In this document: piece by piece, positions 1 to 64,000 of the stretch
Layout of the letters: the number at the start of each line of letters is the position of its first letter
Numbering within the stretch: position 1 is the first letter of the stretch
Source: a virus
Lineage: Duplodnaviria > Heunggongvirae > Uroviricota > Caudoviricetes
IMG/VR virus record: IMGVR_UViG_3300042296_001032
Strand: one strand, 5' to 3'
DNA: 64,000 nucleotides
Position numbers and translations under genes: made by a program
The notes under the pieces: model-generated
Told to the model about the DNA's origin: nothing
The model's input: only the letters and a program-made list of their open reading frames with translations
Databases searched by the model: none

Positions 1-1
1 C

Positions 2-304
2 GTCTGTTTGATTTTCTTGGGTCCATTCAAAGTCGTTTTCTTCTTTTATAGTATGAACATCATGTGTTCTTCTATCAAAACTACCGTTAGAATCTTTTTC
101 CCAAACACCAACAACTTTTTTTATATTATTTTTTAATGTTTTTTGTTTTTTATTGTGATTAAATTTAGAATCAACAAAATTTGTGTATGGTTTTAATTCT
201 TTTTCATCCCATTTTTTTAAACCTAACTCCATAGGTCCAGTATAAAAACCTGAACTTATAGATGAATCAGATTCTCTTAATATTTTTTTAATTGTTTTTC
301 TCAT
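2..304 (-). CDS. Leader-family protein, truncated at window edge (translation MRKTIKKILRESDSS...)
   Basis: ATG at 304-302 overlaps the stop of the next gene. N-terminal MRKTIKKILRE leader shared with at least 12 other ORFs. ORF runs off the left window edge. Confidence 0.5.
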   Translation of the reverse strand, partial: MRKTIKKILRESDSSISSGFYTGPMELGLKKWDEKELKPYTNFVDSKFNHNKKQKTLKNNIKKVVGVWEKDSNGSFDRRTHDVHTIKEENDFEWTQENQTD

Positions 305-774
305 CGTACCCATACTTCTTTTTCATTCATTAATATAGCTTCTTTAGCTTTATAAATAGGTTCACGCGTATCAGCGTAAACAAAAGTCTTATCTCCAGCC
401 CTTGGGTTATAAGTTACAATTCTCCATCCGTTTACAATATAATTCTCACCACTACTAAGGACATAACCCACAGCACCTGCATGTACATTTTTAGATTTAC
501 CCTTACCACCTAAATCAACAGGTAAAACTTCTAAATTACCCCTTTCACCAACAACAAAATTGACATCTCTCAAATGTATTGATGTGTCATAACCAATAAC
601 TTTTCCACCTGTAACACCACCAGAAACTTTAATTGAAAAATATGGTGGAGCATTTAAATTTCTATGGACATAAACTTTTTTGTCATAACCCAAATGGCCT
701 TTCATATCTAGGTCTTTTCCTGTTCCACCCCATTGAGAAGATTCTCTTAATATTTTTTTAATTAAATCTTTCAT
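301..774 (-). CDS. Leader-family protein (MKDLIKKILRES...), 157 aa
   Basis: ORF track entry with the conserved N-terminal leader. Stop TGA overlaps the downstream ATG. Confidence 0.6.
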   Translation of the reverse strand: MKDLIKKILRESSQWGGTGKDLDMKGHLGYDKKVYVHRNLNAPPYFSIKVSGGVTGGKVIGYDTSIHLRDVNFVVGERGNLEVLPVDLGGKGKSKNVHAGAVGYVLSSGENYIVNGWRIVTYNPRAGDKTFVYADTREPIYKAKEAILMNEKEVWVR

Positions 775-973
775 TTCTTTTCTTTTCTTTCCACTTAACT
801 ATCTTACCTTTCTTTGAATTTTTTTCAAAATCCTTTTCATCGGTAAAAGACCAGTACTTATCACCTTTTTTCTTTTTATAATAAATATCAGCACCACCAA
901 TCTCACGAACTTGGTATTCACATTCGGTTTTTTTAACCTCTTCTAATAATATTTGTTTTATTAGACTTTTCAT
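758..973 (-). CDS. Leader-family small basic protein (MKSLIKQILLEE...)
   Basis: Conserved leader. 4-nt style overlap with both neighbours. Confidence 0.5.
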   Translation of the reverse strand: MKSLIKQILLEEVKKTECEYQVREIGGADIYYKKKKGDKYWSFTDEKDFEKNSKKGKIVKWKEKKRNERFN

Positions 974-1299
974 TCTTCATATTTATTATTTAAGAATTTT
1001 CTTAAAGTTTTTCTGATTAGAGGTTCACCCAAATCTTCTTTAAAATCTTCTTCAAGTAACCAATATATTTTATTGTATATATTACTTTTACCTTCAAAAT
1101 TCATATTAAAAGATTCATCCGCTCCAACTAAATGTTTAATTTTAAATTCTTCACCACTAAATTGGCTTGTAAATTCTGTTTTTACTACTTTAAAGGTATC
1201 TTCTAAAAATTTATATAAATTTAAATCAATATCAGAAGGAATTTCATCCATCCAACCAAATTCAGACTCGTTTAATATTTTTTTAATTAAAGATTTCAT
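970..1299 (-). CDS. Leader-family protein (MKSLIKKILNESEFGWMDEIPSD...)
   Basis: Leader followed by the E-S-x-x-W-x-D-E-I-P module, also seen at 13366, 47935 and 48363. Confidence 0.55.
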   Translation of the reverse strand: MKSLIKKILNESEFGWMDEIPSDIDLNLYKFLEDTFKVVKTEFTSQFSGEEFKIKHLVGADESFNMNFEGKSNIYNKIYWLLEEDFKEDLGEPLIRKTLRKFLNNKYEE

Positions 1300-1307
1300 T
1301 AATTATC

Positions 1308-1679
1308 TTAAGATTGTTTTTTATAAGAAACATCATTTCCTTTTATTGGTCCACCTTCAACCCAAGTATTACACCATTTTTTTCCTAAACACATAAAGTG
1401 ATGCATCCAACAATAACCAATCTCACCAGTATTATTTTCCGTACAATCTTTCATTCTTGGTGAAATATCAAAAGCCACACAATTACTACAATTTTGACCC
1501 TTTTCTTTAGCCTTTTCTGTTTGTTCTCCGTATTGGTGCTCTATAGCAATTTTTTTCTTATTTTTTTCGTTTAATTCACTATTTTTTGTTGCTTCAGGAC
1601 AATCCATTTCAGACTCACCTAAAATTCTTCTGTTAGCTCTTTCTAAAACTAATCTTCTTGTTCTTAATATTCTACTCAT
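1308..1679 (-). CDS. Cys-rich hypothetical protein (CSNC, CWMHHFMC, WC motifs)
   Basis: 123 aa ORF. Multiple Cys/His clusters suggest metal binding. Confidence 0.45.
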   Translation of the reverse strand: MSRILRTRRLVLERANRRILGESEMDCPEATKNSELNEKNKKKIAIEHQYGEQTEKAKEKGQNCSNCVAFDISPRMKDCTENNTGEIGYCWMHHFMCLGKKWCNTWVEGGPIKGNDVSYKKQS

Positions 1680-1963
1680 AACAATTTTTTTACTTTAACA
1701 GTTAAATTACCATTTCCTTTAATTACCCTATGATAAGTATTTTTGGGTATATAAATTGTTTCTGTTAATGGTTTTGGTAACTCGTTATCTAGTTGTACCA
1801 TCCAATCGGTGTCACCAATAGATTTAACAATTCTATCCTCCCTATCCCTATGCCAAACAAGTTCTGTGTCATCTACATTCTCTAAAAATGTTCTAACAAC
1901 ATAATCTTTTTTAATCAATTCTTCAAAGGGAAAATTTTTCATATTACCACCATGTTCCCCCAC
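1676..1963 (-). CDS. Hypothetical protein
   Basis: 95 aa ORF in an overlapping gene chain on the minus strand. Confidence 0.45.
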   Translation of the reverse strand: MGEHGGNMKNFPFEELIKKDYVVRTFLENVDDTELVWHRDREDRIVKSIGDTDWMVQLDNELPKPLTETIYIPKNTYHRVIKGNGNLTVKVKKLL

Positions 1964-3131
1964 CAGATAAACCTAATGACTTAGCGTATCTTGGTAATCT
2001 ACATGCCCAATAACCAGCTGAACACTTATCATTCTTTTGTGGACATCTATGTCTATCAGAAAAGGCTTTTCTAGCTTTAGGGTCTTTTAATTTAACAGCC
2101 AATTTACCACCACCAGATTTGGCACCAAAAGAAACTTTTTTAACTTTATCACCACATTTAGTGTAAACATAGAATTTTTTTGAACCACCCCTTTTAGGTT
2201 TACCCAAAGAAACTTTTTTACCTTGGTATTCGGCCTCGTTAATAATTTCTATCTCTTCCTCACCTTCGTAAATTACGTCCAACCAAATAACTTTATTTTC
2301 GTAAATACCTCTCCTACCAATATCTGTATGTACTAACTCTTCATCTAAAGTAGAAAGGTCTATAATACCTTTGTTATATAAACTTCTAACCTCATTAATA
2401 AGTTTAAAATAACCTTCTGAACCATATCTATAAATATTTTCAGTTAGTGTTGGTCTATTTTCAAAGTGATAAAGTACGTTTTCTGAGATAAGTTCTTTTC
2501 CCTCTGTTATTAATTTTCCGTTAATGATATAATCTTCTTTCATAGTTTTAGTTTTTTTACCCCATGATTTGCCTTTACTAGATTTATATTTTTTACATGA
2601 ACCTGGTGTAGGTCTACAAGCCGGGTATTTACTTCTTTCTTCCCCTTCTTTTCTACCGCATGGTTTACATTTAGTCCTACCAGTTTCACTATCTTTTCTA
2701 CAGGTATTACAATCTACCCAACCACCACTTTTTCTTTTAAACCAATCTCTTAAATTAGTTTCTGAACTAGGTTTTGCTGTAAGTTTTCTTTTTTCGGTGA
2801 TTAAGTTTTCTAAATCAAAAACACTTTCATTTTTTTTACGTCCTTGACAATGTGCCTTTTGTGAAAAACCTTTTGGGTTATTGCAGTCTATGGATTTTTT
2901 ATACTTTTCAGACCACTTTTCTTCTAGTTGTTCATCTTCTTCTTTAGTTGAGTTACCCCAATTAGCAGCACCAACCTTTCTACATTTAGATAAAGCACCT
3001 GAAGCATAAGCAGAAGGCCACACATCGTATCTACTTTTTACTTTGTAGTAACAAGCGTCTCTTTTCTTTTTCTTTTTTCTTCTTTTTCTTTCGAAAAGAA
3101 GTTCAACATTTATGACCTCTCTAACGTCCAT
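1944..3131 (-). CDS. Highly basic Lys/Cys-rich protein (KRRKKKKKR; many CxxC/K-rich tracts), possible DNA-binding or virion-internal protein
   Basis: 395 aa ORF with extreme K/R/C composition at both ends and an acidic YGSEGYF-like central region. Confidence 0.55.
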   Translation of the reverse strand: MDVREVINVELLFERKRRKKKKKRDACYYKVKSRYDVWPSAYASGALSKCRKVGAANWGNSTKEEDEQLEEKWSEKYKKSIDCNNPKGFSQKAHCQGRKKNESVFDLENLITEKRKLTAKPSSETNLRDWFKRKSGGWVDCNTCRKDSETGRTKCKPCGRKEGEERSKYPACRPTPGSCKKYKSSKGKSWGKKTKTMKEDYIINGKLITEGKELISENVLYHFENRPTLTENIYRYGSEGYFKLINEVRSLYNKGIIDLSTLDEELVHTDIGRRGIYENKVIWLDVIYEGEEEIEIINEAEYQGKKVSLGKPKRGGSKKFYVYTKCGDKVKKVSFGAKSGGGKLAVKLKDPKARKAFSDRHRCPQKNDKCSAGYWACRLPRYAKSLGLSGGGTWW

Positions 3132-3138
3132 AAAAAAA

Positions 3139-3798
3139 TTATTTTCTCCAATCTGATGTACCAGTTGGGTAAATGTCGTTCATGTCATTATCCTCATCAT
3201 AAGGTAATCCACCCTCACCCATTTCAACCGATTTCCACATGTCACCACTATTGGTTTCATTCATTAAGAAATCAAACACTTGGTCCATATTGTTTTTAGC
3301 TTCAGCGATATGGTCTTGAGCCCAATCGTGACCTCCTTCTAGTATATCCTCAATTTGGTCCTCGTCTAAATCTAAAAGTAATCCAGCTTGTCTTCTAATT
3401 TGTTCTAGGTTAGAAAAAAACATATAACGAGAAGACTCATGTTCTTCACCTTCATTAATTTTTTCACCACAACATTTATTTATTTTAGACATAATTTTTC
3501 CGTATTGATTAAAGTCAAATTCGTCCCCAAATTTATCACCTACTTTTTTAACAGTAATTACATCTTTTCTAAACATAACTTGAGCTACATGTTTACCGTC
3601 ACAATAAATTTTAAAGTCGTTTCCATCCTTTTTTGCTTCACAATTAGACTTTAATCCTTTTTTAATTTTATCACGGAATGCATCCATTTTAACATCAAGG
3701 TCTTTTGTTGTAACAGCTTTTTGTAACTTACCTTCTTTGATTATTTTTTGAACTAATCTTTCTATATCTGATTCAGTTAATTTAATCACTTTTTTCAT
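3139..3798 (-). CDS. Hypothetical protein with acidic C-terminus; N-terminus MKKVIKLTESDIERL is weakly leader-like
   Basis: 219 aa ORF. Confidence 0.5.
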   Translation of the reverse strand: MKKVIKLTESDIERLVQKIIKEGKLQKAVTTKDLDVKMDAFRDKIKKGLKSNCEAKKDGNDFKIYCDGKHVAQVMFRKDVITVKKVGDKFGDEFDFNQYGKIMSKINKCCGEKINEGEEHESSRYMFFSNLEQIRRQAGLLLDLDEDQIEDILEGGHDWAQDHIAEAKNNMDQVFDFLMNETNSGDMWKSVEMGEGGLPYDEDNDMNDIYPTGTSDWRK

Positions 3799-3820
3799 AT
3801 CTTTATTTTTAATATAAATA

Positions 3821-4030
3821 TTACTCAGGTCTTTTAAATTTAACTACAACCCATATTAAATAGAAAAAAGAAACAATTACATTTAAATAAGGTATGTAAA
3901 AAAATTTATTTAAATCTAAATAAGTCTCATCTGAAATGTTATGGTCTAAAACCATTCCTTTTTTAAGAAATACGTGTGTAAGTGGGAAGGTAACCAATAC
4001 GGATAATACCCAATATATTATTTCAATCAT
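3821..4030 (-). CDS. Small membrane protein (two hydrophobic helices)
   Basis: 69 aa ORF, hydrophobic. Confidence 0.4.
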   Translation of the reverse strand: MIEIIYWVLSVLVTFPLTHVFLKKGMVLDHNISDETYLDLNKFFYIPYLNVIVSFFYLIWVVVKFKRPE

Positions 4031-4073
4031 AGTTAAGCTGTAATTTATCTTATTTATTAATATTTATTAATAT

Positions 4074-4739
4074 ATGAAAAACATTTCAAAAATAAAGTTA
4101 AACTTATTACAAGAAAAACTATACGTAGAGGGTCTATGTAATGAACTATACACTAACATAGCTTTTTACGGTGAAAGAGATTCTGATATAAAATTAATGA
4201 TTGAGTCTTCTAGTGAAGAAAAAGGTACTAATAAAATTTTAAATGATGTTGTAACAGATTTAAAATTGGCACCAAAGTTTATTTTTACTTTTGGTTCTGG
4301 TATTGGAGCTTTTCATGGACCTGTTAGTAGATTGTTACAAGGTTCAGGGTTTAGTATGACTAAAGAAGAAGTTGTTTTATTAATAATAACAGCTATAGCA
4401 ATTTTATTAAATGAACCAGATTCTAAAAAATTAATGGATACTGTTAAAGAAAAAGGTTTATTGCCAGCTTTAAAAGGTGTTAAAGATTTAATATCTAGTG
4501 TTCAAGAGATTATTAATAACATTACTAGAAAAGTAATTAATACCACTTATTCTTTATCAGATGTTTTAGGTTTTACTTTTCTATTGGTACCCACAATGCA
4601 AACTATAAGTAAACTTATTAATGATTATGGGATTACCACAGGAACAATAAGTGAATTGGTGAAGGGGTTATTATTCGCAACAATAACTTACTCGGTTAAA
4701 GGTGTCCTTAAAAAGATTGGTAAAAGGTTTAATGATTAA
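4074..4739 (+). CDS. Hypothetical protein with a hydrophobic central segment
   Basis: 221 aa ORF on the plus strand. Confidence 0.5.
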   Translation: MKNISKIKLNLLQEKLYVEGLCNELYTNIAFYGERDSDIKLMIESSSEEKGTNKILNDVVTDLKLAPKFIFTFGSGIGAFHGPVSRLLQGSGFSMTKEEVVLLIITAIAILLNEPDSKKLMDTVKEKGLLPALKGVKDLISSVQEIINNITRKVINTTYSLSDVLGFTFLLVPTMQTISKLINDYGITTGTISELVKGLLFATITYSVKGVLKKIGKRFND

Positions 4740-4987
4740 GCCTTTTTAATAACCTCACTAACAAAAGACCTTATTTTACCATCAATAAATACTTCGATGA
4801 TTGGAACCTCAGTACCTCTATATTTTTGTATTAGGCTCTGTTCAGTCATTGGTACTTGTTCAAAAGGTAACATATACATATCAGCTATAGTAGCTCTAAC
4901 TGCTGGACTATAAGTTGTAACTAAAACTTCATCACCGATTTTAAAGTTTCCTATATTTGTTTTTTTCATTTTCTGTTGTATTTTCAA
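4736..4987 (-). CDS. Hypothetical protein
   Basis: 83 aa ORF. Confidence 0.4.
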   Translation of the reverse strand: MKIQQKMKKTNIGNFKIGDEVLVTTYSPAVRATIADMYMLPFEQVPMTEQSLIQKYRGTEVPIIEVFIDGKIRSFVSEVIKKA

Positions 4988-5507
4988 AATATAATCTGGA
5001 CATACGTAAATCAGTTACATCATCTATCATAGGGATAAGTTCACCGTCGTAGTACAACTCACAATATAAAGATGCTATAGGTAAATTGTCAACCTTATTT
5101 TTTATATCTTTTTTAATAATAGTTATTTTGTTTAAATCAAAATTATCGAACATAACAAAAATTGAATCAGAAAATATACCTTGTTGGTGTTGGATTGATG
5201 TTACAACAACATCCTTTGAGTTTGGGTAGTCAATGACATCTGTTTTATTATTAACCAAAGCCTCAAAAGCACTAATAGATGTATCTAAAAGAATAAAATC
5301 ATTAACCTCTATTTTTATATCACCATTAATTAAACCAAAATAATGGGTTTCTTTTTTTACGTTTTTGTTTTTTTCTATCTTTTTAATTAAATCTTTAGAC
5401 CATATATCATTAAAAGAACTTTCAAGTTCTTTGTATTTTTCTTTGGGCACAGTTCCCCTGTGTATTTCGCACCCATATCCTTCCATAATAATTCTTACAA
5501 TGTCCAT
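4941..5507 (-). CDS. Hypothetical protein
   Basis: 188 aa ORF. Confidence 0.5.
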   Translation of the reverse strand: MDIVRIIMEGYGCEIHRGTVPKEKYKELESSFNDIWSKDLIKKIEKNKNVKKETHYFGLINGDIKIEVNDFILLDTSISAFEALVNNKTDVIDYPNSKDVVVTSIQHQQGIFSDSIFVMFDNFDLNKITIIKKDIKNKVDNLPIASLYCELYYDGELIPMIDDVTDLRMSRLYFENTTENEKNKYRKL

Positions 5508-5657
5508 AGCGTTTTTTATCCGTTAAAATTTGTTGTTTTATACAATGAGTAGAAGTTTTCATCGTTGGGGTTGTTTACAAATAAATATCTAAAAAGATTT
5601 GTTTCTATTGACTTTTATATTTATATTTGTAAGACAAAACACAAAAACACTTTATAC

Positions 5658-6584
5658 ATGAAAATTTCAACAGTTATCACAAACATTTTTTTGGCATCAA
5701 TAATTTTATTATCTTTTTCTTGTAAGAAAGAGGTGATTGAAAAGCCTAACAACACAATCGTTACTAACGATACTATCTATAATTTTATGGATATTGATTG
5801 GACTTTGGCATCAGGTAGATTGTATGTCCAAAATCTTGATAACGGTAGTAAAACTCTTTATGACCATTTTGGTTCAGGACAAAATCAAAGTAGCCTAGAC
5901 CCTTTCAACGGTTCTGCTGTACCTTTTGATGACATTGTTAAAGGTGTTACTACTTGGAGATTTACTACTACTGATTTTATTTTGAATAGTTCTAACTTCT
6001 ATAATTTTACACACTCAGGTGATGCTATCTCAGTTATTGGGTTAGAGAATGGTTCTTCCAGACCTTTGATTATAATCAACATCAACAATACTGCAATGAC
6101 TGTTAAACTTAATGAAGATTATTTATCTAGTGGTGGTGTTAACTATAAAATCTTTACTACATTAACTTTTGTTAAACAAGGTAATGTTTGTAACGGGTGT
6201 GAACCAAACGCTATCTCAGGTTATGTTTATCAAGGAGTATTTGGTAATGGTAGTTCTACACAAAATGATATTGTAGGTACTAAATGGGTTGTGACTAAAT
6301 TTTATGATGGTTTTTCTAATAACTACCCTAACGATACTTTGTACTTCGTGAATAACACTCAATACACTATTAATAGTGGTACACCAAAAAGTTATAATGT
6401 AACTACTGGTTTGGGTTCTAACATGTCTACATTGAACCTTTATGGATTCTACACTATCGGTGGTGATTACAGTGGGATGGTACCAAATACGTTTGTTAGT
6501 GATGGTCAAATTAACTCAGTTAGCTTTACCGATTTGTTTGGTATAAACAATAACAAATTAGTTTGGATGATTAGAATTCAATAA
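5658..6584 (+). CDS. Lipoprotein (signal peptide MKISTVITNIFLASIILLSFSC, Bacteroidetes-type lipobox)
   Basis: Internal Met start at 5658 gives a typical signal peptide plus Cys. TATATTTG -7 box about 27 nt upstream. Strong terminator follows. Confidence 0.6.
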   Translation: MKISTVITNIFLASIILLSFSCKKEVIEKPNNTIVTNDTIYNFMDIDWTLASGRLYVQNLDNGSKTLYDHFGSGQNQSSLDPFNGSAVPFDDIVKGVTTWRFTTTDFILNSSNFYNFTHSGDAISVIGLENGSSRPLIIININNTAMTVKLNEDYLSSGGVNYKIFTTLTFVKQGNVCNGCEPNAISGYVYQGVFGNGSSTQNDIVGTKWVVTKFYDGFSNNYPNDTLYFVNNTQYTINSGTPKSYNVTTGLGSNMSTLNLYGFYTIGGDYSGMVPNTFVSDGQINSVSFTDLFGINNNKLVWMIRIQ

Positions 6585-6588
6585 AAAA

Positions 6589-6620
6589 GGGAGGAAATTA
6601 TTCCTCCCTTCTTTTTTTCT
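6589..6620. terminator. Intrinsic terminator hairpin GGGAGGAA-atta-TTCCTCCC, flanked by A-run and T-run (bidirectional)
   Basis: Perfect 8 bp stem followed by T7. Preceded by A6 on the other strand. Confidence 0.55.
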
Positions 6621-6783
6621 CTTTATAAACGCCTTTAGATTTTTCTCTTCTCTTTCTTACAGACTTCTTATCAAATTCTTTTCTATCATTTAATTGTGAC
6701 ATCTGACGAGTTTTTATAACCTTACCCTTATACTCTTTAAGGGCTCTTTCAATGTTGCCTTTAACAACTTCTATAATAATCAT
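6598..6783 (-). CDS. rpsU: Ribosomal protein bS21-like small basic protein
   Basis: 61 aa, begins MIIIEVVKGNIERALKEYKGKV..., a basic tail follows, KRREKSKGVYKEKKRRE. Pattern matches Bacteroidetes bS21 (MxIIxVxxGENIExALKRFKRK ... KPS.RR). Phage-encoded S21 is well documented. Confidence 0.5.
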   Translation of the reverse strand: MIIIEVVKGNIERALKEYKGKVIKTRQMSQLNDRKEFDKKSVRKRREKSKGVYKEKKRREE

Positions 6784-6794
6784 ATATAAATTTT

Positions 6795-8159
6795 TTATCT
6801 AGTTATAGATACATTTTTTTCAGGGTCATAGAATACTAATTCTTTACTAGTTAAATCTAACTGTAGTTTTTCTATTTTTTCATTTAATTCACCTAATTGT
6901 TGGTCCATATCATCTCTTTTTGTTCTATAGGACGAAATAAAATTTTCAGATTTTTCAAGTTGTTCTACAACCCAATTATATTCATCATCATCACCCTCTT
7001 CTCTACCATATTCAAGCCTTTCTTTATAATTATTTAAAGAACGATAAACCGTATTTACTCTATCTAATTTATTATCTACAATATTTCTTTTATTCCTTAA
7101 TTCTGATAGTTTTAATTTTAACTGTCTAATAGTTTCAAGTGATTCAGAAGAATCCCCCAAAGAATCATAATAATCAGCTAAAGCTTGTTTAGTGTACTTC
7201 TCCATTACCTCTTTTAATTTAGCTAATGCTTCAGTACCCTTTTTTGCTTGGCCTCTACCAGGTCCACCTAAATATTTTAAAACTGTTTTTTCTGGTTTGT
7301 TCTCATCAGCAACATTCCAATAGTCTATCACAGAATTACTGACACTACCTTGGTTAATAAACTCTTCCCTACCCAATTCTCTTGTTTTCTCTAAAGCTCT
7401 ATTATAACCCCTACTTAAACCACCACGAAAAGGACGGTAATGCATTGCTATTTTATAATAGTTTGGTGTGTCCATACTACTTGTTGGAGCTAATCTTCTT
7501 TTATCCATTAAAAAGAATATAGGACCTTGTGTAAAATAATTTTCGTAATAACCAGTATAACCTCTCATAGTAACACACCATCTAGTGTTAGAACCGTATC
7601 TACATGAAGCCTTATGTGTTTTAGGCATCAAAATTAAGAAATCATCATCTTCATAAACCTTATCAACACCAGTCTCTTTTTGTTCTTTTCTTGAAAGTTT
7701 TAATTTTGCCTCATTTGACGCGTCCTCAAGTTCTTTTAAATTACCAAACTGATTTATATCCTTTTTTTCGTATTTTGATGGGTTTTTATGGAAATACTCA
7801 ATATCATCAGTAACTTTTAACAAATCTTCATTACCAAGTGATTGCATTTCCCTAGTTAAATTACGGATGCTATTCCATCTTGAGTCTTCGGCTGTGTCAG
7901 GAACTTGGGTAATGTCCCACCCATGCCAACTTCCAGCACTACTGGCGTTATCTTTAAACCATTTGATGGTTTTTCTTAACATATTTTTGGACAACCAATC
8001 CAAATACTTTTGGTTTCCTGAAGGGTCTATATCAGCTAATCTATCAATTTGGCCCCACATTGGTTGTGGGTATTTAGCTTTAACATCCTCAAGTCTACCT
8101 TCCAATAAAAGGTTTTCAACCTTCTCTAATATAAGTGTTGTAGTTTGTTTAATATTCAT
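6795..8159 (-). CDS. Paralog family A protein (DPSGNQKYLDWL ... ASCRYGSNTRWC motifs), coiled-coil C-terminus
   Basis: Start taken at the internal Met MNIKQTT so that the terminator hairpin at 8184-8207 lies upstream. Shares an N-terminal region of about 250 aa with 11187, 14090 and 16614. Confidence 0.6.
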   Translation of the reverse strand: MNIKQTTTLILEKVENLLLEGRLEDVKAKYPQPMWGQIDRLADIDPSGNQKYLDWLSKNMLRKTIKWFKDNASSAGSWHGWDITQVPDTAEDSRWNSIRNLTREMQSLGNEDLLKVTDDIEYFHKNPSKYEKKDINQFGNLKELEDASNEAKLKLSRKEQKETGVDKVYEDDDFLILMPKTHKASCRYGSNTRWCVTMRGYTGYYENYFTQGPIFFLMDKRRLAPTSSMDTPNYYKIAMHYRPFRGGLSRGYNRALEKTRELGREEFINQGSVSNSVIDYWNVADENKPEKTVLKYLGGPGRGQAKKGTEALAKLKEVMEKYTKQALADYYDSLGDSSESLETIRQLKLKLSELRNKRNIVDNKLDRVNTVYRSLNNYKERLEYGREEGDDDEYNWVVEQLEKSENFISSYRTKRDDMDQQLGELNEKIEKLQLDLTSKELVFYDPEKNVSITR

Positions 8160-8206
8160 AATAATAAATATGCTTAAAAATAAAAAGAGGATTTTAAAAC
8201 CCTCTT

Positions 8207-9688
8207 TTACCACTCAAATTCAATTAAATTTAGTTTTTTAATTGGCAAAAATTTATGTCTTAAAGAATCAGTAGTACCAAATTTGTTATAAGATTTAATC
8301 CATATCCCACTAATCAACTTATTAAAAATACTAACTTTTTTTTCATAATCTAAAACAGCAAGATTATGTTCACTATTTTTTCTAGACCTGAAAATTAATT
8401 TTACCAATAAATCTCTTTTAAAAACACCGTATTTGTCAACGAATTTTTTTGTGATATATTCTATCATTTTAAGTTGTTCTTTAACATTTTTAGTCACAAA
8501 AATTGAACCATCAGAAAATGTTTCTTGTGCTAGATAGTTATTAAAACTATGTATTTGTTCTAAATCTTCTACAATAAAATCACAGTCAAAATAACTTGGA
8601 CTCATATTTAAAATACTAATAAAATCAAAACCACCAAAAACAGTTTCTTTGTAGATATTACTAAGATTATGTTCGTAAGTTATACTTTTTTGATTCTGAA
8701 TATTTTTACCACCAGTAACTGAACTATAAATTTTATTGTAAAATGTTAAAACTTTATTAAAAGCCTCCTCATTTTTCTTTCTAACAAATAAATTCCAAAA
8801 AGAGATTAGTTTAGTGTTATGGTGTATATAAAAATTATTATAATATTTTTCTAACTCAAAACTATTAACCGTGTAATTAAAAACTTCTTGGTTTGAGTTT
8901 ATCTCCACATTAAAATCAAAATGTTCTAAAACAAACTCTCTATTATTCTTCACTTTTTCCATCCATTCAGGACCAATAGAATGAATTTTTTTAATTGTAA
9001 ATGAGTGTTTAATTAAATTCATTTCACAATCAAAGTTTGACATGTCTACCCCCAATTGTACAGATTTGTTTTTAAGTCTTACTGATGTTTGTAGAGGTTG
9101 TGAAACATTTGTAACTTCAATCATATTAGATTCTAAGAAATCTAAAAAATCTTCAGTATAAACGATATTACCGTTAACCCTATCTAAACCAGCCATACAA
9201 CAATTCAAATCAAAAACTGTTAAGAGAGTTTTATAATATTCAGTTTCATTAAAACCTTGAATTGATTTTTTAATAGTACTAACACTAATAGAAACCTTAT
9301 TAATTATACCAAAACGTTCACTACTAAACATTCGCATTGTCTCACCACTAGGACCAACCCAAGTTCTACCATAACCATCCACACCGGCCACATTATCCAA
9401 AGTGGCATGTATAAATAAATTCGGGTCATTGGTGTTGTATGACCAATCGTAACTTAAAACGTTGTCAAAAAAGAATAAGTCAACGTCGTTAATAATTGGT
9501 TCCTCAAACTTTTCTTTGTTTAAAAGATAGTAGATAGTATTTGCTACTGCACCACCTGCCATGAAGTAATGCATGGGGTAATCATCAACCCCAGCCCCAT
9601 CTGAATGGAGTTTGTGATTGATGATTTCCAAGACCTTGTTATAGGTCTTCCCACTGTTCAAAAACTTTATTAATTCTTTTCTATTCAT
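8207..9688 (-). CDS. Putative pol-beta-superfamily nucleotidyltransferase (AGGAV...DVDLFFFD), possibly tRNA nucleotidyltransferase-like
   Basis: 493 aa. N-terminal GG-x-V then D-x-D motif resembles the head domain of CCA-adding / poly(A) polymerase enzymes. Weak. Confidence 0.4.
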   Translation of the reverse strand: MNRKELIKFLNSGKTYNKVLEIINHKLHSDGAGVDDYPMHYFMAGGAVANTIYYLLNKEKFEEPIINDVDLFFFDNVLSYDWSYNTNDPNLFIHATLDNVAGVDGYGRTWVGPSGETMRMFSSERFGIINKVSISVSTIKKSIQGFNETEYYKTLLTVFDLNCCMAGLDRVNGNIVYTEDFLDFLESNMIEVTNVSQPLQTSVRLKNKSVQLGVDMSNFDCEMNLIKHSFTIKKIHSIGPEWMEKVKNNREFVLEHFDFNVEINSNQEVFNYTVNSFELEKYYNNFYIHHNTKLISFWNLFVRKKNEEAFNKVLTFYNKIYSSVTGGKNIQNQKSITYEHNLSNIYKETVFGGFDFISILNMSPSYFDCDFIVEDLEQIHSFNNYLAQETFSDGSIFVTKNVKEQLKMIEYITKKFVDKYGVFKRDLLVKLIFRSRKNSEHNLAVLDYEKKVSIFNKLISGIWIKSYNKFGTTDSLRHKFLPIKKLNLIEFEW

Positions 9689-9930
9689 TACTTAATGTTG
9701 TAAACTTCACGAAACGATTCACCCAAAAGTTCTTTAGCTTTAACTATAGCCAAGTCTTTTGTTTTAAGACCTTTTTCAACCAATTTTTTGGAGTGGTACA
9801 AACAATACTCTGTTGAACTAACTTCCATTTTCTCACCTCGTCCTTGGGCTTTTTTAAATGAATCTTTTGCGTAGATGTCATAAAAACCCACTTTTGTAAT
9901 GTAACGTCCTTTACCTCCTGATTTTGCCAT
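9688..9930 (-). CDS. Hypothetical small protein
   Basis: 80 aa ORF. ATGA overlap with the downstream gene. Confidence 0.4.
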   Translation of the reverse strand: MAKSGGKGRYITKVGFYDIYAKDSFKKAQGRGEKMEVSSTEYCLYHSKKLVEKGLKTKDLAIVKAKELLGESFREVYNIK

Positions 9931-10078
9931 AATGTTTTTTGTTTTTTAAATGATTAATGATACAAATATAATAACTTATTTCTAATTAAAAAAGCATTCA
10001 TCATTTATTTTTTATTAAAAATTTATGTACAATAATAAACACAATTCTTATATTAAGATAATTATAAATAAATACATT

Positions 10079-11158
10079 ATGAAAAAATTATTATTATCGT
10101 TATTTTTATTATTAAGTACATTGTCATATGGTCAAACTGTTATTCAATATGACTACATGGAAACATGGTCAACAGGTTACGCAACTTCTGGTTGGTTTGG
10201 AGCACCAACAGCAACGTGGGCAACAAATATATCAGTTTCTCCTACTCAGAGTGCTGTAATATATGGAGCTGGAAGTGGAACTTCTGGAGTTGAACAAGCT
10301 TGGTATGTATTACCAAATATTACAGGGTTAAATACATCACATCCATACCAATTAAAATTCCGTTTAGCGTCACAAACATTTACAGGTCCAACGGCATTAA
10401 CACGTGGATTGGATGCTACAGATTTAGTTGAAGTTCAAGTTTCAAGAAATGGAGGCGCATATGTTTCTGAGCTTAGAATTACAGGAAATGCAAATGCAAT
10501 TTGGCCATACACTGCAACAGGTGTAATCAGTCATAATGCAAATGGTTCATATACAAATTCTTTGGCTCCAACAGGTGACATATATCAAGCTCCTGCAGGT
10601 TCAACTACAACGGGACCGTCTACGGTTACTTTGAATCTCCCATCTGGAATTTCTCAAATAGCAATCGATATTTTTTGTAGAGTAAATTCAGCTGGTGAGG
10701 AATGGTGGATTGATAATATTGAATTGATAGAAATATTCCCACTACCAGTAGAAATGATTTCTTTTGAAGGTACAAACCATGAGGAGGGTAACCTACTAGT
10801 ATGGAAAACCGCTTCCGAACATAATTCAGATTATTATTTAATTGAATGTTCTACCACAGGTGAGTTTAATGAAAGTACGGTTATAGGTAATAAAACCGCA
10901 GCTGGTAATAGTAACCAAGTAATGGAGTATAGTTTTTTAGATAACAATTTTAGAGAAACAATAAATTACTATAGAATCACCCAAGTAGATTTTAATGGTG
11001 AATATAAAATATATGGACCAATATCAATCGATAACAGAACAACAAAGAAAGTGGTTATTAAATACGTTAATTTGTTAGGTCAAGTGGTAGATAAAGATTA
11101 CCGAGGGTTCTTTTTTGAGGTGTACTCTGATGGAACAAATAAGAAGATTTATAGATAA
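10079..11158 (+). CDS. Secreted protein with a T9SS-type C-terminal sorting domain
   Basis: Signal peptide MKKLLLSLFLLLSTLSYGQ. C-terminus YYRITQVDFNGEYKIYGPISI...IKYVNLLGQVV...GFFFEVYSDGTNKKIY resembles the Por/T9SS CTD. Confidence 0.6.
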   Translation: MKKLLLSLFLLLSTLSYGQTVIQYDYMETWSTGYATSGWFGAPTATWATNISVSPTQSAVIYGAGSGTSGVEQAWYVLPNITGLNTSHPYQLKFRLASQTFTGPTALTRGLDATDLVEVQVSRNGGAYVSELRITGNANAIWPYTATGVISHNANGSYTNSLAPTGDIYQAPAGSTTTGPSTVTLNLPSGISQIAIDIFCRVNSAGEEWWIDNIELIEIFPLPVEMISFEGTNHEEGNLLVWKTASEHNSDYYLIECSTTGEFNESTVIGNKTAAGNSNQVMEYSFLDNNFRETINYYRITQVDFNGEYKIYGPISIDNRTTKKVVIKYVNLLGQVVDKDYRGFFFEVYSDGTNKKIYR

Positions 11159-11164
11159 AAAAAA

Positions 11165-11189
11165 GGTGGGATATCCCACCTTTTTTTTA
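11165..11189. terminator. Terminator hairpin GGTGGGATATCCCACC followed by T8 (bidirectional)
   Basis: Perfect palindromic stem plus T-run. Confidence 0.55.
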
Positions 11190-12014
11190 TTTGATAACAC
11201 CCATTGTTTTTAATACAGAGGTTAATACTTCATTAACCTCATCGTTAGTTAAGTCTACAGACCTTAAAGTTTCTACTGCACGTTGTACAGATACTTTTGA
11301 TTCTGTCATGAATCTTGTTTTTAACTTCAACTTAAGTTGTTGAACAAAGTCGTCTTTAACTTTTTCTGCGGCAAAGTTAAAATTGTCACCATAGATAAGT
11401 TTAATTTGACCTAGATTTAAACCAGCATCTTCATTGTTATAAAATGTAAAACTATTAACATTAACAGTTAAACCTTTATTGCTATTAATAGGAACTCCAA
11501 ACTTTCTATTAATTCTTTTATCTATGATGTAGTATAAGAAACCTTCCCTCATATAGCTATCGTAATAACCTTTTTGAGTTGTACACCACTTAGTACCCAT
11601 ACCATATAGTTTAGAAGAATCGAAACTAAGTGGAACAAGAATTTTCCAATTATCATCTTCAAAAACAACTCTTACATCATTCTTAACCTCAGACCTAGAA
11701 GGTATATTTAATTCTTGTACCTTTAAAAGAAATTCATTGACAGTTTTAAATTTGTTTATATCTCTAAAATCAGTTGGGATTTTGCCATTTAAGTTTCTTT
11801 CAAACCAAATTAAAGATTCTTTAACAGGGTTTTCCAATGATGCTGGAAAATCAGGGTTAAGTCTATACTTACCATTAGTAAGACTAATATATCTAACTTT
11901 GAATAACCATTCAATATATTTTTGGTTAGTGGTTGGGTCCATTCTACCAATTAACGCAACAGACCTTTCAGATACACCGTATTTAGTTTTTAATTCTTCT
12001 AATTTCCTAGACAT
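11187..12014 (-). CDS. Paralog family A protein (short form; DPTTNQKYIEWL, GMGTKWCTTQKGYYDSY)
   Basis: 275 aa. TACAAATATA (-7 box TAnnTTTG on the coding strand) at 12038-12047. Confidence 0.6.
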   Translation of the reverse strand: MSRKLEELKTKYGVSERSVALIGRMDPTTNQKYIEWLFKVRYISLTNGKYRLNPDFPASLENPVKESLIWFERNLNGKIPTDFRDINKFKTVNEFLLKVQELNIPSRSEVKNDVRVVFEDDNWKILVPLSFDSSKLYGMGTKWCTTQKGYYDSYMREGFLYYIIDKRINRKFGVPINSNKGLTVNVNSFTFYNNEDAGLNLGQIKLIYGDNFNFAAEKVKDDFVQQLKLKLKTRFMTESKVSVQRAVETLRSVDLTNDEVNEVLTSVLKTMGVIK

Positions 12015-12079
12015 GACCTTTTATTTTTAAATTACGGTACAAATATAGGTATAATTTTTTAAATAAACAAAAAAAGTGA

Positions 12080-12556
12080 CTATCTAGTCACTTTCTTATA
12101 CTTTTTACCACTACATACAGGTCCAATACCTGTCTTGATTGACTCAGGTGTTGTCAAGGTTTTATAACAATGCCCACAACGACCATGATGATAAACCTCT
12201 ACTTGTGAAAATTTGTTTTGGTCATTAAAGAATTTTTCCAAGAACCAATCAAATGTTTTAACTTTTTGATTGTCCAAACCTAATACAGATTTTTCACTGT
12301 ACTTAAATTTTTTGTCCTCAAAACAAGTCCCAATAAAAACATAATCATGACCACTAAGTACCTGTACAAACCAAACATCATCCTCCTTATGTTTTTTAAC
12401 CTTGTAAGTAAAGTAGTTACCACTGTCTTTATTTAAGATAGTGAATAGGGCGTTACCAGCGAAAACAAAATCACGTAGTTGTTGTCCACGTAGTTGTGCT
12501 TCAGGTACAAATTGAAATGTTGGTTTTGATGTTGTAGGTATTTTTACGAAGTCCAT
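12080..12556 (-). CDS. Zinc-ribbon protein (HGRCGHC...CSGKK)
   Basis: 158 aa with a C-terminal CxxC...C cluster. Confidence 0.5.
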   Translation of the reverse strand: MDFVKIPTTSKPTFQFVPEAQLRGQQLRDFVFAGNALFTILNKDSGNYFTYKVKKHKEDDVWFVQVLSGHDYVFIGTCFEDKKFKYSEKSVLGLDNQKVKTFDWFLEKFFNDQNKFSQVEVYHHGRCGHCYKTLTTPESIKTGIGPVCSGKKYKKVTR

Positions 12557-12577
12557 ATCTTTTGTTTTTATTGTTCT

Positions 12578-12606
12578 TACAAATATAATAAATTTTTGTA
12601 TATTTG
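12578..12606. promoter_or_regulatory. Divergent Bacteroidetes-type promoters: TACAAATATA (minus) and TATATTTG (plus) -7 boxes
   Basis: TAnnTTTG consensus on each coding strand, 22-30 nt upstream of the divergent ATGs at 12556 and 12636. Confidence 0.35.
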
Positions 12607-12635
12607 TAGTATAAAATCAATAAAAATTATTTAGG

Positions 12636-12950
12636 ATGAAAAATATAAGACAAATATTCAAAGGTAATGAACATCTAACGGGTTTTGGGCCTGTTGAAGA
12701 ACTAATTGAGTATTGTCAAGAACTTGAAGGACAAGTATTGGAAAGAAAAGTTGAAGACGTATATGATAAAGAATTAATTTATCTAGAAATGATTCGTGAT
12801 ATCTATAATAGTTGTAATGATATAAGGGAACAAGAAACGTTAAACGAGAGATACCCTAATGAATTTCCTGAAGTTAACTACAAAGAAATAGTCGGTAATT
12901 TAAAAACTTACATTCAAAAAATGATTCGTGAAAATAAATTACCTATATAA
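12636..12950 (+). CDS. Hypothetical protein
   Basis: 104 aa ORF with its own -7 box. Confidence 0.45.
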   Translation: MKNIRQIFKGNEHLTGFGPVEELIEYCQELEGQVLERKVEDVYDKELIYLEMIRDIYNSCNDIREQETLNERYPNEFPEVNYKEIVGNLKTYIQKMIRENKLPI

Positions 12951-13361
12951 TCTATTTGGTAAAAAACTGCCAACAAATTCCTCAAACCAAAAAGAACCTA
13001 CTTCTTTACTCATTTCAATAAGTTCATCATCACTTACTGTTGGTCCAACAAAATATCTACCCTTTTTAATAAAAAGACCTTTACCTTGTGGGTGTCTTTT
13101 TATTTCTATATAAGAAAGATATTCATCAAAGATAAGATTTTCAGGCATGTAATTCATGTCCTCTAAATAATATGCCACAGTCTTAAACTTTTCACTAAAT
13201 GTTTGTACAGCCGGATTAAATAATATTTTTTTAACTTCTGATAATGATTCTATCTTTCTTTTATTTTGTGACATTAAATCCAAATGGAAAGCATGTTGTT
13301 TAATCCAATCCATTGAATCGTCAAGTTCTTCTTTGATTATTTTTCTTAAAAATTTATCCAT
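12939..13361 (-). CDS. Leader-family-like protein (MDKFLRKIIKEELDDSMDWIK)
   Basis: Start moved to the internal Met. Leader-like KIIKEELDD plus the DWIK module. Confidence 0.45.
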   Translation of the reverse strand: MDKFLRKIIKEELDDSMDWIKQHAFHLDLMSQNKRKIESLSEVKKILFNPAVQTFSEKFKTVAYYLEDMNYMPENLIFDEYLSYIEIKRHPQGKGLFIKKGRYFVGPTVSDDELIEMSKEVGSFWFEEFVGSFLPNRLYR

Positions 13362-13365
13362 AATA

Positions 13366-13902
13366 CTATACAAAAATTGTTACTTTCTTTTGGAATATCT
13401 CCCTCAAAAATTCGTCATTACCTTCCCAACCATCGTAAGATGTACCATAAATAGTTGCACCAAAATATCTACCATCACTTTTTCTTTGCCAAATAAGTCT
13501 ATCTGTAAAAGATTGGGCATCTAAATCCCAATCTACATTTTCTTGTGACATATGTTCCCATTTAGAACAATCCTTTAAAAGTGGTTCCATTATACTCCAA
13601 TCAGTAAGGTTAGGTGTATTATCCCATTCACCATTTTCTTTCCAATCACCACTTTCCCATTGGTCAAACCCATAGTCATCCCATTCTTCAGGTGTAAATC
13701 TTAATTTATACTCTTCCGTTGGTGAATAATACCCTTCTCTGTATAATTCGTTGAATAAATTAGTATTTTCTAACATGTAATCAAACACTAAATCTTCGAT
13801 AGGTAATTTAACTCTATTACTCCAAGAAGGTACTTCATCAGAAATATCTTTAATCCAATCTAAATCAGATTCCTTTAATATTTTTTTAATTATATTTTTC
13901 AT
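13366..13902 (-). CDS. Leader-family protein (MKNIIKKILKESDLDWIKDISDEVPSW)
   Basis: 178 aa. Conserved leader and module. Confidence 0.6.
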   Translation of the reverse strand: MKNIIKKILKESDLDWIKDISDEVPSWSNRVKLPIEDLVFDYMLENTNLFNELYREGYYSPTEEYKLRFTPEEWDDYGFDQWESGDWKENGEWDNTPNLTDWSIMEPLLKDCSKWEHMSQENVDWDLDAQSFTDRLIWQRKSDGRYFGATIYGTSYDGWEGNDEFLREIFQKKVTIFV

Positions 13903-13928
13903 TTTTATTATAAATATATAATAGGCAT

Positions 13929-13967
13929 AAAAAAACCCCCATGATTACGTACTATCATCAAGGGGGT
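13929..13967 (-). terminator. Intrinsic terminator (CCCCC...GGGGG stem followed by T7 on the minus strand)
   Basis: Hairpin ccccc-atgattacgtactatcatcaa-ggggg preceded by A7 on the plus strand. Confidence 0.5.
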
Positions 13968-14089
13968 CGTAGCTACTTTGTGGTGAAAAGTGGATGTAAC
14001 TAATTCTACTACTATCTTCAACCCATTTTAGTTACCCTGGGGAGACCGTTTAATCACTCAACAGTACAAATATAATATCTTTTTTTTAA

Positions 14090-15265
14090 TTAATCAAGAT
14101 TATTTTTTATTTTGTATTCTTCTAAATAATCTCCAATAAATAATTCTGCTTCTTTATAATAATGGTTACTCATTTCAAACCCTACTACTTCATCTAATAT
14201 TTCATTAAATTCTTCTTCATATTCATCAACTATTTCTTCAGTTAAAACATCTGAGATTTCTAAAGGTCTGCCAAACACTCTCTCTATTTCTTCCCCAATG
14301 GGTAGGTCTGGGTTAATATTATACTTCTGTCCTAATATTAATTTAACCGTATAGGTTAATTCTCGTAATAACATATCTCTATCAATATAATAATCATTAA
14401 ATGGTGAATTATTCAAATCTTGTAATAACATATCATATAACTCTTCCTTATCCATACCGAGGTGTAATAACTCTTCCAGATCAAAACCAGGTGAGTCAAA
14501 TAATCCATCCATAACTTCATTATTTATTATAAAATATGAGTGACTTTCAATAAAACTCTTAAAATTTATTAAATCCTCAAATGTTGTAATAAAATCATGT
14601 CCATTATTAGTTAACCAATCATTAATATAGTTATAATTAATACGACCAATTTGTTCTGGTGATGCCGTCATTTTTCTTGAGTTGTGGTACTCCATTAATT
14701 TTTCAATAATTTGTTCGTATTTTGGATGTAGATGAATTATAATTTGAGGATTTGTTTTACAATTATTAACTGCATTACACCAATCGGTTCCACCCCCTGC
14801 TTTAATATGGTAAGAAAATTTATGATTTGGGTCGTCCTGTGGTTTGTTTTTAAAAATCCAAAAGAATTCAGTTCCAGTAGTATTATGTCTATCCCAGTAT
14901 GAACTAGTATCTTTAGCAGTTGTACACCATTTAGAACCCGCACCATATTTACAAGACGCTTCCCACGTATTAGCTGCCACTACCAACAAGTCTTTATCTT
15001 CATAAAACTTAGTAACATCATCAGGGGCTTTAGCCTTTTTAATTTGATTTAAATCTTTTAATAATTCTTCATAAGAATTGTAATTAGCAAAATCTTTTTT
15101 TGGTAGACTTCTTCTATTATCAATTACATCATCCATTATTTTCATGGCAGCCTCAGGGTTACCACTTTTCTTATTAGCCCAAGATTTATAAAGATTTTGT
15201 ATATGTTCAATACCCTCAAAAAGTGAACGTTTAATTTCTTCTAAAATAATTTTTTTAATATTCAT
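14090..15265 (-). CDS. Paralog family A protein (MNIKKIILEE...; ASCKYGAGSKWCTTAKD)
   Basis: Start at the internal Met. Shares the family motifs. Confidence 0.6.
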   Translation of the reverse strand: MNIKKIILEEIKRSLFEGIEHIQNLYKSWANKKSGNPEAAMKIMDDVIDNRRSLPKKDFANYNSYEELLKDLNQIKKAKAPDDVTKFYEDKDLLVVAANTWEASCKYGAGSKWCTTAKDTSSYWDRHNTTGTEFFWIFKNKPQDDPNHKFSYHIKAGGGTDWCNAVNNCKTNPQIIIHLHPKYEQIIEKLMEYHNSRKMTASPEQIGRINYNYINDWLTNNGHDFITTFEDLINFKSFIESHSYFIINNEVMDGLFDSPGFDLEELLHLGMDKEELYDMLLQDLNNSPFNDYYIDRDMLLRELTYTVKLILGQKYNINPDLPIGEEIERVFGRPLEISDVLTEEIVDEYEEEFNEILDEVVGFEMSNHYYKEAELFIGDYLEEYKIKNNLD

Positions 15266-15283
15266 ATTAATAAATATACTGTA

Positions 15284-15313
15284 CAAAAAAAAAGACCCAC
15301 ATTTCTGTGAGTC
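15284..15313 (-). terminator. Intrinsic terminator (GACTCACAGAAATGTGGGTC followed by T9, minus strand)
   Basis: Stem plus long T-run, downstream of the tmRNA region. Confidence 0.5.
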
Positions 15314-15525
15314 TTAATAGGGCCGAATGGATATAATATCTTTCGGATTCCACCACCTTGTTTTTCTAAACAAGGAAACAGTTAGAGTGTAGTGAGTCTG
15401 CAGAACTCTGTGGCACCTACACAAGTTATCCCACTTTTATTTAAATATAATTATTTAATTATCATTTTTCAAGTGTAATAAATTTATTTAAAATAAAAAA
15501 CCCCCATTTTACTGAGGATTAATTT

Positions 15526-15908
15526 TGGTGGAGGTGGAGGGTTTCGAACCCTCGTCCTGCGTTACATTACTAACGTCTTCTACATGCTTATTCCATTTTA
15601 ATCTAAATGGACAAAATATTTGATTTATTATTTACCATTGTAAATCAACAAACAATGGGTATCATTCGATTTTGGGTTCAATGATAATCCACCACAACTA
15701 CGACTTCTGTTGCTAGGTTATATGTCTGCCGACCCCGTAGTAACACCTAATATGATTAGGCAGCTACTGTTGCACCTTCAGTCACAAAGTGACCTACAGT
15801 TGCGTTTGCGAATACGTCGCCGTTTGAAGTTTCAATACGTGTATTAACGTGATAGTATTATTTCACGACATGCTTACCCATTACCAATCGTTAACCAGTC
15901 AAATCCAA
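15526..15908 (-). ncRNA. ssrA: tmRNA (ssrA-like)
   Basis: Minus-strand 5' end GGGGGTGTTTTTGGATTTGACTGG matches the canonical GGGGCUGAUUCUGGAUUCGACGGG. 3' end ...TAAGCATGTAGAAGACG...GGACGAGGGTTCGAAACCCTCCACCTCCACCA matches canonical UAAGCAUGUAG...GGUUCGA..CCACCA. Internal candidate tag frame ends ...EGATVAA then TAA. Confidence 0.7.
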
Positions 15909-15969
15909 AAACACCCCCAATAATTCAAAGAACTCTTACAAATATAAGAATAAATATTAAATAATCAAA

Positions 15970-16164
15970 TTAAAGACTACCTAAAGACATTGCTTTTCTT
16001 TGTAATAAATCCATTTCTTTTTTTAAAGATTCCATTTGTTTTTCATCTTCTCTAGTTAAATCAAATTTATTTTTTATAGCCGATACTTGTCTAGCCATTT
16101 CATCATGTTCTCTAAGTATTTGGTCGTAAATTTTTGCCTTTTGTTCATTATTCATAATATACAA
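15970..16164 (-). CDS. Small coiled-coil protein
   Basis: 64 aa ORF. Confidence 0.4.
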   Translation of the reverse strand: MYIMNNEQKAKIYDQILREHDEMARQVSAIKNKFDLTREDEKQMESLKKEMDLLQRKAMSLGSL

Positions 16165-16201
16165 TTTTTATATAATTATATGTATACATTAAAATAAGTA
16201 A

Positions 16202-16612
16202 ATGGCTATACCTAAAAGTAAAAAGGACCTTGAGTTAATTCAGGAATGTAGAGTCTTGGTTAGAAAAAACCCACACCTCAAAAAACGTAAATTAAATGCT
16301 ATAAAAGATTTAGAAAAAAGACTTTATTATATAAAAGTATGGGTTATAACTGAATCACAACCACTTTTTAAATTAATAAACTATGACAAACGGTGTTTTA
16401 GGGGACCTTCCTGTTATCATTTGGACCACACGGTACCAATAATTTACGGTTACAATAATAACATCCCACCCGAAAAAATAGGGGGTATTTCTAACCTAAG
16501 ATTTATACCTTCAGAGGATAACATAAGGAAAGGATATAAAATAACTGAAGAATCACATAAAGTTTTAAGGAAATTTAAGCGGAAAGGTGATATTTATAAA
16601 AAAAAGAAATAA
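16202..16612 (+). CDS. HNH endonuclease (HLDHTVPI...N...N motif)
   Basis: 136 aa. His-Asn-Asn spacing typical of HNH nucleases. Confidence 0.5.
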   Translation: MAIPKSKKDLELIQECRVLVRKNPHLKKRKLNAIKDLEKRLYYIKVWVITESQPLFKLINYDKRCFRGPSCYHLDHTVPIIYGYNNNIPPEKIGGISNLRFIPSEDNIRKGYKITEESHKVLRKFKRKGDIYKKKK

Positions 16613-16613
16613 A

Positions 16614-18038
16614 ATGAAATTTAACTTATCTCAAATTTTAGAATCTACTATATTATTAGAAGGTAGAAGAGAAGATGTAATTAAAAAATATGGTGAAGAC
16701 CATACCGAACTTGTTGATATGTTTGTTGAGGTTGACCCATCAGGAAATAACAAATATCTTGACTGGATGATTAAAACCGCTTTAGGTAAAAATCAAGATG
16801 ACAGTATACCAATGGCTGACCAAATAGCTAAAGCTGTAGTGGACTATCATAGACTATTACCTAGAATTAAACAAAAAGATATTAATACTTATAAATCTTT
16901 ATCTGAATTAAATGATGTTGTTGCTCAAGCTTTAAAAGATGAAAAAGACAAAAGAATTTCTAAAGAAGCGACAAAAATTTATGACAAAGATGGTGTTGTG
17001 ATTTACGTACCATTCACAGTTGAAGCTTCATGTAAATATGGTGCTGGGTCTAAGTGGTGTATAGCTGGTAAAAGTGGTGATAATAATTTAAATACTTATT
17101 TTGACTCCTATAGTGAACACTCAAATTTCTACTTTTTTATTAACAATAATTTAGTTAATAGTGATAGTACACATTACAAATACGCTTTACAATGGAGATT
17201 TGATGGTAATGGTAGAGATTTAACTTGGTGGGATGCACGAGATGATTCACACAGTAACGCACCTTATTGGGTGACTCCTGATATGATGGCGGTTGTGGAA
17301 GCTTTTAATCCTTCACACACTAAGAAAAAATTAGCTATAAAAATAGCTTCTTTCCTTGATGACCCTAAATTTGATGAGTACGCTAAATTTAAAGATTATA
17401 TTACACCTGAACAAAAAACTAACGTGATTAGTAAAATTATTAAAAAAGGTGGACTTAACTCTAAAGCTTTTAGTATTTTAGCGTCTGACCTTAATGATAA
17501 ACAAAAAATGGACTTTATCACTAACTACGTCAAAGGTACAGTTAACGCTAATGATTATAAACAAATGCAAGAACATTTAACAGAGTTACAAAAAATGACT
17601 TTAGTTAAATTCAATCCATCTATTCTTAATAATATTGATGTTATGAATGACTTGAATAAGGAATTGACAGATGACCAAAAATATGAATTATCTAAAGTAG
17701 TTGACGCAAAACAAATAAACAATACAGATAGTAAAGTATTGTTTAGAAAATGGTCTATGAGTGCTGAAGAAAGAGCAAAACACGGTCAAACTTCTTTCTA
17801 TGTATTCTTATCTAATCCAGAAGACTTAGTTGAGAAGATAGTTAAAGTTGACCCATTAGACCCAGAATCATATAGAACAATCAACATGATGAAACTAAGA
17901 AAACAAGTACAACCTGATACTTCAATGTATGGTATTAAAACTGAATCTGGTTTCCTTGATGATTACATTGGTAAATCTACATCAGATATACCTACTTCTG
18001 TTTTAGAAACTATAAAAGAAAAATCAACAAAAATTTAA
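16614..18038 (+). CDS. Paralog family A protein (MKFNLSQILES...; DPSGNNKYLDWM; ASCKYGAGSKWCIAGK)
   Basis: Start at the internal Met to avoid overlap with the HNH gene. Terminator follows. Confidence 0.6.
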   Translation: MKFNLSQILESTILLEGRREDVIKKYGEDHTELVDMFVEVDPSGNNKYLDWMIKTALGKNQDDSIPMADQIAKAVVDYHRLLPRIKQKDINTYKSLSELNDVVAQALKDEKDKRISKEATKIYDKDGVVIYVPFTVEASCKYGAGSKWCIAGKSGDNNLNTYFDSYSEHSNFYFFINNNLVNSDSTHYKYALQWRFDGNGRDLTWWDARDDSHSNAPYWVTPDMMAVVEAFNPSHTKKKLAIKIASFLDDPKFDEYAKFKDYITPEQKTNVISKIIKKGGLNSKAFSILASDLNDKQKMDFITNYVKGTVNANDYKQMQEHLTELQKMTLVKFNPSILNNIDVMNDLNKELTDDQKYELSKVVDAKQINNTDSKVLFRKWSMSAEERAKHGQTSFYVFLSNPEDLVEKIVKVDPLDPESYRTINMMKLRKQVQPDTSMYGIKTESGFLDDYIGKSTSDIPTSVLETIKEKSTKI

Positions 18039-18040
18039 TA

Positions 18041-18074
18041 AAAAAAAAAAGGGGGACATTAAGTCCCCTTTTTT
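18041..18074 (+). terminator. Terminator GGGGGAC-atta-AGTCCCC followed by T6
   Basis: Perfect stem plus T-run. Confidence 0.55.
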
Positions 18075-18164
18075 GTCACCAACAACCTCTTACCATCTAA
18101 ATAAACTAACGAGGGGCGAAATTACGTTGTCAACATTATTAAATATATACTAAAACAGTAAAAG

Positions 18165-18623
18165 TTATTCTGAATAAATAAATTCTATAACACCACTATC
18201 AACATCAGCTTTGTTATTGATACCCCAAATATCTAAAGTAGTGGTAACATAATAAGAACCATAACTTGTTAATATTTCTCGATACGAGACCAATGTACCA
18301 TCTACATAAACTCTCATAATAAAATGATATCCTTGTTGTGGCATAACATTGAAAAATACTTTGTCACCATCATGCAATTGCCAATACTCATACTTCCATA
18401 TAAACCCATGTTGTATTTGAGTTTTATTAATATAAGGTAAATCTGATGGTACATCATTATAATGTGGTGTACAGTTTACATCAATAGCATTTGAACTACC
18501 TGATTGACAACCCTCAATAAACTCAATCTCATACTTTATTTTGTGGTTATTAGGTTCTTTCTTACATGAAGTAAGGACAAAAGTAAAAACAAAAACGATG
18601 AAATATATAAAATTCTTTACCAT
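18165..18623 (-). CDS. Lipoprotein (MVKNFIYFIVFVFTFVLTSC...)
   Basis: Signal peptide plus Cys lipobox. TACAAATATA box at about 18640. Confidence 0.55.
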   Translation of the reverse strand: MVKNFIYFIVFVFTFVLTSCKKEPNNHKIKYEIEFIEGCQSGSSNAIDVNCTPHYNDVPSDLPYINKTQIQHGFIWKYEYWQLHDGDKVFFNVMPQQGYHFIMRVYVDGTLVSYREILTSYGSYYVTTTLDIWGINNKADVDSGVIEFIYSE

Positions 18624-18683
18624 AACTTATTATTTATACAAATATAAGCATACTTTTTTGTTTGGCAAAATATTTATATAAGA

Positions 18684-20579
18684 ATGAAAGAAATCATTAG
18701 AAAAATATTAAAGGAAACTGAGGAAGAGTTAGACAACTCAAACCTAATAGATTTACCAAAACATACTGAACCATCTAAGGGTGTTGTTGCTCCATCTCAA
18801 AAAGTTATTTCAGATGTTTGTGAAAAAGAACAGTTTTGTAAAAAACAGGGCCCAATCACTTTTGGTCAATTAAGAACTTTAGTTGAAACTGCTCAAAATA
18901 AAAATTTAACATACGATATCGGTGAGGGGGTTTATAAAGCCTTAATAAGATTGATACCGTGGTTTTTTCCACAAATAGCTGTGGCCGGTTTTGTTGGTAG
19001 TTCTATTAGGGCTTTCAATAAAATAATAAAACCAGGATTAGAAGATACTAGAGGTTATAAAAAATGGTGGGGTAGAACTTTAATTCATGTTATGGATGCT
19101 GTTGAGGGTGATATCCCTCACGAAGACCCCATATCAAAAATATTTTTTATCTCAGATGGTTTGTTACATATGATGGATAGAAAATTCAAAATTAAATTTG
19201 CTAGATATATATCTGAATTAGCAGCATCAAAACCAGATTCAGAACCAGTTCCAGAATATTTTGTTGAGAATGAATTGAGAAATTGGATTAATCAAAAGTT
19301 CTTATTAAGTCCACCATTAGAACCAAAAACAATGAATGAATCTAAAGAATTAGATGACATTGATTGGATGAGGGGTGATATTGAAACACCACTTAAAGAT
19401 TTTAAAGATTTAGGTTATGAATTGACAGATGTTCTTGGTTTTAACGTTAGAATATCTGAAAATTCAAGATTTTATAATGCCGACGATGAAGATAATCCAA
19501 TAGAAGAAGTGGGTATCATTAATGACGTTTACACGACTTTTGGTGATAGTTTACCCATACAAGTTAAATGGATTGGTCGTACAAATAGTTACAGTTGGGA
19601 GGATTTAATAGTTGTCAGCCAAGGAAATAAATTAAATGAATCTGAAGAAGATGATTGGGGTTGGGCTAAAGAAATTGAAGTAAAAACTGATTTAACTCCG
19701 GCACAAATTTATAATAGATACCAAACATTCCCTATAGAAATAGTTGGTCCTTATATTGCTGGTCAATTTATAGATATAGAATATCGAAGTGGTAAATTAT
19801 ATTTTATTGCTGGTGATTGGTGTGACCTTATACGATTATTTGAAGATAATGATGGTGGTTACAGTTATATGAATAGGTATCTAGCCAAAGCTGTTTTTTG
19901 TGATGAAGATTATTGGGAACCTTACTCAGCCAGTGACCTTATTGGTCGTGAATGGAAAAGTAATGTGTGGGATTTGGTTACAGATGACCAAAAAGCTTTA
20001 GAGTATATAAAAAAATATATTAGGAAAGGTGGTTTTATAGACGGAGAATTGGAAAACGGTGAACCATTTAGGGAAGACATGTTATTAGATGATGATTTAA
20101 TGGGTGACCTGATAAATGAAGACGAAATGTTTGATGATTTAAAAATGGAATTAGGTTGGGCTTATGCAAGTTCATATAACAATGCTGTATCTAGTGGTAT
20201 TTACACTACAGCTGTAGATAGTATTAAAGATTTATTAGGTCAACCTATATGGGAAAATAATAATCTTGTTTTTGAATCTACAGATTTAATTTTAGATGTA
20301 ATAAAAAACAAAATATCTGGATGTTGGGACAGTTGTAAAAAATATTATGACCCTGAAAGACATTATGACACTACAGAACATGCAGATGAAATAGAAGCTT
20401 TTGAAAGTTTTTGTGAAGAATGTATAGATGAACCATTTGGTCATTGGTCTTATTTTAATGATTTCTATGCTGATGTCTTGGACGAAGAAAATGAAGATTT
20501 AAGCCCACATTACAGTGATTACGCCACCAATTCAGATATGAAAGAATATTTTTTAGAAGACCTTTATAGTAGAATATAA
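18684..20579 (+). CDS. Leader-family large acidic protein (MKEIIRKILKETEEELD...), 631 aa
   Basis: Conserved leader. Very acidic C-terminal half. Terminator follows. Confidence 0.6.
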   Translation: MKEIIRKILKETEEELDNSNLIDLPKHTEPSKGVVAPSQKVISDVCEKEQFCKKQGPITFGQLRTLVETAQNKNLTYDIGEGVYKALIRLIPWFFPQIAVAGFVGSSIRAFNKIIKPGLEDTRGYKKWWGRTLIHVMDAVEGDIPHEDPISKIFFISDGLLHMMDRKFKIKFARYISELAASKPDSEPVPEYFVENELRNWINQKFLLSPPLEPKTMNESKELDDIDWMRGDIETPLKDFKDLGYELTDVLGFNVRISENSRFYNADDEDNPIEEVGIINDVYTTFGDSLPIQVKWIGRTNSYSWEDLIVVSQGNKLNESEEDDWGWAKEIEVKTDLTPAQIYNRYQTFPIEIVGPYIAGQFIDIEYRSGKLYFIAGDWCDLIRLFEDNDGGYSYMNRYLAKAVFCDEDYWEPYSASDLIGREWKSNVWDLVTDDQKALEYIKKYIRKGGFIDGELENGEPFREDMLLDDDLMGDLINEDEMFDDLKMELGWAYASSYNNAVSSGIYTTAVDSIKDLLGQPIWENNNLVFESTDLILDVIKNKISGCWDSCKKYYDPERHYDTTEHADEIEAFESFCEECIDEPFGHWSYFNDFYADVLDEENEDLSPHYSDYATNSDMKEYFLEDLYSRI

Positions 20580-20583
20580 AAAA

Positions 20584-20606
20584 GGGGACCCGAAGGTCCC
20601 TTTTTT
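20584..20606 (+). terminator. Terminator GGGACC-cgaa-GGTCCC followed by T6
   Basis: Perfect stem plus T-run. Confidence 0.55.
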
Positions 20607-20822
20607 GTTTTTGAACAGTGAGGGAGGGAATTAAACCCTCCGATGAATCTTTTCGTGTTTCGGTTTTTCATCCGACAACCTTATTTAGGGAAACCAATCC
20701 CACCGTCATGGGACCGTGTATGCTCTCCACCACTCACTTTAATACAAAGATATGTTAAATTTTTAAATAATCAATATTTTGTTAATATTTTTTTTAAAAA
20801 AGGTTTGATTATTTTAATTTTT

Positions 20823-21584
20823 TTAAGTAAGAGAGGTTTTATATTTTCTATCAAACCAAAATGTACGTCCTTTTGAATCAACAATTTTTTCTTTTTTCCC
20901 ATAACATTGTAACCATTCTCTAAAAGTAACCTTGTCATCAAAGTAAGGGTTAGTCCATTGTAAAAGTTGTCCACCGCCTAATTGGTATGCCTCCATTACA
21001 ATATCTCTACAAAGTTCTAACATTAATTGGTTGTTGATTGACTCCCTAGAAGATACAAAAGGGTTTTGGTTAGAGCGGTCTAATATTTCGGCACGTAGAT
21101 AGTTGCCCAAACCGTTAAAATATTTTTGGTCTAACATCAATTCATAGATTGATTTATCGAATATTTTTTTGTGTGAATTGTTTTTTAGATTGGTAACAAA
21201 ATCATCCCATTCGGTTAACATACAAGGACCACGGTTATCAGACCAACCTTCGACCCATTTCCATCTAGAAAAACGCCTAAAATCAACTAAGGCAAGTGTA
21301 TAACCATCTGTGGTATCAAACATTAGATGAGCGTGTTTGGGTTCTTCTCCTGTTTTAACAAAAACCCAATTACCCGACATCCCCATATTACACAATAACT
21401 TTTTATTATTAATTTGTAATATCAATTCTTTACCACGGTTGTGAGCCTTTATTTTGAACTCACCCCCAATTATTAATTCAGGATTTTTGTTTTGTGGTGA
21501 TTTTTTAACTTTGTTGAAAGTTCTTTTATCTGAAACATAATTTATATATTCAGACATTATTTTTACCTCAGCTAATTCTGGCAT
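20823..21584 (-). CDS. Fpg/Nei-family DNA glycosylase (zincless, NEIL1/Mimivirus-Nei-like)
   Basis: N-terminus MPELAEVKIM matches the MPELPEVE catalytic Pro2/Glu3 signature. 253 aa with no C-terminal Cys4 finger. Confidence 0.55.
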   Translation of the reverse strand: MPELAEVKIMSEYINYVSDKRTFNKVKKSPQNKNPELIIGGEFKIKAHNRGKELILQINNKKLLCNMGMSGNWVFVKTGEEPKHAHLMFDTTDGYTLALVDFRRFSRWKWVEGWSDNRGPCMLTEWDDFVTNLKNNSHKKIFDKSIYELMLDQKYFNGLGNYLRAEILDRSNQNPFVSSRESINNQLMLELCRDIVMEAYQLGGGQLLQWTNPYFDDKVTFREWLQCYGKKEKIVDSKGRTFWFDRKYKTSLT

Positions 21585-21619
21585 ATTTTTTTTTACAAAA
21601 GTAATAATAAATAATTAAT

Positions 21620-22129
21620 CTACATAACAATAGTACAATAATCGTAATGTAAAGTTATTTCTAATTCGGGTTGCTCAAAATCTAAGTAAGTATTACTATA
21701 GTGTAAAGAACTACAAAAACAACCTCTTAAATCCCATCTACTAATAACAACACCTGTTGGGTCTAACCTTGATATGGTTGAATTAATTTTTCTTCCAGTA
21801 ATATTATAATCATTAAACCAATCACGAATTCTACTGTAAAATAAATTTCTATGAGTTTCATCACCAATAACATCTCTAATCACAACCTGTACGGGTTGCC
21901 ATTGTGGTCGGTACATATCAAATTCTCGGTGTCCTCTTGTTATAGAAACTGATGGCAATTCACAATTAACAAGACAATTAAACATAGTGTCACCAAGAGG
22001 AAATTCCATCAGATACCTATTTTGTCTCATCGGTTCATAAGCAACGTAATTAATACCAAGTGATACAAATTCACTCTTTTTTTTGGCTTTAAATTCGTTA
22101 AATTTTTTTAATTTCTTTTTTGGTTCCAT
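21620..22129 (-). CDS. Hypothetical protein
   Basis: 169 aa ORF. Confidence 0.5.
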   Translation of the reverse strand: MEPKKKLKKFNEFKAKKKSEFVSLGINYVAYEPMRQNRYLMEFPLGDTMFNCLVNCELPSVSITRGHREFDMYRPQWQPVQVVIRDVIGDETHRNLFYSRIRDWFNDYNITGRKINSTISRLDPTGVVISRWDLRGCFCSSLHYSNTYLDFEQPELEITLHYDYCTIVM

Positions 22130-22179
22130 TTAATAAACCTAATTGGTTTTTTATTAAAATAAATCATATTTATATATTA

Positions 22180-22773
22180 ATGAGAAAAATATTAACCATC
22201 ACACTGTTTTTATTTATAATACTTAAAACGTTTTCACAAAGTAAACTTCGTGATAGTATCTATATAGAAACCCAAATTTTTACTTTGGTTTATTCAGAGA
22301 AATTAGAACAACCAAAATGGATTGAATATGTTGTAGAATGCCCTACAGGAAATGCCTCAAGAAAGGGTATGGATTTTTATAGTAATGATTCAATTAAGAC
22401 ATCAGACAATCAAGATTATATTAACAACATTTGGGATAAAGGTCATATGGCTCCAGCAGCCGATTTTAATTGTACCAAAGAAATGTTAAAAATGACTTTT
22501 AGTTATTTAAATTGTGTTTTACAAAATCAAGATTTAAATAGAACTACATGGAGATTATTAGAAGAACATGAAAGGACTTTGGCTTTAAAATATGAAGTAA
22601 CTGTTGAAATAAGATGTGTATTTTCAAAAAAATCTGTTGTACTACCTTCGGGAGCTACAATACCAGACGGATTTTATAAAATAATAAATTATGATGGTAA
22701 GAAAGAAACTTATTATTTTAAAAATGAAAAACCACTAACAACAGACTATAAAAAATTTTTAATAACCCAATAG
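22180..22773 (+). CDS. Secreted DNA/RNA non-specific endonuclease (Serratia NucA-like; DKGHMAPAADF motif)
   Basis: Signal peptide MRKILTITLFLFIILKTFSQ. RGH-type active-site motif. Confidence 0.6.
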   Translation: MRKILTITLFLFIILKTFSQSKLRDSIYIETQIFTLVYSEKLEQPKWIEYVVECPTGNASRKGMDFYSNDSIKTSDNQDYINNIWDKGHMAPAADFNCTKEMLKMTFSYLNCVLQNQDLNRTTWRLLEEHERTLALKYEVTVEIRCVFSKKSVVLPSGATIPDGFYKIINYDGKKETYYFKNEKPLTTDYKKFLITQ

Positions 22774-22840
22774 TTTTAAATTAATAATCATGGAAGATTT
22801 GCTAGATGACTATGATTGGCACCCTGACCAATCTTTGTAA

Positions 22841-22875
22841 AATAAAAAACCCACTTAGTAGTGGGTTTTTTTTAT
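22841..22875. terminator. Bidirectional terminator (ACCCACT-tagta-AGTGGGT with A-run and T-run)
   Basis: Stem flanked by A8 and T8. Confidence 0.5.
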
Positions 22876-23351
22876 TTATTATCATCTCCTAAAGATTTAA
22901 TTAAATCTCTAATTTTTGCCGCTTCTTCGTATTTTTCATCAGAAATTGCCTGATTTAGTTTTTTAGTTAAAAGTTTTATTGTATCAATCTCAGGTTCTTT
23001 TCTATATTTAGATACTCTACCTTCAAATGGATTGAAATATTGGTTTCTACTAAAAGAACTAAAACTAGTAGAACCATCGGGTGACAACCAATTTCTTTTT
23101 TCCCATTCACCGTTTTCATCATTACCCTTTTCAAGTCCCATATCATCATTAAGTTGTGATAATATTTTTCTTAAAGAATCCATATCAAAAGGCTCTATGT
23201 TCATTGGATGTGAACCAAAAAAACTATTATTTTGTGAACCTAAATTTTTTTTCATAAAACTTTCAAGACCTGACTGATACATATTCAAAAATCTTAAAAA
23301 TTCTTTATTAAACTCTTCATCACTCATACCATTAAATCCAAAATCACTCAT
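22872..23351 (-). CDS. Protein with a C-terminal UVR domain (KYEEAAKIRDLIKSL)
   Basis: EEAAxIRD signature of UvrB/UvrC-type UVR motifs. Confidence 0.5.
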   Translation of the reverse strand: MSDFGFNGMSDEEFNKEFLRFLNMYQSGLESFMKKNLGSQNNSFFGSHPMNIEPFDMDSLRKILSQLNDDMGLEKGNDENGEWEKRNWLSPDGSTSFSSFSRNQYFNPFEGRVSKYRKEPEIDTIKLLTKKLNQAISDEKYEEAAKIRDLIKSLGDDNK

Positions 23352-23544
23352 ATTTTATTTTTTTATTATAAATATAATACAGATTTAAATTTTGTCAATA
23401 AAAAACCCCACACTTATTCGAAATCGGTGTGGGGCGTAAAACTCTAGAACCTGAGAACTAGAGGGTCCCGTTGTTTCCAACGGTGGGGTTAAAAGACCTA
23501 TCCTGGGACGCTGTTCTTATGGGTAGCGTGATAGGTACTATTAG

Positions 23545-23617
23545 TAGCGGGAGCTGGACTCGAACCAGCGGCCTTCAGGTTATGAGCCTGCTGAGATACC
23601 AACTTCTCCATCCCACA
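23545..23617 (-). tRNA. tRNA-Met/Ile2 (anticodon CAT)
   Basis: Hand fold: D-arm GAGA/TCTC, anticodon loop CTCATAA, T-arm GCTGG-TTCGAGT-CCAGC. Position 1-72 is a T-T mismatch. Confidence 0.55.
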
Positions 23618-24001
23618 ATATATGGTATATAAGGGAGGATTCGAACCTCCACGAACTTATTCAAAACTAGGTTTCTTTCAGTCCATACATTTTACAAGAG
23701 TCTAAGGATTTAATTCTATCATATTATTAAATCTATCTATATAACTTGTTACAGTTGGTTTTTAAAGAGTACCGTAACCAAACCTCTTGACCAGTCTGAT
23801 TATAGACCACCAAGATTAGCTAAATCTAAGGTCTTTTAGGCTTTTACAGAACTCCCAATCTAACCTTACTCTCTTTTCAAACGTAAGCGTCTACCAATTC
23901 CGCCACTTATATGTATTATTTCAAAGAACTTTATCACATAGCTGTAGATTTACTCTACTATTTACTCACTAGATAATGATAGTGATACTATGTGATTAGT
24001 G

Positions 24002-24110
24002 TACACAAAGAAGGATTCGAACCTCCAAAACCTACTTTTATCGACCCGAAGGTAGATTATTTTCGGTCAGAGTTGTTACACCCCGTGTTTACCAATTTCA
24101 CCACTTGTGT
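24002..24110 (-). tRNA. Atypical, long (109 nt) tRNA-like gene (acceptor ACACAAG/TTTGTGT, normal D- and T-arms, 36 nt extra internal hairpin)
   Basis: Perfect 7 bp acceptor and canonical D-arm (GTGAAATTGGTAAACAC) and T-arm (GGAGGTTCGAATCCTTC). No standard anticodon arm closes. The extra piece could be an intron, or the gene may be a pseudogene. Confidence 0.35.
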
Positions 24111-24368
24111 ATGTTTTTTATTTGTTTAACAAAGATAATAACTTTTTTTTAATCTGTCAATTTTTTTTTTAATTATTTTAAGACCATGTATTTTACCCCA
24201 TCAACAATCTTAACCATATATTTCCCTTGGTCCTTTGTTTTACCTTGGGAACGTTTTGTGGACTTTGCTGTTTTTGTGTTCTTCTCTGTTTCACCATACT
24301 TGTTGGCAATAACCTGTTTCATCGAAAATCTTTCCATAATTTTTATTTTTTACAAATATAACAATTTT

Positions 24369-24647
24369 TTACAAAATTTTAGGTGGTGTTTTAAAATTAT
24401 TAAAACCTGGTTTAACTTTTAGATTATCATACTTTCTGTATTTAGAATAAACGTCAGCCCAATAATTAACACCTTCGAGTGTTTTTCTAAATTCAAAAGA
24501 AACACCAATAAACCCCATCCAGCTGATAAATTCTAAATCTAAAAATTCCTCTACAGAATAGTTAAATTTATTCAATGAGTTAAAATTGGCAATCCATTTG
24601 GATTGTTCTTCCTCATTCAACCAATTAAAGTAGTCTTTACCTTTCAT
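24369..24647 (-). CDS. Hypothetical protein
   Basis: 92 aa ORF. Confidence 0.4.
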   Translation of the reverse strand: MKGKDYFNWLNEEEQSKWIANFNSLNKFNYSVEEFLDLEFISWMGFIGVSFEFRKTLEGVNYWADVYSKYRKYDNLKVKPGFNNFKTPPKIL

Positions 24648-24665
24648 AAGGCAAATATAATAAAA

Positions 24666-25454
24666 TTATTTTGATTTTTGTTGTTGTTCAGCTTTAAAAA
24701 GTGTGTATATGTTTTTGAATAGTACTTCTTTAGCTTGTGGTGTCTCACCCTGTTCTATAAATTGGTTAACAAACTTAACTAATTCTGTTTCTTTTTCTCT
24801 GTTTAATTTTGATTTATAATCCATAACATCATAGATACTCATAAAATAAAAACCACCCATGTTAACAGAATCTTTTAATATTGATTGTTCGTCCCTAACA
24901 TCAAAATCATTTGCTCCTTGAACTTTAGCCCTTTTGGGGTCCCATGTAGTAAAAGCTTCCATATCTTCTTTAATAAGACCTAAACCATTTTTACCTAAAC
25001 CTGGTCTGTAAACCTTACCACCAAAATCTTCCCATTGTTTTTTAAAACGTTCAACAATCTTTGGTACGTTTTCTTCACCTATAACATTACCTATTTTTTT
25101 TAAAAACTCTGAATCAGTGGTATAATTTGTATATAATGTTTTCCAATTACTTTCATCAGGTACAACAATATCCAAATCACCAATATCCATGGACCAAGTT
25201 CTACTATCCATTTGGTTTAAAGCCTTCAATAACATGGGATTTTTAAATAATCTAGCAGAACCAGCGATAAAGTATTCACGTTGAGAAGGATTAATACCAA
25301 ATGCATCAAATATTAATACCTTTGATTTTTTTAATAGGTCATTTAATTTAGTTGGGTCAGCTTCTTGTAAAATATCAGCATTTAATAATATCTCATCTAA
25401 TTTTTTCCAGGCCTTTTCAACCATTAAATCATTATATACCTCAACTAATTTCAT
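24666..25454 (-). CDS. Hypothetical protein
   Basis: 262 aa ORF. Confidence 0.5.
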   Translation of the reverse strand: MKLVEVYNDLMVEKAWKKLDEILLNADILQEADPTKLNDLLKKSKVLIFDAFGINPSQREYFIAGSARLFKNPMLLKALNQMDSRTWSMDIGDLDIVVPDESNWKTLYTNYTTDSEFLKKIGNVIGEENVPKIVERFKKQWEDFGGKVYRPGLGKNGLGLIKEDMEAFTTWDPKRAKVQGANDFDVRDEQSILKDSVNMGGFYFMSIYDVMDYKSKLNREKETELVKFVNQFIEQGETPQAKEVLFKNIYTLFKAEQQQKSK

Positions 25455-25458
25455 ATAA

Positions 25459-25923
25459 TTAAAGTTTTTGTGAATGGATATAAGGAACGTCTAATCCATA
25501 ATTTTCTTTTATCCAATCTCGGAATATATCTGATATTTCTGAAGAATTCAGATCAAATCCCTGTCTCAAAAACGTCCAAATAGAATCATCTACAAACATT
25601 TGGTTAGTGTCATGGTCGTAAGCCATAATATCTCTTTCACCATCTTTATACATTACATATCTATAATCCCTCTCAACGCTTTTACCGTTAACAGTCATTA
25701 CCTTTATAGTATCAGTTTTAAGTTGTTCCTCTTCTAATTGTGGAATTCTATCTAAGAAATTATTATAGTCACCACCATAAATTTCATCTGCTAATTTTTT
25801 AGCACCACCCACATCTTGAGCATCTTGTTCCCAATTTAAAGGATCATATTTATAATTGGATGACATACCAAAATCATCCAAAAAAGACTCTTTTAAAATT
25901 TTCTTAATCAATCGTTTCATCAA
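25459..25923 (-). CDS. Leader-family protein (MMKRLIKKILKESFLDDF)
   Basis: 154 aa. Conserved leader. Confidence 0.6.
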   Translation of the reverse strand: MMKRLIKKILKESFLDDFGMSSNYKYDPLNWEQDAQDVGGAKKLADEIYGGDYNNFLDRIPQLEEEQLKTDTIKVMTVNGKSVERDYRYVMYKDGERDIMAYDHDTNQMFVDDSIWTFLRQGFDLNSSEISDIFRDWIKENYGLDVPYIHSQKL

Positions 25924-25934
25924 TAATAAATATC

Positions 25935-26126
25935 TTACTTTTCTTTAGTCTTCAGATATTCTTTAAGATTTTTATTACCCTTTTGGTGTATTGGGTCAAA
26001 ACAACAGTGTCTACAACCGCTGCCACAACAAGTACCACGTTTTTTATGGTATCGTTCAGTTAAAACAATAGCCCCATTCTCTAGGTAATAATCCTTACCT
26101 TCTTCAAATATAAAATCTTTATCCAT
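25935..26126 (-). CDS. Small Cys-rich protein with CCG and CRHC motifs (DUF5522-like)
   Basis: 63 aa, GTCCGSGCRHCCF. Confidence 0.5.
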   Translation of the reverse strand: MDKDFIFEEGKDYYLENGAIVLTERYHKKRGTCCGSGCRHCCFDPIHQKGNKNLKEYLKTKEK

Positions 26127-26628
26127 TTTTAAATCCTAAATATTGTTTCCAATCATTACTAATTCTATTTATTTTTTCAACAAAATATAAATAAGAAGGT
26201 CTGAAAGGTTTATGTCTCATGGTTAAATTATACTCTGATAAAAACTCATCAACATCCTTACTACACTTTCTAACATTACAAATACCACAACAAGTAACCA
26301 AATTTTCCCAAGTATTAGAACCACCTTTAGACCTAGGGATAACATGGTCAATGGTTAAATCAGTTGTAGCACCACAATAAATACATTCATTATCATCTCT
26401 TTTAAAAATATTCTGTCTAGATAGATGAACTTTCTTAAAAGGCAAAACAATATACTTCAGTAACCGAATTACCGTTGGTCTAATATAATCTTTTTTATCT
26501 GTCACAATTGGGTTTTCTGACTCGTGAGTCACGACTTCAGCCTTACCTTTAAACACTAATTTAAAACCCTTTTGTAGTGTGGTAATGTTTATTGGGCTGT
26601 AGTCCATGTTTAATACTAACACTTTCAT
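26119..26628 (-). CDS. HNH endonuclease
   Basis: CIYCG...DHVIPRSKGGSNTWENLVTCCGICN is a canonical HNH motif. Confidence 0.65.
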   Translation of the reverse strand: MKVLVLNMDYSPINITTLQKGFKLVFKGKAEVVTHESENPIVTDKKDYIRPTVIRLLKYIVLPFKKVHLSRQNIFKRDDNECIYCGATTDLTIDHVIPRSKGGSNTWENLVTCCGICNVRKCSKDVDEFLSEYNLTMRHKPFRPSYLYFVEKINRISNDWKQYLGFKNG

Positions 26629-26646
26629 AAGGCCTTTTATTTATAA

Positions 26647-27435
26647 CTATTTATTTTTCCATTCTTTCCAAGTATCAAAATCTTTTAACTTCTCCATCTC
26701 TTCTTCCATCCATTTAGCTCCTGATATAAACATATCTTTCCAATAACCTGCATCTGATGGTCGATGGTAAGGGTATTTCCTATCTAATACTTTAGTTGCC
26801 GCTTCTTCTAGTGTTTCTTGTTTTAAAGCATTTTCTTTTGCTTCCTTTAGAATTTGAATAGATTCTTTTTCTTCACAGTTATCACATACACCACAAGTAC
26901 ATTCTTGTTTAGGTTCTTCTTGTGGAATGACAGCACTTCTTCTAATGAAATGTGAATCAGGTAAAGTGTCTAAATGCTTTTCTAAATTCGTTTTAGGTTC
27001 TTCTTGTGGAACGATGATTTTATGTAGTTTTTCTATATATTGAGTTGATTTTTTATCAGATGGATGACTAATTTCAATAAATGACTTTATTTTATAGTCA
27101 ATATCAACACTCTCACAACTTGGATTCTTAACAAACCATTCTAAGAACTCATCATCAATAGCTTGAACACCGTTATCTATTAAAAATTGGTCTGTTGTTA
27201 GGATTATTTTACCAAAATTTTCTCCTTTAGGATAATTAATTATTGCTTTTTCAATTAATTCTCTTACAGAATAAAACCAATCTCCTTCTTTAATTTCTTC
27301 GTTAGAAGTGATGTAGATGTTTAATTTTGTTCCACTATACTCTTTACGTGGCGTTTGAATTAAAAGTAATCCTGTATGTTTTTGAACAATGGAATGTTGT
27401 TCCTTATCCGTTGGTATTAAATGTATGTTTTTCAT
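26647..27435 (-). CDS. Hypothetical protein with a C-terminal Cys cluster
   Basis: 262 aa ORF. Confidence 0.5.
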   Translation of the reverse strand: MKNIHLIPTDKEQHSIVQKHTGLLLIQTPRKEYSGTKLNIYITSNEEIKEGDWFYSVRELIEKAIINYPKGENFGKIILTTDQFLIDNGVQAIDDEFLEWFVKNPSCESVDIDYKIKSFIEISHPSDKKSTQYIEKLHKIIVPQEEPKTNLEKHLDTLPDSHFIRRSAVIPQEEPKQECTCGVCDNCEEKESIQILKEAKENALKQETLEEAATKVLDRKYPYHRPSDAGYWKDMFISGAKWMEEEMEKLKDFDTWKEWKNK

Positions 27436-27436
27436 T

Positions 27437-27712
27437 TTATTTAAATTTAAATTTTTTATAGTTAATAAATTTTGGGTGTAGTTCAGAGGTATCCAATTTG
27501 GTTAATCTTTTATGTGCCTCATTTGGTTTAGTAGAAACCATAATAACCTTTGTTTTCCCATTAACATCAGGTTCATCCAAATCAATACCGTACATCCAAA
27601 AACCAAATCTATCAGGCATCGATATATGAGCAAAAGTGCCAGTCATACCATCCCAAACGGAACTTCTTTTACCCTTCTCAATTCTAACCTTAGTACCAAT
27701 TCTATAATACAT
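27437..27712 (-). CDS. Hypothetical protein
   Basis: 91 aa ORF. Confidence 0.4.
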   Translation of the reverse strand: MYYRIGTKVRIEKGKRSSVWDGMTGTFAHISMPDRFGFWMYGIDLDEPDVNGKTKVIMVSTKPNEAHKRLTKLDTSELHPKFINYKKFKFK

Positions 27713-27715
27713 ACC

Positions 27716-28117
27716 TTATTTAATTTTCCATACAAAATAAACACACTTATCAGAACAATCCCAAGTATCCAATAACTTACCACCATCCAATGCGGCAACA
27801 TGTTTGGTAATTCTGATGATATATTTACCGTTAGGGTCCATTTCCACCAATTCCTTAGCTGTCATTCTTTTTTGACCCTTAACTCCAGGGAACGAAATTC
27901 TTTCCCACTTAACACCCAAGTCGTCCAAAGTCTTTGTTACTTGGTCTTCCCAATTACCTTTAGATGATTTTCTAGAGGCTCTCCAACCATGACCATACAT
28001 AAGTTTATGAACCTTAGAATAATTTTCTTTTGTGATATTTGCTACAGCCCTGACCATACAGTCTTTATTACATCTGATATCCTCAATTCCCTTTGGTTGT
28101 GTATACTCAAAAATCAT
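27716..28117 (-). CDS. Hypothetical protein
   Basis: 133 aa ORF. Confidence 0.5.
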   Translation of the reverse strand: MIFEYTQPKGIEDIRCNKDCMVRAVANITKENYSKVHKLMYGHGWRASRKSSKGNWEDQVTKTLDDLGVKWERISFPGVKGQKRMTAKELVEMDPNGKYIIRITKHVAALDGGKLLDTWDCSDKCVYFVWKIK

Positions 28118-28200
28118 AGTCCCTTATTTTATTTCTACAAAGATAAGGAATTATTTTTAAATATCAAAATAAAAATCCCCTTGTCAATACAAAGGGATTG

Positions 28201-28274
28201 TGGTCCTTCACGGGCTCGAACCGTGGACCCACAGATTATGAGTCTGTTGCTCTAACCGACTGAGCTAAAGGACC
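28201..28274 (-). tRNA. tRNA-Met (CAT), elongator type
   Basis: GGTCCTT-TA-GCTC-AGTCGGTTA-GAGC-A-ACAGA-CTCATAA-TCTGT-GGGTC-CACGG-TTCGAGC-CCGTG-AAGGACC-A. All stems close and G1-C72 pairs. CCA is not encoded. Confidence 0.7.
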
Positions 28275-28279
28275 TAAAT

Positions 28280-28360
28280 TAGTCAGGACAGGATTTGAAC
28301 CTACGAGAGTCTTTTCGCCCCACGGGTCTCATTTAGGCGTCACCATTTCGCCACCTGACT
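28280..28360 (-). tRNA. Atypical tRNA-like gene (acceptor AGTCAGG/CCTGACT, D-arm GGCGAAATGGTGACGCC, T-arm GTAGGTTCAAATCCTGT); anticodon arm not resolved
   Basis: Perfect acceptor, D and T arms, but the 31 nt between the D and T arms do not form a canonical anticodon arm. Confidence 0.3.
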
Positions 28361-28365
28361 ATTTT

Positions 28366-28614
28366 TTATTTGATAATTAAACTAAATGGTGTTTTAATAT
28401 GTGTCCCGTCACCATTAACCTCAACTATACCTACTGAAACACCTTCCAATTCATCTGTATAATACATACTTGGTGTACAATAATATTTCCCATTAGACAC
28501 CTGTTCCATTAGTTCTTTCATTTTAAGGAACGACTCAACTAATTCCACAGGGATCTTACTGTCGTAACTATCACCATCATAATTCACCATTTGGTATGTT
28601 TCTTTATTTTCCAT
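28366..28614 (-). CDS. Small hypothetical protein embedded in the tRNA array
   Basis: 82 aa ORF between two tRNA-like genes. Confidence 0.4.
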   Translation of the reverse strand: MENKETYQMVNYDGDSYDSKIPVELVESFLKMKELMEQVSNGKYYCTPSMYYTDELEGVSVGIVEVNGDGTHIKTPFSLIIK

Positions 28615-28631
28615 AATTTTTTATTTTTTTG

Positions 28632-28737
28632 TAGTCAGGACAGGACTTGAACCTGTATGTGTAACTTTCTTGGCCCTTCCCCAATGGCACACTATCCACT
28701 CGTTAATTTAGCGTCTAACCAATTCCGCCACCTGACT
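28632..28737 (-). tRNA. Atypical tRNA-like gene with about 30 nt extra sequence (acceptor AGTCAGG/CCTGACT, D-arm GCGGAATTGGTTAGACGC, T-arm CAGGTTCAAGTCCTG)
   Basis: Shares its acceptor with the 28280-28360 locus. 106 nt is too long for a standard tRNA. Possibly intron-containing. Confidence 0.3.
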
Positions 28738-28952
28738 ATGTTTCCCCACCTGAGATTAATGGTGAGTAGATATTCACAGTTTTTCTATTTCAAAACCCAA
28801 CGTGTCTTACCACTTAAAAGTCAACTCTTACTTGGGGGATAGGAGAGTCTTCCTTCCGATTCCCAACGAGTACCCCTTGACGTGGTGGTACCAGCTCCGT
28901 TAAGTTTTGAGGGATACTTAAAAACCCTACGAGTATCTCTTTCTCGTTTATT

Positions 28953-29558
28953 TTAAATATTTTTGTAGTTTAACAAATATCTTTCTTTCCTTGCTGAATT
29001 CTTATTTTTAGATTTGTATGTGTCTAACTGTGAATCACAATTATGACATATTAATCTTAGATTATCTCTTTTGTTATTACTAGCATCACCGTTTATATGG
29101 TCCATAACAAAAACTAATGGTTTACCGTTCCAAAAATTATCTATTCCACAAATATTACACTTATTATCTTGGTCTATTAAAAAATATTTTTTTAACCATC
29201 GCAAACCTGATGTGGTATTACAATATTTTTCTTGATTGTCTAAGTAATCTTTGTATTTATTTTTATTTTTATGTTCCACATTACAATCAAATGAACAATA
29301 TATTTGTTTATCGTGTGAACTTTTTGTTTCTTTACCACAATTTTTACATATAACTTTTTTACCCATACCTTTATTGTGTGGTATAAAATTTTCAGGAAAA
29401 TTTTTTCTTTTTCTAAGTTTAATCCCTAATCTGCCACACACTTTTTTTATGTATGCGTCACTAACACCATAAATTTTACCAATTTCACGATAACTCTTAC
29501 TCTCAACAAAAATTAACTTCTCAAGTTCTTCTTTATTATATTTTTCCTCAAAATTCAT
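28953..29558 (-). CDS. HNH homing endonuclease with an N-terminal HTH (free-standing, inside the tRNA array)
   Basis: SYREIGKIYGVSDAYIKKV helix-turn-helix. DHINGDASNNKRDNLRLICHNCDSQ HNH motif. Located between tRNA genes. Confidence 0.65.
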   Translation of the reverse strand: MNFEEKYNKEELEKLIFVESKSYREIGKIYGVSDAYIKKVCGRLGIKLRKRKNFPENFIPHNKGMGKKVICKNCGKETKSSHDKQIYCSFDCNVEHKNKNKYKDYLDNQEKYCNTTSGLRWLKKYFLIDQDNKCNICGIDNFWNGKPLVFVMDHINGDASNNKRDNLRLICHNCDSQLDTYKSKNKNSARKERYLLNYKNI

Positions 29559-29624
29559 AATATATTTTATTAATAAATATTTAAGGTTTATTAAAAATCG
29601 AACCTAGTAGTTAATATTTTTTTA

Positions 29625-29697
29625 GTAGTCCCGTCAGGATTCGAACCTGAATCAAAGAGGTAGAAGCTCCTTATGTTAATCCATTACACTACGGGAC
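29625..29697 (-). tRNA. tRNA-Arg (TCT)
   Basis: GGTCCCG-TA-GTGT..ACAT-A-AGGAG-CTTCTAC-CTCTT-TGATT-TCAGG-TTCGAAT-CCTGA-CGGGACT-A. Confidence 0.65.
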
Positions 29698-29781
29698 CCA
29701 AAAATAAAAGAGGTTTCGTCAACGGTGCACTACGACAAGATATTACTAAATTATCTACGTACAAAGTATCCACCTCTTTTG

Positions 29782-29853
29782 TAGTCCTACGGGGAATCGA
29801 ACCCCGCTTTCCAGGATGAAAACCTGACGACCTAACCGATAGTCGATAGGACC
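29782..29853 (-). tRNA. tRNA-Glu (TTC)
   Basis: Acceptor GGTCCTA/TAGGACT. Anticodon arm TCAGG-TTTTCAT-CCTGG. T-arm CGGGG-TTCGATT-CCCCG. Confidence 0.6.
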
Positions 29854-29914
29854 AAATACCACATTATAAAACCATAAAGGTACAACTCTTGTGGTGACGT
29901 TGTTCATTTCACAG

Positions 29915-29997
29915 TACTCGGAGAGGGACTTGAACCCTCACTCCCAATGGGAATTTGATTTTAAGTCAAACGTGTATACCTATTTCACCACCCGAGC
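29915..29997 (-). tRNA. tRNA-Leu (TAA), class II
   Basis: Anticodon arm TTTGA-CTTAAAA-TCAAA. Variable arm TTCCCATTGGGAGTG. T-arm GAGGG-TTCAAGT-CCCTC. Acceptor GCTCGGG/TCCGAGT with terminal G-U pairs. Confidence 0.65.
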
Positions 29998-30832
29998 AAA
30001 TACTCCTTATTCTCATACCCTTTTATTTCGGAGCAAACCTGCTTTACTTAAACGAGTTTTTCAAGGGTACAGGTTCTTTGAGGTTGAGTCCTCTGTGTTG
30101 TAGTGCTTAAAGTCTGTCCACTCTTATTCTTGATTCCTTTCTCAAGGGAACAACACAATGTATTATATATGTGATGCAGTAGTCGACAACCACACTCGTT
30201 TCACCATCTTTTGTCAACAGGCCTATGAACTTAACGAGTTCACCTTTTCTTACCACCACAATATATTTTAAAAAAGAACAAGGTAGGGGTTACGTTCTGT
30301 CTTGCATTCCATCTCAAGAACTGCCTATTACCAGTGGGTTTGTGGTTACCTTGTCCCCGTTTTAATATGTCAAAGAACTTTTTCTTTTTGTCACGGGAGT
30401 AGGACACTCATCTCTAACTTCCTACCCCCGTTGTTTGTCTTACAAATGTAAGTAATCTTTTTTAATCTACCAAATCTTTTTCAAAAAAAAAACCCATCTG
30501 TTTTAAGAGACGGGTTTTAAAATATTATTTAAAAAATAATCATACCATCTCCATTAGACTAAATCTCTCTAATCTTTCTAATAATGATATGATGTTCGTA
30601 TTTTTCATTTTATATTATAAATATAGTTGTATTTCTTAAAAAGTCAAATTTTGTAATTAACAATTATTACCTTTTATATTATTTGGTTAAACAAATTCTT
30701 AATTGTACCATTGCCGCACAAGACCAACCAAGAATGTTTGGTAAAGACCCTAATGGAATGCTAGCACATAAGTTTGCTACAAATATTATTAACAAAAACC
30801 AATCAACTCTTTTCATATTTTCCATAAATTTA

Positions 30833-30991
30833 TTATTTTTTTATAATTTTATAATTATTAATTTCTAACCATCTGAGAAACTCTAATGCTCCCCATTCTT
30901 CAGGGTCTAATTCACCGAGAGGACCATCACCAAATTGGTCAATAAATTCGGGTAGATAATTTTTTTCTAGTTCAATTTCATTATTCCCCAT
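30833..30991 (-). CDS. Small acidic protein (MGNNEIELEKNYLPEFIDQFGDGPLGELDPEEWGALEFLRWLEINNYKIIKK), 52 aa
   Basis: Below the ORF-track cutoff. ATG lies in the second copy of a tandem 10-nt repeat (TTATTCCCCA x2) that also holds the stop of the upstream gene. Confidence 0.3.
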   Translation of the reverse strand: MGNNEIELEKNYLPEFIDQFGDGPLGELDPEEWGALEFLRWLEINNYKIIKK

Positions 30992-31230
30992 TATTCCCCA
31001 ATCTTATCTATGAATGATTGTCTTTTATATTTTAATTTATGTTCAAGTGGCCAAATAACTGTGTATTGATAACTGTTCCAATATTTATCAGGGGCACTAT
31101 TTCTTAATTGTTTTGCAAAATTACTAATCAATTTTTTAACAGTAAATGTCTGTTGGTATGTCTCGCAAGAATCAATTACCTTTTCAATCCATTTTGATAC
31201 GTCTCCGTAATGTGTGCTTCTTTTTTCCAT
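30991..31230 (-). CDS. Hypothetical protein
   Basis: 79 aa ORF. Confidence 0.45.
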   Translation of the reverse strand: MEKRSTHYGDVSKWIEKVIDSCETYQQTFTVKKLISNFAKQLRNSAPDKYWNSYQYTVIWPLEHKLKYKRQSFIDKIGE

Positions 31231-31248
31231 AACACAAATATAATAAAT

Positions 31249-31518
31249 TTATTTAGTTAATTCAATTTCTTTATAACGTTCATTAAGTTCTTTTGAGTTT
31301 ACTCCAAGATATTCTAACTCAACTTCACACCCACAATCATTATTAAATCTTAGTGTATCAATAATTAAAATTTTACTACCACTAACCTTATGTGTTACAA
31401 AATCACCGTTTTTGAATTTAAACTTTTGTTTGTAATATTCTTCGTCACTACAACCACATCCTGTTAGAAATAGGATGGTAACAAGTACTGTCACCATCCC
31501 AATAAATCCATTCTTCAT
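31249..31518 (-). CDS. Small lipoprotein (MKNGFIGMVTVLVTILFLTGC...)
   Basis: Start at the internal Met gives a signal peptide plus LTGC lipobox and removes the overlap with the SPFH gene. Confidence 0.5.
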   Translation of the reverse strand: MKNGFIGMVTVLVTILFLTGCGCSDEEYYKQKFKFKNGDFVTHKVSGSKILIIDTLRFNNDCGCEVELEYLGVNSKELNERYKEIELTK

Positions 31519-32468
31519 TATTTGTTTAGGTTTAAAAACAATCCTGAACCACCTGCTACCGTTGTTGGTAATTTTCCATCCCAAGCAGACGCCTTTAAGT
31601 ACTCAATATACATAGGTGTTAATTGAGTTTGTTTAATCTTAATTGAAAGTGCTGACGCATTTGCGTTGATTATAGTTTCAGCAGAATCCGCTCTTGCTAC
31701 GGCTACTTTACGTCTTCCTTCAGAGATTGCTGCGATAGCTTGTTGTTCAGAGGCTTCAGCTTGTTGGATAGCCTTTGTTTTAGCGATAATTGACTCTTGT
31801 AATGCCTCAGGTGGTGTGATATTAGTTCTCAACTGAGATACGTTAAACCATTTAGATAACCTAACATTACATTCTGCAACAATTGCTGATTCAAATGCTT
31901 GTCGGTGATTAAAAATACTATCTACCTCCCATGTGTTAGCTACGTCATTTACTGCCCCAATAATAGCGTTTTTCAACCAACCCTTTTCAATTTCACTAAT
32001 AGATAATCTTAAATTAACAAACATATCACCAATAGCATCCTCACGTAGAGAATAGTTAAATGTTGGTTTAATGGTTGCTGAGAATCCACCTTTAAGGATT
32101 ACACCTTGGTCTTCATACTCAATGTGTTGTTGGTATGTTGGAAACTCCAATACTTGTTCTGTCCAAGTGTTATAAAGTACCCAACCAGTTTTATACTGAT
32201 AACTTGATACACCTCGTTGGTCTCCGACCAAATTAATCTTTAATCCTTTGTGACCTGCGTCAACTTTTTCAATCGCAAACGGTTGGGTCATTGAAATAAC
32301 GATACCTACAACAAAAATACCAATCGGTTTAATGAGCCAAGATGGGTTGAATCGTTTACTATCATGACCGTAATGGTTTTGGGTTACCGTAAACATACTA
32401 CCTCTTGTTTTTAGAACGGTAAGGATAACCGCAATTAAACATACTACAAAAATTACTGTACTAATCAT
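31518..32468 (-). CDS. SPFH / band-7 (prohibitin / HflKC-like) membrane protein
   Basis: N-terminal TM helix. PPEALQESIIAKTKAIQQAEA...EGRRKVAVARADSAE is the typical SPFH coiled-coil signature. Confidence 0.75.
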   Translation of the reverse strand: MISTVIFVVCLIAVILTVLKTRGSMFTVTQNHYGHDSKRFNPSWLIKPIGIFVVGIVISMTQPFAIEKVDAGHKGLKINLVGDQRGVSSYQYKTGWVLYNTWTEQVLEFPTYQQHIEYEDQGVILKGGFSATIKPTFNYSLREDAIGDMFVNLRLSISEIEKGWLKNAIIGAVNDVANTWEVDSIFNHRQAFESAIVAECNVRLSKWFNVSQLRTNITPPEALQESIIAKTKAIQQAEASEQQAIAAISEGRRKVAVARADSAETIINANASALSIKIKQTQLTPMYIEYLKASAWDGKLPTTVAGGSGLFLNLNK

Positions 32469-32656
32469 TTTTCTTCTTTTTTATTATTTAAAACTTTGAT
32501 GGTTTCGTTTCCTACTAATCCTACGAGTGCAACCATTCCAACGAAACCTAAAAGTTGGATGAACCCGTTTACTTCTCTACTTACAAGGTAATCCCCGTAA
32601 TAAGTTGTGATAACAATAAATGCTAACCACATTAAAAACAATTTAAAATATTCCAT
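32465..32656 (-). CDS. Small two-TM membrane protein (NfeD-like partner of the SPFH protein?)
   Basis: 63 aa, hydrophobic. ATGA overlap with the SPFH gene. Confidence 0.45.
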   Translation of the reverse strand: MEYFKLFLMWLAFIVITTYYGDYLVSREVNGFIQLLGFVGMVALVGLVGNETIKVLNNKKEEK

Positions 32657-32700
32657 AACACAAATATATAGTTATTTTTTTAATTAAACAATATAAAAAC

Positions 32701-32728
32701 AAAAAACCCCTAACATTTCTGAAAGGGG
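32701..32728 (-). terminator. Terminator CCCCT-aacatttctgaa-AGGGG with T6 on the minus strand
   Basis: Stem plus T-run downstream of the ferritin-like gene. Confidence 0.5.
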
Positions 32729-32751
32729 TCCTTATTCGATGATACAATTAC

Positions 32752-33372
32752 TTAAAAATAAGTTTGTTCAAAATAAAGTATTTGGAATTTATCCCCTTTA
32801 TCAATCAAATTGGATGCGTTAATCAAATCATTGTATTCAATTACAGCTCCTTTTTGGATTTCTCTAAATTCAGTTAAAAAATCAAATGTTGTGATATCAT
32901 CAGAAAAAACATCCTGAGAATCTTTATTATAATCTTTCATTAAAGCCAACTCCATAGTGTAAGCTCCATAAACAACATCAAGTAAATTACCAAAAGTGTG
33001 TTTTGTTTCTGTTTTTTCTATTTCAGGTAAAATATTAAAACCTGTCATATACTCTTGTAGTTTTTGAGCGTGTTCTAACTCATCGTCAGCCTCATTTTTA
33101 AAGAACTCAGCAGCTTTCTTATAATTCATATCCTGACACCAGTTAGTAGCCGCTCTATAATAGTAATGAGCTGTATACTCATCTTTAATTCTATTATTAA
33201 GAATTTCTATAACCTTACTACTTAATTTATAAAGTTCAGGTTCACCTTTTGTTTCAGTTTTCTTTTCTTCAGTATCTTTGTTTTCTTCTTCCTCTTCTTG
33301 TTCACGAATTCTACTCTTTCTAAGAATTTCATCAACAATAGCTGAAGTACTTCTATTAATATTTCTACTCAT
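32752..33372 (-). CDS. Ferritin-like diiron protein with an acidic, K/E-rich N-terminal extension
   Basis: EYTAHYYYRAATNWCQD...EADDELEHAQKL...EL matches the ferritin E/ExxH ligand pattern. Confidence 0.6.
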   Translation of the reverse strand: MSRNINRSTSAIVDEILRKSRIREQEEEEENKDTEEKKTETKGEPELYKLSSKVIEILNNRIKDEYTAHYYYRAATNWCQDMNYKKAAEFFKNEADDELEHAQKLQEYMTGFNILPEIEKTETKHTFGNLLDVVYGAYTMELALMKDYNKDSQDVFSDDITTFDFLTEFREIQKGAVIEYNDLINASNLIDKGDKFQILYFEQTYF

Positions 33373-33425
33373 AACTAATTAATTTGTTAATTATAAATAT
33401 CCTATAAAAGAAATAAAAACACTAA

Positions 33426-33713
33426 TTAACCAAGTTGTAGGTCAGAAAATTTTAATCCCCACATCATACCTACCCATAACATTTCTTTTTCTGCTTGTTT
33501 TGCATACATACGAAGGTTCTTTTGGAGATATTTTTTACCCCATTTTTTCCATTCGTCGTATTGAGCTTCAGTCATGGTCCATTGGGCGTACCAATTATCC
33601 TTACGGTCCTTGATATCGTCATAAGTTACCTCATGACCTGCTATCTTAAACATTTCATTAATAATGTCGACAACAGCTTTGTTCATTTTTTCTTCTCTAC
33701 TTAATCTAGCCAT
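33426..33713 (-). CDS. Hypothetical protein
   Basis: 95 aa ORF. Confidence 0.45.
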   Translation of the reverse strand: MARLSREEKMNKAVVDIINEMFKIAGHEVTYDDIKDRKDNWYAQWTMTEAQYDEWKKWGKKYLQKNLRMYAKQAEKEMLWVGMMWGLKFSDLQLG

Positions 33714-33714
33714 A

Positions 33715-34290
33715 TTACATTAAAAATTTTAAGATTTTTTCTTTAATCCCTGATTGTTTAATTCCCTGTGTTGATTTTGGTGTTAGGACAAAGTTAGTTA
33801 ACCCACTATTAGGATTACCAGAGATTGACCCAAACTTTTCTGACATATCTAAATCATCAACTGCAACCCAATGAGTTACTTCAGGATGTTGCGATAACCA
33901 ATGTTTGATTTCTGCTTGTCTCTCATACTCAAGTTTGGCGTAGTTTCTCAATCTTTGCCATTCTCTTGGGTAGATATCTTTAAACATGTCAGTAACCCCA
34001 ATAGGTCTTTTGATAATTCCTTGACTTTGATAGTAGTCCCCAAGTTCCTCAAGAGAAGCTTGGTATCTCCAATCAGAAGATACCACAATCTCAGCTCCTG
34101 TTTGTTCAAGGATGGTATTTAAAACTTTAATTGCTTTCACATCAAAGTTATCTAATCTACAATCAATTGGTCTATCATCAAATTTAACATCAGGATTTTT
34201 AGAATGATATTTTTTAAATTTTTTCATTCTACTACCCCAATTATCTGCCAAACAGATTACACCATCATTATCAAGAAAAATTACTTTCAT
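33715..34290 (-). CDS. HAD-superfamily hydrolase-like protein (MKVIFLDNDGVI)
   Basis: DxDGV motif I and later acidic DD motifs. Start moved to the internal Met. Confidence 0.45.
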   Translation of the reverse strand: MKVIFLDNDGVICLADNWGSRMKKFKKYHSKNPDVKFDDRPIDCRLDNFDVKAIKVLNTILEQTGAEIVVSSDWRYQASLEELGDYYQSQGIIKRPIGVTDMFKDIYPREWQRLRNYAKLEYERQAEIKHWLSQHPEVTHWVAVDDLDMSEKFGSISGNPNSGLTNFVLTPKSTQGIKQSGIKEKILKFLM

Positions 34291-34291
34291 A

Positions 34292-34681
34292 TTAACTTTT
34301 AATTTCTGTTTCACAATTATCACGCCAATCACTATGACCAACGTTCAAAGGCATACACTTTTCATCAGATTCAAAAATTAACATTAATTCAATTTCGTCA
34401 TCGTCCAAATGAAATTTGAAGTCTTTACCTTTCAAATATTCTATCTTGTCCCTTCCGTTTGTGAAGGTAATATTTTTTTCATCAATACCACATTCTTGAG
34501 CAACATTAAATAGATTTTTATTTTGGTCCAATATCCACCACCAACCAGCTTCTTTGGCTGCTTTATCACTATGTCTACTAGTAACAATGTGGACATCTAA
34601 ACCCCTACTCACCAAATCTTTGGCGTATTCTTGGACACTCTTAAGAGAAAGCGTACCATCAAAATCAAATGAAACTTTCAT
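34292..34681 (-). CDS. HAD-superfamily phosphatase (MKVSFDFDGTLS)
   Basis: DxDGT motif I, T/S motif II, C-terminal DD motif. Confidence 0.5.
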   Translation of the reverse strand: MKVSFDFDGTLSLKSVQEYAKDLVSRGLDVHIVTSRHSDKAAKEAGWWWILDQNKNLFNVAQECGIDEKNITFTNGRDKIEYLKGKDFKFHLDDDEIELMLIFESDEKCMPLNVGHSDWRDNCETEIKS

Positions 34682-34801
34682 TATTTTAATTTTAATCCTA
34701 TTAATAATCTAACCCTTCTCTTGAATCTAATTCTAAGATAACGGTCAACAACTTTTTTAATATCTTTTTTTTGTTGTTTTGTTAATTCTGGTCCCTCAGT
34801 A

Positions 34802-35263
34802 TCATACATAATACTCAATTTTAACTCTTATACAATCTTGTGATTTACCTTCATTCATTAAAAAGTTATTGATATAACCCATGATATTAGCTGAACCTAT
34901 TGGGTTAGCTGAATGAACCACAACTTTAGGGAAATAAAAATTTTTATCCCTTTTTTTCTCAGACCTACTCATGTTGATTCTATGTTCATTCAAAGAATAA
35001 AACAAATTAACTAACCATTTAACCGCGTCGTAACCAGTTTTTTCTTCTATGTTCTCATAATCTAATTTGTAGTTAGGTGAAACATTGTTATAATACTCAT
35101 TCATAGCAGTATCACCCAAGTCATGGTCTAATGAAATTAATTCGATGTTATTCAAACCAACTTTATTTATTAAGTCTACAAATTCATAAAAACTCCTAAC
35201 AACCAACCAATCTTTGTCATTAGGAGTTCTTATGTCATCCAAATATATTTTTACTTTATTCAT
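34802..35263 (-). CDS. Hypothetical protein
   Basis: 153 aa ORF. Confidence 0.5.
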   Translation of the reverse strand: MNKVKIYLDDIRTPNDKDWLVVRSFYEFVDLINKVGLNNIELISLDHDLGDTAMNEYYNNVSPNYKLDYENIEEKTGYDAVKWLVNLFYSLNEHRINMSRSEKKRDKNFYFPKVVVHSANPIGSANIMGYINNFLMNEGKSQDCIRVKIEYYV

Positions 35264-35280
35264 ACCACAAAGATAACCTA

Positions 35281-35976
35281 TTAATCAACAAATTCCAAAT
35301 GATTTGTGTTTTTATCCCATAAAACATTCACAGGTTTATTGCGGAACTCATATCGTCCATTTAACACAGCTGCGTTAATGTAGTGAGTATTTCCATCAAA
35401 CACATAACCATAACCTTCGTGGATGTGTCCAAATACGTGAATTTTTGGTTTGATTACTTCAACTCGTTTCATTAGTTCTTCACAACCAACATTTTGATTT
35501 GGGTATTTTACGTAATCCAATTTGCCAAATGGTGGTCCGTGAGTGATAAGAATGTCAGTACCAACTGTTATCATATCCCACTTCTCTTTTAAAGCTTGTC
35601 CTCTTGGTAAGTTAAATGCCCAATTATGAAATTCAGGTTGCCAAGGAGTACCCCAAACTTTAACCATATCGTCATAATCCTCATCACCAACCAATAAAAG
35701 TTCGTCTTGTAAATATTCAACTGTTTTATAACCAGTTAACAAACCTTTAGTTTCATTAGGTTGGTCTTGGAAACCAAAGTCGTGATTACCTGCTATGAAA
35801 ATTTTGTGGTCATAGTTATCAATTTTATCAAACCACTTAAGAAAATTTTCAATTTCAGTTTTATAACCTCTACTAGTGATATCACCAGCACAGATTAACA
35901 TATCACCACCAGGAAGAAAACCGTTAAGTTTCTCGTGTTTGGTGTGTGTGTCACTAATAAAGGTTAATTTTTTCAT
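35281..35976 (-). CDS. Calcineurin-like metallophosphoesterase
   Basis: Motifs ISDTHTKH, CAGDITSRG, AGNHD, GHIHEG. Confidence 0.7.
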   Translation of the reverse strand: MKKLTFISDTHTKHEKLNGFLPGGDMLICAGDITSRGYKTEIENFLKWFDKIDNYDHKIFIAGNHDFGFQDQPNETKGLLTGYKTVEYLQDELLLVGDEDYDDMVKVWGTPWQPEFHNWAFNLPRGQALKEKWDMITVGTDILITHGPPFGKLDYVKYPNQNVGCEELMKRVEVIKPKIHVFGHIHEGYGYVFDGNTHYINAAVLNGRYEFRNKPVNVLWDKNTNHLEFVD

Positions 35977-36019
35977 AATTACAAATATAAGGGTTATTGT
36001 TTAATTGGCAAAATAAAAG

Positions 36020-36102
36020 TACGTCAGGGGGGAGTCGAACCCCCACATCTTAACGATATTGGTTCCTAAAACCAACGCGTCTACCAATTCCGCCACTGAC
36101 GT
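36020..36102 (-). tRNA. tRNA-Leu (TAG), class II
   Basis: ACGTCAG-TG-GCGGAATTGGTAGACGC-G-TTGGT-TTTAGGA-ACCAA-TATCGTTAAGATGT-GGGGG-TTCGACT-CCCCC-CTGACGT-A. Confidence 0.7.
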
Positions 36103-36103
36103 A

Positions 36104-36180
36104 TGGAGCGGGTGGCGGGATTCAAACCCGCAACTCCCAGCTTGGAAGGCTAGTACTCTAGTCAATTGAGCTACACCCGC
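36104..36180 (-). tRNA. tRNA-Gly (TCC), CCA encoded
   Basis: GCGGGTG-TA-GCTC..GAGT-A-CTAGC-CTTCCAA-GCTGG-GAGTT-GCGGG-TTTGAAT-CCCGC-CACCCGC-T-CCA. Confidence 0.75.
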
Positions 36181-36377
36181 ATTTGTGGGAACCGCACCCC
36201 ACCCTGAACTTGTACTTTGTTCTATTAAGCGTTTTTTCTTTTAAAAATAAATTTTTTTATTCTTTTAATCAATTTATTTTTTTCTCTTTCTCCTCTAAAA
36301 ATTTCTCTATGTGATTCTAATTTACCTGTTAACACTATCTTCATTAATTTCTTTCTTTTTCTTTTGTTATTTTATTG

Positions 36378-36452
36378 TGGAGATACTCGGAATCGAACCG
36401 AGACATCTTCTGAATGCAAATCAGATGTTTTAGCCAATTAAACTATATCCCC
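36378..36452 (-). tRNA. tRNA-Ala (TGC) with a G3:U70 identity pair
   Basis: GGGGATA-TA-GTTT..AAAC-A-TCTGA-TTTGCAT-TCAGA-AGATG-TCTCG-GTTCGAT-TCCGAG-TATCTCC-A. Confidence 0.75.
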
Positions 36453-36457
36453 ATTAG

Positions 36458-36528
36458 TAGCGTGCTGTGGACTCGAACCACCCCTGAAGTTTATGAGACT
36501 CCCATGCAACCAATTACACCTTGCCGCA
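36458..36528 (-). tRNA. tRNA-like gene, CAT anticodon loop (CTCATAA); acceptor halves do not pair
   Basis: Good anticodon and T arms (GGAGT-CTCATAA-ACTTC; GGTGG-TTCGAGT-CCACA), but the 5' TGCGGCA and 3' GCACGCT are not complementary. Pseudogene or unusual tRNA. Confidence 0.3.
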
Positions 36529-36536
36529 ATATAATG

Positions 36537-36606
36537 TACCGAGTATGGGAATTGAACCCACTTGACCATCCTTATGAGAGATAGTTCTTTACCACTAAGC
36601 CTCGGT
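36537..36606 (-). tRNA. tRNA-like gene, CAT anticodon (third CAT tRNA in this array), short D-arm
   Basis: Acceptor ACCGAGG/ACTCGGT (6 of 7 pairs). Anticodon arm TATCT-CTCATAA-GGATG. T-arm GTGGG-TTCAATT-CCCAT. Confidence 0.4.
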
Positions 36607-36614
36607 GTGTTTTG

Positions 36615-36686
36615 TTCCCCCGCCGGGTAACGCTCCCAGCCCCACGGATTAAAAGTCCGTTGCCTACACTTGTTTGCTACGAGGGA
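36615..36686 (-). tRNA. Non-canonical tRNA-Lys (TTT)-like gene (T-loop AGCGTTA instead of TTCGAAT, weak D-arm)
   Basis: Acceptor TCCCTCG/CGGGGGA. Anticodon arm ACGGA-CTTTTAA-TCCGT. T-stem CTGGG/CCCGG. Confidence 0.35.
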
Positions 36687-36748
36687 TTGTGTTTGCCATA
36701 CTTGCCACTTTCCATAATCTGACGTTTTTATTTGTTTGTTATTAATTG

Positions 36749-36823
36749 AGCCTCATGTAGGAATCGAACCCACGGCCTTCTGAGTACAAATCAGACGCTC
36801 TAAGCCAGCTGAGCTAATGAGGC
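36749..36823 (-). tRNA. tRNA-Thr (TGT)
   Basis: GCCTCAT-TA-GCTC..GAGC-G-TCTGA-TTTGTAC-TCAGA-AGGCC-GTGGG-TTCGATT-CCTAC-ATGAGGC-T. Confidence 0.75.
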
Positions 36824-36832
36824 AATTTATTG

Positions 36833-36905
36833 TAGTTCCTACAGGGTTCGAACCTGTGACCTTCTCGATGTAAGCGAGTTGCTCTCCCAGCTGAGCTAAG
36901 GAACT
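36833..36905 (-). tRNA. tRNA-Val (TAC)
   Basis: AGTTCCT-TA-GCTC..GAGC-A-ACTCG-CTTACAT-CGAGA-AGGTC-ACAGG-TTCGAAC-CCTGT-AGGAACT-A. Confidence 0.75.
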
Positions 36906-36946
36906 GTTTAACCAACCTAGGGGTTACTAGGATTTATGGTTAGTTG

Positions 36947-37018
36947 CGGTCCATGCGAGAATCGAACTCGCGGCACATCCGTGACAGGGATGTATGTTGG
37001 CCACTACACCAATGGACC
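36947..37018 (-). tRNA. tRNA-Asp (GTC)
   Basis: GGTCCAT-TG-GTGT..ACAT-A-CATCC-CTGTCAC-GGATG-TGCC-GCGAG-TTCGATT-CTCGC-ATGGACC-G. Confidence 0.75.
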
Positions 37019-37025
37019 ATTTATG

Positions 37026-37115
37026 AGGAAGAGGTAGGATTCGAACCCACGGTACCCTTTCAAAGGTACTTCTGATTTCAAATCAGATGCAATAGACCAA
37101 CTCTGCCACCCTTCC
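37026..37115 (-). tRNA. tRNA-Ser (TGA), class II
   Basis: GGAAGGG..TCTGA-TTTGAAA-TCAGA. Long variable arm AGTACCTTTGAAAGGGTACC. GTGGG-TTCGAAT-CCTAC. Acceptor 3' strand CTCTTCC. Confidence 0.7.
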
Positions 37116-37142
37116 TTTTTTTAAACCGATATATCAAAGAAC

Positions 37143-37172
37143 AAAAAACCCTGAATCTTTTGGACCCAGGGT
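37143..37172 (-). terminator. Terminator AACCCTG-aatcttttggacc-CAGGGTT with T5 on the minus strand
   Basis: 7 bp stem plus T-run. Confidence 0.45.
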
Positions 37173-37192
37173 TATTCTATATATAGAGTAAA

Positions 37193-37300
37193 TTCAAATC
37201 AACAACTCCAGTATGACAACCCATGTCCGTAGAAAAGTGAATCCACTTTCCCATCAACCGTTTTAACGGTCCCTTGTTTGTATGTCATTGTTGTTTTCAT
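37193..37300 (-). CDS. Small protein (MKTTMTYKQGTVKTVDGKVDSLFYGHGLSYWSC), 35 aa
   Basis: Sits between a TACAAATATA -7 box (37341-37350) and the terminator at 37143-37172. Below the ORF-track cutoff. Confidence 0.3.
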
Positions 37301-37379
37301 TGAATTTATAAAAATTTTTGTTCGTATTAATTAAATATGGTACAAATATAGTAAAAGTTTATTAATTGTCAAACTATTT

Positions 37380-38057
37380 TTATTCTTTTTTTTCTGTTGC
37401 GTATTTTATACCCATAATGGTACCTACAATAGAAAATGCATTTGTTAATAGAATACCAAATATGTTAGACCAAGTAGCACTAATAACTTGAGTGTCTTTG
37501 CCCATTAATAATGTGAAGACATAAACACCAGTTGTTACAAAACCCACACCCATGATTATCCATAGAGCAACTCTAACAATGGTGGAGATTAGTTCATTTT
37601 GAGTTCTTTTTTGTAATAAATCTAAATCGTTTTCGGCCATATCTTTAGCTTTTTCCGCATCTATTCTAGCCTTTTCAGATTTAGCCATTTCATTTTTTAA
37701 CTCTTCAGTTAATCTAAGGTTATCTTCTTTCCACTCATTAAGTTCCTTATTCTGAACCTCATACGTCAACTTGGAATCCTCAACGTCTTTTAAAGTTTCC
37801 TGTAATTCTTCTAGAATTCTTTCGTTTTCATTATTTAAATTAGATAGTTCTTGATTTTGTTTTTGTATTTTTTTTGTCATATCAAGACGCTTCTTCCTTT
37901 TTTCGGTATCTCTTAATTCACAATCTTTTAAATAATCTTTAAATTCTTCATCATCCTCAGAATCAATTAATTTTGTGATATTACCCTCAAGACCTACATT
38001 TTTTTCTTTATATAAATCTATTAAACTTTTTTTAGTAAAACTTTCTATTTTAATCAT
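37380..38057 (-). CDS. Coiled-coil protein with a C-terminal two-TM anchor (last gene of the two-component operon)
   Basis: 225 aa. ATGA overlap with the receiver gene. Confidence 0.55.
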   Translation of the reverse strand: MIKIESFTKKSLIDLYKEKNVGLEGNITKLIDSEDDEEFKDYLKDCELRDTEKRKKRLDMTKKIQKQNQELSNLNNENERILEELQETLKDVEDSKLTYEVQNKELNEWKEDNLRLTEELKNEMAKSEKARIDAEKAKDMAENDLDLLQKRTQNELISTIVRVALWIIMGVGFVTTGVYVFTLLMGKDTQVISATWSNIFGILLTNAFSIVGTIMGIKYATEKKE

Positions 38058-38491
38058 TTGTAAACTTTAAATGGTGCGGTTCTATTTTTATAACCTTCGT
38101 AATCTTTTCTAAATTCTTCTAGTCTTGGTTCTATATCGTCTGATTTAATAATCCAAAACTGTGCTCCAGCTTGTAATGCTTTAGCTTGTTCATCTGGTTC
38201 ATTAGACGATGAAATTATACCAATAACCACATGGTTACCATATTCAAAGTTTATTTTTCTAATTAACTCAATACCATCAAAAGAACTACCAATAATATTT
38301 AAGTCAACAAAAACACATTCTGGTTTATTGTCTTCATTACCACTTTGGAACCATTTTTGGAATAGTTTTGCTGCTTCGTCAGAACTGTTTAACGCGTTTA
38401 AAGACAAACTTATATCTAATAAGGAACACGCATCCTCAAATACTAAATGGAATAAATCCTCGTCATCAACTAATAATATAGAATCAATCAT
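38054..38491 (-). CDS. Stand-alone response-regulator receiver (CheY-like) domain protein
   Basis: ILLVDDE acidic pocket, VFVDLNI phospho-acceptor Asp, IISSS, and WIIK conserved Lys region. No output domain. Confidence 0.65.
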   Translation of the reverse strand: MIDSILLVDDEDLFHLVFEDACSLLDISLSLNALNSSDEAAKLFQKWFQSGNEDNKPECVFVDLNIIGSSFDGIELIRKINFEYGNHVVIGIISSSNEPDEQAKALQAGAQFWIIKSDDIEPRLEEFRKDYEGYKNRTAPFKVYK

Positions 38492-38498
38492 TTTTTTT

Positions 38499-39902
38499 TT
38501 AATTTTTATTTAATTTAACCGTTATTTTTGTACCAGTGTTAATTTTTTCACACATCATACTAAAACCATGTTCTTCTAAAATTGTTTTGGTTATACCTAA
38601 ACCTAAACCAACTTCGGAATTACTCTTTTTATTTAAATATTCACCTGTTGTTCTTTCGAACTCTTTTTGTGAAAATCCAACACCATTATCTTCAATAATT
38701 AAATCATTATTATCCATGTAAATTTTAATTTCTTTATTTTCACTACTATTATATTTTAACCCATTTTTAATTAAATTATCAATAGCGTTCCAAAAAAGAG
38801 TTTCATTTACATTTAGTGTAACTAATTCACTAATTTCTACCTGATTTTTATATGATGTATTTGTTAAGTATTTTAATAAAGATTCTTTTATATCAACCAT
38901 ATTTCTATCTAAAACTACAGTATTTTTCACAAGGTTTGTAAACTCATAAACACTTTTATATACTTTTTGTGTGTGTGCCAAACCATCTTTTATCATTTTA
39001 ATTGAGGGTGTAATTTTTAAGTTATTCATTTCCTCAATTGAAATTCTTTTTTCTAATGACGATAACCCTCTTGGTATATAGGTGTTAATACCTGAATGCA
39101 TGTCGTGTCTAATTATTCTAGCCGCATATTCAAGGTAAGTGTTTTTCTTGTTAATGTCTTTTAATTGGTTTTCGATTTCTATGTCTTGGACTTTAATTGT
39201 TTTTCTTTGTAATAAAACAATAATACCTAAAACCAAAACAGAAAGAACAATTGTGGACCACCATAAATATTTTTTTAAGGTTTTTTTATCGGTAACTAAA
39301 TCATCATTTTTAACACTAAGATTAATGATATTTTTTTCTTTACCTAATATTTGTATAGTACTTGTTTTAGAACTGATAACTTCTTGACTAGCTTTATTTT
39401 TTAATAATTCTTTTTTTTCTTTTAATAGTTTTTGGAGTTTTGACTCTATCTCATCAGCAATTTTTTTTATATCTTTTTTAGATAAATTATCGTATGATTT
39501 TGGTAGGTCATCTAAAAATTTTTGGTCGGCTTTAATACTAGATAATTCTGAGTCACTTAACTCTTGTACGGGTTCTTCTTTAGGTGTGTCAAAAACTTTT
39601 TCAGGTTTTAAATCAACAACATCAATATAGGTACTAACCTTATCTAAATACCAATCTGACTCATCATACATACCTTTATTATAAAAAGAGATACCAATTT
39701 CTTGACATAAGCTTGATTGGTATTTAGTTAATTTTTTATTTGGTTCGTAATTTAATTTTTTAATTAAACTAGTTATACGACTATCACTAGGACATGTAGG
39801 TTCAATCTCTGTTTTTTTGGGGTTATTATCAGTCTGTGAATTTACATTTAAAGAAGTAAAAAAACCCAAAAACATTATTGTTATTAAAATATTTTTTATC
39901 AT
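38499..39902 (-). CDS. Sensor histidine kinase (signal peptide, extracytoplasmic domain, TM, divergent HisKA, HATPase_c)
   Basis: N-box NAIDNLIKNGLKYN, G1 DNGVGF, G2 GLGLGI. H-box is divergent (RIIRHDMHSGINTY instead of SHELRTPL). Confidence 0.7.
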   Translation of the reverse strand: MIKNILITIMFLGFFTSLNVNSQTDNNPKKTEIEPTCPSDSRITSLIKKLNYEPNKKLTKYQSSLCQEIGISFYNKGMYDESDWYLDKVSTYIDVVDLKPEKVFDTPKEEPVQELSDSELSSIKADQKFLDDLPKSYDNLSKKDIKKIADEIESKLQKLLKEKKELLKNKASQEVISSKTSTIQILGKEKNIINLSVKNDDLVTDKKTLKKYLWWSTIVLSVLVLGIIVLLQRKTIKVQDIEIENQLKDINKKNTYLEYAARIIRHDMHSGINTYIPRGLSSLEKRISIEEMNNLKITPSIKMIKDGLAHTQKVYKSVYEFTNLVKNTVVLDRNMVDIKESLLKYLTNTSYKNQVEISELVTLNVNETLFWNAIDNLIKNGLKYNSSENKEIKIYMDNNDLIIEDNGVGFSQKEFERTTGEYLNKKSNSEVGLGLGITKTILEEHGFSMMCEKINTGTKITVKLNKN

Positions 39903-40513
39903 AATTTTGGGGTTAATTTATATGGGAATAATACTATTCTTGGTTTATATTTTGGGGATATATTTAATTCCCAACCAATCTCAGGACTTTCTTCTTTAAG
40001 TAGATTTATTTGTTTCCAATAATATATATTAGTAACATCACCTCTTGTAATTAAACTATAATTACCACTTCCTCTATGCGATACTAACATATACAAACTT
40101 AAATCAATAACTTTAACTGTTGAGTCTTGCCAAGAATAATATAGGTACCCATTATCTATCGACGACGATAAAATCCAATTCTCTAACGTATCTATTTTAG
40201 AAATTAAACTATCGTAATAATTGTTTTGGACGGTTAACAAACTATCCAATTGGTTAATAACACTATCTTTTATTTTAATATCGTTATTTAATAACGTGTT
40301 AGTATCATTAACTAATTTTATTTCTGTTTTATATTTTTGTATTCTAATTTTTTGATTCTCAATTAGTGAATTAATATCATCAGATTGTTTTTTTGTAAGA
40401 ATAACCACAGAATCACCTTTTAATTGTGTCTGGATAGGGTAGGTTGGTTGTGAATACACTATACTTACCATACTTATGAAAAATATGGTTAATAAATTTT
40501 TTAGTTTTATCAT
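39899..40513 (-). CDS. Secreted protein (signal peptide MIKLKNLLTIFFISMVSIVYSQ) inside the two-component operon
   Basis: ATGA overlaps on both sides. Confidence 0.5.
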   Translation of the reverse strand: MIKLKNLLTIFFISMVSIVYSQPTYPIQTQLKGDSVVILTKKQSDDINSLIENQKIRIQKYKTEIKLVNDTNTLLNNDIKIKDSVINQLDSLLTVQNNYYDSLISKIDTLENWILSSSIDNGYLYYSWQDSTVKVIDLSLYMLVSHRGSGNYSLITRGDVTNIYYWKQINLLKEESPEIGWELNISPKYKPRIVLFPYKLTPKL

Positions 40514-42435
40514 TTTAGTTCAATTTTCATTTTTGTCCCTATGTCATTTTTCTCACACGAAATATTAAATTTATGTTCTTCTAAAATAGCTACACATATA
40601 TTAAGCCCTAGACCAGTTCCAGATTCTTTTTGGCCTTCTTTTCTGGTATATGGTTGGGATAAATGAATAAAATCTTTTTGTGTAATCCCTCTACCGTTGT
40701 CTTGTATAATTAGATTACCATCTTCCATATATATTTTAACAAATTTTGTATTACTATCATTATACTTTAACCCATTACGAATTAAATTATCGACTGCGGT
40801 ACAGAATAATGGTTCATTAACTTCTATCGTTGGTAACTCATCAATAATAACTTGACTACTATATGCTGTCGCTGATAAATAATCCTCAAGTATATCTTTT
40901 AAATTACATTCCGTTTTATTTAAAACAACATCTTTCTTTACAAGATTTGTAAATTCGTAAACCCCTTTATATACTTTTTGGGAATGTTTTAAACCCTCTT
41001 TAATCATTTTAATTGGGGCCTCAATTTTTAAAGTTTTAATATCTTCGGGGGTTAATCTTCTTTCTAAAGAACTTAATCCTCTTGGCATATAAGTATTAAT
41101 ACCTGAATGCATATCGTGTCTTAATATTTTAGCCGCATGTTCTAGGTAAGTGTTTTTCTTTTCAATTTCTTTCTTTTGTTCGTAGGAATTGGTGATATCT
41201 GTCGCGATTTTCATAACACGATAAACCTTACCATCTAAACCGATAACTGGATTGTATGTTGCTTGTAGATACACTAAAGAACCGTCTTTTTTAATTCTAG
41301 TAATTTCACCGGTAAATAACACCCCTTCATTTAATTTTTCCCAAAAAAGAGAGTATTCTTCACTTTTTGAGTATTCCTCATCTATAAAAATTCTATGGTG
41401 TTTTCCAACTACTTCATCCTGTAAAGAATATCCCATAGTTTCTAAAAACAAATTATTAGCAAAAATGATGTTTCCTTCTAAATCAAACTCAATAACTGCG
41501 TTAGATTTATTTATCGCGTTCATTCTATTGCGAATTTCAACTTCCTTTTTTTTAAGTTCTGTAACATCTTGTCTTATTGAAGCAAATCCATCCAATTTAC
41601 CATCGGTATCAAAAATTGCTCTAATAAAAGTATCAACGTAATATAATTCTCCTGATTTTCCTTTATTGGTAACAACGTCATTCCATACATCACCTTTCAT
41701 TACCGTTTCATACATTTTACCCCAATATCCATCAGGTTGTAATCCCGAATTAACAATAACATGGTCTTTACCAACTACCTCATCCAAAGACCACCCAGAA
41801 ACATCCTCAAATTTTTTATTAACATATGTAATTTTACCTCTTTTATCAGCAGTAGATATAATTGTCGATACGTCAATAAATTTTTCTGTTTCTTCTATTT
41901 TTTTATTTAAATTGTTTGTTTCTTTTATTGAATAAGCAAAAGTGTATAAAGAAGATAATAATTGAGTAAAATCAACCTCAAAAGAATCCCATTCACGTAA
42001 TGTAAAACTTTCAATACATATAACACCAATAGTTTCCCCAAAATAAATGATAGGTACATCTAACATAGATTTAATACCCAGTGGTTTTAAATAACCATCA
42101 GTAAAACAAGATGTTGCTGGATGTTTTTCAGCATCATTAGCTATTATTATTGGGTTCTTTATTAATTCTTCGAAATACGGTCCAAAATCCTTTTCAAAGA
42201 TTTCTAAACCATCATACCACATATTTTCAGATTTAACATATAATTGTTGGCAAACAATAGATGTTTTATTTTTGTTGTATAACCATATAGAACATCTATC
42301 AACATTAATTGAGTCTACAACTTCTTTAGTTAGAATTTTAGAACCTTCTACTATATCCCCTTTATAAAAAAGAGGGTTATGTGTTTGTGAAATTAAAGTT
42401 TTATTTAATTTATTAATGTAAAAATTTTTATCCAT
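40510..42435 (-). CDS. Cytoplasmic sensor histidine kinase with GAF and tandem PAS domains, same divergent H-box (KILRHDMHSGINTY)
   Basis: N-box NLIRNGLKYN, G1 DNGRGI, G2 GTGLGLNI. PAS-like KRGKITYVNKKFEDVSGWSLDEVVGK repeats. Confidence 0.7.
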   Translation of the reverse strand: MDKNFYINKLNKTLISQTHNPLFYKGDIVEGSKILTKEVVDSINVDRCSIWLYNKNKTSIVCQQLYVKSENMWYDGLEIFEKDFGPYFEELIKNPIIIANDAEKHPATSCFTDGYLKPLGIKSMLDVPIIYFGETIGVICIESFTLREWDSFEVDFTQLLSSLYTFAYSIKETNNLNKKIEETEKFIDVSTIISTADKRGKITYVNKKFEDVSGWSLDEVVGKDHVIVNSGLQPDGYWGKMYETVMKGDVWNDVVTNKGKSGELYYVDTFIRAIFDTDGKLDGFASIRQDVTELKKKEVEIRNRMNAINKSNAVIEFDLEGNIIFANNLFLETMGYSLQDEVVGKHHRIFIDEEYSKSEEYSLFWEKLNEGVLFTGEITRIKKDGSLVYLQATYNPVIGLDGKVYRVMKIATDITNSYEQKKEIEKKNTYLEHAAKILRHDMHSGINTYMPRGLSSLERRLTPEDIKTLKIEAPIKMIKEGLKHSQKVYKGVYEFTNLVKKDVVLNKTECNLKDILEDYLSATAYSSQVIIDELPTIEVNEPLFCTAVDNLIRNGLKYNDSNTKFVKIYMEDGNLIIQDNGRGITQKDFIHLSQPYTRKEGQKESGTGLGLNICVAILEEHKFNISCEKNDIGTKMKIELK

Positions 42436-42459
42436 ATCAATAAGTATTAATTGGAGTTA

Positions 42460-43209
42460 TTAAAGATTAAAATATTTTCTTCCATCAATAACTTCTGGGT
42501 TGTTAAAATTTTTATAATAATTACCTATGTAATTTTCTACGTTATCCATAAAACCACCCCAGTCTTCGTTGTTATGTTCATTGGCCCCACCATAAGCTAC
42601 TACACCATTTAAACCTATAACTAAATGGTGTAAATAATCATAAGAAGTGAAAGGTCTTAATTCTTCTAAATTACCACTATAGGTATAAAGGTCCTCATCA
42701 AATTCTAATAAACCATCTATAACAATATTATACTCATCCTCAATAATCAGTGGTTCAAAAATAATTATCTTGTTTCTAAATGATGGGTTACTTTCTATAA
42801 TCCAATTTAACTCTTCAGACTCATTTAATCTATCTTTAAAGATATCACCTAATTTATATTCTATATATGGTTTACCGTCTAAATCTTCCATAGCTTTCCA
42901 ATATTTATGTTCATCAAATAAAGCTTTTGTATCACCATACCCAGCTCTTTTTTCACCATTTTGAGCTATGTAAGATTTAACATATGCAGACCCATTTCTA
43001 GAATATGTTAATAAACTTTTTACAAAATCTGACTTTGATGTACTAATTTCTATATTAACTTCCAAAAGCATATCATATAATTTATTAATCTCTGATTCAG
43101 TGGCAGATTTATCTAACCATACAACAACAAGTGGGTCATCACTCATAAACGGATTAAGTGTACCCATATTAGTCCAACTAAAATCATCGAATTCTCTAAT
43201 TAACTTCAT
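42460..43209 (-). CDS. Hypothetical acidic protein
   Basis: 249 aa ORF. Confidence 0.5.
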   Translation of the reverse strand: MKLIREFDDFSWTNMGTLNPFMSDDPLVVVWLDKSATESEINKLYDMLLEVNIEISTSKSDFVKSLLTYSRNGSAYVKSYIAQNGEKRAGYGDTKALFDEHKYWKAMEDLDGKPYIEYKLGDIFKDRLNESEELNWIIESNPSFRNKIIIFEPLIIEDEYNIVIDGLLEFDEDLYTYSGNLEELRPFTSYDYLHHLVIGLNGVVAYGGANEHNNEDWGGFMDNVENYIGNYYKNFNNPEVIDGRKYFNL

Positions 43210-43352
43210 ATAATATAAATATTCTATTTAATCGTAAATTTAAAAAATAAGCCAAAAGTACTAGATATTCTCCAATCCCACCTTTTGGGATAAGTGTTCC
43301 TTCTATTTACATTTAAATACGTCTTAATATTATATTTATAAATAAAAAAAAA

Positions 43353-45560
43353 ATGAACTTAATTAAATACCTTTTTATACTAATTTCTTTTGTGACCTAT
43401 TCACAATACTGTCCTTATTTAGGACCAGACCAAATACTACCTTGTGGTGTTGGGTCAACAACATTAACTGCCGATTTTAGTCAATGTGGACCAGGTTCAA
43501 ATCCAAATCAAACAACAAACTACGGTGTTACAAATATTCCTTATGTAACACAAACAAATACTGGTACACAATTATTTATGTCGGATGATTCACAACAAGG
43601 TCCTTTTAATATTGGGTTTACATTTTGTTTCTTTGGACAAACATACAATCAATTTTGGGTTGGTTCTAACGGTTGGATTTCTTTTTCACCGGCACAACCA
43701 ACAACATTTACTTCAGCAACAATACCTAATGGTGCGGGTACAGTACCAAAAAATTGTGTCATGGGTCCTTGGCAAGATTGGCACCCAGGTTTAGGTGGGC
43801 AAATTAGGTACCAAGTTCAAGGTACAGCACCTTGTAGAAAATTAGTTGTTAGTTGGGTTGGTGTCCCTATGTTTTCATGTACAAATTTACTGGGGACATT
43901 TCATACAGTGATTTATGAATCAACAAACGTAATAGAAAATTATATTCAATCAAAACCAAACTGTCTAGCTTGGGCGGGAGGTACCGCGGTTCAAGGATTA
44001 CATAATACCACAGGAACCGTGGCGATAACTGTACCAGGTAGGAATTCCACACAATGGACAGCAAATAATGATGCGTACCGATACACTCCAAGTGGACCAA
44101 CTGTTTTACCTGTACCAACATGGTATATTGTAGGTAACCCAAATCCAATTGGGGTTGGTGCGTCCATTACGGTTACACCACCTGTACAAGGAGCTAATTA
44201 TACTTGTCAACTAGTATATCCTTCTTGTAATGTTGGATGGAATACTTGTAATAGTATTGCCGGTCCAGGACCTGATACGGTGTTTGTACAACCTGGTCCA
44301 CCTAACTTACCACAACCTACAATTACTTTTATTGACCCAACTTGTTATAACTATTGTGATGGTAGTATTAATGTAATCCCTAACGGAACCAATGGTGTCA
44401 CTACTATTTCTTGGAATACTCTACAAACAACTTTTAACCCCACTAACCTTTGTTATGGTAATTATAGTTTTTTAATTACAGACGGTATAGGTTGTACCGT
44501 AACAGGTAATGCAACACTCACTAACCCAGCACAAATAATAATGACACCTATTAGTGGTCCTGATACGGTATGTTATTTATCAACATCAGAAAGTTATAGT
44601 GTACCTTCTATGGGTGTTGGTTACAACTACATATGGTCTACAACACCACAAATAATAAATGGTCAAGGTACTGATAATATAACAACGGATTGGTCATTAG
44701 AACCTAGTGGTTTATATCAAGACTCTATAAGTGTTTATTCTACTAGTCCTATTGGTTGTAATAGTGATACCTCTTACTTCACTACATTTATTTTAAACAT
44801 AAACCCTACAATAGACCCTATTGGTCCTTTTTGTGATTATGATGGTTGTGTAGATTTAGTGGGTTCACCTTTAAATGGTACTTTCTTAGTCAATGGGGTT
44901 CAGACTGATGAATTTTGCCCACAACAAGGTATCATAACAAACAATGATGTAACTTATACATATACACAAAGTAATTGCCCATTTGATACAACAATCAACG
45001 TTATTGTAAACCCACAACCAATCATAACATCTGTAACACCTTCATATGAATTTAACCAACTTTGTGAAGGTGATAGTATTTTTAGAATCTATACAGCTTA
45101 TTCATCTTTATCTGGGTTGTTTGATTGGGTTGTTGAAGGTGATACAATACAAGATAATAGTTTACCTTATGTTTGGAATAATGTTGGTTTTTATACAATT
45201 AGCGTTTCCCAAACGGTTAATGGTTGTGTTTCTAATGAAGAACAAGCTAATATAGCAATACAAGAATGTCCACAAGAATTAATTTATATACCTAATACAT
45301 TTACCCCCGATGGTGATGCTTTCAACAATATTTGGTTACCAATATTTACTGATGGGTTTGATGTCTATGATTATAATTTATTGGTATTCAATAGATGGGG
45401 TGAAACAATTTTTGAATCATACAATCATACCGTTGGTTGGGATGGTACTTATAATAATAAAATGTGTTTTGATGGGATTTATGTTTGGAGAATAATGTAT
45501 GGGTCTGAGTATGATGACTCACGTAAAATGATAACAGGACATTTAACAATTATGCGATGA
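43353..45560 (+). CDS. Large secreted Cys/Thr/Asn-rich protein with a gliding-motility-type C-terminal domain (CHU_C / T9SS type B CTD)
   Basis: Signal peptide MNLIKYLFILISFVTYSQ. C-terminus IYIPNTFTPDGDAFNNIW...VFNRWGETIFES...WDGTYNNK matches the PNAFTPNGDGxND gliding CTD. Confidence 0.65.
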   Translation: MNLIKYLFILISFVTYSQYCPYLGPDQILPCGVGSTTLTADFSQCGPGSNPNQTTNYGVTNIPYVTQTNTGTQLFMSDDSQQGPFNIGFTFCFFGQTYNQFWVGSNGWISFSPAQPTTFTSATIPNGAGTVPKNCVMGPWQDWHPGLGGQIRYQVQGTAPCRKLVVSWVGVPMFSCTNLLGTFHTVIYESTNVIENYIQSKPNCLAWAGGTAVQGLHNTTGTVAITVPGRNSTQWTANNDAYRYTPSGPTVLPVPTWYIVGNPNPIGVGASITVTPPVQGANYTCQLVYPSCNVGWNTCNSIAGPGPDTVFVQPGPPNLPQPTITFIDPTCYNYCDGSINVIPNGTNGVTTISWNTLQTTFNPTNLCYGNYSFLITDGIGCTVTGNATLTNPAQIIMTPISGPDTVCYLSTSESYSVPSMGVGYNYIWSTTPQIINGQGTDNITTDWSLEPSGLYQDSISVYSTSPIGCNSDTSYFTTFILNINPTIDPIGPFCDYDGCVDLVGSPLNGTFLVNGVQTDEFCPQQGIITNNDVTYTYTQSNCPFDTTINVIVNPQPIITSVTPSYEFNQLCEGDSIFRIYTAYSSLSGLFDWVVEGDTIQDNSLPYVWNNVGFYTISVSQTVNGCVSNEEQANIAIQECPQELIYIPNTFTPDGDAFNNIWLPIFTDGFDVYDYNLLVFNRWGETIFESYNHTVGWDGTYNNKMCFDGIYVWRIMYGSEYDDSRKMITGHLTIMR

Positions 45561-45643
45561 ATACAGAAATAGTTATTGCTATACTAACCCCAATATTTGT
45601 TGGTGTTTGGGCCTATATTGAATATAAAAGAAATTAAAGATAG

Positions 45644-45714
45644 AGGCACCAATTGGGTTCGAACCAATGTAAGCGGTTTTGCAGACCGACCCCTAACCAC
45701 TCGGGCATGGTGCC
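45644..45714 (-). tRNA. tRNA-Cys (GCA)
   Basis: GGCACCA-TG-CCCG..GGG-T-TCGGT-CTGCAAA-ACCGC-TTAC-ATTGG-TTCGAAC-CCAAT-TGGTGCC-T. Confidence 0.65.
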
Positions 45715-45723
45715 TTATTATTG

Positions 45724-45797
45724 TACACTCTGATGGACTCGAACCACCAACCCCAACGTCCGTAACGTTGTGCTCTAATCCATTGAGCTAAGAGTGT
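45724..45797 (-). tRNA. tRNA-Arg (ACG)
   Basis: ACACTCT-TA-GCTC..GAGC-A-CAACG-TTACGGA-CGTTG-GGGTT-GGTGG-TTCGAGT-CCATC-AGAGTGT-A. Confidence 0.75.
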
Positions 45798-45802
45798 AAT
45801 AG

Positions 45803-45874
45803 TATGGATGGGTGGAGTTGAACCACCGAGAAGACTGTATAAGAGTCTCATGTTAACCGTTACATCACATCCAC
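45803..45874 (-). tRNA. tRNA-Ile (TAT)
   Basis: GTGGATG-TG-ATGT..ACAT-G-AGACT-CTTATAC-AGTCT-TCTC-GGTGG-TTCAACT-CCACC-CATCCAT-A. Confidence 0.55.
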
Positions 45875-45880
45875 ATATGG

Positions 45881-45967
45881 AGGAAAGGGAGGGATTCGAA
45901 CCCTCGGTACCCTTACAGGTACGACAACTTAGCAGATTGTTGGTTTTAGCCACTCACCCACCTTTCC
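45881..45967 (-). tRNA. tRNA-Ser (GCT), class II
   Basis: GGAAAGG..ACAAT-CTGCTAA-GTTGT. Long variable arm CGTACCTGTAAGGGTACC. GAGGG-TTCGAAT-CCCTC. Acceptor 3' strand CCTTTCC. Confidence 0.7.
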
Positions 45968-46052
45968 TTTTTGGGTGTAAGGACGGTACCGACCCGTCTT
46001 TCCTAGTCCCACAAACTAGTACATCACCTTAATGCTTCAAACACCATATTGT

Positions 46053-46123
46053 TGTCCCACAAGGGTTCGAACCTCGACTCTTCGGTACCAAAAACCGACG
46101 TGTTGCCAATTACACCATAGGAC
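46053..46123 (-). tRNA. tRNA-Gln (TTG)
   Basis: TGTCCTA-TG-GTGT..ACAC-G-TCGGT-TTTTGGT-ACCGA-AGAGT-CGAGG-TTCGAAC-CCTTG-TGGGACA-A. Confidence 0.65.
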
Positions 46124-46131
46124 ATTGTATA

Positions 46132-46206
46132 GTAGGGTAAGAGAGACTCGAACTCTCACGATGCCCACGTCCCAAACGTGGTGACTTGCCAATTAGTCCA
46201 TTACCC
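46132..46206 (-). tRNA. tRNA-Pro (TGG), 7-nt variable loop
   Basis: AGGGTAA-TG-GACT..AGTC-A-CCACG-TTTGGGA-CGTGG-GCATCGT-GAGAG-TTCGAGT-CTCTC-TTACCCT-A. Confidence 0.6.
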
Positions 46207-46210
46207 TATA

Positions 46211-46286
46211 ATGGTGGTGATGGAAGGAATTGAACCTTCGACACAAGGATTTTCAGTCCTTTGCTCTACCAACTGAGCTACATCAC
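46211..46286 (-). tRNA. tRNA-Phe (GAA), CCA encoded
   Basis: GGTGATG-TA-GCTC-AGTTGGTA-GAGC-A-AAGGA-CTGAAAA-TCCTT-GTGTC-GAAGG-TTCAATT-CCTTC-CATCACC-A-CCA. Confidence 0.75.
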
Positions 46287-46291
46287 CATTT

Positions 46292-46364
46292 GCACATCCC
46301 CAAGGCCTCGAACCCTGACCGACTGGGTTGGAACCAGCCGTGCTACCAATTACACCAAAGACGC
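46292..46364 (-). tRNA. tRNA-Trp (CCA)-like gene with a G-U-rich acceptor stem
   Basis: Anticodon arm GCTGG-TTCCAAC-CCAGT. T-arm CAGGG-TTCGAGG-CCTTG. Acceptor GCGTCTT/GGGATGT pairs only with four G-U wobbles. Confidence 0.4.
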
Positions 46365-46394
46365 GTATAAAATATACAGGAAGACATGTTGTTT

Positions 46395-46844
46395 TCAAAT
46401 TTCCGCTTTGATTTTTTTATTTTTACCACAATAAGTGTTTGTTTGTGAATGGCAGTTAGGGCAAACCATCCTTAAATTATCCAATTTGTGGTTGTGTGAG
46501 TCACCATCAATATGGTCTAATTGCATTGATAACTCTATATTATTCCAATCTATTATACCGCAAATATCACACTTATTTTCTTTAACCCCTTCTTTCAATA
46601 ACCTTTTTTTTAATTTTAAGGTTTGGTAGTACGGATGTTTACCTTCTATAATCTCGTTTAAAGGTATTTTTTGTTGTTCAGGTTTAAAGTTTTTATCTTT
46701 CCAGGCTAAACCAATTTTTTTTGCCCTTCTCCATAATGACACAGTAGTCATTTTTAATTCTGCGGATGCCTGATGTAGTGTGTCGTATTTGTCATATGCC
46801 AACTTTATTTCTTCATCAGTAATTTTAACTTCTCTCTGTTTCAT
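46395..46844 (-). CDS. HNH homing endonuclease with an N-terminal DNA-binding region, inserted in the tRNA array
   Basis: DHIDGDSHNHKLDNLRMVCPNCHSQ HNH motif. Flanked by tRNA-Trp-like and tRNA-Tyr-like genes. Confidence 0.65.
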   Translation of the reverse strand: MKQREVKITDEEIKLAYDKYDTLHQASAELKMTTVSLWRRAKKIGLAWKDKNFKPEQQKIPLNEIIEGKHPYYQTLKLKKRLLKEGVKENKCDICGIIDWNNIELSMQLDHIDGDSHNHKLDNLRMVCPNCHSQTNTYCGKNKKIKAEI

Positions 46845-46910
46845 AATATTCTTTTATTATAAATATAACAAACAGAGTTAAAATCCACTTATATTACATT
46901 TATTTTTTTT

Positions 46911-46994
46911 TGTGGGACCTGGTGGACTCGAACCACTCCCGCGAGGACGAAATTTACAGTTTCGCTGCCGTATCCAAACGACTTTCAGTTCCCA
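46911..46994 (-). tRNA. tRNA-Tyr (GTA)-like class II gene, imperfect acceptor/D region
   Basis: Anticodon arm CGAAA-CTGTAAA-TTTCG. Variable arm TCCTCGCGGGAG. T-loop TTCGAGT. The acceptor pairs 6 of 7 only after a 1-nt shift. Confidence 0.35.
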
Positions 46995-47123
46995 AGTTAG
47001 GAAAGGGGAAGATGGTTGTGTGGACATCCCCTTTTACGATTGGCTTTACTCGGACAGTTACAACTCCGATATAACCACGACTACTGACACGTTAACGTTA
47101 TATCATTCCCCAATCAACCTCAG

Positions 47124-47195
47124 CGACTCAGACAGGACTTGAACCTGTAACGGCCACATTAACAGTGTGGAGCTCTACCAATTGAGCTACTGAGT
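47124..47195 (-). tRNA. tRNA-Asn (GTT)
   Basis: GACTCAG-TA-GCTC-AATTGGTA-GAGC-T-CCACA-CTGTTAA-TGTGG-CCGTT-ACAGG-TTCAAGT-CCTGT-CTGAGTC-G. Confidence 0.75.
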
Positions 47196-47236
47196 CATTA
47201 CTAATACCAATACATCAAAGAACTTTTTCTTTTTTG

Positions 47237-47310
47237 TCGATGTGGGAGGGCTCGAACCTCCGACCTACACCTTATCAGAGTGTCTATCTAACCAACTGAT
47301 ATACACATCG
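47237..47310 (-). tRNA. tRNA-Ile (GAT)
   Basis: CGATGTG-TA-TATC-AGTTGGTTA-GATA-G-ACACT-CTGATAA-GGTGT-AGGTC-GGAGG-TTCGAGC-CCTCC-CACATCG-A. Confidence 0.75.
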
Positions 47311-47325
47311 TTTTTTTTTATAAAC

Positions 47326-47356
47326 AAAAAACCCAACTCTTTTGGAATTGGGTTTG
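47326..47356 (-). terminator. Terminator AACCCAA-ctcttttggaa-TTGGGTT with T-run on the minus strand
   Basis: 7 bp stem. A-run on the plus strand upstream. Confidence 0.45.
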
Positions 47357-47550
47357 TTATATTTTTATTTACTTCTGTGATTAAATTATTTCCTCACTTC
47401 CATTTACACATAACATACCCTTACCATTGTTAATAAAACACGGCTGATACCACTGATTACGATTGCTGATATGTATGTTATTTGTTATCATTTTTTTATT
47501 CTTATTAATTAAATATGTTACAAAGATAATAAAAGTTTTTAAATTGTCAA

Positions 47551-47760
47551 TTAATTTGTAAAATTTATGTGTGTAAATAATTTTTTTGCCGCTTCGATAG
47601 GGAAACTACTCCCCCATTTTGTAATATGGGTAACATCGTCAAGTTCGTTACCACCCTTCGCCACACCAATATATGCTTTATACCCATCATAGGGGTCTTT
47701 AACTAAAACAATACCAACTGTTTGGGATGTTGTGAACCAAGTATAATCAATTATTTCCAT
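47551..47760 (-). CDS. Hypothetical protein
   Basis: 69 aa ORF. Confidence 0.4.
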   Translation of the reverse strand: MEIIDYTWFTTSQTVGIVLVKDPYDGYKAYIGVAKGGNELDDVTHITKWGSSFPIEAAKKLFTHINFTN

Positions 47761-47934
47761 AAGACAAAGATATTACTTTTTTCCGTAATAATCAAAATAC
47801 TCTTTTCTGTCTTTTGAGACTGTCAGTAATAAAAATGTGATTGTTGTTATTATTAGTGTTAATAATATTATTTTCATATAACAATATATAGGTCATAAAA
47901 GTAAAAAGGACAAATATCTAATGTTAAGAAATCT

Positions 47935-48363
47935 TTAATAATTTACGTTTATTAACCCAGGGTAAACCCACCAACATCTATTATCACACATATTAGCAAT
48001 CTCCCCATTTTTTTCACCACTAAAATTGTCACTAATCCCATCATGTCCATTAGTACTTTCATAAAATTTTAATAATAATACTTCTACCTCTTTAGTATAA
48101 CAACCATTTGTTTTTACCCTCATTTTTGGTACCACTTCTACTAATATTACTTTTACTTCAGATTCATAATCAACATCATCTGGGAAGTATTCATCAACAC
48201 AATCATCAGTCATAACTTCAGATTTAAGATTTATTGTAAAAGATTCACCTTTTAATTTGTTATGATATAAATCCCAACCATCTATAATTGGTGGTATCTC
48301 ATCTAGCCATGCCCAATCTGGGTCAGTAGATTCTTTTAATATTTTTTTAATTAAATTTCTCAT
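47935..48363 (-). CDS. Leader-family protein (MRNLIKKILKESTDPDWAWLDEIPPIIDGW)
   Basis: 142 aa. Leader plus ESTDPxWxWL module. Confidence 0.6.
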   Translation of the reverse strand: MRNLIKKILKESTDPDWAWLDEIPPIIDGWDLYHNKLKGESFTINLKSEVMTDDCVDEYFPDDVDYESEVKVILVEVVPKMRVKTNGCYTKEVEVLLLKFYESTNGHDGISDNFSGEKNGEIANMCDNRCWWVYPGLINVNY

Positions 48364-49739
48364 TATATTTCGTAAAAATCTACCATATTAGAGGATACCC
48401 AAAAGTAACTAATTTTATTATCATCTATATCATAAAAATATAATTGTAAAGTAAAAACTTCATCTTCTATTTCTGAATCACAATGTATTCGATTATAAGA
48501 TATTGTATCAGTTTTGGTGACAACACCGTAATACCCTTGTACAAATATTCTTGAATTATCACCACATGACTCAATAGCGTCTCGTAAATCTTCTTTTACT
48601 TCTATTTTATATTTTTTATGTAATTCAACCATTTCAAATGGGATTGTAACAGGTACATCATTTAGCCACTCCCATTCTGGGTCAGTAGATTCTTTCACTA
48701 ATTCAGGATTTTGATAATCTTCAAAAACCTTTTTAACTTGATTTAAATTGGTATATAATTCATATTCATTGTTAAATGTGTCACCATCTTCTAACCATTC
48801 AAAAATTGACCTGTCAGCTACATCATAACCCCAATAACCAACGGACAATAAACTGGGTTTGTTTTTTTCTACAAAAAATGAGACTGATATTACAGCATTA
48901 GAAGGGTTATAGTCACTACCCTCTAATTCATCCCTACTATTTTCTAAACCACTATGTAAATTTTCTCTTACATTACCTCTAGGTAATTCACCACCATTAT
49001 AAGTTTCTATAATATCACAAAATTCATCAATTTCATCATGGTCACGAAGATAAACCACACCTTGTGGATGTCCATTATAATTTGGTTGTACCCCAGTATT
49101 TTTAGCCCAATCAAAATCGTCACCAAATTCTATTTCATCTTCTTCTGACATTGTATCTTCTGATGATTTTGAGACACCACCTCCATCACCTTGTACCCAT
49201 TGGCTTTTTGCTGTATCGGTTGTCCAATTGTTAGTGTCAGGGCCATAATAGTTATCAGTACCCCAATTAGGGTCTTTATCCCAATTAATTGTGTCTTTAT
49301 CAGACCAATTTAAACTTTCTTTTAAATTTTGTTCTTCTTTGATTTTGATGTACTCATACACTTCTCTACCGTCAATATAAATACTATTATTTTTTTCTTC
49401 GTCATCATCAAAAGAAAACTCCATAAAACATACATAATTTTCTGTGGGATAATAATCATTATCTTCACTACCGCAATGAATGACAACACCATCATAATCT
49501 CCTAAATTTTTAAACTTAGTTTTTCGTAACCCACTAATGTTTGGTAAACATTTTAAAATGTAATCAGCAACAACACTAATTTCATCTTTAGTCATTTTAG
49601 TTAAATCGACCCAATATTCGTGTTTACCATCAAACTCAAAATTCCAATTTTTAAAGGTCGGTTCGATTTCATTAAACCAATTACCTAACTCATCAGAATT
49701 TTCTTTTAATATCTTTCTAATTCTATTTCGCATTTCCAC
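48363..49739 (-). CDS. Leader-family protein with an internal duplication of the ES(T)DPxWxWLN(D/E)(I/V)P module (MEMRNRIRKILKENSDELGNWFNEIEPTF ... ESTDPEWEWLNDVPVTIPF)
   Basis: 458 aa. ATG overlaps the stop of 47935..48363. Confidence 0.6.
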   Translation of the reverse strand: MEMRNRIRKILKENSDELGNWFNEIEPTFKNWNFEFDGKHEYWVDLTKMTKDEISVVADYILKCLPNISGLRKTKFKNLGDYDGVVIHCGSEDNDYYPTENYVCFMEFSFDDDEEKNNSIYIDGREVYEYIKIKEEQNLKESLNWSDKDTINWDKDPNWGTDNYYGPDTNNWTTDTAKSQWVQGDGGGVSKSSEDTMSEEDEIEFGDDFDWAKNTGVQPNYNGHPQGVVYLRDHDEIDEFCDIIETYNGGELPRGNVRENLHSGLENSRDELEGSDYNPSNAVISVSFFVEKNKPSLLSVGYWGYDVADRSIFEWLEDGDTFNNEYELYTNLNQVKKVFEDYQNPELVKESTDPEWEWLNDVPVTIPFEMVELHKKYKIEVKEDLRDAIESCGDNSRIFVQGYYGVVTKTDTISYNRIHCDSEIEDEVFTLQLYFYDIDDNKISYFWVSSNMVDFYEI

Positions 49740-50044
49740 TGACCCTCGTCATTTTTGTCACCACTTTTCTTATGTTTTTTACGAATAATCAATCTCATTA
49801 AATTAACTATTTTGTTAAAATAAATAAATTCCGCTGATTCAGGATTTATTTCATAAGTTTTATTAAAGTGGTTTATTAGTTTAACAGCATTAATTAAATC
49901 CTCCCTATTTTTAACAGAAAGAACTAATTTTTTTAATCTATTAAAAGCCTCATCTTTTGATTCAGTTTTTTTAAATTTAAAAAATCCCAATAACAATAAA
50001 AATCTATTGAAAAGGTTATTTTGCACGTTAAATTCATTTAACAA
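49706..50044 (-). CDS. Hypothetical basic protein
   Basis: 112 aa ORF. Overlaps the next start by 34 nt. Confidence 0.4.
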   Translation of the reverse strand: MLNEFNVQNNLFNRFLLLLGFFKFKKTESKDEAFNRLKKLVLSVKNREDLINAVKLINHFNKTYEINPESAEFIYFNKIVNLMRLIIRKKHKKSGDKNDEGQWKCEIELERY

Positions 50045-50063
50045 TAAATATCGGCAAAATTAA

Positions 50064-50489
50064 TTAAATAAACTTATGTGGGGATATTTCTATTTTAAAA
50101 CCAATGGAACTTTCAAAAATATTTTTTAGACTCCAAGAACCATCGTCATAAACTTTAGGTTCGAATGTTTCGTATTGGGAATCGAAATAAAAAAGATGAC
50201 CGATTGGTCGGCCTAATGGTTGTACGGTTATTAAATCTTGAGCAAGAAGAGTATTAATAATTTCTCTATCAATACTTCTAGCCCATTCCTCAGATAATAA
50301 CCTCGTTAATTCAGCCTCAGCGTCTATCCCGTGGTATGCTTGTAAATCTTGTGCTAATTCGGGTGACCATGTTGCACGTATTGTTCTTGCACCCGCATTA
50401 ACAGTGTAAGAATTAAAATTAAAATTTATTGAATTGTCAAAATTAAATTTAGGTATTTTGCGTATCGGCTCCAAGTGTAACTCTCCCAT
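50064..50489 (-). CDS. Hypothetical protein (ATWSPELAQDLQAYHGIDAEAELTRLLSEEWARSIDREII); possibly the downstream half of a frameshifted gene
   Basis: 141 aa. Overlaps 50449..50685 by 41 nt in another frame. Confidence 0.4.
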   Translation of the reverse strand: MGELHLEPIRKIPKFNFDNSINFNFNSYTVNAGARTIRATWSPELAQDLQAYHGIDAEAELTRLLSEEWARSIDREIINTLLAQDLITVQPLGRPIGHLFYFDSQYETFEPKVYDDGSWSLKNIFESSIGFKIEISPHKFI

Positions 50490-50685
50490 AAAAATTGTTA
50501 TTCACGATTTTTCGTGCATACCTTGAAGCAATCCCTTGCCTAGGTCTAAAATCTTCTTCTATAAACATAGGTAAATATGGTGCGTAGATATAATCAGTCT
50601 CTATAATAGTATTACCCTTATATCCTAAGATTTCATTTATACCATATAAAAAACTATGTATTTTTAAAAGTTTTTTTGGTTCCAT
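50449..50685 (-). CDS. Hypothetical protein; possibly the upstream half of a frameshifted gene
   Basis: 78 aa ORF directly abutting 50689..51594. Confidence 0.35.
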   Translation of the reverse strand: MEPKKLLKIHSFLYGINEILGYKGNTIIETDYIYAPYLPMFIEEDFRPRQGIASRYARKIVNNNFYGRVTLGADTQNT

Positions 50686-50688
50686 TTA

Positions 50689-51594
50689 TTAGATTTCATC
50701 ACCATTTTTATCGAATTTTAATTCGTTATTATCTATATCAAACATAATAATACCATAATCGGTAGGTGAAGCAGTAAAGTCAATCTTTCCATATTTTTTT
50801 AATCCTCTAGATTCTTTTGCCTGAATCTCATTACTCTTAACTTGTATCGTATAAACCTCACCACCAGAATTCACTATAAGGTCTACACCAAAAATCATAT
50901 CAACAAAGTCCCCATCACCCCCCTGATACACTGTATCTATTTGAGCCTTTGTTAAAATGTTTTTAACATCGTTTTCAGCTTTTTCACCTATTTTTGATAA
51001 GTGTTTTGTATTTCTTACGAAAGATTTAAACTCATCTAATTTTATATACTTATCTATAACTCTTTCTAACTTATCTTTAATAGATATAAGATACTTCCTT
51101 AATCCTAAAGCGTTTTTATCTTTTAGGGTACCTACCATATTACCTCTGATAAATAATTCTGTTAATAGTTCAGCTAAATCAGAATAATTTGTGTTTAATT
51201 TATTAATAGAATCCCATTTACCATTATCATCATAAACTCTATTAACAGATTTCATGGCCTCATTTTGATAGTAGTCATTTTCTTTTGAGATATAATCATA
51301 TCTACCTGATTGATTGTATTTACCTGTTTCCCATAAAATAGCTAGTGGTTCTTGGTATTGATTGTTTAAATCAACAAGTTTTTTCATTTGGTTGGTTTTA
51401 AAATCAATGATTCTTTGTAAACCTAAACCATCCTCTGAATATAAAAATTTACCAAGAGAATTTAAATTTGAACATAGGTTCTGCTGGTCCTCATCTTTAA
51501 AATGGGAACATATTTTATAACTGGTGTCTTCGTAATCATCGAACAATGATAATTGTTCTTCTCTTAATACTTTTCTAATAGTTTTTTTCATCAA
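50689..51594 (-). CDS. Leader-family protein (MMKKTIRKVLREEQLSLFDD)
   Basis: 301 aa. Conserved leader. Confidence 0.55.
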   Translation of the reverse strand: MMKKTIRKVLREEQLSLFDDYEDTSYKICSHFKDEDQQNLCSNLNSLGKFLYSEDGLGLQRIIDFKTNQMKKLVDLNNQYQEPLAILWETGKYNQSGRYDYISKENDYYQNEAMKSVNRVYDDNGKWDSINKLNTNYSDLAELLTELFIRGNMVGTLKDKNALGLRKYLISIKDKLERVIDKYIKLDEFKSFVRNTKHLSKIGEKAENDVKNILTKAQIDTVYQGGDGDFVDMIFGVDLIVNSGGEVYTIQVKSNEIQAKESRGLKKYGKIDFTASPTDYGIIMFDIDNNELKFDKNGDEI

Positions 51595-51605
51595 TAATAA
51601 ATATC

Positions 51606-52400
51606 CTAAGATTTCTTTAACTTTTTATGTGCATTAACATTGTTTTGATTATATTCAACAACACTTAAATTCATTTCAGGTTTACTCGTTAATAAAACAT
51701 AATCACCTTTACCTTTTTGTTCTTTCCATAACAGGTCAACTTCTTTTGGGTATATTTTGTTCCATACTACCGTAGATTCTCTTCTTAAAAGTTCTTTTGA
51801 TTTTTTATTCAGGGGGTATATATATCTAAATTGTTTTCCTCTAATTCTACGAATACCTTTTATTTTTATAAAATCAGGGGTCATCCAAAATAATTTTTCT
51901 TTACCCGAAAATTCAGCATTTTCTTTCAATAAAGCTTTTGAACTTCTTGGGTGTATTTTCTCCCCTAAAGGTGATATGTAGATATCGGTCCAAATAAAAT
52001 TACCATAATAAAAATTAGACCCTTGGTACACATACCCAACTTTACCCACAATTCCATCTGCCCATGTATAAAGAAATTTCTTTTCAGGTAAATTAGTTTT
52101 CATCCATCTAACTACTTGAGCTAACATCTGTGACTCTGAATTTCTAGGCATAGAATCATCCATACACATCTTACCAATTTCGTAATAATCCTCTGATTTT
52201 AAGTTCGGGAATAACTTTTTAATTGTTTGTAAGGGTTGTGTCCCCCACCCCAATGTAACAACACCAACTAACTCATTGTTTAAAAAACAACCTAACCAAT
52301 GTTTGGTTAATTTAGGCATTACTTTTGAATAGTGTCTTTCTTGTACAAATTCTATAGCAAGAGTTTTATCTATCTCTTTAATTTCAAAAAAATATTTCAT
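51606..52400 (-). CDS. Mom-like (phage Mu DNA-modification, GNAT-fold-like) family protein, paralog 1
   Basis: FVQERHYSKVMPK...GVVTLGWGTQP resembles the Mom xHHYLxRxP ... GVxTF..PP signature. Tandem with a paralog. Confidence 0.4.
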   Translation of the reverse strand: MKYFFEIKEIDKTLAIEFVQERHYSKVMPKLTKHWLGCFLNNELVGVVTLGWGTQPLQTIKKLFPNLKSEDYYEIGKMCMDDSMPRNSESQMLAQVVRWMKTNLPEKKFLYTWADGIVGKVGYVYQGSNFYYGNFIWTDIYISPLGEKIHPRSSKALLKENAEFSGKEKLFWMTPDFIKIKGIRRIRGKQFRYIYPLNKKSKELLRRESTVVWNKIYPKEVDLLWKEQKGKGDYVLLTSKPEMNLSVVEYNQNNVNAHKKLKKS

Positions 52401-52401
52401 T

Positions 52402-53133
52402 TTAAAAAGCTAATTCAGTTATTTCATCACATTTGGGGCAAGAATACCATTTTTTAAATCTATTGTCGTAAATTTGTTTTTTACCGGCACAACAATCATA
52501 TTCATTTGTATCACCTTTTTGTGGTCTCATTTCTTCAATATATAAGCACTTTAAAGATTTATCAATAATATAAGCATATCTATGTTTCCTTGTTCTAGGA
52601 ATCCAAACACCTTGGACTTCTTTTGTTGAACCTCTAGGGTTAACCTTACCATCCCATCTAAAAAAATCTGATTTCTTATCTGTTAAGCCGTAATAGGTGA
52701 AGTTACAGACCTGATATATACTACCGCTATGTCTACTATCATCCGCTAATGTTATAACTGCCTTAACACCTTCTTTTTTTAGTAATCTAATACTACCACC
52801 TAATAGGTATGAAGTTAGGTTTGTACCATTTAATTCAGGTAAAACACAAAGTCTACTAAGTTCTAAAACCGTTTGGTTATCATTGGATAAACCAAACCAA
52901 CCCTTTAAAGCTACATTACCTTGTGGATTAGAGAAAGTAGCAACACCAATGATATCTTCAGTCTCCCTATCAATTACAGCATAAGAAAATTTAGCAAAAA
53001 ATTTAGCTTCACCCAAGTAGTGATAAGTTTTAACAAAATCGTAAGCCTCTTTTTTGGTAACTTCTTTTAAATAGAAAATATCTTTAGCCTTAAGCTCTCG
53101 GTTGATAAACTTCTGAACTGTTTGTTTGTTCAT
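52402..53133 (-). CDS. Mom-like DNA-modification family protein, paralog 2, with a C-terminal zinc ribbon
   Basis: FVKTYHYLGEAKF...GVATFSNPQG...ELSRLCVLPE (compare Mom ELSRLVLHPEA). C-terminus CCAGKK...CPKCDE. Confidence 0.45.
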   Translation of the reverse strand: MNKQTVQKFINRELKAKDIFYLKEVTKKEAYDFVKTYHYLGEAKFFAKFSYAVIDRETEDIIGVATFSNPQGNVALKGWFGLSNDNQTVLELSRLCVLPELNGTNLTSYLLGGSIRLLKKEGVKAVITLADDSRHSGSIYQVCNFTYYGLTDKKSDFFRWDGKVNPRGSTKEVQGVWIPRTRKHRYAYIIDKSLKCLYIEEMRPQKGDTNEYDCCAGKKQIYDNRFKKWYSCPKCDEITELAF

Positions 53134-53314
53134 ATAAATTATTATTAATTAAAACCTTTTTTTCTTTTTCAAAAGCAATTTCATAAATTTGGCGGAGTTC
53201 CACGTATTTATAATCGCCACTACCAACCATTTTAGATACTGTGTCGTACATTTTATTTTGAATACCCAATTCAAAAGCCTCAAAAAATATCTCTTCTATT
53301 CTAGTCATTTCCAA
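53090..53314 (-). CDS. Hypothetical small protein
   Basis: 74 aa ORF overlapping the start of the Mom-like gene. Confidence 0.35.
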   Translation of the reverse strand: MEMTRIEEIFFEAFELGIQNKMYDTVSKMVGSGDYKYVELRQIYEIAFEKEKKVLINNNLYEQTNSSEVYQPRA

Positions 53315-53376
53315 TAATTTAATATTAAATAAATATAATAAAACCGTTAATTATTAAGTATAGTAAAATAAAAAAA

Positions 53377-53393
53377 GGGAGACAAGCTCCCTT
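53377..53393 (-). terminator. Terminator GGGAGACAAGCTCCC with A7/T-run; ends the Ro60-like transcription unit on the minus strand
   Basis: Hairpin flanked by A7 on the plus strand, which reads as T7 on the minus strand. Confidence 0.45.
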
Positions 53394-53898
53394 TAAAAAA
53401 TTAGGTGTCGGAATGGTGGTCCTTTTGTTATTTTCGGTGGCTGAGTAACCACCCCAATATTATTAACCCATTTTGGTTCGGGTGTCTTTTATTTGATTGA
53501 GACAAATCCAACTACCATTTTTACTTGTGATAATCAAGAGGTATGTTTTACGACCTCAAGTGTGAGATTTTCCCACGTTTAAACTCTCCTATGGTCGCCA
53601 ATTTATAATTTAATTTGGGGTAAATCGGTAAAACCCCTCGTCGTTCTTACAAGTTTCTAGAAGAATTTGCAGAAACCATTCGTTTATTGGGTCTTATAGT
53701 CTCGTTTGACGTACCCATTACACCTTTTTAATAATTTTGTGGTAACAGAATCGTTTGACTCTTTTGTCTAACTCTGAGTGGTCCCCGGCTTTCACCTTTA
53801 CACCCTTGTGGTTAGACGGGTTATCAAAGCCCTCTCTTATGTAGCTATAAATTTAAGATTTTAATTTTGCTGCAATTATTCCTCAATACCACAATATT

Positions 53899-55341
53899 TT
53901 AAAGAATCCAAACCTTTACAGGTTCATATCTTTCTGAATGTACGGTTTCATTCATAATATTAACAGGTGTTAAACTGTTAGGATTATTCAGAACCGATTT
54001 CAAGATTGATGGACTGAAACCACTAATTAAAGCAGTTCCAACCTCATCAAATCTTGCTGGGAAATTACCCCCGTTGGAATGTAGGTTCCAGAAAATAATT
54101 CCAGGTTTTACATAACCAGCGTTAGTGTACATTTCATCAATCATCGACATAGCCGAGGGATTCCAATCAGATTCATTTCCCCAACCACTACTAGTAGCGG
54201 AATCAAACTCCATATCGGATAGGATAAGAATCTTTGTTGGCATCTCTTCCTGTGGAACACCAAATTTAACTGCTTGATTCAAGATAGTCTTGAACGCTGC
54301 TTCTAAATTAGTTGACATACCCCATTTAGCTCTAGCTAATTGATTGTAACGGTCACTAAGTGGACCCATCAATTTTTGAATTTCGGGATTTGAAGAAAAT
54401 GTCATAAACATATCTTTAAATGCTCCCTCATTTCTTTCAGAGATGTACATACCCAAAGAAATAGCCACCTCCATACATGTAAGGTTTGGATTACCTCCTA
54501 CCGAACAATCCATTGAACCTGAAACGTCAACCAAAGGTAGGACAAGTTCTGTTGAACCTTCCATATAATTTGGTAGGGCTTTCCATTGTTCATTAGCCAA
54601 ATCTTTATTACCGAATCTAAGATTCTTGGTAACATCGTAAGGATACAAAGCTCCGGCGTTAACTTTAGTTTCACCTTTTTGAAGGGCTTCAATAAATTGA
54701 CCAAATCTTTCTTGGTCGTTTCTGCCAAAAGCTTTTGTATACCTTGACATAGCCAAAGATGGTGTCTTTGAATACTCAATCTCTGCCCAACTTTTCGAAC
54801 ACATTTTTTGTTCTACCGTGTTTGACAAAGACACAAGTAATTTTCTAAGGGATTTTGGGTCCAACTTAAGTGCTTTACGTACTTTATTAAATACCAAACC
54901 TTTACGGGGCATCCATTTAGCACATAAACCATTACCACTTTTTAAACCTTCTACAAGAAGTGTGATGGCGTCATTTTCCAATTCAGTTCCGAAAAGGATA
55001 TGAACGTCATCCCATCTCCCGTATTCAGGAATTAAGTTAAGATTAACTTTAACTACTTTTGAGTAGTTATCAACTAGGTAAGATAAAATATCTCTAAAGA
55101 TTTTTCTCTCACCAGCACCACCTCTAACATCTCTTGCCCAAAAAAGGATTCTTAATGCTGTAGTTGGTTCTTCACTGAAAGCCTTTGAGAAAAGTTTTAC
55201 AACACTCTCAGAACTTTTACCTCTCATTGCTCCAATGGAGAAGAAAAGGTTAACACACTCATTAAGAGAAGATGAATTAGTTTCCATCCCGTTCTTAGTG
55301 GTTGTGTTTTCAGTTTGTAATGCTTCAGTTAATCTTGACAT
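53899..55341 (-). CDS. Ro60/TROVE-like protein with a C-terminal vWA (MIDAS) domain
   Basis: LVDVSGSMD...GMSTNLEAAF...ILILSDMEFDS parallels the Ro60 vWA (VDVSASM...GGTDCS...IVFTDNETF). N-terminal region shows TROVE-like blocks (AKWMPRKGLVFNKVRKALKLDP compare Ro60 [21 protein letters not shown]). Confidence 0.55.
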   Translation of the reverse strand: MSRLTEALQTENTTTKNGMETNSSSLNECVNLFFSIGAMRGKSSESVVKLFSKAFSEEPTTALRILFWARDVRGGAGERKIFRDILSYLVDNYSKVVKVNLNLIPEYGRWDDVHILFGTELENDAITLLVEGLKSGNGLCAKWMPRKGLVFNKVRKALKLDPKSLRKLLVSLSNTVEQKMCSKSWAEIEYSKTPSLAMSRYTKAFGRNDQERFGQFIEALQKGETKVNAGALYPYDVTKNLRFGNKDLANEQWKALPNYMEGSTELVLPLVDVSGSMDCSVGGNPNLTCMEVAISLGMYISERNEGAFKDMFMTFSSNPEIQKLMGPLSDRYNQLARAKWGMSTNLEAAFKTILNQAVKFGVPQEEMPTKILILSDMEFDSATSSGWGNESDWNPSAMSMIDEMYTNAGYVKPGIIFWNLHSNGGNFPARFDEVGTALISGFSPSILKSVLNNPNSLTPVNIMNETVHSERYEPVKVWIL

Positions 55342-55389
55342 AATTTCTATTTTTTTAATTAGGTTTCTTTAAAACAGTTATAAATTATA

Positions 55390-55728
55390 CTATTTATTTT
55401 CTGATTTGTCAATAGGTTTTTTTGTATATTTTCTAATTAATTTAAAAATCTCCGTAATGTCTGTAAACTCGGATGGTGGACTATCCATTCTACTAGGAAG
55501 AAACATCACAGTAAACCCGTGATTAGCATAAAATGTTTCAGTAACTCTAACACCATTGATTTTACCAAGATAAACCCAAGGAAAATTTCCTGATAGTTTT
55601 ACATCAATTCCTATTTTTTTAAGTCGTTCAACAAACACTCCGAGTTTATCTGTACTTATTTTTGTACTAGTTTCTGTTTCCATTTCTATATATGTTCCAA
55701 ATTTAGTTTTTACTTCCATAACATTCAA
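55390..55728 (-). CDS. Hypothetical protein
   Basis: 112 aa ORF. Confidence 0.45.
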   Translation of the reverse strand: MNVMEVKTKFGTYIEMETETSTKISTDKLGVFVERLKKIGIDVKLSGNFPWVYLGKINGVRVTETFYANHGFTVMFLPSRMDSPPSEFTDITEIFKLIRKYTKKPIDKSENK

Positions 55729-55876
55729 GTTTTTTATCCGTCACATTCCACAAATCTTTTTTTCCTTCCGTCATGTGACAATTGTGTTTCTTTCCCGTTT
55801 TTTCACCGAACTCCACAATCATATCATTATGACGATTACGGATAAAGTGAGGACATTCTTTACAGGGTTTTTTCAT
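55700..55876 (-). CDS. Small Cys/His protein (MKKPCKECPHFIRNRHND...HNCHM...), 58 aa
   Basis: Below the ORF-track cutoff. CxxCxH...CH zinc-binding-like spacing. Overlaps the start of 55390..55728. Confidence 0.25.
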
Positions 55877-55946
55877 AACACAAAGATAAAAAAAAATCCC
55901 ACATGATTAACATATAGGATTATTTTTTTTATGATTTTTTTAAAAA

Positions 55947-56360
55947 TTACGCTACTTCAACAATTTCCAATTCAAAAATCAATTTTCTACCAGCCAATGG
56001 GTGATTAGCATCGATGGTAACAGTTTCTTCGTTTACATCAGTAACAACAACAGGAATTGGCCCCGCTTCTGTTTGTGCTTCCAACATTTGACCTGCTTGT
56101 ACTCCTTCAGGTACTCTATCAAGAGGTACTTGGTTAACTAGTTCTTCGTTATATGGTCCATAAGCTTGCTCTGGTTCTAATTCAACAGTTTTTTTATCAC
56201 CTGCCGACAACCCCATAACACCTTGTTCAAAACCAAGAATCAAATTACCCTCACCAACAACGAATTCGATTGGGTCTTTACCTGTAGATGAATCGAAAAC
56301 ATTATTATCTTCAAATTTACCTGTGTAATGTACTTTTACTTTACTTCCTTCTTTAATCAT
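55947..56360 (-). CDS. FKBP-type peptidyl-prolyl cis-trans isomerase (SlyD/FkpB-like, no His-rich tail)
   Basis: VKVHYTGKFEDNNVFDSS...PIEFVVGEGNLILGFEQGVMGLSAGDKK, FKBP domain with an IF insert. Confidence 0.8.
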   Translation of the reverse strand: MIKEGSKVKVHYTGKFEDNNVFDSSTGKDPIEFVVGEGNLILGFEQGVMGLSAGDKKTVELEPEQAYGPYNEELVNQVPLDRVPEGVQAGQMLEAQTEAGPIPVVVTDVNEETVTIDANHPLAGRKLIFELEIVEVA

Positions 56361-56410
56361 TTTAACAATATTTTATTTTTATTATATATTAAATCTACTA
56401 TTAAAAAAAC

Positions 56411-57610
56411 TTATTGTAAAGTACCTTCATTGTTTTCTTGTAAAATTAATGCACCAACTCGGTACATTTTTTTCTTCCATGTTTCAGCTTTTTTATGAAA
56501 ACGTTTTTCAAAGAATTTAAAAAATACGTAAGGGTCTTCTTTAGCTTTTTGTGGAACTTTATCCATACTAATATTTACCCCAACAGATTGAATTCCTTTT
56601 ACACCGTTCTCTAATACAGTATCCCAAAGGTTTATTAAAGATTTTATAGCACTATCCTTGGAACTTGTGTCTACTCCCATAGACTTAAGTTGTGTATCTC
56701 TCATTAATTTATGTAACATATATAATGGATTACGTTTACTACCAGCTGACGGTAATTGGAAACTTTTTAAATATTCTTCAGCGTTAAAATCTTCCAACAT
56801 CTTCATTTGACGCCAAACCTCTGATTTATGTAATTCTCTTACAAAATCATCAGTTGTTTTAATGTCCTTATTTTTTAATTTATAATATAACTGTTCAATT
56901 CTAGCGTTAATCTCAAAAGATAAGTGTAGGTATACTAAATTAAGAAAATCACGCCACCAATCAATACCTATTTCCCTAAAATAATGGTTATTAGCCACAG
57001 CATTTAGAGCGGTTTCTTTACCAAAATGTACATCTTTACCAGCCTTTAATTGTTTACATTTTTGATAAACGTGTAAAAGTTCGTGAGCTATAGTTTCTCT
57101 TAATTCATTAACATCTTTAGTAGACATACCTTCTTTTTCAATAATTACATTAAAATCTAGGTATAGTTTTGATAAAACCATATGTTTACCTAGTTTACTT
57201 AGTTTTTGGGTTATCTCACCACCTACAGAGGCTTGTATTGTCCCATCCTCTTGTTTTAACACTATCGAAGGTATTCCTACAACATTAAAAGTTATCCTAG
57301 GTTTCCATATTGGCAATGATTGAAACATTTTTGAATTTAGGAAATCTTTCATATCACTAAAACCATTGTCTTTCATAACAAAATCCATTACCTCACCACC
57401 AGATATTTCAACATCATTTGATTTATTAGCAAAATCTTCTATTTCTTCTCCTGTGTTTGGGTCTGTGTAGTTAAATCTACCTTCTTCGGCCCAACCACCT
57501 CTTATTTCAGATTTAATCTCATCCAATAGTAATTTTGTTAAAGATTCAACCCATGGGTCCAAATCTTTAGGGACACCCATTATCTCGTTAAGTAATTCTA
57601 CTTTTTTCAT
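56411..57610 (-). CDS. Putative zinc metalloprotease-like protein (HExxH: IAHELLHVYQ)
   Basis: 399 aa. Single HELLH motif. Sits between the FKBP and DnaJ genes. Confidence 0.45.
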   Translation of the reverse strand: MKKVELLNEIMGVPKDLDPWVESLTKLLLDEIKSEIRGGWAEEGRFNYTDPNTGEEIEDFANKSNDVEISGGEVMDFVMKDNGFSDMKDFLNSKMFQSLPIWKPRITFNVVGIPSIVLKQEDGTIQASVGGEITQKLSKLGKHMVLSKLYLDFNVIIEKEGMSTKDVNELRETIAHELLHVYQKCKQLKAGKDVHFGKETALNAVANNHYFREIGIDWWRDFLNLVYLHLSFEINARIEQLYYKLKNKDIKTTDDFVRELHKSEVWRQMKMLEDFNAEEYLKSFQLPSAGSKRNPLYMLHKLMRDTQLKSMGVDTSSKDSAIKSLINLWDTVLENGVKGIQSVGVNISMDKVPQKAKEDPYVFFKFFEKRFHKKAETWKKKMYRVGALILQENNEGTLQ

Positions 57611-57633
57611 TAAAGTTTTATTATAAATATCCT

Positions 57634-58566
57634 TTAACTAAAGTTGGGCATATTTTTTAACTCCCTTATCTTATATTCTTCAATATCAGATAATTCTTTT
57701 GGTATTATTGGGTTTAATGTAACGTATAAATCACCGGTTATACCAGTAGAACCATCCACAAAACCCTTACCACGTAATCTAAACGTTTTATTTGTCTCAG
57801 ATAACTTAGGTATCTTTACTTTAACACTACCATCTAAAGTACTAAACTCACTTTCAATACCTAATAAAATGTCTAGGATTGGAATGTCTAATTTTCTTTT
57901 AAGATTTAAACCTTCTAAAGTATAAACATCATGTGGTTTTAACTTGGTAATAAAATACAAATCCCCCCTTTGGGCATTCTTAACCCAATCACCTAAACCA
58001 GGGTAGGTAAAGAAAGAATCATCAACTGTTCCACTAGGTACTTTAACCTCAACACTTCTAATCGTTTTAACAGCACCATTACCATTACAGTGATAACAAA
58101 CAGATTTAAATAATTTACCGTTACCACCACAATTATTACACATAAATAAAAATGGGCCTTGTTGTATATGACCATTCCCACCACATTGGTTACACTGTTG
58201 TGGTTCAAAACCTCCTTCCCCATGACATTTGTCACAAGCTTCGGTAGAATGGAAATTAATAATCTTATCACAACCATAATAAGATTCCTCAAGGGTTAAT
58301 TCTATAACTAATTTTAAAGGTCTAGCTTTTTGTGGACCTCCTTGGAAAGGGTTAAAACCACCAAAAGGATTTCCTTGGTTTTTTGGTTTTTGTTTCCCTG
58401 TTAATATTTCGTAAGCTTCAACAACCTTTTTAAAGTTTTCTTCAGCCTCTTTGTTGTTTGGGTTTAAATCTGGGTGATATTTTTTAGACATTTTTCTATA
58501 TGCCTTTTTTATATCTTCTTCTTTAGCTCCTTCATTTAAACCTAAAATATCATAATATTCTTTCAT
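57634..58566 (-). CDS. dnaJ: DnaJ-type co-chaperone (J domain, four CxxCxGxG zinc-finger repeats, C-terminal domain)
   Basis: YYDILGL...KKAYRKMSKKYHPDLNP. CDKCHGEG, CNQCGGNG, CNNCGGNG, CYHCNGNG. Confidence 0.85.
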   Translation of the reverse strand: MKEYYDILGLNEGAKEEDIKKAYRKMSKKYHPDLNPNNKEAEENFKKVVEAYEILTGKQKPKNQGNPFGGFNPFQGGPQKARPLKLVIELTLEESYYGCDKIINFHSTEACDKCHGEGGFEPQQCNQCGGNGHIQQGPFLFMCNNCGGNGKLFKSVCYHCNGNGAVKTIRSVEVKVPSGTVDDSFFTYPGLGDWVKNAQRGDLYFITKLKPHDVYTLEGLNLKRKLDIPILDILLGIESEFSTLDGSVKVKIPKLSETNKTFRLRGKGFVDGSTGITGDLYVTLNPIIPKELSDIEEYKIRELKNMPNFS

Positions 58567-58624
58567 TTGTTAATAATAATAGTGTGGACATTTTTTGTAA
58601 ACGTATGTAATATTAAAAAGTAAT

Positions 58625-59266
58625 ATGTACGAAATAATATTAACAGAAAATGATAAGAAAGTCAAAACACTATACAAATATAGTCGGGAATATGATGCTC
58701 TTTATCGTTTTACAAACGTAAGTAATAAACAAATACAATATCCGAAAAAACAAGTTTATAAAAACAAAGTTTTAACGGAGGTAGTTTATCATGTCTTACT
58801 CTTAAAGAAAAGAGGTGAGGGTGATAAAAGTATTATTCTACGGGATAAATATGGTAAATTATTAGAATCATTTATGGAGGACCCTGATTGGGTTGTTTTA
58901 GGCCGTTCTGAATATCAAATAGAGGAACAATTTTCGGTAACGGGTGCAAATAGAAAATTAAACACCCAAGAGATTATTAGTTACGTTTTGTTGAGTAAAT
59001 TAAGTGATAAAAACCCTAAACAGGTTGTTATTTTAAATAATAAAATTGTTATAGAAGGTTTAGCTTTAAATATGGTTACTTGTAAGGATGTTAGTGAGGC
59101 CACTAGATTGTACAATAGATTACGTATCCATTGCTATGACAACAGAGTTAAACACATTATTTTCTTTGGTTCTGTACCTAAAGAAAATAAAAAAGAATGG
59201 TACAAAAAATTGAATTCAGTAACTGGTGTAGGTTACAATAGACTATATAGAAGTAGTAGTCGTTAA
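58625..59266 (+). CDS. Hypothetical protein
   Basis: 213 aa plus-strand ORF. Convergent with the RNase HII gene. Confidence 0.45.
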   Translation: MYEIILTENDKKVKTLYKYSREYDALYRFTNVSNKQIQYPKKQVYKNKVLTEVVYHVLLLKKRGEGDKSIILRDKYGKLLESFMEDPDWVVLGRSEYQIEEQFSVTGANRKLNTQEIISYVLLSKLSDKNPKQVVILNNKIVIEGLALNMVTCKDVSEATRLYNRLRIHCYDNRVKHIIFFGSVPKENKKEWYKKLNSVTGVGYNRLYRSSSR

Positions 59267-59845
59267 AATTTTCTTTAAAAAACTTTTTCTATGGTGACTA
59301 GTTATACCTTCTTCTTTTATAGTTTGAATGTGGTGACTACTTCCATACCCCTTATTTTTATCCCACTTATATGAAGGAAATTTTTCGTGGAGAAAGTTCA
59401 TGTATTCATCACGATAAACTTTAGCTACAATTGAAGCAGCAGCAATAGAAAGATATTCATTATCACCTTTAATAACACAAGTATAAGGTATCTCTTCAAA
59501 AGAATCAAAAATATTACCATCAACCAAGATATGTTCAGGTTTAACTGATAAAGAAGTAATAGCTTTATTCATTGCACCAAATGTTGCGTTTTGGATGTTG
59601 TAGGTGTCGATACCTTCCACATCAACCATCTCAACTGAAATAGCTATCGCATTTTCTTCAATTTCTTTAAGAGCTCTTTGTCTACCTTTTTCTGTTAGTT
59701 TTTTTGAGTCTTTAATTTGTTCAGATGTAAAATATTTGGGTAGGATTACTGCTGCCGCAAAAACAGGTCCAGCTAACGAACCTCTACCGACCTCATCAAC
59801 ACCACATTCTACTAAATCTGTGTGTAAATATGATTTTAAACCCAT
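59243..59845 (-). CDS. rnhB: Ribonuclease HII
   Basis: GVDEVGRGSLAGPVFAAAVIL catalytic DEVGRG motif. 200 aa. Confidence 0.85.
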   Translation of the reverse strand: MGLKSYLHTDLVECGVDEVGRGSLAGPVFAAAVILPKYFTSEQIKDSKKLTEKGRQRALKEIEENAIAISVEMVDVEGIDTYNIQNATFGAMNKAITSLSVKPEHILVDGNIFDSFEEIPYTCVIKGDNEYLSIAAASIVAKVYRDEYMNFLHEKFPSYKWDKNKGYGSSHHIQTIKEEGITSHHRKSFLKKILTTTTSI

Positions 59846-60081
59846 TATATAGTGTTTTTTAAGAATTTAAAATTTATGTTATAAATTTCTACCTCAAACT
59901 CTTGGTCTAAATTAGTGTTGTTATCTTTTTTAATTTCTCTTTGGATTTCTCTATGGATTTCTCTATGTAAATCATCACGTAAATCATATACTATTTCTTT
60001 TGGTAAAAGGAATTTACCTGCTTTTACTTCATCCATATTGACCATGGAGTAAGCAAAATCAACAAAACTTTTTAATTCCAT
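59845..60081 (-). CDS. Hypothetical small protein
   Basis: 78 aa ORF. Confidence 0.4.
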   Translation of the reverse strand: MELKSFVDFAYSMVNMDEVKAGKFLLPKEIVYDLRDDLHREIHREIQREIKKDNNTNLDQEFEVEIYNINFKFLKNTI

Positions 60082-60269
60082 CCTATTAATTTTTTAAATT
60101 TTTCCCATTTAGTGAGTTTTTTTTGAACTGTATTTGGTTCTTTTTTAATGATTTCACCCAAACCACCCATTATCTCATTAATGAACTTATTTTTTTTATG
60201 TTCAGTTACTAATTGGTCTTGTACAATTTTTCTTCTTTCTTGTTCTATTTCCCATTCTTCTCTATTCAT
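60072..60269 (-). CDS. Hypothetical small protein
   Basis: 65 aa ORF. Confidence 0.4.
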   Translation of the reverse strand: MNREEWEIEQERRKIVQDQLVTEHKKNKFINEIMGGLGEIIKKEPNTVQKKLTKWEKFKKLIGWN

Positions 60270-60696
60270 ATAACAATTTGTTTAATTTTCTGTTAATTGA
60301 TTCTCTTAAATTTAATATGGGTTCTACTAATTGGAAAGTTTTATTCCAACCTTTATGTATTGGTTTTGGTAAATTATTTTCATTAGACCACATATAATCA
60401 TCATTTTCATCTAATTTTAGATTAGGTTTAAATTCTTCATCAACAAACCCAACAAAGACATGAAAAAGACCGTAATCATTTGTTATTGTATCTAATAACT
60501 TAATGTTTTGTATTTGACTAGAATCTACCCTTATTTCCTCTTCAATCTCTCTTTTAACACAATCTAATGGTGTCTCACCTTCAACATCCATAGTACCCGT
60601 TAAAATGGACCATACTATTGGCCTATCAGACCTATGTAACAAAAGAAAGTTATTTGTATCTCTTGCTATTATTAAAATTCCTACAGACTCTTTCAT
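60262..60696 (-). CDS. NUDIX hydrolase
   Basis: Nudix box GTMDVEGETPLDCVKREIEEEIRV (Gx5Ex7REUxEExGU). Confidence 0.7.
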   Translation of the reverse strand: MKESVGILIIARDTNNFLLLHRSDRPIVWSILTGTMDVEGETPLDCVKREIEEEIRVDSSQIQNIKLLDTITNDYGLFHVFVGFVDEEFKPNLKLDENDDYMWSNENNLPKPIHKGWNKTFQLVEPILNLRESINRKLNKLLYE

Positions 60697-60742
60697 TATA
60701 TATATAAATTCATTATACTTATAAATATAAAAACAATACAGT

Positions 60743-61087
60743 ATGAATACATTATTATTTATTTTAGTTTGTTATGGATTGTCAAATATCATTGTTTATG
60801 GAACAATATTTGGCAGTATGAGAGAGTTTTTGACTAAGAAGAGCCCTAATTTTTGGGGTAAACTAGTTTCTTGTATGATGTGTTTTCCTACATGGGCAGG
60901 ATTCTTCCTTTCATTAACATTTTTCTCACCTAGTTTGTACTATGGTTTAGGAGATTTAAATCTTGGATTTTTTACAATACCTAATGAAGTTACTTCCGTA
61001 TTTTTTGACGGTATGTTAGCCTCAGGTACTACTTGGTTAATCCATACATTTCAGGAAATGGCTGAAAGAGCCTTTAATGAGGAATAA
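60743..61087 (+). CDS. Multi-pass membrane protein
   Basis: 114 aa with several hydrophobic helices. Terminator GGGACTAATTAGTCCC plus T5 follows at 61092-61112. Confidence 0.5.
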   Translation: MNTLLFILVCYGLSNIIVYGTIFGSMREFLTKKSPNFWGKLVSCMMCFPTWAGFFLSLTFFSPSLYYGLGDLNLGFFTIPNEVTSVFFDGMLASGTTWLIHTFQEMAERAFNEE

Positions 61088-61097
61088 AAAAAGGGAC

Positions 61098-61556
61098 TTA
61101 ATTAGTCCCTTTTTCTTCTTTAACAAATAATTTATCCAAATGTCTTTCTTCTAGTTCTTCATAAAAAGTGTTAGAATTCATCCCATTTATTTCGTAGTGT
61201 GATATCTCACCCTTATCTACTTTAGTGTCTAACCATTCTGTAATTTTATTATTAGCGGTTTCGTCATCTAAAGCACTAAAACTTTTTGTACATCTAAATT
61301 CTAAATCACCACCTCTACCAATAACATTTAAATCGGTTTCAATGATGTGACCTAGGATTTCGGCTTCACGTAATTGTTTATTATAATTTTCGGTTAAAAC
61401 CACTGAATACTCAAAATCATAAAAACTTAGTTCATTTAAAGCCTCAGCCATTTTAGGTAGATTAACTGTTTGGTGAAAATTTTTAGGAACCCCCATTTTA
61501 AGAAATTTTTTCTGTTGTTTTGTTATTATCTTGTTGTTCGTTTGTTGTAGTAACAT
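61098..61556 (-). CDS. Hypothetical protein
   Basis: 152 aa ORF. Confidence 0.45.
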   Translation of the reverse strand: MLLQQTNNKIITKQQKKFLKMGVPKNFHQTVNLPKMAEALNELSFYDFEYSVVLTENYNKQLREAEILGHIIETDLNVIGRGGDLEFRCTKSFSALDDETANNKITEWLDTKVDKGEISHYEINGMNSNTFYEELEERHLDKLFVKEEKGTN

Positions 61557-62019
61557 TAGCGATAATGTTTTTTGCGTTCAACTTTAGATTATTCTCTTCT
61601 GTAGTGAATTTAAGGTGATTAAGTTCATCTAAACTTTTTGTTTCAAAAACTCTTTTAAGTTCCTCAACCTTAGCTTTAAGTAATCTTTCTTTTTCCTCAA
61701 TTTCTAGATTATAGTTAATTACCTTTTCTTCAATATAATCTAAAATTTCATCAAAACTTTTTGTATCTGAATAAAACATATTATAAAGAGAACCTTGTTC
61801 TTTGGTTTCTTTTTGTGAAACCTGAATTTCATCTGTTTCCTCTATTTCCCAAGTCTTTCTTAAGTTAACCTCAACTATTCTATAACCTTCAGCAACTTTT
61901 AACCCCTTAAAAAAAGGTTGTAGTTTGTCTATTCTTTTTTGTATCATTATAATTGAATTCCTGTGAGTAATGCTGTGATAATGTATGAGATAGAAAGACC
62001 CAATAAAAACCTGTCCCAA
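61498..62019 (-). CDS. Hypothetical coiled-coil protein
   Basis: 173 aa ORF. Confidence 0.45.
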   Translation of the reverse strand: MGQVFIGSFYLIHYHSITHRNSIIMIQKRIDKLQPFFKGLKVAEGYRIVEVNLRKTWEIEETDEIQVSQKETKEQGSLYNMFYSDTKSFDEILDYIEEKVINYNLEIEEKERLLKAKVEELKRVFETKSLDELNHLKFTTEENNLKLNAKNIIANVTTTNEQQDNNKTTEKIS

Positions 62020-62150
62020 GTAGAGATTTCGTATTTAGTGGGTACTTCCGACCTCAACCCATTTATTATATTCCAAGAGTGTTTAAGTACATTAAAGACA
62101 CCCATTATGAATATAACTAATAAAACTTTATTTAAAAAAAATTCTCCCAT
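61947..62150 (-). CDS. Small membrane protein
   Basis: 67 aa, hydrophobic. Confidence 0.35.
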   Translation of the reverse strand: MGEFFLNKVLLVIFIMGVFNVLKHSWNIINGLRSEVPTKYEISTWDRFLLGLSISYIITALLTGIQL

Positions 62151-62335
62151 TACGGTGTTACCATTTGTTTTTTAGTGTTACTAATTTCATCTCTAGTGTC
62201 TTTAGCCACATTACGAATGTCTTGTAAAGTTTTTCTTGCTCTAGTACCAGCAGTTTTATTACCTTTTTCAATAAATTTTTCGTAATCATCTCTAAAAGAT
62301 TTTACAAGATTTTCTAGTTCAATAATTTTTTCCAT
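62150..62335 (-). CDS. Small basic protein
   Basis: 61 aa ORF. Confidence 0.4.
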   Translation of the reverse strand: MEKIIELENLVKSFRDDYEKFIEKGNKTAGTRARKTLQDIRNVAKDTRDEISNTKKQMVTP

Positions 62336-62347
62336 TTTAATTATTTT

Positions 62348-62587
62348 TTATTCATTATTATTTTCCCCTTCGTTTTTAGGGGTTATTAAATTATTAGATA
62401 TAAAAGACTCCCAATACGTAATCATTAATGACGCGTCTTTTAGTCTACCTAATTCCTTGATTATGCTTTTTATTTTTTCTTCTGGATTTAAATTTTTATC
62501 TAATATCAAGTGTTCGATATTGGATTCGGCTTTTAATTTTTCCTGTATAAGTTCGTTACTTACAATATTTAAATCTTTAAAATTCAT
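62348..62587 (-). CDS. Hypothetical protein
   Basis: 79 aa ORF. Confidence 0.4.
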   Translation of the reverse strand: MNFKDLNIVSNELIQEKLKAESNIEHLILDKNLNPEEKIKSIIKELGRLKDASLMITYWESFISNNLITPKNEGENNNE

Positions 62588-62651
62588 AAAACATTTTTAT
62601 TTAAATTAACCTAATTTGTTTAAAATTAAACAGTATTGGGTTAAAATAATA

Positions 62652-63131
62652 TTAATTTACTACAAAACTTTTATTAAATATTTTGTAGAGTTCTAAAAGA
62701 GTTTCATATTCAGACATTGTTTTACCTTTACTAAAATCAAACAACTGTCCCCAAAACTCGGTTATCTTTTTTGTACTATCAATATCTTTATCTTCTTCGT
62801 AATAAAAAGATTCTTTATAAAACTCTTTAAAATAATTAAATAATTCTGTTACATCGATGAAGTAGATTCTCTCTTCTTTAAAGGAACTAATCACTTTTGA
62901 CCAACACCATTTAAAATGATTATTCTTTTCTTCACCGATAGTAACATCATCACCCATATATGTAGTTAAAACTAACTCATTTAGTGAGTATATAAAATCG
63001 AAAAATAACTCTAATTTTTCTTGTGTTATATTATTAATTTTATATAACAACATTAAATCGTCTTTTTCCATATTTTTTGATATGTACTCTATAAAATCTA
63101 TAGTCTTTGATATCTTATTAATTTTACCCAT
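62652..63131 (-). CDS. Hypothetical protein
   Basis: 159 aa ORF. Confidence 0.45.
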   Translation of the reverse strand: MGKINKISKTIDFIEYISKNMEKDDLMLLYKINNITQEKLELFFDFIYSLNELVLTTYMGDDVTIGEEKNNHFKWCWSKVISSFKEERIYFIDVTELFNYFKEFYKESFYYEEDKDIDSTKKITEFWGQLFDFSKGKTMSEYETLLELYKIFNKSFVVN

Positions 63132-63185
63132 TTATTAATATTAATGACTATTTCTTAGATTTATAGGTTTACTGTTTAAATATTG

Positions 63186-63776
63186 TTAAACAATATCTTT
63201 TGACTCAATAAGAGTGTAGGTAAATGAATTTCCATGAATATCTTTAGCTTTTCTACAGATTTTCATAAATTCTTCAAAATCAGCTGATTTTTTAAATACT
63301 TGACAACCTTCTGACCAATTCTCTACGTAAGTAGAATCAGCACCTGCTTTATGAATATTGATACCGTAAACACCTTCAGTAATTTTAGTCTCATCATATT
63401 TCATATCACGATTAGCATCACGATAAACTTTAACATTCTTTGCTTGACCTAACGCCTCATACTTACCTTGGTGTAATCTAATTGTGTGTGAACCTCTGTA
63501 CTGACCTTCCACTAATCTAGCTACACCAGCTGCGTTATGATACTCCATAACCCCTTTTTTACCTGGGTCTGTTGTACATGACCAAGTGCGGAATTTCCAT
63601 TCACCATTTTCTTTATAAGATATAGTCATTGTATCATCAAATACATTAGTAACTTTATCTCCAGTAGCGGAATTTCTTACCCCTACAATGTTCACATCGT
63701 AATCTTTAGTGCCTTCAAACCAAACGTATCCTTTTGATTTAACTGCTGTTTCAATTTGTTCTCTTGTATAACTCAT
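63186..63776 (-). CDS. Putative peptidoglycan peptidase (M15/VanY-like HxxGxD signature GINIHKAGAD), weak
   Basis: 196 aa. Adjacent to the lysozyme gene. Confidence 0.4.
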   Translation of the reverse strand: MSYTREQIETAVKSKGYVWFEGTKDYDVNIVGVRNSATGDKVTNVFDDTMTISYKENGEWKFRTWSCTTDPGKKGVMEYHNAAGVARLVEGQYRGSHTIRLHQGKYEALGQAKNVKVYRDANRDMKYDETKITEGVYGINIHKAGADSTYVENWSEGCQVFKKSADFEEFMKICRKAKDIHGNSFTYTLIESKDIV

Positions 63777-63782
63777 TTTTTT

Positions 63783-64000
63783 TTATTTATTAAAATATAA
63801 TTTAACTTCAGCCTCTCTTCTTCTTACCAAACCTTTAAGTGTTTTACCACCAGCTTTAGTCCATTTTAAGAATTCAACTTCAATAGTTGGGTCGTTAGGG
63901 TCAGTATTAACTTTTTTAAGTAATGTACTAGATTTTAAGTTAGCTGGACCTAAGTTATAGGCGAAAGAAACTAATGCATCAAATTGACCTTGATTAATTG
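63783..64000 (-). CDS. GH24 lysozyme (P22 gp19 / T4-lysozyme-like endolysin), C-terminal part only; N-terminus lies beyond the window
   Basis: Translation ...NQGQFDALVSFAYNLGPANLKSSTLLKKVNTDPNDPTIEVEFLKWTKAGGKTLKGLVRRREAEVKLYFNK* parallels the P22 lysozyme C-terminus (NQNQYDALCSLIFNIG ... FLLWKKAGKDPDILLPRRRRERALFL). Confidence 0.65.
   Translation of the reverse strand, partial: INQGQFDALVSFAYNLGPANLKSSTLLKKVNTDPNDPTIEVEFLKWTKAGGKTLKGLVRRREAEVKLYFNK

What the first reader, a model, noticed from the sequence alone, without database searches (positions are those of the whole stretch)
53320..55341. Ro60/TROVE-like vWA protein followed on the same strand by a 500 nt structured, ORF-free region ending in a terminator: candidate Ro/Y-RNA-like RNP module
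The 480-aa protein shows the Ro60 vWA pattern (DVSGSM ... G-x-T/S-N/D ... ILILSDMEF) and TROVE-like N-terminal blocks. Downstream on the same strand, before the terminator at 53377-53393, lie about 500 nt without ORFs. They contain long-range complementary segments (GTCTAAC...GTTAGAC; GGCTTT...AAAGCC; GGTGGCTGAGTAACCACC; GGGGTAAATCGGTAAAACCCC). In bacteria, and in some mycobacteriophages, Ro60 orthologues are encoded next to Y-RNA genes that carry tRNA-like domains and act in RNA quality control with exoribonucleases. A phage with more than 30 tRNAs and a tmRNA carrying an RNA-surveillance RNP would be coherent, and it would be new for this lineage.
Basis: partly seen in the sequence, partly recalled or inferred. 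Interest (0 to 1): 0.75.

Follow-up and report, generated by a model that had tools for sequence, protein, structure and literature searches.

The report
Phage Ro60-like protein with partner RNA
A phage gene for a distant structural relative of the RNA-surveillance protein Ro60 is followed by a conserved, intricately folded 500-base non-coding RNA, and that RNA carries a short stem-plus-CAGCAA signature found beside this gene family in very many unrelated phages, so it probably marks an undescribed class of Y-RNA-like partner RNAs.

Summary

The 505-nt ORF-free stretch downstream is a real structured RNA. It stays ORF-free in 13 relatives and is as conserved as the coding sequence or more so. 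In a 93-pair model with a pseudoknot, 94.7% of cells pair (36-50% in slid controls) and 23 pairs show compensatory changes.

It matches no Rfam family (no Y_RNA, YrlA, ROOL or GOLLD hit) and has no tRNA-like domain. It is built from two modules. Each is closed by a stem followed by (U)NCAGCAA/CUGCAA.

A covariance model of the minimal 60-nt form of this module hits only next to DUF2828 genes:
- 57 of 57 hits in viral contigs are on the gene strand.
- 39 of 39 hits in 80 independent genome loci are on the gene strand.
- It also hits in Felixounavirus, Listeria, Staphylococcus, Bacillus and Aeromonas phages and in mycobacteriophages; a regex/stem scan alone finds it in Campylobacter and Sinorhizobium phages.

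In mycobacteriophage Lumos one module encloses a sub-threshold YrlA match.

Best reading: a Ro60-like/Y-RNA-like RNP with a new RNA class. Binding and function are inferred, not shown.

The parts
55384..55412 (-). Sigma-70-type promoter-like site, TTGACA-17 nt-TATAAT (12 of 12 matches), 43 nt upstream of the ATG. It is the probable start of a gene-plus-RNA transcription unit.
   Evidence: Consensus scan. Function is inferred.
53899..55341 (-). Gene for a 480-aa DUF2828 + DUF7788 protein: an N-terminal alpha-helical domain plus a vWA domain with a complete MIDAS (D272, S274, S276, T344, D376). It is a remote structural homologue of Ro60.
53365..53894 (-). Whole non-coding RNA (about 530 nt): two stem-closed modules followed by an intrinsic terminator.
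   Evidence: ORF-free here and in relatives. 72-90% nt identity to relatives, at least as high as the CDS in 6 of 8. 93-pair structure with 94.7% pairing and 23 covarying pairs.
53737..53894 (-). Module 1 (158 nt). Outer helix UUGUGGUA/UACCACAA and inner helix GGAAU/AUUCU close an insert with three stacked helices and a GNRA (GAAA) hairpin at 53787-53796.
   Evidence: RNAalifold and pair counts, helices 1-6. The homologous module in the L013 clade covaries: AAAUUGGUUU/AAACCAAUUU and GGAAUG/CAUUCU.
53867..53874 (-). Module 1 signature UGCAGCAA, 3 nt (AAU) after the inner stem; CAGCAA itself starts 5 nt after the stem. Invariant in all 14 aligned relatives.
   Evidence: Alignments A1 and A2. Family consensus from A5.
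53404..53724 (-). Module 2 (321 nt). Outer helix GGUGU/ACACC and inner helix GAAUGGU/ACCAUUC close an insert of at least seven hairpins plus an H-type pseudoknot.
   Evidence: Helices 7-19. GGUGU/ACACC changes to GAUAU/AUAUC in L011 and L012. The closing sequences are nearly identical to the 48-nt minimal module of L029, ACGAAUGGGUUCAGCAA...CCAUUCCGAACC.
53667..53673 (-). Module 2 signature UCUGCAA, the CUGCAA variant of CAGCAA.
   Evidence: Alignment A2. The same variant occurs in the first module of L013, L022 and L029.
53598..53637 (-). Pseudoknot: stem GGGGU/ACCCC (53633-53637 with 53617-53621) interleaved with stem CCGAUUU/AAAUUGG (53622-53628 with 53598-53604).
   Evidence: Both stems show two-sided changes, helices 12 and 13.
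53365..53394 (-). Intrinsic terminator: 8-bp stem AAAGGGAG/CUCCCUUU followed by a U run.
   Evidence: Terminator scan. A hairpin plus T run sits at the same place in all relatives.

Best explanation
The locus is one unit: promoter, gene for a Ro60-like protein, a roughly 530-nt structured non-coding RNA, then a terminator.

The protein (DUF2828/DUF7788) is a remote structural homologue of Ro60, with a helical domain plus a MIDAS-bearing vWA domain.

The RNA consists of two modules. Each is closed by a short stem that is followed on its 5' side by (U)NCAGCAA/CUGCAA and, after the 3' strand, by an unpaired G (module 2 has one extra C, giving CG). The variable interior holds an elaborate fold.

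I infer that the stem-plus-CAGCAA element is the docking site for the Ro60-like protein, as the conserved stem of Y RNAs is for Ro60. I infer that the variable insert is the working part, acting as a tether, gate or decoy towards host RNA-handling enzymes or defence nucleases. The insert is ornate here, YrlA/tRNA-like in mycobacteriophage Lumos, and nearly absent in the 60-nt minimal modules. With two modules, the window RNA could carry two protein copies.

Shown: the protein fold class, the existence and structure of the RNA, and the family-wide genomic coupling of module and gene. Inferred: physical binding, co-transcription and the downstream function.
For: Protein:
- Pfam and PHROG assignments.
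- The MIDAS residues are invariant.

RNA:
- Conserved and ORF-free in relatives.
- More conserved than the CDS in 6 of 8 relatives.
- 94.7% of cells paired against 36-50% in slid controls; 23 compensatory pairs against 1-8; 0 of 500 shuffles reach the observed values.

Module:
- A regex/stem scan gives 109 hits per 92.9 kb just downstream of the gene, against 22 per 439 kb elsewhere on the same strand.
- CM R1 finds 57 of 57 hits on the gene strand, 10-450 nt after the gene, in 404 kb of viral loci.
- It finds 39 of 39 hits on the gene strand in 431 kb of independent genome/MAG loci.
- In the annotated phage loci, R1 hits flank the gene in Listeria, Staphylococcus, Bacillus, Enterococcus and Aeromonas phages and in mycobacteriophages. 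In Campylobacter and Sinorhizobium phages only the regex/stem scan finds modules.
- In the whole wV8 genome the only strong hits lie within 1 kb after gp047.
- All 7 stem pairs covary. CAGCAA and the 3' G are in 38-39 of 39 hits.

Link to Y RNA:
- In Lumos the module GGACCCC-CACAGCAA...GGGGUCC encloses the Rfam YrlA match (39.3 bits, below the gathering score of 69).

Literature:
- Bas63 gp130 is Ro60-like and is needed against the Ppl defence (PMC11482910).
- Listeria phage CKA15_055 is Rsr-like by HHpred and lies within 2 kb downstream of highly transcribed unannotated regions that the authors propose to be Y RNAs (PMC12282133).
Against: - There is no sequence-level TROVE hit. A profile search against PDB gives only E 0.19 to phiLo Ro60.
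- CM R1 does not detect the window's own modules, because their inserts are 110-255 nt.
- Both window modules depart from the consensus: a 5-nt spacer in module 1; CUGCAA and an extra C before the 3' G in module 2.
- The KVP40-like phage CZ01 and a Yersinia jumbo phage have the gene but no module within the 2.5-4 kb of flanking sequence examined.
- There are no expression or binding data for this phage.
- The AF2 model is of moderate confidence (pLDDT 77.9, pTM 0.71) and rests on a shallow alignment (at least 60% identity).
- In some phages the modules lie upstream of the gene, which also fits a cis-regulatory leader.
Confidence: 0.6

Rival explanations
1. The modules are cis-acting parts of the DUF2828 mRNA (a 3' or 5' UTR). 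The protein, or a host factor, binds them to autoregulate translation or stability, or they are RNase processing signals. On this reading they are not a free-standing partner RNA.
For: The modules start about 7-30 nt after the stop codon here and in many relatives. In Listeria, Campylobacter, Bacillus and Aeromonas phages and in many MAG loci they lie directly upstream of the gene, like a leader. No clear separate promoter was found for the window RNA.
Against: In wV8 the modules sit between tRNA genes, 330-980 nt after the gene. In Sinorhizobium phiN3 they lie 1.3-2.6 kb upstream, in separate intergenic regions. In Listeria LP-048 a TTGACA-17-TATCAT site precedes the three-module array. The window RNA's large, covarying and pseudoknotted inserts are excessive for an operator. 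In Lumos one module encloses a YrlA-like match, which fits a trans-acting RNA.
Confidence: 0.15
2. The 500-nt RNA is an independent ornate phage RNA, in the manner of ROOL or GOLLD near tRNA genes. Its function would be unrelated to the neighbouring protein, and the adjacency would be synteny only.
For: It is large, multi-helix and pseudoknotted, with a GNRA loop. It lies in a tRNA-rich phage. Listeria P100-like phages carry other large ORF-free stretches nearby that lack the CAGCAA motif, one of which is highly transcribed in CKA15.
Against: There is no Rfam hit to ROOL, GOLLD, HEARO, OLE or any other family at E<=10. Its two closing stems carry the same signature that tracks DUF2828 genes in unrelated phages on the gene strand. 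Module 2's closing sequences are nearly identical to a 48-nt minimal module in a related clade.
Confidence: 0.15
3. The RNAs act alone as decoys or sponges, for example for host tRNA-targeting nucleases or RNA-binding proteins, and DUF2828 has a separate role.
For: The modules are interspersed with tRNA genes or fused to tRNA-like domains in wV8, Ci1 and Lumos. The minimal modules have A-rich loops with repeated GCAA.
Against: The window's own tRNA clusters contain no modules, and the rest of the wV8 tRNA region has none. The coupling is therefore to the DUF2828 gene and not to tRNA genes.
Confidence: 0.07
4. The stretch is not a functional RNA: it is a decayed gene, or DNA-level repeats or regulatory DNA.
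For: The single-sequence folding z-score is only -2.24.
Against: There is no conserved ORF in any relative. Many two-sided compensatory substitutions are present. The elements are strictly strand-specific. Nucleotide conservation exceeds that of the CDS.
Confidence: 0.03

Closest known systems
Bacterial and phage Ro60 (Rsr, TROVE + vWA) with YrlA/Yrn Y RNAs, including Thermus phage phiLo Ro60 with Yrl1/Yrl2 (PMC4201824; PMC12135203)
   Same: - The protein has a helical domain plus a MIDAS vWA domain, and Ro60 proteins are the only full-length structural matches.
- The RNA gene lies beside the protein gene on the same strand.
- The RNA has a conserved closing stem with a short purine-rich motif on the 5' side and a variable effector domain.
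- In mycobacteriophage Lumos the module encloses a YrlA-like match with T-arm- and D-arm-like sequences.
   Different: - No TROVE Pfam hit; the helical domain is about 260 aa.
- The RNA motif is stem + N3 + CAGCAA + 3' G, not GNCGAA(N)G or GGUCCGA.
- The window RNA has no tRNA-like domain.
- It is about 4-5 times longer than the 114-position Rfam YrlA model and contains two modules.
- No Rfam Y_RNA or YrlA score.
DUF2828 'RNA-binding' / 'Ro-like' proteins of cultured phages: Felixounavirus gp47/Bas63 gp130, Listeria P100/CKA15_055, mycobacteriophage 'Ro-like RNA binding protein', KVP40.0300
   Same: The same protein family, 32-53% identical over 96-99% of the length. The genes usually lie next to tRNA genes. 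The same RNA module is present in most of them.
   Different: The window protein belongs to an uncultured clade, and no phage record matches the window at DNA level beyond tRNA-sized stretches. Its RNA modules carry far larger structured inserts than the 50-130-nt modules of these phages.
Large ornate phage-associated RNAs (ROOL, GOLLD)
   Same: Size of several hundred nt, many helices, a pseudoknot and a GNRA loop, and a phage context rich in tRNA genes.
   Different: No Rfam match. Unlike those RNAs, this one has a clear, family-wide protein-gene partner and a modular repeat architecture.

Membership tests
Ro60 / TROVE protein family | TROVE (PF05731) or vWA_Ro60 (PF25045) sequence match | tested here: not met
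   No TROVE hit at E<=1; vWA_Ro60 E 0.21, 11.9 bits against a cut-off of 27.7. Profile against PDB: E 0.19 to phiLo Ro60, at the MIDAS stretch only.
Ro60 / TROVE protein family | Overall fold: alpha-helical repeat domain joined to a vWA domain | tested here: met
Ro60 / TROVE protein family | MIDAS motif in the vWA domain (DxSxS...T...D) | tested here: met
   D272, S274, S276, T344 and D376 are all invariant in 45 homologues.
Ro60 / TROVE protein family | Binds Y RNA or misfolded RNA | not testable with these tools
   Needs EMSA, RIP or a solved complex.
Y RNA / YrlA (Rfam RF00019, RF02553) | Covariance-model match | tested here: not met
   No Y_RNA or YrlA hit in 53300-53950 at E<=10 with lax filters. 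For comparison, Lumos gives YrlA 39.3 bits, itself below the gathering score of 69.
Y RNA / YrlA (Rfam RF00019, RF02553) | tRNA-like domain (T and D arms) | tested here: not met
   ARAGORN and the Rfam tRNA model find nothing in 53365-53894.
Y RNA / YrlA (Rfam RF00019, RF02553) | Ro-binding motif GNCGAA(N)G / CGAA at the closing stem | tested here: inconclusive
   AAACGAAUGG lies at the 5' junction of module 2, but the C is A in L007-L010, L023, L025 and L033, so CGAA is not conserved. The conserved motif is CAGCAA/CUGCAA.
Y RNA / YrlA (Rfam RF00019, RF02553) | Encoded within a few kb of the Ro gene on the same strand | tested here: met
   The RNA starts 5 nt after the stop codon on the same strand.
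DUF2828-associated 'stem + CAGCAA' module RNAs (defined here) | Stem of 5-10 bp with a near-invariant G:C second pair, CAGCAA about 3 nt after the 5' strand, and an unpaired G after the 3' strand | tested here: inconclusive
   Module 1 has GGAAU/AUUCU + AAUUG + CAGCAA and a 3' G. Module 2 has GAAUGGU/ACCAUUC + U + UCUGCAA and a 3' CG. Both fit apart from spacer and one-base variants that are also seen in the L013, L022 and L078 modules. CM R1 does not score them because of the long inserts.
DUF2828-associated 'stem + CAGCAA' module RNAs (defined here) | Adjacent to a DUF2828 gene on its strand | tested here: met
ROOL / GOLLD / HEARO / OLE large RNAs | Rfam covariance-model match | tested here: not met
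   No hit at gathering threshold in the window, nor at E<=10 in the region.

The most novel reading that the evidence does not exclude
The stem + CAGCAA + 3'-G module defines a large family of phage non-coding RNAs that is absent from Rfam 15 and that I did not find described in the literature I could search. On this reading these RNAs are the cognate ligands of DUF2828 Ro60-like proteins in tailed phages of Firmicutes, Actinobacteria, Proteobacteria and Campylobacterota and in uncultured lineages, and are functional equivalents of Y RNAs. Their inserts range from almost nothing, through YrlA/tRNA-like domains, to the ornate 110-255-nt folds of this window. Such RNPs would reprogramme or evade host RNA decay or defence, as hinted by Bas63 gp130 against Ppl.
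Probability: 0.45. Interest if true: 0.8.

Novelty: new variant of a known kind. Interest (0 to 1): 0.72.

Why it matters
Ro60/Y-RNA particles are a classic RNA-surveillance system, but their phage versions are barely studied, and the much commoner DUF2828 'RNA-binding protein' has no known ligand. That protein occurs in 711 of the 50,697 phage records searched and in more than 7,900 protein clusters.

A short, easily recognised RNA signature sitting beside the gene gives an immediately testable ligand. It can be tested in tractable phages, including genera used in therapy and biocontrol: Felixounavirus, P100-like Listeria phages, staphylococcal and enterococcal phages, and mycobacteriophages.

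It would also explain unannotated gaps in tRNA regions, and perhaps one of the abundant orphan transcripts reported in such phages. Finally, it provides a natural series of 'scaffold plus variable cargo' RNAs for studying how Ro-like rings are directed to targets, or how phages counter RNA-directed defences.

Tried and rejected
- **Rfam.** Searched at the gathering threshold on the whole window and at E<=10 on the region. Only junk hits appeared (ar9, STnc290 at the terminator).
- **Sequence-only nhmmer profile of the RNA.** It finds only the close clade, in which the proteins are at least 73% identical.
- **CM R1 on the window.** It misses the long-insert modules. Its best hit, 2719-2794 (E 0.007), lies inside a 395-aa ORF. 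The regex hits at about 54063 and 32084 also lie inside ORFs. All were rejected as chance.
- **tRNA-like reading of the window RNA.** Rejected: no ARAGORN or Rfam support.
Rejected in favour of two local hairpins.
- **Alternative pairing GAGGU/ACCUC.** Rejected, because L002 and L010 break it while CGACC/GGUCG covaries.
- **Literature.** Searches for DUF2828, TTACAGCAA / 'CAGCAA motif', and Ro60 + phage + anti-defence found no description of the RNA motif. Burroughs & Aravind 2016, which I recalled from memory, and the Chen 2014 supplements were not available.
- **Long-insert tRNA-like Rfam hits at 24002-24110 and 28632-28737.** Neither carries a CAGCAA motif.
- **Most highly transcribed CKA15 region.** It maps to L096 at about 2488-2979 and contains no CAGCAA. 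Published expression data therefore do not yet cover the module array directly.
Full report
**Observation**

The ORF at 53899..55341 (-) encodes 480 aa containing DVSGSM, WGMSTNL and ILILSDMEF. Downstream on the same strand, 53394-53898 has no ORF of 30 aa or more; the only ORF there is 31 aa on the opposite strand. An 8-bp G+C-containing hairpin with a T run lies at 53394-53374. A perfect TTGACA-17-TATAAT site at 55412-55384 precedes the gene.

The window carries a tmRNA and 24-26 tRNA genes, all on the minus strand. On its own the region folds only slightly better than shuffles (z = -2.24), so everything below rests on comparison with related sequences.

**The protein**

- Pfam gives DUF7788 (1.1e-45) and DUF2828 (6.5e-35), with no TROVE hit and vWA_Ro60 at E 0.21.
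- PHROGs places it in phrog_850, 'RNA-binding protein' (4.5e-149). NCBIfam has nothing.
- tblastn finds homologues in 711 phage records, at 32-53% identity for nearly all listed and over nearly the full length. They include Felixounavirus, KVP40-like phages, Campylobacter, Listeria, Staphylococcus, Enterococcus and Bacillus phages, and mycobacteriophages where it is annotated 'Ro-like RNA binding protein'.
- More than 7,900 clusters match in the large protein collection.
- A 45-sequence alignment shows an invariant MIDAS (D272, S274, S276, T344, D376) and many invariant basic residues in the N-terminal half.
- A profile search of PDB sequences gives only E 0.19 to the Thermus phage phiLo Ro60.
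- The AlphaFold2 model (pLDDT 77.9, pTM 0.71) matches Ro60 proteins, and only those, over its full length. Foldseek's top five hits are phiLo Ro60, Xenopus Ro and human Ro60 (E 6.7e-8 to 1.3e-4, TM 0.41-0.60).

I conclude that the protein is a remote structural homologue of Ro60 and not a sequence-level TROVE family member.

**The RNA is real**

- IMG/VR holds relatives whose proteins are 73-84% identical. In all of them the stretch after the gene aligns with the window's at 72-90% identity.
- It contains no conserved ORF in any relative.
- In 6 of 8 relatives it is more conserved at nucleotide level than the coding sequence itself: 90.4 vs 83.8%, 88.1 vs 78.2%, 86.7 vs 77.5% and so on.
- Alignments show obvious compensatory changes. 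RNAalifold predicts 80 pairs, 23 of them with two-sided changes.
- I curated a 93-pair model in 19 helices, including an H-type pseudoknot. On it 94.7% of cells pair, against 36-50% when partners are slid by 1-3 columns.
- 23 pairs and 58 cells carry two-sided changes, against 1-8 pairs in the slid controls. None of 500 shuffles reaches the observed values for pairing, compensatory pairs or cells, or covariation score.
- The RNA runs from about 53894 to the terminator at 53365.
- Rfam 15 has no family for it. There is no Y_RNA, YrlA, ROOL, GOLLD, intron, tRNA or tmRNA hit at E<=10.

**Architecture**

The RNA is two modules.

- Module 1 (53737-53894) is closed by UUGUGGUA/UACCACAA and GGAAU/AUUCU, followed by AAU-UGCAGCAA. 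Its insert has three stacked helices capped by a GAAA loop.
- Module 2 (53404-53724) is closed by GGUGU/ACACC and GAAUGGU/ACCAUUC, followed by U-UCUGCAA. GGUGU/ACACC becomes GAUAU/AUAUC in two relatives. Its insert has at least seven hairpins and the pseudoknot.

**The module is general**

More distant DUF2828 loci (55-66% protein identity) also have ORF-free stretches after the gene, often before a tRNA array. Reading them showed the same closing design with different stem sequences: GGAAUGA/UCAUUCC, GGAUAG/CUAUCC, UUGGUUCC/GGAACCAG, UAGGUUUC/GAAACCUG, AGUAUG/CAUACU. Inserts go down to about 35 nt, so a minimal module is a hairpin of about 58 nt, usually in tandem.

- A stem-plus-motif scan gives 109 hits in 92.9 kb just downstream of the gene. 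Elsewhere on the same strand it gives 22 in 439 kb, and on the opposite strand 52 in 532 kb.
- The window's module 2 closing sequences are nearly identical to the 48-nt module of L029, ACGAAUGGGUUCAGCAA...CCAUUCCGAACC.
- I built covariance model R1 from 25 minimal modules.
- In 60 viral loci (404 kb, both strands) all 57 hits at E<=0.01 lie on the gene strand, 10-450 nt after the gene. Many of these loci contributed sequences to the model.
- In 13 annotated phage loci all 21 hits are on the gene strand and most flank the gene. They fall in Listeria LP-048, Staphylococcus 6ec, Bacillus MrDarsey, Enterococcus Ben, Aeromonas APT65, and mycobacteriophages Lumos and DirkDirk. Of these, only wV8 and Lumos contributed to the model.
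- Campylobacter NCTC12673 and Sinorhizobium phiN3 gave no R1 hit; their modules rest on the stem scan alone.
- In the complete 88.5-kb wV8 genome the only strong hits are three modules at 26151-26796, just after gp047. There are none in the rest of its tRNA region.
- In 80 fully independent loci from bacterial and archaeal genome bins (33-60% protein identity), 39 of 39 hits at E<=0.1 are on the gene strand. Most lie within about 350 nt upstream of the gene or just after it.
- Over 39 aligned hits all seven stem pairs covary: 98.2% paired against 28-52% slid, on an alignment fitted to the model.
- CAGCAA is present in 38-39 of 39 hits, the G after the 3' strand in 39 of 39, and the second stem pair is G:C in 37 of 39.
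- R1 does not find the window's own modules, because their inserts are long. Their membership rests on the shared design and on sequence continuity with the L013 and L029 clades.

**Link to Y RNAs**

- In mycobacteriophage Lumos the 380-nt gap after the 'Ro-like' gene holds three modules. The middle one, GGACCCC-CACAGCAA...GGGGUCC-AG, encloses the Rfam YrlA match with its T-arm- and D-arm-like sequences (39.3 bits, below the gathering score of 69; E 2.4e-7 on the region).
- Canonical YrlA has a closing stem carrying GNCGAA(N)G followed by a tRNA-like domain, and lies near TROVE-type Ro60 genes (PMC4201824). Thermus phage phiLo Ro60 binds two CGAA-bearing Yrl RNAs (PMC12135203).
- The DUF2828 module therefore occupies the position of the Ro-binding stem but with a different motif.
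- In Citrobacter phage Ci1, the closest cultured relative of the window protein (52.6% identity), a tRNA-like gene downstream of the DUF2828 gene carries an insert containing CUACAGCAA.
- Two papers had proposed, without defining any RNA element, that this protein family works with Y-like RNAs. Bas63 gp130 is 'structurally Ro60-like', is needed against the Ppl defence and sits upstream of tRNAs (PMC11482910).
- In Listeria phage CKA15, CKA15_055 is Rsr-like by HHpred and is detected in virions. It lies within 2 kb downstream of three very highly transcribed unannotated regions (PMC12282133).
- In LP-048 a TTGACA-17-TATCAT site precedes a three-module array at about 3647-3990, directly upstream of the gene.
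- The one CKA15 region whose coordinates are given maps further upstream and lacks the motif. Published expression evidence is therefore suggestive, not direct.

**Mechanism (inferred)**

The stem plus single-stranded CAGCAA plus 3' G is the constant part, and the interior is free to vary. That is the pattern expected of a protein-docking site that presents a variable cargo, as in Y RNAs.

I propose that the Ro60-like protein binds each module. The window RNA would then carry two copies, and its ornate inserts would recruit or block host RNA-handling factors. The target and the biological outcome (quality control, hijacking of exonucleases, or counter-defence) are not determined.

**Rivals**

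- A cis-regulatory UTR or operator role. This is plausible where the modules precede the gene. It fits less well with modules lying between tRNA genes or kilobases away, and with elaborate inserts.
- An independent ornate RNA. The shared, gene-linked signature argues against this.
- A protein-independent decoy.
- Non-functional DNA, which covariation and strand specificity exclude.

**Novelty and limits**

The general kind, a Ro60-like protein with an adjacent partner RNA, is known. The idea has also been floated for this protein family.

What appears new:
- the defined RNA signature;
- its breadth;
- its relation to YrlA in mycobacteriophages;
- the two-module, 500-nt ornate form in this window.

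None of these is in Rfam 15 or in the literature I could search. Not all relevant papers were accessible.

Limits:
- There are no expression or binding data for this phage.
- The protein model is of moderate confidence and built on a shallow alignment.
- Some DUF2828 phages (KVP40-like, Eneladusvirus) show no module within the 2.5-4 kb of flanking sequence examined.

Noticed in passing
window 15526-15918 (-); tRNA clusters at 23.5-30 kb, 36-37.1 kb and 45.6-47.3 kb (-): A tmRNA (Rfam 99.3 bits; tag peptide ANATVGHFVTEGATVAA) and 24 (ARAGORN) to 26 (Rfam) tRNA genes, all on the minus strand. None of the clusters contains a CAGCAA module.
   Followed up: partly
window 24002-24110, 28280-28360, 28632-28737 (-): Three tRNA-like Rfam hits (34-35 bits) that ARAGORN does not call. 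Two of them are 106-109 nt with long inserts between the D and T arms. They may be intron-bearing or aberrant tRNAs. The two read through (24002-24110, 28632-28737) have no CAGCAA motif.
   Followed up: partly
window 51606-52400 and 52402-53133 (-): Two tandem paralogues of Mom-like DNA-modification proteins (phrog_1384, E 1.8e-40 and 1.3e-31), downstream of the RNA's terminator beyond a 74-aa ORF.
   Followed up: no
L002, L005, L007-L010 and L012, between the stop codon and the RNA (e.g. L005 2832-2882): A conserved insert of about 50 nt (GAACCUAUAGGUGAUGAAAGAUACUCGGUAUCUAGAUUGUUAAAGUUC, with a GAUAC/GUAUC hairpin). The window, L001 and L003 lack it, and the protein C-terminus differs accordingly.
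   Followed up: no
L099 (Citrobacter phage Ci1) 5855-6200: After a TTGACA-17-TATAAT promoter come three tRNA-like genes. The first has normal acceptor, D and T arms but an insert of about 60 nt at the anticodon-arm position that carries CUACAGCAA. The others, one annotated tRNA-Pseudo, carry UUCAGCAU and CUACUGCAU.
   Followed up: partly
L096 (Listeria phage LP-048) 2003-3000: Two further promoter-preceded ORF-free stretches (about 2030-2340 and 2450-3000), with a GAAA-capped hairpin but no CAGCAA motif. The second corresponds to the most highly transcribed unannotated region of phage CKA15 (26,236-26,727). It is probably another large phage ncRNA of unknown class.
   Followed up: partly
L096 6852-8063; L105 8828-9458; L094 3987-4505: RNA-repair or RNA-processing genes lie near DUF2828 genes in other phages: an RtcB-like ligase (Listeria), a tRNA nucleotidyltransferase (Yersinia jumbo phage) and a YkuK/RNase H-like protein directly after the gene (KVP40-like CZ01). 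No such gene was identified among the eight flanking ORFs scanned in the window.
   Followed up: no
L050 5119-5327: A group I intron match (Rfam 51.5 bits, at the gathering score of 50) about 700 nt downstream of the DUF2828 gene, in a 465-kb viral contig.
   Followed up: no
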